A stretch of DNA of 11,235 nucleotides from an uncultured Myxococcales bacterium. GTDB taxonomy: Bacteria > Myxococcota > UBA727 > CAYLZW01. The notes under the pieces were generated by a model. It worked only from the letters and a program-made list of their open reading frames with translations. It made no database searches and was not told the DNA's origin. Within the stretch, counting starts at the first letter, position 1; each line of letters starts with the position of its first letter. Where the stretch lies: positions 1-11,235 of the forward strand of contig CAYLZW010000198.1 of NCBI GenBank assembly GCA_964388085.1. Reading direction: 5' to 3'. Shown piece by piece: positions 1 through 11,235 of this stretch. The translations under genes and the position numbers were made by a program.

Positions 1-137
1 CGGGTCCGAGGAAGCCGCCACCTCAAGTTTCAACATGGAACGGGACAGGGCCTCTAGCGGACCTCCCGAGGACTCATCCTAACGTAGCTCGAGGGGACGG
101 GTCCTCGGCGATCCGTAACGCCAGCAAACCGCTGTCC

Positions 138-881
138 TCACGCCACCACCCGTAGCCTCGTCTCTGGCTGCACGGCCATCGGCATATCGTCCCACGTGCG
201 CCCGTCGAGCTCACGGCCCGCAAGCTTCTTCCGCACGCCGCCCCATTGCTTGAAGAAGAACGCGACGCCCGCGCGCGTGCACTGCTCGCGAATGCCCCTC
301 ACCCACGCGGGGTCAATCGGCCTCGCGCCCGGACCGCTCTCGCCGCCGACGATCACCCAATGCACACCCTCGAGCGGTATCTTGTCGAGCGGTCCCAGAA
401 GCGGCTCCAGCGACAGGAAGCGCACCGCGGCGGGGACGGTGACCAAGTCGTGAATCCGCTGTAGCTGCCGCTCGTCCTCAACGGACACGCCGAGCCATAC
501 GTTCTCGGGCAGGTCGAGCGACGTCCCGAGCTGTCGCAGCCGAGCAGAGCGCTTCGTGAGGAGTTGGAAGCGATGCTGCGGGCACGCGCGCATCACGCTG
601 ACGACGTCCTCAATGAACTCGCTGGGCACCGCCTCGTGAAAGAGGTCGCTCATCGAGTTCACGAAGACACGGCGGCCCTTCTTCCATTTGAGCGGAAGCT
701 CGAGCGCCTCGGGCACAAGGCGCAGGTCGAAGCCCTGCTCGTACGGGTGACCGGGAATGCCGCGCCAGCGCTCGGCGAAGGTCTCGGCGTAACAGTGCTT
801 GCAGCCAGCGGAGACCTTGGTGCAGCCGCGCACCGGGTTCCACGTCGCGTCGGTCCACTCGATGGTGCTGTGGTCGGCCAT
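138..881 (-). CDS. Gp37/Gp68 family protein (DUF5131, three-Cys motif); function unknown
   Basis: The 247-aa ORF has the N-terminus MADHSTIEWTDATWNPVRGCTKVSAGCKHCYA. This is the characteristic IEWTD.TWNP..GC..S.GC..CY signature of the phage Gp37/Gp68 family (C-x6-C-x2-C). It then carries conserved SLEPLLGP, WVIVGGESG and FFFKQWG blocks. Codon third positions are GC-rich. Its start at 881 lies 80 nt below the stop of the upstream nucleotidyltransferase gene on the same strand. Confidence 0.8.
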   Translation of the reverse strand: MADHSTIEWTDATWNPVRGCTKVSAGCKHCYAETFAERWRGIPGHPYEQGFDLRLVPEALELPLKWKKGRRVFVNSMSDLFHEAVPSEFIEDVVSVMRACPQHRFQLLTKRSARLRQLGTSLDLPENVWLGVSVEDERQLQRIHDLVTVPAAVRFLSLEPLLGPLDKIPLEGVHWVIVGGESGPGARPIDPAWVRGIREQCTRAGVAFFFKQWGGVRKKLAGRELDGRTWDDMPMAVQPETRLRVVA

Positions 882-961
882 GGTGCTTGAGCGTAACGAG
901 ATGCACAGCAGGACGCGAGACGCAGGTCCTCGACCAGCACCACCGCCATGGTCCCAGCCGC

Positions 962-1810
962 CTACTCGTTGGCCCCGGGCGGGAAGAGCAGACGATGAAG
1001 CGTTCCGATGGCGGCCACTGCATCGGCCCGCGCCGTCGCTTCCTCCTCTTCGGGATGATCGAGCGTGAGCTGGCTGGCGTACGCCTCCGGCCCGTGGTCG
1101 CTCGGCTTCTCGAAGTTCGCCGCGAGGTCATCGAGGGCGGTCTTCGTCGAGCCAACAAGCTCCGGTCCGAATGTCGCGCGAATCGCTTCGGCGGCCTCGT
1201 CGACTCCGCCAGCGTCGTTGTGCAGCGTCACGAAAGCGACGTCGTACCAGTCCTTGGGCTTCCGTCGAGAGTGCGCGGCGCAGGCCTTCGCGAGGAGAAA
1301 ACCGGCAAGCCCGGTTACGTTGATCTCCACCTCGCGGCGGTCTCCGTTGACCTTTGCGCTGAGAGAACGGACCTCGACGTCGCGCGCAGCGAAGCCGGTG
1401 CCCCGCAGGTTCACGGCGCCGAGCTCGCGGCAGCCCTCGAAGCTCACAATCGACAGCGCCGGCTCGTCGTCCAGGTCCGCGAGCAGCTCGAACTTGACCA
1501 CGGACCGGGGAGAGCCGATCTCCGTCGCCCATCTCCAGGTGCCCTTGTTCGTCGGCTGGAACTCCGCGTTGCGAAGGGCCTGCTCGAGGCGGCTCATGTT
1601 CACCGCGCCGCTCGCGATCTCGAGATCCACTTGCACGTCGACGTCGGTGGTGCCTGCGTGATGAAAGGCGCTGCCGCTGCAGAGCAGCTCAGGCACCAGA
1701 CCACCGAGCAAGACGAAGCCCGGCCGCTCTCCATAGTGATGCGCCACGCGGACCAACGCGGTTTCCGCCGCTCGTCGTGCGGCGCGGCTCCTCTCCGGCT
1801 CATCGTCCAT
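962..1810 (-). CDS. AbiEii/DUF1814-like nucleotidyltransferase (putative type IV TA / abortive-infection toxin component)
   Basis: Motif I/II-like LLGGLVPELL...HAGTTDVDVQV fits GG-x(n)-[RS]-x-[ST]-x-D-h-D. Motif III-like KACAAHSRRKPKDWYDVAF fits K...R..KD.YD. I chose the ATG at 1810 (MDDEPERS...) over the ORF-track start at 1912. That ATG sits in an ATGGACGATGA overlap with the TGA stop (1802..1800) of the upstream gene, which is typical translational coupling. The 1811-1912 segment is also the 3' end of that upstream gene. Confidence 0.7.
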   Translation of the reverse strand: MDDEPERSRAARRAAETALVRVAHHYGERPGFVLLGGLVPELLCSGSAFHHAGTTDVDVQVDLEIASGAVNMSRLEQALRNAEFQPTNKGTWRWATEIGSPRSVVKFELLADLDDEPALSIVSFEGCRELGAVNLRGTGFAARDVEVRSLSAKVNGDRREVEINVTGLAGFLLAKACAAHSRRKPKDWYDVAFVTLHNDAGGVDEAAEAIRATFGPELVGSTKTALDDLAANFEKPSDHGPEAYASQLTLDHPEEEEATARADAVAAIGTLHRLLFPPGANE

Positions 1811-2819
1811 GCATGACCTCGCGTAGGTGCTCGGCTGCTTCTTCGCCTCGTACGCCGCTCGTGCGCACGTCCGCGTAGACACGCGGCCATGGGGCGATGG
1901 AGACCCCGTCATGCGGCGCGGCGAGGAGCCTTGTGGTGGTCGTCGGAAACGGTCGCAGCGTCAAGCGGCCCCCCTGAAGCGGCGTCATGCCATTTCGCCG
2001 AGCGAGTGCTTCCAGGTCCGCGATGGTTCTCGCATCGACGTAGACCTCGGCGCTGCCGACCGAGGTCACGAGCGGCGCGAGAACGTCTGCGGCCACTGCA
2101 CCGGTCGCGGCCCAGGTCGTTCCGTCGGCGTTCCAACGGCGACCGAGCTTCCTCACACCGTCGACGGCATCACGCCAGCTCGCCCCGACGACCAGGGACG
2201 CTCTGGGGCGCAGCGACGCGGCTTCCATTGCGTACGCGTGCAGGAGTTCATCCCTGTCGACGACGGTCCGCTTCGAGCTTGGTCCACGGGCCTTGCTGGA
2301 AGTGAGGAGGCCGAGCCCCGCGAGCACACGAAGCGCCGAGACGACGCTCCCCGTCGACAAGCCGGTAGCCTCATGCGTCGCCGCGACGGTCGCGTCTACG
2401 TCGCAGAGCAAGGCCTCAGCGACCGCGGCGACGGCAGGGGTCCACCCGGAGGGCTCGGAGCGCCGCTCGGGGGGCTGCCCGCTCCGTGAGACGATGAGGT
2501 CGCCGACTGCGATCTCCGCGGCCCCCATCTCATCCGCCCATGAAATCCTCTGCTCCGCCAACACGGCTCGCGCCCCCTCCGACATGCGCCGTGCAACGAC
2601 GATGTCCGGGCGCGTTGGCGCCCCCACGAGCTTGCGAGCCTCGTGGAGCCATCCATGTCCCATCCAGGCTGCGCTGACCCTGCGCTTGCCGATCGAGAGG
2701 CGGGTGAGCTCTCCGCGCCTGCCGAGCAGCGTGATGTCGGCGGCCGGAGGCAGCACGGCCCGCACGGCGGCAAGAATCCGGCGATCGTCAGGTCTGGCCA
2801 AGTATACCTCAGTCTTCAA
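1800..2819 (-). CDS. AbiEi-like transcriptional regulator/antitoxin partner (HTH protein)
   Basis: The 339-aa ORF starts at a TTG (2819..2817) preceded by GAGGT. The N-terminal segment ITLLGRRGELTRLSIGKRRV resembles the AbiEi N-terminal L.RLv.rGeL.Rv.rG motif. The central segment THEATGLSTGSVVSALRVLAGLGLL is a helix-turn-helix. An 8-bp coupled overlap links it to the AbiEii-like gene. A palindromic operator lies directly upstream and overlaps its RBS. The start codon is uncertain. Confidence 0.55.
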   Translation of the reverse strand: MKTEVYLARPDDRRILAAVRAVLPPAADITLLGRRGELTRLSIGKRRVSAAWMGHGWLHEARKLVGAPTRPDIVVARRMSEGARAVLAEQRISWADEMGAAEIAVGDLIVSRSGQPPERRSEPSGWTPAVAAVAEALLCDVDATVAATHEATGLSTGSVVSALRVLAGLGLLTSSKARGPSSKRTVVDRDELLHAYAMEAASLRPRASLVVGASWRDAVDGVRKLGRRWNADGTTWAATGAVAADVLAPLVTSVGSAEVYVDARTIADLEALARRNGMTPLQGGRLTLRPFPTTTTRLLAAPHDGVSIAPWPRVYADVRTSGVRGEEAAEHLREVMHGR

Positions 2820-2865
2820 GCATACCTCAGCTCCGAGCTGAGGTATAGATTTCGACTGAGGTTTA
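2803..2865. promoter_or_regulatory. Nested inverted-repeat operator: perfect 25-bp palindrome ATACCTCAGCTC-C-GAGCTGAGGTAT (2822-2846) flanked by outer arms TATACCTCAG (2803-2812) / CTGAGGTtTA (2856-2865)
   Basis: There are four copies of TACCTCAG, two direct and two inverted, read directly from the sequence. They overlap the TTG start and GAGGT RBS of the AbiEi-like gene. AbiEi-family antitoxins are known to autorepress by binding inverted repeats in their own promoter. The structure could also serve as a terminator hairpin for the DUF433/DUF5615 transcript arriving from the right. Confidence 0.5.
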
Positions 2866-2918
2866 GGCAGGCGCCTGAGTACCTAGCGAGGCATCCGACC
2901 CCGCTGCTTCCTGCCCTC

Positions 2919-3056
2919 TCACACCCCCGCAGCGACGGCGACGAGGACTTCACCGGCGACGCCGGCCCAACCCATGTTGCCGACGGTCACGACTTCGTGT
3001 CCGGCGAGGAAGTGCCGGAGGTCTTGCGGCAGGTTCTCGTCGAGCAAGAGCTTCAT
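2919..3056 (-). pseudogene. Truncated DUF5615 (Mut7-C/PIN-like putative toxin) remnant, 45 codons
   Basis: Minus-strand translation from the ATG at 3056..3054 gives MKLLLDENLPQDLRHFLAGHEVVTVGNMGWAGVAGEVLVAVAAGV*. The MKLLLDENLP...GH.V..V...G..G opening is the classic DUF5615 N-terminus. Full-length members are about 110 aa, whereas here a TGA falls after 45 aa. No homologous continuation appears in the other frames. The ATG overlaps the TGA of the upstream DUF433 gene (ATGA). Confidence 0.5.
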
Positions 3057-3277
3057 GCGCGGGCGACGAGCGCGGCTGCTTCGCTGCTGTGACGAGCGTC
3101 TTCCAGGACCGCGACGACCTGCTCACGGCGAACCGTGGGGAACTGCGCCAGGAAATAGTCGATCGTGTAGCCGGCCTCGAGATGATCGAAGAGCGCCTTC
3201 ACCGGAACGCGTGTGCCAGCAAAGCACGGCGTGCCACCGAGGACTTTCTCATCGGACCGAACGTGATCGCTGCTCAT
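3053..3277 (-). CDS. DUF433 domain protein (antitoxin-like partner of DUF5615)
   Basis: The 74-aa ORF contains KVLGGTPCFAGTRVPVKALFDHLEAGYTIDYFLAQFPTVRREQVVAVLE. This matches the DUF433 consensus (GG.P.i.GTRi.v..l...l..G.s.eei...yP.l....i.aal). Its stop forms an ATGA overlap with the DUF5615 remnant. Confidence 0.8.
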   Translation of the reverse strand: MSSDHVRSDEKVLGGTPCFAGTRVPVKALFDHLEAGYTIDYFLAQFPTVRREQVVAVLEDARHSSEAAALVARA

Positions 3278-3292
3278 CCGGAGATTCTAGCC
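3278..3292 (-). promoter_or_regulatory. Putative -10 element TAGAAT 6 nt upstream of the DUF433 ATG (candidate leaderless or short-leader promoter)
   Basis: The minus-strand sequence reads GGCTAGAATCTCCGG-ATG. The same TAGAAT-N6-ATG arrangement occurs upstream of the addiction-module antitoxin gene at 4737. The only two ATTCTA/TAGAAT hexamers in the window lie at these two positions. Confidence 0.35.
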
Positions 3293-3477
3293 TCCTGCCC
3301 GGTGACGCTCCAGCGCGCGGCGGCACCACGACACGGCGGCGTCTTCCAGGACCTACGCGACACCACCCGTCGCATTCCCATCCCATGACCCAGCGCGTCG
3401 TCAGATCCGCCACCCACCCTCCCCTCCACGCGCAACAATCAGCCTCCCCCAACGGACAGCGATCAGGAGGCCCTCAC

Positions 3478-4470
3478 ATGCGCGACGCCCACACCCCAGT
3501 CGCCAACCGCGGCAGCACCGATCGCACGCGGCTCATCCCCGCCCGCCGTCCGCCAACCCAGCGGAACAACGACAGAAACTGGGTCCAGACCCTGGAGGAC
3601 CTCCGGCAGCAGAGAGCCAAGCATCCCGAGCAAGCCGCCCTCGCCGTCATCGTCCAGCAGGCAGGCGAGCCCCGGCTTCGCACGAGGCTGCGCTTCGGCA
3701 GCCGCAACCACCCCATCGCCCTCAGCCTCGGGCGGCACACGTGCTGCGACCTGCCCGGCCTCCGGGACGCCAGCCTGCGGCATGCGCTCGTCCTCGCGTG
3801 GCCGAGCGCGGAGCACCCCGTGGAGGTCATCGACCTTCGCAGCAACACGGGGCTCGTCGTCTCCAGCGGCAAGAGCGTCGAGCGCCTTAGGGGGAGCGGT
3901 CCGATGCGTTTCACCGCCGGCAGCGACGAGGTCACCGTGCTGTACGCGGCGCCGAACGCTCCGCTCGAGATTGACCTGCCGCATGAGCTCGAGGGCTGGA
4001 TCGACATCGAGGAGCGGCGGATGCTTGGGGAGCTGTCCGACCGGCTCCCGAGCCCGCCGAAGACGAACCCTTCCTACGTCGTGCGGGACGGCGTCACGCT
4101 CGTGCGCGCCTGTGACGGGCGCGTGCTCGACGAGGGGCGGCACGAGGTCATCCGCGCGAGCGCGAGGCAGCTGCGCGAGGGGCTGCTGCTCGGGCGCTAT
4201 GAGCGCTGTGACAAGCACCTGATGTTCAGCTTCGATTCGGGGGTGTCGCGCGTGCATGCCTTCGTCGTCGAGCGCGAGGGGTCGCTGCACGTCGTGGACG
4301 TGGGGTCCAGCAACGGCACGTTCATTATCGACGCGCGCGACGGCCGGCCGCTGCGGGCGCTGGACGCGCCGTATCGCGCGCATTGCCTTGGGCCTCGGGA
4401 GCAGATTCGCATCGCTTCCAAGCGGGTGGCGATTGAGCTGCGGGCGGATGGGGGATGGTGGGTGAACTGA
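3478..4470 (+). CDS. Tandem FHA-domain protein
   Basis: The ATG at 3478 is preceded by AGGAGG (3465-3470) with a 7-nt spacer. The ORF-track extension back to 2974 overlaps DUF433 on the other strand and is rejected. The C-terminal segment LLLGRYERCDKHLMFSFDSGVSRVHAFVVEREGSLHVVDVGSSNGTFI carries the FHA signature (GR...CD..l....vSR.HA......g...v.DlgSsNGTf.n). A second, more degenerate FHA-like unit lies upstream: IALSLGRHTCCDLPGLRDASLRHALVLA...VEVIDLRSNTGLVV. The stop is TGA 4468-4470. Confidence 0.75.
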   Translation: MRDAHTPVANRGSTDRTRLIPARRPPTQRNNDRNWVQTLEDLRQQRAKHPEQAALAVIVQQAGEPRLRTRLRFGSRNHPIALSLGRHTCCDLPGLRDASLRHALVLAWPSAEHPVEVIDLRSNTGLVVSSGKSVERLRGSGPMRFTAGSDEVTVLYAAPNAPLEIDLPHELEGWIDIEERRMLGELSDRLPSPPKTNPSYVVRDGVTLVRACDGRVLDEGRHEVIRASARQLREGLLLGRYERCDKHLMFSFDSGVSRVHAFVVEREGSLHVVDVGSSNGTFIIDARDGRPLRALDAPYRAHCLGPREQIRIASKRVAIELRADGGWWVN

Positions 4471-4494
4471 GGTGACGTGGAATGCGCGCCGCCG

Positions 4495-4737
4495 TTAGGG
4501 GCTGCGCTCAGCCATCCGCCTCATCACCTCCGCCTTCACATCGGCCGACGGGATGAGCGTCGCTTCGCCCCGATCGATGCGGGCCAGCCGTCGCTGGATG
4601 GTCGCCAACATCTCGTCGCTGGTGTCGTCGTTAGCATCGCCCAGCGTGGCGGCGAGGCGCTCCACCAGCTCCGGCCGCTCGTCGTCAGGCAGGGTCAGCG
4701 CCTTCTCGTACAGCTCGGTGGCGGTCGTGCTCGTCAT
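4495..4737 (-). CDS. Addiction-module antitoxin component (TIGR02574-like, RelE/ParE-type partner), apparently orphan
   Basis: The 80-aa sequence ELYEKALTLPDDERPELVERLAATLGD...DEMLATIQRRLARIDRGEATLIPSADVKAEV matches the putative addiction module component pattern (LsLp..eR.eL...Ll.SL....de..aaW..E..rR..e.dsGe...ip.eev). No toxin ORF follows. Only 24 nt separate it from the convergent FHA gene. Confidence 0.7.
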   Translation of the reverse strand: MTSTTATELYEKALTLPDDERPELVERLAATLGDANDDTSDEMLATIQRRLARIDRGEATLIPSADVKAEVMRRMAERSP

Positions 4738-4752
4738 CTGATGATTCTACCA
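4738..4752 (-). promoter_or_regulatory. Extended -10-like TGGTAGAAT 6 nt upstream of antitoxin ATG (candidate leaderless promoter)
   Basis: The minus-strand sequence reads TGGTAGAATCATCAG-ATG. The TGn-TAGAAT element ends 6 nt before the start codon and there is no Shine-Dalgarno sequence. This would give a leaderless mRNA, which is common for TA antitoxins. Confidence 0.4.
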
Positions 4753-4922
4753 GCCGCAGGGAGCGGGAGGCACCCGTGGGGCTACGGCCAGGAACCGCGC
4801 GGTGCGCCCTCGGGCACGGGTTGAGCGGCTCGCCGGACGAAGCGCGATAGCGCCAGCGCACGAGGCCCTGAAGCGATGCGCCGCGACAGCGCTCTCCCGA
4901 GGGCGGATGCTACGCTCGCAGC

Positions 4923-5039
4923 ATGAAGCCAAGCGCCCTGCCCGAGCCGAGCGCCATCGATGACATGATAGCGCGCGTGCGTGCGGCGCTCGACGGTCGT
5001 GTCGACGTGGGCTTGGCGATCCTGTTTGGCTCCTTATGA
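4923..5039 (+). pseudogene. N-terminal remnant (38 aa) of an MNT-type minimal nucleotidyltransferase (antitoxin of HEPN/MNT pairs)
   Basis: Translation gives MKPSALPEPSAIDDMIARVRAALDGRVDVGLAILFGS-L-stop. The block ...V..A.LFGS is the conserved start of the GS-x-ARG-x(n)-SD-x-D nucleotidyltransferase motif. A TGA follows immediately, and the ARGE...SDID part is absent. It overlaps the first 59 nt of the FG-GAP ORF in another frame. Confidence 0.4.
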
Positions 5040-7104
5040 CGAGCGCGAGGCGAGCGGCTTCATCGTGCACGTGGGGGGTCCGCGCCCGGTCCTCGACAGT
5101 CAGGAGTGGGTCACGACCCAGAACCCGTACGGCTTCGAGCTCGGCGACGTGAACGGCGACGGGCACCTCGATCTGTGGCTGGCAGCGGACCCCACCAGCA
5201 TCCGACTCGGTGACGGCGTGAGCTTCTCCGACGGCCAGGAGCTCTACCACTGGGGCGCCGACGACACCCGACTGGTGGACGTCGACGGCGACGGCGATCT
5301 CGACGCGCTCTCGGTCGATGACTTCAGGGACAAGCTGCTCGTCTCGCGCAACAACGGCCACGGAAACTTCGGCACGCCCGCCGAGTACACGGTCGCCAAC
5401 GCCGCGCAGATCGCGCCGGGCGACTTCGACGGCGACGGCGACACGGACATTGTCATCCGCCAGAACCAATACGGCCCGGGCGAGCTGCTGCTTTATGTCA
5501 ATGACGGGCTCGGCGGCTTCTCACCCGGCGCCCCCGTCGGGGCCAGCGCGGCGGAAGTGCTCGTCACGGATCTCGACGGCGACGGCTACCCCGACCTCGT
5601 CTCGCTCAGCGGCCCGACCATCAGCACGCACTTCGCCGACGGTGACGGCACCTTCGTCGCCGGCCCGAGCTTCGCGCCGGCCGGCAGTCAGGACGTGCGA
5701 GGGCTCGACGTCGGCGACGTAGACGCGGATGGCGACGTCGACATCGTCAGCAACGGGCGCATCGGCTTCGACGGCTTCCGCTGGACGGTCCTGAACAATG
5801 GCGACCGCACCTTCGGCGCCCCGCTACAAGGCAGCGCCCCCTGGCTCGCGGAGCAGCTCACGCTCGGCGACGTGAACAATGACGGACGCGTCGACATTCT
5901 GTTCGATGGCGCCGGCGTGTACGTCGGCGACGGTAGCGGCGGCTTTGTCTCCTCAATGACCGTGTCGGGCGGAGCTGGCGGCGATCACGTGACGCTCCTC
6001 GACGTGAGCGGAGACGGCGTCCTCGACCTGCTGCACTCCTCGCTGCGAGCGGGCCGCTTCGGCGTGCAGCGCGGCTTCTGCGACGGCACCTTCGAGCGCC
6101 CCGAGGGAGCGCCGCTCCCCGCCCAGGCGTGGGCGCAGGCGCTGGCCGACTTCGACGGCGACGGCGACCTCGACTCTGCCGTCGGCCTACGCGACAGCGA
6201 CCTCAGCGTCGTGCTCTCGAACGACGGCGCCGGCGACTTCAGCGTCGGCAGCCCCTTCGCCATGGTGCACGACTGGGGCGTCATGGTGAGCGGTGACCTG
6301 AACGGCGACGGCCGCGCGGACCTGCTCTCGGGCGGCAGCAGCGGCGTGCACGCCATGCTCGGCGCCGCGGACGGCAGCTTCAGCACCGGCCCGGTGCACA
6401 GCACCGGCGCTCGCCCCATCACGCTCGAGCTCGCGGACGTCAACGACGACGGCCACCTTGATCTGCTCGCGGCGCACTACAACACGGGCCTCCTCACGGT
6501 CTCGCTCGGCGTGGGCGACGGCGACTTCCTTACGCCGGTCACCTCGCTGCCCATCGCCAACGGCGGAGCGGACGCCGCGCGCTTCGCCGACCTCGACGTG
6601 GACGGTCACCTCGACGTGGTCGCGCTGCTCGGCAACGGGCTGCGCGTCTACTGGGGCGACGGCGCCGGAGGCTTCGCCGCGAGCAGCGACTTCGCCATCA
6701 CGACCTACGCGGACGGCGAGTCGCTCGTCGTCGGTGACTTCAACGCCGACGGGCTGCCCGACGTGGCGGTCAGCACGGTGTGGGTGAACGCGGACCTCTT
6801 CATCCACTTCGGCGAGGGCGCCCGCGCGCTGTCGGACGCGACTCGGCTCGATATCCAGGCCGACTGGGTCGACAGCATGCTGGCGTTCGACGTGAGCGGT
6901 GACGGCGTCGATGACCTCGTCGTCTCGAACGTGAACGGGGTCGGCTTCAGCGTCTATGTCTCGGACGGCGTGGGCGGCTTTTATCCGCCCGTCGGCTACT
7001 GGAACCGCACCTGGGGCCTCGCCCAGGGTGACGCGGACGGCGACGGCATCGACGACGTCTGGTTCCTGCTGAACCACGACTCCCTCGGCGTGCTGCTGCA
7101 ATAG
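4981..7104 (+). CDS. FG-GAP/VCBS-repeat protein with 14 repeats (predicted two 7-bladed beta-propellers); start uncertain, possibly 5'-truncated
   Basis: There are fourteen DxDGDGxxDh Ca-binding-loop repeats spaced about 45-55 aa apart (GDVNGDGHLDLW, VDVDGDGDLDAL, GDFDGDGDTDIV, ...). Most are followed by an h.h.N.G.G.F half, which is integrin-alpha-type FG-GAP architecture. The frame is strongly GC3-biased for 2.1 kb. The only available start is GTG 4981. The 40 N-terminal residues have no hydrophobic signal peptide. Confidence 0.8.
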   Translation: MRRSTVVSTWAWRSCLAPYDEREASGFIVHVGGPRPVLDSQEWVTTQNPYGFELGDVNGDGHLDLWLAADPTSIRLGDGVSFSDGQELYHWGADDTRLVDVDGDGDLDALSVDDFRDKLLVSRNNGHGNFGTPAEYTVANAAQIAPGDFDGDGDTDIVIRQNQYGPGELLLYVNDGLGGFSPGAPVGASAAEVLVTDLDGDGYPDLVSLSGPTISTHFADGDGTFVAGPSFAPAGSQDVRGLDVGDVDADGDVDIVSNGRIGFDGFRWTVLNNGDRTFGAPLQGSAPWLAEQLTLGDVNNDGRVDILFDGAGVYVGDGSGGFVSSMTVSGGAGGDHVTLLDVSGDGVLDLLHSSLRAGRFGVQRGFCDGTFERPEGAPLPAQAWAQALADFDGDGDLDSAVGLRDSDLSVVLSNDGAGDFSVGSPFAMVHDWGVMVSGDLNGDGRADLLSGGSSGVHAMLGAADGSFSTGPVHSTGARPITLELADVNDDGHLDLLAAHYNTGLLTVSLGVGDGDFLTPVTSLPIANGGADAARFADLDVDGHLDVVALLGNGLRVYWGDGAGGFAASSDFAITTYADGESLVVGDFNADGLPDVAVSTVWVNADLFIHFGEGARALSDATRLDIQADWVDSMLAFDVSGDGVDDLVVSNVNGVGFSVYVSDGVGGFYPPVGYWNRTWGLAQGDADGDGIDDVWFLLNHDSLGVLLQ

Positions 7105-7264
7105 CAGGGTGCTGAAAAACGCTGCCTCGCTCGCCGCGCGGTGCGAAGCCCCATGATACGAGCGCTGCTTCGAGTCCGGCGATCCGGCAACTGTCGTCGA
7201 GAAACGCTCGCGAGTCGATCCGATCGATGCGACGAACCAGCGCTCGCGGAGCTCTCGCGTGCCC

Positions 7265-7348
7265 TCAGGGCAGGTCGTACTCGTGCCAGATGGCGAGGAA
7301 CGTCAGCACGGGTGCGAGCACGCCAATGATGCCCGCGAGCAGCGACAT
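7265..7348 (-). CDS. Possible small hydrophobic peptide (27 aa, single TM): MSLLAGIIGVLAPVLTFLAIWHEYDLP
   Basis: A short ATG-initiated ORF sits 178 nt downstream of the NadK-like gene on the same strand. 25 of 27 codons end in G/C, consistent with genuine coding in this genome. It could extend upstream via GTG/TTG to about 45-50 aa with a second hydrophobic segment. No family was recognised. Confidence 0.25.
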   Translation of the reverse strand: MSLLAGIIGVLAPVLTFLAIWHEYDLP

Positions 7349-7526
7349 GCCCAACCTGAAGGGACGATCGGTCTCGGCGACGAGACCGCGGATGCGGCTC
7401 AAACGAAAAGCATTCACAAAGCCGATGATCGCGAGAACCCGACGCCGACGAGGAACGCGGCGTCGAACGAGCCTCGCCACAAGCGCACGATGACGGCCGC
7501 GAGCTCCTGTTCTCCTGCCCTCGCGC

Positions 7527-8417
7527 TCACGACGGCACCAGCAGCCGCAGTCGCTCGTCCGCTGCCCGCACCGTGACGCGCTGGCCGTACGGAAGGGAGA
7601 TGCAGTCGCGCTCCAGTCCGTCACCGAAGAGCACACCGCGCTCCATCTCGCTCGTGAGCTCGAGCGAGCCGTCAGCGTCGAGCACGCCTTGGGTCAGCGA
7701 TACGCCGGTGGTCAGCGACGGGAAGGCCTCCCGCACGAAAAAGCACAGGCCCGGATCCTCAGCGCCCGGCAAGGGAATGGCATCTCGGCGTTCGAGCGCA
7801 ATGGAGCGTGCCCAGCCGGTTGCGCCGGTGCCGCTCGCTACGATGAGGCCGGACGACGAGTGCCGCTCCTCCCGCTCCTCGAACAGGAGGAGATAGCGCG
7901 CGCTCTGGTGCGAGGCGTGGCCGATGAAGATCTCATTCAGCGCCCTTAGCCTCTGTCCGTCGCTGGTGCTCGCCTCGACGAGCGTGCGCTCTTCGAGGAC
8001 AGCGCCGCCGTGGACGGCGGCCTCGAACAGCGCCCTCGCCTGCTCGGGCCGGTGCCGCACGAGGACGCCATCGTAGAGGCCGGGGTTGAAGCCAATGACG
8101 ATCTGCCGGCGGAGGTATTTGGCGACATTGGCCACGAGGCCGTCCTGTCCGACGCACGCGACCACGTCCTCGGGCTCGAACAGGAAGCGATCCAGGTCGG
8201 CCCGGCCCACGTGTGCGCGGCGCCAATCGAGCGGGATGCTCGAGAGCACCGCGTCGCTGGCGCCGCGCACGAGCGCGTGGCGTGCCTCGACGTCCTCGAG
8301 GCGCTGCCCGCGAGTCTCGAGGAAGAAGCGCGCCTGGCTCCGCGTGCCATGGCGGTCCAGCAGCTCCTCCAGCTCGGTGGGGCGCGTGACGACGACAGCG
8401 CGGGGAGGGAGGGCCAT
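7527..8417 (-). CDS. NAD(+) kinase homologue (ATP-NAD kinase/DAGK_cat fold), divergent motifs
   Basis: Collinear NadK blocks are present. DVVACVGQDGLVANVA aligns with D.vv.lGGDGT.L.aa. IVIGFNPGLYDGVL aligns with PilGIN.G.LGFL. ALNEIFI aligns with aLNEvvi. SGLIVASGTGATGWARSIA aligns with [21 protein letters not shown]. The C-terminal DADGSLELT...GDGLERDCISL...VTV aligns with DGq....gd.i.i..s. The start is set at ATG 8417 (MALPPRAVVVTRP), 1 nt after the TGA of the upstream SPFH gene. The ORF-track start at 8480 is rejected. Confidence 0.7.
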   Translation of the reverse strand: MALPPRAVVVTRPTELEELLDRHGTRSQARFFLETRGQRLEDVEARHALVRGASDAVLSSIPLDWRRAHVGRADLDRFLFEPEDVVACVGQDGLVANVAKYLRRQIVIGFNPGLYDGVLVRHRPEQARALFEAAVHGGAVLEERTLVEASTSDGQRLRALNEIFIGHASHQSARYLLLFEEREERHSSSGLIVASGTGATGWARSIALERRDAIPLPGAEDPGLCFFVREAFPSLTTGVSLTQGVLDADGSLELTSEMERGVLFGDGLERDCISLPYGQRVTVRAADERLRLLVPS

Positions 8418-8418
8418 A

Positions 8419-9441
8419 TCAGGCCTGCTCCTCGAGCCGCTTTGCGCCCGCGCTCGCCAGGCGCTGCAGGAGCGGCCCAATGACCTCGGAGCCCACTGTC
8501 AGGTGCTCGATGGTCTGCAGCTTGCCCGCGAGCTCGCGCGCGGCGAGCCCGAGCAGGGCGTCGGAGGGGAGCGTGCGATAGATGTCCATGCGCGCGCGCT
8601 CGGCCTCGACGCGGGCGCGCTCGGTGACCTCGGTGGCCGCCGCTTGCGCTTCGGCCGTGAGGCGCACATCGGCGGCCTTGGCCTCGGACGCCACTCGCTT
8701 GGCGCGCGCCTGCTCCTCGGCGCGGCGTCGCTCATTCTGTCCCTGCTGATCGATGAGCTTCTCCTCGCGGCGGGCGAGCTCGAGCTGGTTCGCGAGCTCG
8801 TTCTCGGCGATGGCGCGCTCCTTCTCGACCGCCAGCGCGCGGCGCTGAAAGGTGGCCTCGTCGGCGCGCTGCTGAATCGACTCCCGCGTCGGCATCTGCA
8901 GAGCGCGCTCCATCTCGGCGCTCGGCGCCACCTGCGCCACACGGGCGGAGACGATCTCGATGCCCATGGCCTCGAGGCCGCCATCCCGCAGCAGCCCCTC
9001 GTGCACGTCGGCGCGCAGTCGCGCGAGGCCCTCCTCGAGGATGAGCCCGAGCGGCTGCTGCGCGAGCCAGGCGGTGGCGAGCTGCTGCGCGAGCTGTGTC
9101 AGCAGCCCTGCCAATTGATCGAGCGGCTGCTCGAGGTACGTGCCGGTCTTCGTGTCGAGCGCGAAGCTCAAGCGCTGCGAGACGAGCTCGGGCGCGAGCA
9201 CGCGGTAGGTGATGACGCCCTGCACGACGACCTCCTGGAAGTCACGGCTGCGACCGTGAAACAGGAAGGGCACGTCGCGGTCGTCGAGCGGCACCTCGAG
9301 GAGGCTGGTGCCGAGCGGCAAAAACCAGAAGCTCAGCCCACGCCCCGCCCGCTTCACCTCGCCGTTCTTGACGTGCACCAGGTGGCTCGTGGGCTCCCCG
9401 CGCACGTGCCGAACGACTCCGAAGGACGACAGCTCTGCCAT
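8419..9441 (-). CDS. SPFH/band-7 (stomatin/flotillin-like) domain protein with Ala/Glu/Arg-rich coiled-coil tail, no N-terminal TM segment
   Basis: The start ATG at 9441 (MAELSSFGVV) is preceded by AGGAGG with a 6-nt spacer. The N-terminal segment VRHVRGEPTSHLVHVKNGEVKRAGRGLSFWFLPLGTSLLEVPLDDRDVPFLFHGRSRDFQEVVVQGVITYRVLAP fits the SPFH core pattern (v.v..ge.a.v...G.....pG.hf..P....v..v.lr......t.D...v.vd..v.yrv.dp). A long EA-rich helical region follows (AVEKERAIAENELANQLELARREEKLIDQQ...AEEQARAKRVASEAKAADVRLTAEAQAAATEVTERARVEAERAR), as in flotillin-like proteins. The 134-aa Arg/Ser-rich N-terminal extension in the ORF track is rejected as untranslated. Confidence 0.7.
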   Translation of the reverse strand: MAELSSFGVVRHVRGEPTSHLVHVKNGEVKRAGRGLSFWFLPLGTSLLEVPLDDRDVPFLFHGRSRDFQEVVVQGVITYRVLAPELVSQRLSFALDTKTGTYLEQPLDQLAGLLTQLAQQLATAWLAQQPLGLILEEGLARLRADVHEGLLRDGGLEAMGIEIVSARVAQVAPSAEMERALQMPTRESIQQRADEATFQRRALAVEKERAIAENELANQLELARREEKLIDQQGQNERRRAEEQARAKRVASEAKAADVRLTAEAQAAATEVTERARVEAERARMDIYRTLPSDALLGLAARELAGKLQTIEHLTVGSEVIGPLLQRLASAGAKRLEEQA

Positions 9442-9496
9442 CTCGCGCCTCCTGCTGTGGCGCCGCAGCGCCGTTGTCCGTGTCTCTCTCTCCCCA

Positions 9497-10252
9497 TCAC
9501 AGCGCCGAGCGACGAATGAAGCGGTACATCTCCGCCGGGCGGTACGCGACCTCGCGCTCGCGCTCGCCGGTGGCCTCGATGTGGCCGCTCGCGAGCATTC
9601 GCCGGCGAAAGGAATCCTTATTGAGCGCCTCGCCGCGAATGGCCTCGTGGACCTCCTGCAGCGCGCGCAACGGGAAGCTCTCGGGAAGCAGCTGGAAGCC
9701 GACCGGGCTGTAGTCGATCTTTCCGCGCAGCCGCTTGAGCGCCATGCCGAGGATGTCGGCGTGGTCGACGAACAGCGGCAGCTCCTCTCCGTCCGCCGTG
9801 AGCGCGCGCGCCGGGCCGCCGACCTCTCCCGGCCAGTCCGCACAGGCGAGCGCGCTCAAGGCGCCCCGCTCGGCCGCGATGGCTTCGAAGGCGGGCGGCG
9901 CCACCAGCGCATAATAGGCGACGGTGATGACGCGCGTCCGCGGGTCGCGCTTCACGCTGCCGAACGTGTACAGCTGCTCGAGGAACACTCCCTCGAGGCC
10001 GGCCTTCTCGCGCAGCACGCGGCGGGCGGCGTCGTCGAGTGACTCGGTAATGCAGACGAAGCCGCCGGGCAGCGCATAGCGCCCGCGCTGCGGTGGCTCC
10101 TGCCGGCGATAGAGCGCCACTTGCAAGCTTCCTTCGCGCACCGTGAGCACGACGACGTCGACCGCCACCGACGGCCGCTCAAAGGCGCTCGCGTCGTAGC
10201 TCGCGAGGAACGCGCGCTCAGCTGGATCAGGTTTGGGATGACGCTCGGCCAC
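9497..10252 (-). CDS. nrtR: NrtR-family Nudix-related transcriptional regulator (N-terminal ADP-ribose-binding Nudix fold with degenerate Nudix box + C-terminal winged helix)
   Basis: The C-terminal FPLRALQEVHEAIRGEALNKDSFRRRMLASGHIEATGE...RPAEMYRF closely matches the NrtR DNA-binding domain signature (F.l.eLQ.vYEaiLGk.ldK.nFRRk....g.iE.TGe....RPA.lYRF). The N-terminal SVAVDVVVLTV...LPGGFV...ARRVLREKAGLEG is a Nudix fold whose REx2EE box is degraded to RRVLREK. The GTG start at 10252 sits immediately after an in-frame TAA and has a GAGGT RBS. Confidence 0.8.
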   Translation of the reverse strand: MAERHPKPDPAERAFLASYDASAFERPSVAVDVVVLTVREGSLQVALYRRQEPPQRGRYALPGGFVCITESLDDAARRVLREKAGLEGVFLEQLYTFGSVKRDPRTRVITVAYYALVAPPAFEAIAAERGALSALACADWPGEVGGPARALTADGEELPLFVDHADILGMALKRLRGKIDYSPVGFQLLPESFPLRALQEVHEAIRGEALNKDSFRRRMLASGHIEATGEREREVAYRPAEMYRFIRRSAL

Positions 10253-10303
10253 TTAGATACCTCATGCATCTAAGTCTTATATGCGCTGTGTATCTAAGGC
10301 AAG
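10252..10303 (-). promoter_or_regulatory. Candidate NrtR operator/promoter: three copies of 9-mer half-site CTTAGATAC (10252-10260 direct; GCATCTAAG 10266-10274 and GTATCTAAG 10290-10298 inverted) with -10 TATAAG (10276-10281, minus) and -35 TTGCCT (10297-10302, minus)
   Basis: Read directly, CTTAGATAC-N5-GcATCTAAG forms a 23-bp near-palindrome, and a third perfect inverted 9-mer lies 15 nt further on. The half-sites overlap the start codon, the RBS, the stretch just downstream of the -10, and the -35/spacer of a plausible sigma70-like promoter. This is the classic arrangement for an autorepressor. The region is AT-rich relative to its surroundings. Confidence 0.45.
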
Positions 10304-10322
10304 CCGCGGCAGCGGATCTGTC

Positions 10323-11235
10323 TCACAACAGCCCGAGCGCGTGCGCCGCGCGGTAGGCGACGATGCGCAGGTGTCCGTCGCGCAGCAGCTCGGGAGCGCC
10401 GAGTAGCTCGCGCAATCTCACCCACAACAGCGGACACTCGCGCGCCGCGCGCACCTCGGCGGCGAAGGGATGCACCACCTCGGGGGTGGCGCCCGAGCTC
10501 GGGTGGTAGCGGCCGCCCAGCACGGTCAGCTCCCCTATCTCGACCCCGAGCGTGCCGAGCAGCTGCTCGCGCAAGAAGCGCTCGGCGGCGCTCATGCCGT
10601 CGACGTCGACGGGCAGGCGCCAGGCGGGCGCGCTGAGCAGGTCGCTGTTGCCCGTGATGCACTGGGCCGCCGGGTGGTCGCCGTCTTCGATGCCGATGTA
10701 CACGTCGGTCGCGTTACGCCAGAGGAGCGCGAGCGACGCCGTGCGCACGCTTCGGGTGCGAGGCTCGACGTACTCGAAGGTCTGGCTCGCGAGCACGCGG
10801 CCTTCGGCGTCGAGCTCGTCGAAGCGACGGCAGCGCACTTGCAGAAAGCCGCTCGAGGCCGAGCTGTCCACGGGCTCGAAGGCGCGGCGCGCCGGTCGAC
10901 GGGCGAGCGTGTCGACGGTAGTGATGCGGAGGCGCGCCTTGTCCTTCGACTCCGGGAGGGCGAGCTCGGCGCCGATCCACGGGCCGAGATCTTTGCCGAG
11001 GTGCGCCAGCAGCGCATAGACATTGAGCTCGAGCCGTGCGTCGGGCAGGCCGCCGACCTGCGCGGCGCGCAACAGTTGGCGCGCCTCCACCGCCGCCACG
11101 CGCCCTGACGTCGAGAAGCCGGAGCTCGCGGGCACGTCGCGCTGCACGAGCACGGGCTGCATGCGCACCCACATGGAGCGCACCTCCTCGCGCAGGCCGC
11201 CGGGCGACAGGTAATAGGTGGCGCCCGGCGTGAAC
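10323..11235 (-). CDS. NudF-like (ADP-ribose pyrophosphatase fold) Nudix-family protein with degenerate catalytic box; 5' end outside window
   Basis: The C-terminal half aligns with E. coli NudF-type ADPRases. LLSAPAWRLPVDVDGMSAAERFLREQLLGTLGVE aligns with LLEmvAGmiEeGEsvEdvArREaiEEaGl, with the catalytic EE replaced by LG. GGRYHPSSGATPEVVHPFAAEV aligns with sFlaSPGgtsErssimvgEV / yySpGfsdE.ihlFlA. The reading frame stays open to the window edge (...ATYYLSPGGLREEVRSMWVRM...), so the true start is beyond 11235. The stop is TGA 10325-10323. Confidence 0.55.
   Translation of the reverse strand, partial: FTPGATYYLSPGGLREEVRSMWVRMQPVLVQRDVPASSGFSTSGRVAAVEARQLLRAAQVGGLPDARLELNVYALLAHLGKDLGPWIGAELALPESKDKARLRITTVDTLARRPARRAFEPVDSSASSGFLQVRCRRFDELDAEGRVLASQTFEYVEPRTRSVRTASLALLWRNATDVYIGIEDGDHPAAQCITGNSDLLSAPAWRLPVDVDGMSAAERFLREQLLGTLGVEIGELTVLGGRYHPSSGATPEVVHPFAAEVRAARECPLLWVRLRELLGAPELLRDGHLRIVAYRAAHALGLL

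Follow-up and report, generated by a model that had tools for sequence, protein, structure and literature searches.

The window analyzed here, the whole 11,235-nucleotide stretch of DNA, is one entire contig from an uncultured Myxococcales bacterium. Toward its right-hand end, all on the minus strand, lie genes for an NrtR regulator, an SPFH protein, a protein with the NAD kinase fold, and, at the contig end, a pseudo-Nudix protein; the four same-strand genes that a first-pass annotation had placed in this array are all present. In the direction of transcription, they are ORF-A (10323 to 11235), encoding the pseudo-Nudix protein; nrtR (9497 to 10252), encoding a putative ADP-ribose-sensing repressor; nrtX (8419 to 9441), encoding a soluble SPFH/Band-7 protein of 340 amino acids; and nrtY (7527 to 8417), encoding an NADK2-type NAD-kinase-fold protein of 296 amino acids. 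The nrtR and nrtX genes are 55 nt apart, and nrtX and nrtY are separated by 1 nt; read directly from the sequence, the SPFH stop codon TGA at 8421 to 8419 is followed by one base and then the kinase ATG at 8417, just as had been claimed.

The frame of ORF-A is open to base 11235, and since the window is the whole contig, the gene is cut there. The readable sequence encodes the C-terminal portion of a longer protein, whose homologs have 350 to 500 amino acids and often either follow a SAM methyltransferase or are fused to one. ORF-A gave no match to Pfam (including NUDIX), NCBIfam, or PADLOC models. However, the first-pass description of a NudF-like fold with lost catalytic glutamates proved sound. 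The AlphaFold model (pLDDT 85.7) has a Nudix fold at residues ∼130 to 300, Foldseek matched it to ADP-ribose diphosphatase and to the GDP-mannose hydrolase YffH (E value of 2e-7; TM to target, 0.6 to 0.69), and the stretch after the Nudix box contains an SPG-type motif (PSSGATPE). ORF-A differs from NudF and YffH in being a portion of a larger methyltransferase-associated protein and in reading ...AAERFLREQLLGTLGV at the Nudix-box position, without the REUXEE glutamates. It may bind ADP-ribose-like ligands. A homolog adjoins nrtR only in related Polyangia-type contigs (L092, L093, and L095). We thus describe ORF-A, as a new observation, as a lineage-specific, myxobacterial neighbor of nrtR outside the conserved core.

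At the other end of the array, a small open reading frame at 7265 to 7348 on the minus strand encodes a 27-amino-acid hydrophobic core, MSLLAGIIGVLAPVLTFLAIWHEYDLP, with a Kyte-Doolittle score of 2.38, and an upstream GTG at 7480 would extend it to 71 amino acids. Its GC content at the three codon positions (0.67, 0.37, and 0.93) is coding-like, so the small transmembrane peptide of the first-pass annotation stands as a possible gene with respect to composition and hydrophobicity, but not with respect to conservation, as tblastn detected no relative in any related locus. The contig of the closest relative (L096) has a DUF4336 gene where the small frame stands here. ORF-A and the small peptide are both missing from all 84 loci anchored on the kinase (L001 to L084), and the four- or five-gene unit proposed earlier is not upheld.

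The regulator matched Pfam NUDIX (5e-10) and NrtR_WHD (7.3e-21), combining a degenerate Nudix box (GFVCITE-x7-RVLREKAGL) with a C-terminal winged helix, the latter as originally assigned. The closest solved structures are Bacteroides AraR (5bs6; 1.7e-36) and Shewanella NrtR (3gz5; 2.3e-27), and the NCBIfam NtrR model scored 163 bits, under its cutoff of 400. Two 21-bp palindromes, rather than the three-site palindromic operator previously described, were found upstream of nrtR. In minus-strand letters, site 1 (10277 to 10297) reads TTAGATACACAGCGCATATAA, with one mismatch to TTAGAT-N9-ATCTAA, and site 2 (10253 to 10273) reads TTAGATGCATGAGGTATCTAA, a perfect 6+9+6 palindrome. By chance, 0.01 would be expected per window, and none of 200 shuffles contained two matches. 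Sites 1 and 2 score 15/18 and 14/18, respectively, against the clade consensus TTATATGCAnnnTGCATATAA; the operator is conserved in related loci, with a double site 5' of nrtR in 19 of the 21 loci that have an adjacent same-strand nrtR. The usual GT-N7-AC core is absent from the operator of this NrtR clade. Site 1 overlaps a weak −35-like TTGCCT (10297 to 10302) and a −10-like TATAAG (10276 to 10281), hexamers that were read by eye; a consensus scan found no promoter or terminator of consensus type in the window. The GAGG ribosome-binding site falls within site 2, whose end lies 1 nt ahead of the GTG start codon of nrtR. Together, the predicted sites span the probable promoter and the ribosome-binding site of nrtR itself. 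ADP-ribose was the most effective antirepressor of two characterized NrtR proteins (PMC2330246), and we infer that nrtR-nrtX-nrtY is an ADP-ribose-responsive, self-repressed operon and one copy of a widely conserved bacterial module.

Comparison of gene neighborhoods showed the proposed NrtR-SPFH-NadK-like linkage to be real and strongly conserved across the loci examined. The SPFH gene lies immediately 5' of the kinase gene in every locus with upstream DNA (∼80 loci from ∼8 phyla). The kinase start falls between −14 and +10 nt from the SPFH stop in 66 of 74 loci, 31 of which have a 4-nt overlap, and the SPFH-kinase pair is the conserved core of the module. Roughly half of the loci have an adjacent nrtR gene, which shares the strand of the pair in 21 and is divergent in 18. 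Among the 38 loci without an adjacent nrtR, 33 have the NrtR box TTATCGTCAnnnTGACGATAA, at a score of at least 15/18 against a background maximum of 13/18, no more than 125 nt upstream of the SPFH gene. Similar 21-bp palindromes, recognized by eye and unscored against background, are present in Proteus, Methylomonas, Rhizobium, and Streptomyces plasmid loci. Some loci contain extra genes, encoding an ADP-ribosylglycohydrolase (L002, L003, L004, and L009), ARPP-1 (L012), or DUF1152 (L001).

The SPFH domain of NrtX (residues ∼21 to 197; Pfam Band_7, 6.7e-13) precedes a long tail rich in Glu, Arg, and Ala, and after this comes a conserved segment at the C terminus. No transmembrane segment was found in NrtX, the maximum 19-residue Kyte-Doolittle score being 1.02, in agreement with the earlier assignment as a soluble SPFH/band-7 protein. 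The gene coupling suggests that NrtX and NrtY may form a physical complex.

The fold of the NadK homolog was likewise borne out: the AlphaFold model of NrtY (pLDDT 93) has the NAD kinase fold, and its top Foldseek match is 7r4j (E value of 2e-20; TM, 0.73). A profile search against the PDB gave 3.4e-16 for human NADK2, versus 2e-6 to 3e-3 for bacterial NadK proteins. In sequence and fold, NrtY is nearest to human mitochondrial NADK2, which is a new observation. More than 7,900 relatives were found, and the family forms 407 clusters at 50% identity (E ≤ 1e-30). Members from different phyla are 57 to 66% identical, which suggests strong purifying selection.

Could the kinase be an ordinary housekeeping NadK, with the SPFH gene an unrelated neighbor? 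Source databases do name some relatives "NAD kinase" or "NAD(+)/NADH kinase." However, the NCBIfam NadK equivalog models gave only 16 to 36 bits against cutoffs of 211 to 470, and NrtY, like most family members, did not reach the threshold of Pfam NAD_kinase (PF01513). The family also occurs in Proteus and Mycolicibacterium, both of which presumably carry a canonical nadK/ppnK as well. The model scores, the constant SPFH linkage, and the overlapping stop and start codons refute the housekeeping explanation for practical purposes, leaving it a negligible probability. NrtY is thus not a canonical NadK ortholog, another new observation and one that the first-pass annotation had anticipated.

That annotation had also called the kinase motifs weakened, which is contradicted by the alignment: GQDG (residues 90 to 93), NE (161 and 162), and TGTGxTGW are invariant in 31 of 31 aligned family members from several phyla, as part of the pattern GQDG, NE, S189...T200-G-W202. 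Of the GGDG motif, the catalytic Asp is retained, as is NE, and the second Gly is an invariant Gln, such that the phosphoryl donor or the reaction could differ. Ser189, Thr200, and Trp202 align with Ser306, Lys317, and Trp319 of NADK2 and with Asp189, Thr200, and Tyr202 of Mycobacterium tuberculosis Ppnk.

On balance, we consider it most likely, by a modest margin over doubt, that the module provides an accessory NAD(H) kinase that is induced by ADP-ribose and operates with an SPFH scaffold. By analogy with characterized NrtR proteins, consumption of NAD would raise ADP-ribose, NrtR would leave the DNA, and nrtR, nrtX, and nrtY would be expressed. The fold and conserved residues suggest that NrtY would be active as an accessory kinase of NADK2/NADK3 type, converting NAD+ or NADH to NADP(H) by phosphorylation at the adenosine 2'-OH, and part of a threatened NAD pool might thereby be shifted to NADP(H) to meet reductive or antioxidant demands. 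Translational coupling, together with what is known of other SPFH proteins, suggests that NrtX would be made in a fixed ratio with NrtY and that, membrane free, it could form a ring or cage that holds, stabilizes, or gates the kinase.

A less probable but credible option is that NrtY does not make NADP but uses ADP-ribose or a different adenine nucleotide derived from NAD as the phosphate acceptor (yielding, for example, 2'-phospho-ADP-ribose, or NaADP from NaAD), in which case it would clear or convert the metabolite sensed by NrtR, with the SPFH protein as its partner. The operon is under an ADP-ribose sensor, the invariant GQDG and the Ser and Trp substitutions are unlike canonical NadK, some loci include the ADP-ribosylglycohydrolase or ARPP-1, and Shewanella NrtR also comes off DNA in vitro in the presence of 2'-phospho-ADP-ribose, NaADP, or NADP (PMC2330246). 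However, each of the three nicotinamide-side contact positions has a residue also used by a proven NAD kinase (NADK2 for Ser and Trp, Ppnk for Thr), NADK2, the closest characterized relative, is a genuine NAD kinase (PMC3535332), and only ∼5 of ∼90 loci show the link to the glycohydrolase. Rather improbable is a noncatalytic pseudokinase that binds NAD or ADP-ribose and gates or loads an SPFH assembly, making the module a sensor or store; the altered GGDG motif, the low scores of curated NadK models, and the binding of NAD+ and ADP between neighboring subunits by vault-protein SPFH domains (PMC12280208) would fit, but invariance of the catalytic Asp, NE, and the glycine-rich loop is typical of an active enzyme.

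The first-pass annotation further suggested a defense-associated device adjoining a toxin-antitoxin/Abi island. Several defense systems revolve around ADP-ribose and NAD depletion, the window does contain AbiEii, DUF433/PIN-like, and antitoxin genes, and the kinase is found on 66 plasmid records. However, a 2.1-kb FG-GAP gene separates those genes from the module, and no such genes recur in the other loci examined, where the flanking genes are variable and largely of metabolic function. None of the five module proteins had a PADLOC match, a search of 50,697 phage records yielded no homolog, and structural comparison gave no viral match. With its 407 clusters at 50% identity, the family is compact and strongly conserved, and the plasmid matches are mostly to Rhizobium megaplasmids or chromids. 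An antiphage defense or counterdefense role in reaction to NAD depletion during infection is accordingly very unlikely.

The arrangement had been thought undescribed, but Table 1 of Rodionov et al. (2008; NAR 36:2047, PMC2330246) lists a two-gene operon of unknown function, nrtX-nrtY, after NrtR sites, with nrtR divergent in Proteus, Kineococcus, and Frankia and elsewhere in the genome in Streptomyces. The Proteus chromosome shows exactly that layout (NrtR<>Band_7-NadK-like, tabulated as nrtR<#>nrtX-nrtY), so the module was already cataloged in 2008; our Arthrobacter and Mycolicibacterium loci, with divergent nrtR, and the Kitasatospora locus, with an NrtR box only, match the tabulated layouts as well. 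As the main text of that paper is silent on what the two genes encode, our equation of nrtX with the SPFH gene and nrtY with the kinase gene is based on matching layout, rather than locus tags. The literature searched contained no later biochemical or genetic characterization of any member. The window and 20 other loci differ from the 2008 table in having nrtR as the first gene of the same operon and a double NrtR site of a different consensus.

Among other known systems, HflK/C-FtsH, stomatin-NfeD, and the vault (MVP with PARP4) also have an SPFH protein encoded with, or built around, an enzyme partner. NrtX lacks a membrane anchor and has neither an NfeD nor a protease partner, and its likeness to HflC is marginal (residues 150 to 240; E value of 0.19). 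The shell of the vault is a cage that contains SPFH domains, is free of membrane, and houses an NAD-using enzyme (PMC12280208); for NrtX, it serves as an analogy only. NrtY shares the two-domain fold, catalytic Asp, and NE motif of canonical bacterial NadK/Ppnk (EC 2.7.1.23) but differs in Gly to Gln in GGDG, Asp to Ser, and Tyr to Trp. With NADK2 (C5orf33; PDB 7r4j and 7n29), its best match and, together with plant NADK3, one of the closest known systems, it has in common ALNE(I/V)F(I/V)G, SSGL..TGTG..W, and the Ser and Trp at positions that separate C5orf33 from Ppnk, although identity is ∼18% and NADK2 retains GGDG. NrtY, at 296 amino acids, is shorter than the 442-residue human NADK2 precursor (PMC3535332) and the solved NADK2 chains (391 to 398 residues), which suggests that the animal-specific NADK2 insert domain (PMC9245612) is absent. 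Unlike NADK2, NrtY is bacterial, regulated by NrtR, and coupled to an SPFH protein.

The minus strand of the window, which is an entire contig of 11,235 bp with a G+C content of about 69%, carries five ORFs between 11235 and 7265. The gene calls of the first-pass annotation were confirmed there with corrections. ORF-A (10323-11235) is truncated, because its reading frame is still open at the contig end. It is followed on the same strand by nrtR (9497-10252), a gene encoding an SPFH/Band 7 protein (8419-9441), and a gene encoding a 296-aa kinase-fold protein (7527-8417) whose start lies one base past the SPFH stop, the tight spacing that had been proposed. The fifth, a small hydrophobic ORF at 7265-7348, possibly reaching 7480, is supported by a coding-like third-position G+C and nothing else. 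The small peptide and ORF-A were considered as parts of the unit and were ruled out, as neither had a relative when searched by tblastn against 84 kinase-anchored loci. The unit of four or five genes thus contracts to a core of three.

That core is widespread. Clustering at 90% gives more than 7,900 relatives of the kinase, and clustering at 50% gives 407 clusters with E values of at most 1e-30. Identity between members of different phyla is 57 to 66%; the family is large and compact as well as strongly conserved. Scanning one genome per species gave 80 loci, from Myxococcota, Planctomycetota, Actinomycetota (Arthrobacter, Kitasatospora, Catenulispora, and Mycolicibacterium), Chloroflexia, Thermoanaerobaculia, Spirochaetales, Sphingomonas, and Asticcacaulis. 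Altogether the module is found in Myxococcota, Planctomycetota, Acidobacteriota, Actinomycetota, Chloroflexota, Spirochaetota, and Alpha- and Gammaproteobacteria, with Proteus, Providencia, Rhizobium, Arthrobacter, Mycolicibacterium, and Kitasatospora among its culturable hosts. The SPFH gene lies immediately 5' of the kinase gene in every locus with upstream DNA. Between the SPFH stop and the kinase start, 66 of 74 loci have a spacing of -14 to +10 nt; in 31 of the 74, the two genes overlap by 4 nt, as is usual for translationally coupled genes. Annotated records place the pair on Rhizobium megaplasmids, which hold most of the plasmid-borne kinase copies, on a Methylomonas plasmid, on a Streptomyces linear plasmid, and on the Proteus chromosome; the module is absent from Proteus mirabilis plasmid pHI4320, the Proteus copy being chromosomal. 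The scan and these records together establish that the linkage of NrtR, SPFH protein, and kinase is real. An all-against-all clustering of ORFs mainly reflected Kitasatospora synteny and spurious high-GC ORFs and was kept out of the conclusions.

The module had been thought undescribed, but it appears to be catalogued already, as nrtX-nrtY, among the regulon layouts of Rodionov et al. (2008; PMC2330246). Those layouts include '#nrtR2; #nrtX-nrtY' for Streptomyces, 'nrtR2<#>nrtX-nrtY' for Kineococcus and Frankia, and 'nrtR<#>nrtX-nrtY' for Proteus mirabilis, with Hahella also given, and since 2008 that catalogue has listed the pair under 'unknown function'. Our actinobacterial loci match the Streptomyces and Kineococcus/Frankia entries, both having a two-gene operon behind NrtR sites, and the Proteus chromosome (sampled in Proteus terrae and multispecies records rather than in HI4320) carries NrtR divergent from a Band_7-kinase pair. 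Since the Proteus and actinobacterial layouts agree, we equate nrtX with the SPFH gene and nrtY with the kinase gene, a match made by layout rather than by locus tag. A literature search found no later paper on nrtX-nrtY, nothing joining NrtR with SPFH/Band 7 or NAD kinase, and nothing placing SPFH with NAD kinase in one operon. The same genes are presumably those named in SEED as 'NrtR-regulated hypothetical OrfX, Band 7 protein domain' and 'OrfY, PpnK-type ATP-NAD kinase domain'. What is new here is the NADK2-type identity of nrtY, the solubility of nrtX and its obligatory coupling, the breadth of the family, a same-strand arrangement that is self-regulated and has an operator consensus of its own, and a lineage-specific pseudo-Nudix neighbor.

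The kinase gave no match in Pfam, where the PF01513 threshold was not reached, and it scored 16 to 36 bits against NCBIfam NadK equivalog models with cutoffs of 211 to 470. By these profiles nrtY is not a canonical NadK orthologue, in agreement with the initial view that it is no housekeeping enzyme. A profile built from 31 family members matched human mitochondrial NADK2 best (3.4e-16), and bacterial and archaeal NadKs were reached at only 2e-6 to 3e-3. The AlphaFold model (pLDDT 93) confirmed the fold: Foldseek returned NADK2 structure 7r4j first (E value 2e-20, TM 0.73), along with many NadK structures at E values of 2e-20 to 1e-14 and TM scores of 0.6 to 0.73, all with the two-domain NadK fold. 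The enzyme of the module is, among bacterial proteins, the nearest relative of human mitochondrial NADK2. Invariant columns of the family include G90-Q-D-G93, N161-E162, H167, H170-Q-S172, R174-Y175, E184-R185, S188-S189-G190, G196-T-G198, G201-W202, and F264-G-D-G267. The GGDG motif reads GQDG, with Q91 invariant at the second glycine position and the aspartate retained; the NE/D motif is present as N161-E162, and the glycine-rich substrate loop SSSGL..TGTGATGW is invariant or nearly so. The motifs had been described as weakened. They are indeed altered, with GQDG for GGDG, but they are fixed rather than decayed, and the catalytic aspartate is kept. In the definition of C5orf33/NADK2, Ser306, Lys317, and Trp319 stand where Mycobacterium tuberculosis Ppnk has Asp189, Thr200, and Tyr202 (Ohashi et al. 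2012; PMC3535332). An HMM alignment to 7r4j places Ser189, Thr200, and Trp202 at these Ppnk positions in the nrtY family, S189 and W202 being invariant, and thus all three substrate-side positions carry residues of proven NAD kinases. On the basis of fold and residues, NrtY would phosphorylate NAD+ or NADH. The main alternatives are that it acts on a different substrate, such as ADP-ribose or NaAD, or that it serves in a noncatalytic sensor role; the residues of proven NAD kinases at the substrate side weigh against the first, and for the second the altered GQDG motif speaks in favor and the retained aspartate against. We prefer the NAD kinase reading.

The SPFH domain of NrtX matches PF01145 (Band_7) at 6.7e-13 over profile positions 9 to 171 of 176 and is followed by a long tail rich in Glu, Arg, and Ala. 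No hydrophobic segment was found in NrtX, for which the maximum hydropathy is 1.02; the family median is 1.22.

NrtR has an N-terminal Nudix-like domain with a perturbed signature (Pfam NUDIX, 5e-10). Read from the sequence, its Nudix box is G-x5-E-x7-RVLREKAGL, in which only one of the three REUXEE glutamates survives, as expected because the protein is a regulator. The C-terminal winged helix, which had been predicted, is present at full length (PF21906 NrtR_WHD, positions 1 to 61, 7.3e-21), and both domains align with the nearest solved structures, Bacteroides AraR and Shewanella NrtR. Two 21-bp palindromic operator sites lie immediately ahead of nrtR, at 10277-10297 and 10253-10273, in place of the three once proposed. 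Nothing else in the window matches TTAGAT-N9-ATCTAA; 0.01 matches would be expected by chance, and 0 of 200 shuffles contained two. The second site includes a GAGG ribosome-binding site and ends one base ahead of the GTG start; the first overlaps, in our reading of the sequence, weak -35-like and -10-like hexamers. A consensus scan of the window reported no promoter or terminator.

The same control recurs in three arrangements. A same-strand nrtR lies directly upstream of the pair in 21 loci, and 19 of these have ahead of nrtR a double site, that is, two operator palindromes, matching TTATATGCAnnnTGCATATAA at a score of at least 13/18; the two sites are usually offset by 15 bp, share a common ATATAT core, and lie next to TTGAC. 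Arthrobacter, Mycolicibacterium, and Solirubrobacterales account for 18 loci with a divergent nrtR, in which TTATCGTCAnnnTGACGATAA is located 30 to 90 nt upstream of the SPFH gene. Where no nrtR is adjacent, in Kitasatospora, Catenulispora, Streptacidiphilus, and Actinospica, the TTATCGTCAnnnTGACGATAA box is still present at a score of at least 15/18 in 33 of 38 loci, compared with a best score of 13 in a background of about 2,900 random windows. The operator core of the same-strand clade is TGCA-N3-TGCA, in contrast to GT-N7-AC. By eye and without background scoring, the Proteus locus shows three 21-mers of the type TAGTGTC-N5-GACACTA, and the Methylomonas, Rhizobium, and Streptomyces plasmid loci each show palindromes of their own type. 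The retention of boxes across same-strand, divergent, and nrtR-less loci argues that NrtR control of the SPFH-kinase pair is near-universal and no coincidence of this contig. In a Solirubrobacterales locus without an adjacent nrtR (L018), the palindrome TATTGGTCGTACTGACCAATA lies about 40 nt before the SPFH gene; it is perfect, 21 bp long, and has a GT-N7-AC core, and is probably a third NrtR-box variant.

ORF-A was informative only through fold search, as a sequence-profile search of the protein against the PDB and a Pfam search with its full-length homologs gave no match. Its AlphaFold model (pLDDT 85.7) has a Nudix fold and matches ADP-ribose diphosphatase and GDP-mannose hydrolase at an E value of 2e-7, and the catalytic glutamates of the Nudix box GX5EX7REUXEEXGU are missing, so that its designation as a pseudo-Nudix protein was right at the fold level. 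Family members retain one Glu at most (..RL..EYGV), where the window protein has Thr. Homologs are 350 to 500 aa long and often preceded by a SAM methyltransferase gene, and some are labeled 'SAM-dependent methyltransferase, partial' by NCBI; no NrtR box was found upstream of the homologs or their methyltransferase genes. In four of six contexts examined, in three arrangements, nrtR adjoins ORF-A (the window, L092, L093, and L095). This adjacency, with the empty search of the 84 loci, argues for a lineage-specific nrtR neighbor in Polyangia-type genomes that lies outside the core. L092, on a 309-kb contig, has a kinase gene and an SPFH remnant alongside ORF-A and nrtR: the last 58 residues of the SPFH protein abut a divergent ORF-A homolog (5849-6022 and 6001-7065), the kinase gene and nrtR are intact, and the order is SPFH'-kinase-nrtR. 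This copy of the module appears to be rearranged or in decay.

The genes flanking the module are variable and mostly metabolic in the loci examined. A conserved downstream partner was ruled out, as the genes right after the kinase differ between loci: acyl-CoA dehydrogenase, FG-GAP, MgtC/DUF4010, beta-eliminating lyase, ABC-2, xylose-isomerase-like, DUF4336, ARPP-1 (L012), ADP-ribosylglycohydrolase (L002, L003, L004, and L009), and DUF1152 (L001), with unrelated metabolic or surface genes in the remaining loci. DUF4336 follows the kinase in two myxobacterial loci (L015, 7910-8611; L096, 1529-2236), at the position that the small hydrophobic ORF has in the window; these include the closest relative of the window kinase with flanking DNA, at 79% identity. 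A YbjN-family gene ('putative bacterial sensory transduction regulator') is near the module in Holophagaceae (L002, 10383-10889) and in an unrelated Chloroflexia locus (L019, 5056-5466). The Methylomonas plasmid pUP202 (L087) has a second 'NUDIX hydrolase' gene, of 354 aa, convergent to the kinase gene (6133-7197), with a phage Bet recombinase gene close by.

The toxin-antitoxin and Abi genes of the window, on which a possible defense role had been based in part, are real. They comprise a 316-aa AbiEii nucleotidyltransferase toxin-domain protein (within 962-2819, minus strand; Pfam 6.8e-6), a 74-aa DUF433 antitoxin-like gene (2.7e-17) followed by a 45-aa DUF5615/PIN-like stub (2919-3277, minus strand), and an orphan 'Unstab_antitox' addiction-module component (4495-4737, minus strand). 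The PIN-like toxin looks truncated, at 45 aa against a 110-position Pfam profile. Just upstream of the AbiEii gene and overlapping it, within the same interval and strand, is a 339-aa ORF with no Pfam match that could encode an AbiEi-type antitoxin or regulator. The remaining genes encode a DUF5131 protein (phage Gp37/Gp68-like; 138-881, minus strand; 2.9e-102), a protein with a C-terminal FHA domain (2974-4470, plus strand), and a 707-aa FG-GAP repeat protein (4981-7104, plus strand); an FG-GAP protein is also encoded downstream of the module in L014. The 2.1-kb FG-GAP gene separates the toxin-antitoxin and Abi genes from the module, and they are not seen again in any other locus examined. 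PADLOC matched none of the five module proteins, tblastn against phage records found no phage homolog, and Foldseek gave no viral structural match below an E value of 0.01. With the flanks mostly metabolic, the defense reading, tempting as it was, finds no support and has been removed.

The NAD/ADP-ribose theme of the module holds, and the overall interpretation is supported in part. A mechanism may be proposed from the observed gene order, translational coupling, operator and its conservation, protein folds, and conserved catalytic residues. ADP-ribose relieves DNA binding of the Synechocystis and Shewanella NrtRs (PMC2330246). By extension from characterized NrtRs, ADP-ribose, as a product of NAD consumption, would release NrtR and induce the operon, and NrtX, judged from its coupling and from other SPFH proteins, may act as an oligomeric scaffold for the kinase. 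A speculative and rather improbable extension is that a membrane-free NrtX ring or cage encloses or gates the NADK2-type kinase, forming an ADP-ribose-switched NAD(P) compartment, and that the family is the prokaryotic source of mitochondrial NADK2 and plant NADK3. These proposals offer testable hypotheses for the role of soluble bacterial SPFH proteins, for the need of some bacteria for a second, ADP-ribose-induced NAD kinase, and for the origin of the NADK2/NADK3 lineage.

Compared with known systems, the nrtY family shares with NADK2/C5orf33 the Ser and Trp at the Ppnk Asp189 and Tyr202 positions. However, C5orf33 motif 1, PX-GXN(T/S)DP, reads VIG(F/V)NP(S/G) in the nrtY family, without the (T/S)DP, and the animal-specific NADK2 insert seems, judged by length only, to be absent from the 296-aa protein. 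Unlike classical SPFH/Band 7 proteins, NrtX has no membrane anchor, either an N-terminal transmembrane segment or a hairpin, and its partner gene encodes a kinase rather than NfeD or a protease. The SPFH domains of the vault shell bind NAD+/ADP, and the shell houses PARP4 (PMC12280208); the pairing of NrtX with NrtY resembles that of the vault shell with PARP4 by analogy only.

Follow-up and report, generated by a model that had tools for sequence, protein, structure and literature searches.

Transcriptional repressors of the NrtR family act at sites that are 21-bp palindromes with a TG-N7-CA core (given elsewhere in the same paper as GT-N7-AC) in 12 of 18 groups, a core that is typical and not obligatory. 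These sites overlap promoter elements or fall between the promoter and the start codon, implying repression, and those of SoNrtR and Synechocystis NrtR have been validated by EMSA (Rodionov et al. 2008, PMC2330246). In the case of BtAraR, two tandem semipalindromic 21-bp sites lie 3 bp apart at Bacteroides araMPRDAB, and EMSA shows complexes of one and of two dimers; the recognition helix DKRNFRK reads GTGT in the crystal structure, with Arg180 intercalating, and the protein senses L-arabinose and is without a nucleotide cleft (PMC4666351). MsNrtR of Mycobacterium is an autorepressor that binds a palindrome at its own promoter, binding that is relieved by ADP-ribose, and its site is a single 23-bp palindrome, GTTTTCGA-N7-TCGAAAAC, between nrtR and nadABC (PMC6800001).

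We analysed an 11,235-bp stretch of myxococcal DNA (hereafter the window, meaning the whole stretch) that carries an nrtR gene preceded by repeated half-sites. Like BtAraR, this nrtR has a predicted operator of two tandem 21-bp sites with a 3-bp separation. Unlike BtAraR, its product has the helix NKDSFRR and a core of ATGC/ATAC, and it keeps the phosphate and adenine contacts of the SoNrtR type. It differs from MsNrtR in having two sites, of another sequence, before another target operon. Set against the published NrtR motif families, a comparison proposed by the earlier note on this DNA, the locus and its clade agree with PMC2330246 in the 21-bp palindrome and, in the clade consensus, the TG-N7-CA core; they are also alike in that the regulator stands beside its own site and in that ADP-ribose is the expected anti-repressor. 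The targets differ: the operon in the window consists of genes for an SPFH protein and an NAD-kinase-like protein, and not of NAD biosynthesis or salvage genes.

Judged by sequence comparison, the element appears to be an NrtR-family operator in the ordinary sense, one that would work like the BtAraR tandem operator with a different recognition code. For a gene that encodes an autoregulated repressor, such an upstream operator would come as no surprise to a specialist. A search of the literature outside RegPrecise and the site tables of the 18 groups returned neither the half-site TTAGATGC, nor the clade motif, nor the two operator architectures described below, nor the pairing of SPFH and NAD-kinase-like targets, and a search of the literature on SPFH together with NAD kinase and NrtR/Nudix found nothing relevant.

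Two tandem palindromes upstream of nrtR

The gap between nrtR and the gene upstream of it measures 70 nt, the length that the earlier note had given, counted from the upstream stop codon (10323-10325) to the GTG (10252-10250). On the gene (minus) strand it reads TGA-GACAGATCCGCTGCCGCGGC-TTGCC-TTAGATAC-ACAGC-GCATATAA-GAC-TTAGATGC-ATGAG-GTATCTAA-GTG. The note had described three copies of a 9-mer in this gap. The repeat is real and there are three copies at one mismatch or fewer, but only two are exact and the third is a variant (Table 1). Beyond these, the 11,235 bp hold no match at up to one mismatch, which bears out the statement that the 9-mer occurs nowhere else in the window, and three matches were reached in 0 of 200 dinucleotide shuffles (0.20 matches expected by chance). 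The description as three 9-mers has to be replaced: the repeat unit is a half-site, present four times and arranged as two 21-bp palindromes, O1 and O2. The fourth half-site, previously taken only as a -10 element, is the counterpart of the central GCATATATGC that the orthologs conserve.

Table 1. Coordinates of the predicted operators, half-sites, putative promoter elements and cassette genes in the window
Feature	Position	Strand	Remarks
nrtR	9497-10252	-	251 aa, GTG start; Nudix-like domain (probable sensor) and NrtR winged-helix domain
SPFH/Band-7 protein gene	8419-9441	-	340 aa, operon gene 2; ATG preceded by AGGAGG; 55 nt after nrtR
NAD-kinase-like protein gene	7527-8417	-	296 aa, operon gene 3; start 1 nt past the SPFH stop
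Operator O1, 21-bp palindrome	10277-10297	-	TTAGATAC-ACAGC-GCATATAA (gene strand); 28.7 bits with the ortholog-derived matrix, best in the window
Operator O2, 21-bp palindrome	10253-10273	-	TTAGATGC-ATGAG-GTATCTAA (gene strand); 27.0 bits with the ortholog-derived matrix, second in the window
9-mer, exact copy	10252-10260	+	CTTAGATAC; downstream half-site of O2, oriented against the gene; its final base coincides with the G of the GTG start
9-mer, exact copy	10290-10298	-	CTTAGATAC; outer half-site of O1 and flanking C
9-mer, one mismatch	10266-10274	-	CTTAGATGC; upstream half-site of O2
Fourth half-site	10277-10284	-	GCATATAA on the gene strand, TTATATGC on the plus strand; inner half of O1
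Putative -35-like hexamer	10297-10302	-	TTGCCT; position equals that of the fixed-offset TTGAC of orthologs
Putative -10-like hexamer	10276-10281	-	TATAAG; 15 nt downstream of the -35-like hexamer
Shine-Dalgarno	10260-10263	-	GAGG; 7 nt before GTG, mostly in the O2 spacer; from sequence

A symmetrised 21-bp weight matrix was derived from 42 orthologous loci, with the window excluded from training. The scores that it gives to O1 and O2 (Table 1) compare with -3.5 bits at the third-ranked position of the window, with a maximum of 20.1 bits over 300 shuffles and with a median of 30.2 bits for the training sites. Positions 6-8 of the matrix are dominated by T (0.95), G (0.87) and C (0.84), mirrored at positions 14-16, and the consensus of the clade, TTnnATGC-N5-GCATnnAA, forms a palindrome of 21 bp around a TG-N7-CA core. 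Both O1 and O2 have the 21-bp inverted-repeat symmetry of NrtR-family operators; the TG-N7-CA core is found at the level of the clade matrix, and each of the two sites in the window combines one TG/CA half with one TA half, A having a frequency of 0.10 at that position. The same TA variant is seen in L007, L030, L034 and L044. O1 and O2 are separated by 3 bp, or 24 bp from centre to centre. A repeat finder independently returned two mutually similar 23-nt units in the operator region, as well as a perfect 8-nt inverted repeat in O2 (10251-10258 with 10268-10275).

The palindromes occupy a compositional exception. GC content is 0.53-0.56 in the intervals covering 10200-10349 and 0.66-0.81 in the rest of 8200-11235, so the patch is the sole low-GC stretch of that region, much as the earlier note had it. 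Its placing of the 9-mers over the expression signals fared less well. TATAAG (10281-10276) sits between two 9-mers, inside the half-site that had been missed, and is not overlapped by them; the overlap with the GAGGT ribosome-binding site holds for a minor part of that element, most of GAGGT (10263-10259) lying within the 5-bp spacer of the second palindrome.

A consensus scan of 7300-10500 for promoters and terminators called none. No promoter was called because the spacer between the -35-like and -10-like hexamers is 15 nt, outside the range of 16-18 nt that the scan covers. In the orthologs, TTGAC stands at a fixed offset in 27 of 43 cases, L027 has TTGCCT as the window does, and the geometry TTGACN-15-TATATG recurs in 25. 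The promoter and the transcription start in the window are predicted from this conserved TTGAC-15-TATATG geometry. O1 takes in the spacer together with five of the six -10-like bases, and its other end reaches the -35-like hexamer. O2, as read directly from the sequence, ends 1 nt before the GTG; relative to the predicted start near 10269 it would span about -4 to +17, taking in that start, the Shine-Dalgarno and the base preceding the GTG. Given the predicted promoter, the two operators thus lie where NrtR-family sites lie, over promoter elements or in the interval from promoter to start codon.

Conservation of the cassette and its putative operator

Scanning one genome per species, we recovered 80 loci with a gene for an NrtR relative; about 55 encode an NrtR that is 49-69% identical to the window protein, and these clade loci carry the labels Myxococcota/Deltaproteobacteria, Planctomycetota, Actinomycetota, Chloroflexota, Deinococcota, Acidobacteriota, Eremiobacterota and Alphaproteobacteria, at least eight phyla. 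The genes for NrtR, the SPFH protein and the NAD-kinase-like protein are the sole conserved genes around these loci and occur together in 43-45 of them (SPFH beside nrtR in about 45, the NAD-kinase-like gene conserved in about 43), in flanks that are otherwise unrelated. With no gene outside this trio conserved near the site, no regulator other than NrtR accompanies it from locus to locus.

Sites scoring at least 14 bits are present in 53 of 54 clade loci, always directly 5' of the first cassette gene, and a single stray site of that strength occurs elsewhere across the 80 loci (about 596 kb). The earlier note had made its reading depend on the repeat being neither absent nor diverged in orthologous loci; the same element is present in 53 of the 54. 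When gene order is altered the site stays at the start of the operon: it is upstream of SPFH in L029, L039 and L041, where nrtR comes last, and between nrtR and SPFH in L009 and L022. As the site follows the operon start in this way, the cargo genes, and not only nrtR, are indicated as its target. The regulon visible within the 11,235-bp contig is essentially the operon itself (nrtR, SPFH and NAD-kinase-like).

In most orthologs the conserved element reads TTGAC / TTnnATGC / N5 / GCATATATGC / N5 / GCAnnnAA / GGAGG...ATG, that is, a pair of 21-bp palindromes overlapping at a common central ATAT, with 15 bp from centre to centre. This 15-bp spacing was found in 46 site pairs, most orthologs having the shared central GCATATATGC, and L003, L006 and L024 have three such units. 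Half-sites are conserved across phyla while the 5-bp spacers vary. The window has the half-site consensus, the abutting TTGAC position and the downstream cassette in common with the clade operators L002-L054, but its palindromes are separate where those of most orthologs are fused over GCATATATGC at 15 bp. Besides the window, the separate layout is seen in L001 and L010 (spacing of 23 bp in each) and in L005 (25 bp). Operators of these four loci align column for column, O1 being their first tandem site. L001 is also the closest full-length relative in the scan, with 64% identity over residues 1-251.

A separate, independent assembly of the organism that the window comes from (L213) gives identical gene calls of 251, 340 and 296 aa and agrees on the nrtR start codon. 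The open reading frame upstream of the gap was considered as a member of the operon and rejected, since it lies near nrtR in only 2 of 80 loci; in L213 it is the 3' part of a 726-aa gene with a methyltransferase domain, which the end of the window truncates.

The regulator, its recognition helix and its probable sensor domain

The protein encoded beside the operators has the domain order of the NrtR family, an N-terminal Nudix-like domain and a C-terminal NrtR winged-helix domain (Pfam NUDIX, 5e-10; NrtR_WHD, 7.3e-21). Its closest solved relatives, both matched over the full length in the PDB, are BtAraR (1.7e-36) and SoNrtR (2.3e-27). Against the NCBIfam equivalog model for the ADPR-responsive repressor NrtR (NF050029) it scores 163 bits (E = 8e-48), the cut-off being 400. 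We therefore assign it to the family by domain architecture and would not consider it an equivalog of the characterised ADPR-responsive NrtR.

The link of the third gene to NAD kinases comes only from NCBIfam and PDB sequence searches. NCBIfam NAD kinase models match its product down to 4e-9, all far under their cut-offs, and NADK2 in the PDB matches at 2e-6; Pfam at E <= 5 gave no match to this protein. P0001 is a 100% match of its 296 aa. A PADLOC search for known anti-phage defence systems at E <= 0.01 returned nothing for NrtR, the SPFH protein, the NAD-kinase-like protein or the upstream open reading frame.

Recognition helix and operator core change together between clades. The 55 clade loci, 49 of which are of the NKD type, are characterised by the helix N-K-D-S-F-R-R-R, a degenerate Nudix box (RVxxxK) and the motif ATRC-N5-GYAT; GTGT-N7-ACAC is found in 0 of the 49 loci with the NKD helix. 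The 25 more distant homologues have the helix D-K-R-N-F-R-K and an intact RE..EE in the Nudix box, and here GTGT-N7-ACAC is present in 7 of 25 loci and ATRC-N5-GYAT in 0 of 25. The window belongs with the former: in BtAraR the GTGT/ACAC core is read by K179, R180, N181 and K184, and the window protein has D in place of R180 and S in place of N181. Within the clade, a comparison of half-site positions 3-5 with winged-helix residues found no wing residue that tracks the variants, the helix NKDSFRRR being invariant.

The Nudix box of the window protein, read as G-FVCIT-E-x7-RVLREKAGL, is degenerate, with RVLREK replacing REUxEE. Compared with the signature of active hydrolases, GX5EX7REUXEEXGU, V stands in place of the E that follows R, and K replaces the second E of EE. 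This degeneracy is clade-wide (V/L/A/I and K in 53 of 55), while the distant homologues retain RE..EE. Five of the six ADP-ribose contacts of SoNrtR are kept, Tyr10, Phe15, Arg41, Lys76 and Arg98 corresponding to Y19, F24, R50, K83 and R105; the sixth, the phosphate-binding Asn43, is E52 in the window protein. Additionally, genes for ADP-ribosylglycohydrolase, NADAR, microbial PARG, NadR-like and PnuC proteins stand behind the same regulator and operator in sister loci. Because the catalytic glutamates are lost, five of six contacts are kept and the sister loci carry such genes, the inducer is likely to be ADP-ribose or a close NAD-derived nucleotide. The replacement of the N43 phosphate contact by E52 is the reason why the effector may not be ADP-ribose itself.

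Probable autorepression and its alternatives

We consider it very probable that the two palindromes form a two-site NrtR operator through which the nrtR/SPFH/NAD-kinase-like operon represses itself, with release by a ligand of the ADP-ribose type; this is the best explanation of the data. That the repeats are the autoregulatory operator of NrtR, as the earlier note had expected, is supported by the ortholog-derived matrix, the conservation in 53 of 54 loci, the family motif and the joint change of helix and core, from which binding is predicted. Each of O1 and O2 would bind one NrtR dimer through the winged-helix domains, at O1 over the -35/-10 region and at O2 over the ribosome-binding site, the predicted start of transcription and the margin of the GTG. 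With both sites occupied, RNA polymerase would be blocked and the three-gene operon repressed, a direction of control that we propose because O1 and O2 cover the promoter, the start and the ribosome-binding site. The Nudix-like domain, which has lost its catalytic glutamates and kept most ADP-ribose contacts, is probably the sensor. Binding of ADP-ribose or a close NAD-derived nucleotide would release the DNA and induce the operon.

On what the cassette is for, a more far-reaching reading is speculative and, in our judgement, rather unlikely: that it is a self-contained unit moved between phyla, an undescribed module for responding to NAD damage or conflict, and not a housekeeping regulon of NAD homeostasis. 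A catalytically dead, ADP-ribose-sensing NrtR might then turn on an SPFH membrane scaffold and a divergent NAD-kinase-like enzyme during NAD cleavage, for which toxins, ADP-ribosyltransferases or abortive-infection effectors could be responsible. Viral contigs scanned with the composite pattern gave 12 matches, none with homologues of NrtR, the SPFH protein or the NAD-kinase-like protein, and in that scan there was no sign of the cassette being phage-borne. Sister loci in which the same regulator and operator precede genes for PARG, ADP-ribosylglycohydrolase, NADAR and DUF4291 fit such a response to NAD damage or conflict.

A metagenome scan with the composite pattern bears on which protein reads the sites. 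About 45 of 120 matches lie beside a clade nrtR, six beside PadR-family genes, one beside a PARG-like gene and one beside a DUF4291 gene; many of the remaining matches are chance-like or belong to an unrelated low-GC repeat. At the six PadR-family genes, which are paired with MacB/FtsX-type permeases, TGC-N5-GCATATATGC-N5-GCA with a nearby TTGAC stands directly upstream, on contigs that have no nrtR, and the sequence of the composite motif is consequently found outside NrtR loci as well. Another winged-helix protein, encoded elsewhere in the genome and of the PadR family for example, might accordingly bind the palindromes with NrtR as a passenger, an idea to which we give very little credence. 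No PadR gene adjoins the site in the window, and tblastn with two PadR proteins from the motif-bearing contigs gave no match at E <= 0.01, either in the window or across L001-L080. The PadR loci are without the outer TTAGATGC-type half-sites and have TTGAC placed 3 nt further off. NrtR, by comparison, is the sole regulator accompanying the motif in more than 50 loci with unrelated flanks, and the shift of its recognition helix with the motif core between clades counts against a reader of the PadR type.

Control at the level of RNA, in which a hairpin of O2 in the mRNA leader would hide the Shine-Dalgarno and the start codon and so govern translation or stabilise the transcript, strikes us as equally improbable. 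The 41 nt that contain O2 can form a hairpin of 10 bp at -12.4 kcal/mol, GAGG lying partly in its loop and partly in the 3' arm, and the z-score is -2.1; with 5 of 200 shuffles folding equally well or better, however, it is just marginally better than shuffles. With the predicted promoter, transcription would begin within the left arm and the transcript would lack part of the hairpin. Both O1 and the sites of the orthologs cover the -10 or lie upstream of it, and what the orthologs conserve is operator geometry: half-sites repeated every 15 bp, with 5-bp spacers that are not conserved, and an abutting -35.

Least credible of all is that the repeats are a chance product or a purely promoter-related, UP-element-like patch that no specific regulator reads, for although AT-rich intergenic promoters are frequent in high-GC genomes and no other AT-rich stretch interrupts this region of about 70% GC, none of the 200 shuffles held three copies, two matrix scores of at least 27.0 bits stand against a shuffle maximum of 20.1, and conservation across phyla holds for the palindromic half-sites and not for the spacers.

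The proposed two-site NrtR operator provides a sharply defined motif for an uncharacterised NrtR clade, made up of TTAGATGC-N5-GCATCTAA units in overlapping arrays that repeat every 15 bp or as paired sites spaced by 23-25 bp. With it comes a clean candidate regulon, SPFH plus a divergent NAD-kinase-like enzyme, that extends from Myxococcota to Deinococcota, Planctomycetota and Actinomycetota. The pair of helices, NKDS that would read ATGC and DKRN that reads GTGT, offers a natural system for studying how the specificity of the NrtR winged helix changes. Together, motif and regulon make three things directly testable: the binding of NrtR, the effector to which it answers and what the two cargo genes do.

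Operator arrays and their cargo in the NrtR clade

Three overlapping 21-bp operator units with a strict 15-bp period, in which neighbouring sites overlap by 6 bp, precede the cassette at three loci with NrtR relatives (L003, L006 and L024), and thus the copy number of the operator array varies. L044 appears to hold a third unit too, with two copies of the central element 15 bp apart.

The cargo differs at a further seven loci (L016, L036, L045 and L051; L023, L030 and L040) with the same NrtR clade and the same operator. Alternative cargo includes ADP-ribosylglycohydrolase, NADAR, microbial-type PARG, a nucleoside deoxyribosyltransferase-like protein, a NadR-like protein and PnuC, and in L023, L030 and L040 it consists of an adenylosuccinate-synthetase-like gene and two unknown proteins. 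On two metagenome contigs the operator alone precedes a gene, which is PARG-like in L108 and encodes a DUF4291 protein in L112.

In the NAD-kinase-like protein of the window's cassette, GQDG replaces the GGDG motif and GTGATGW the glycine-rich NAD kinase motif, and Pfam returned no match for the protein. Its relatives number 7,165 in the protein collection (E <= 1e-5), a count that possibly takes in canonical NAD kinases, and many of them are annotated as NAD kinase or hypothetical.

Other genes in the window

For a DUF5131 protein, PADLOC gives matches to the candidate-system models PDC-M41B and PDC-M30B (E = 6e-111), and an unannotated ORF precedes the gene of an AbiEii-like nucleotidyltransferase toxin (Pfam 7e-06, PADLOC 1e-05). 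These genes, which share this small contig, are candidates for defence or toxin-antitoxin functions. FHA-domain and FG-GAP-repeat genes lie on the opposite strand, between this defence-like group and the NrtR cassette, and appear unrelated to the NrtR operator.

Upstream of the operator, the methyltransferase-domain ORF is cut by the contig end, its frame open through the last base, and the gene is seen in full in an independent assembly of the same organism (L213). Besides the window, only L019 and L040 have a homologue of its C-terminal region at no more than 2.5 kb from nrtR.

Coordinates of genes discussed in the window
Feature	Position	Strand	Remark
DUF5131 protein	138-881	-	
AbiEii-like toxin	962-1912	-	
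Unannotated ORF	1800-2819	-	339 aa
FHA-domain protein	2974-4470	+	
FG-GAP-repeat protein	4981-7104	+	large
NAD-kinase-like protein	7527-8417	-	
Methyltransferase-domain ORF	10323-11235	-	3' part of a 726-aa gene

Matches to the composite motif on metagenome contigs

A near-identical low-GC sequence (about 0.44), TGCTTCCAGCATATATGCTGGAAGCA, recurs with conserved flanks in a dozen contigs (L088, L096, L103, L105, L117, L147, L154, L157, L158, L176, L183 and L200). This repeated element has no relation to the NrtR cassette and matches the search pattern fortuitously.

On six other contigs (L090, L094, L098, L125, L140 and L153), all without nrtR, the composite motif of the NrtR loci, ATGC-N5-GCATATATGC-N5-GCAT with TTGAC close by, lies directly upstream of a PadR-family regulator gene, which in L153, L140 and L090 is followed by large MacB_PCD/FtsX permeases. 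The motif at these genes could reflect convergence, a specificity common to two winged-helix families, or membership in an NrtR regulon.

Motif variants among NrtR relatives

More distant NrtR homologues (L055-L080, for example L057, L063, L069 and L079; 43-50% identity) retain an intact Nudix box (RE..EE) and carry the helix DKRNFRK, as in BtAraR. TTAGTGT-N7-ACACTAA sites, frequently tandem and downstream of a TTGAC, were found by a strict pattern in 7 of 25 such loci, and constitute a second motif class within one protein family. In four alphaproteobacterial loci (L031, L037, L048 and L058), the upstream element is a variant rich in TATTAGATAT/ATATCTAATA, and the helix is altered where examined, for example to AKPAFRRK in L058. 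These alphaproteobacterial relatives may represent a third specificity variant.
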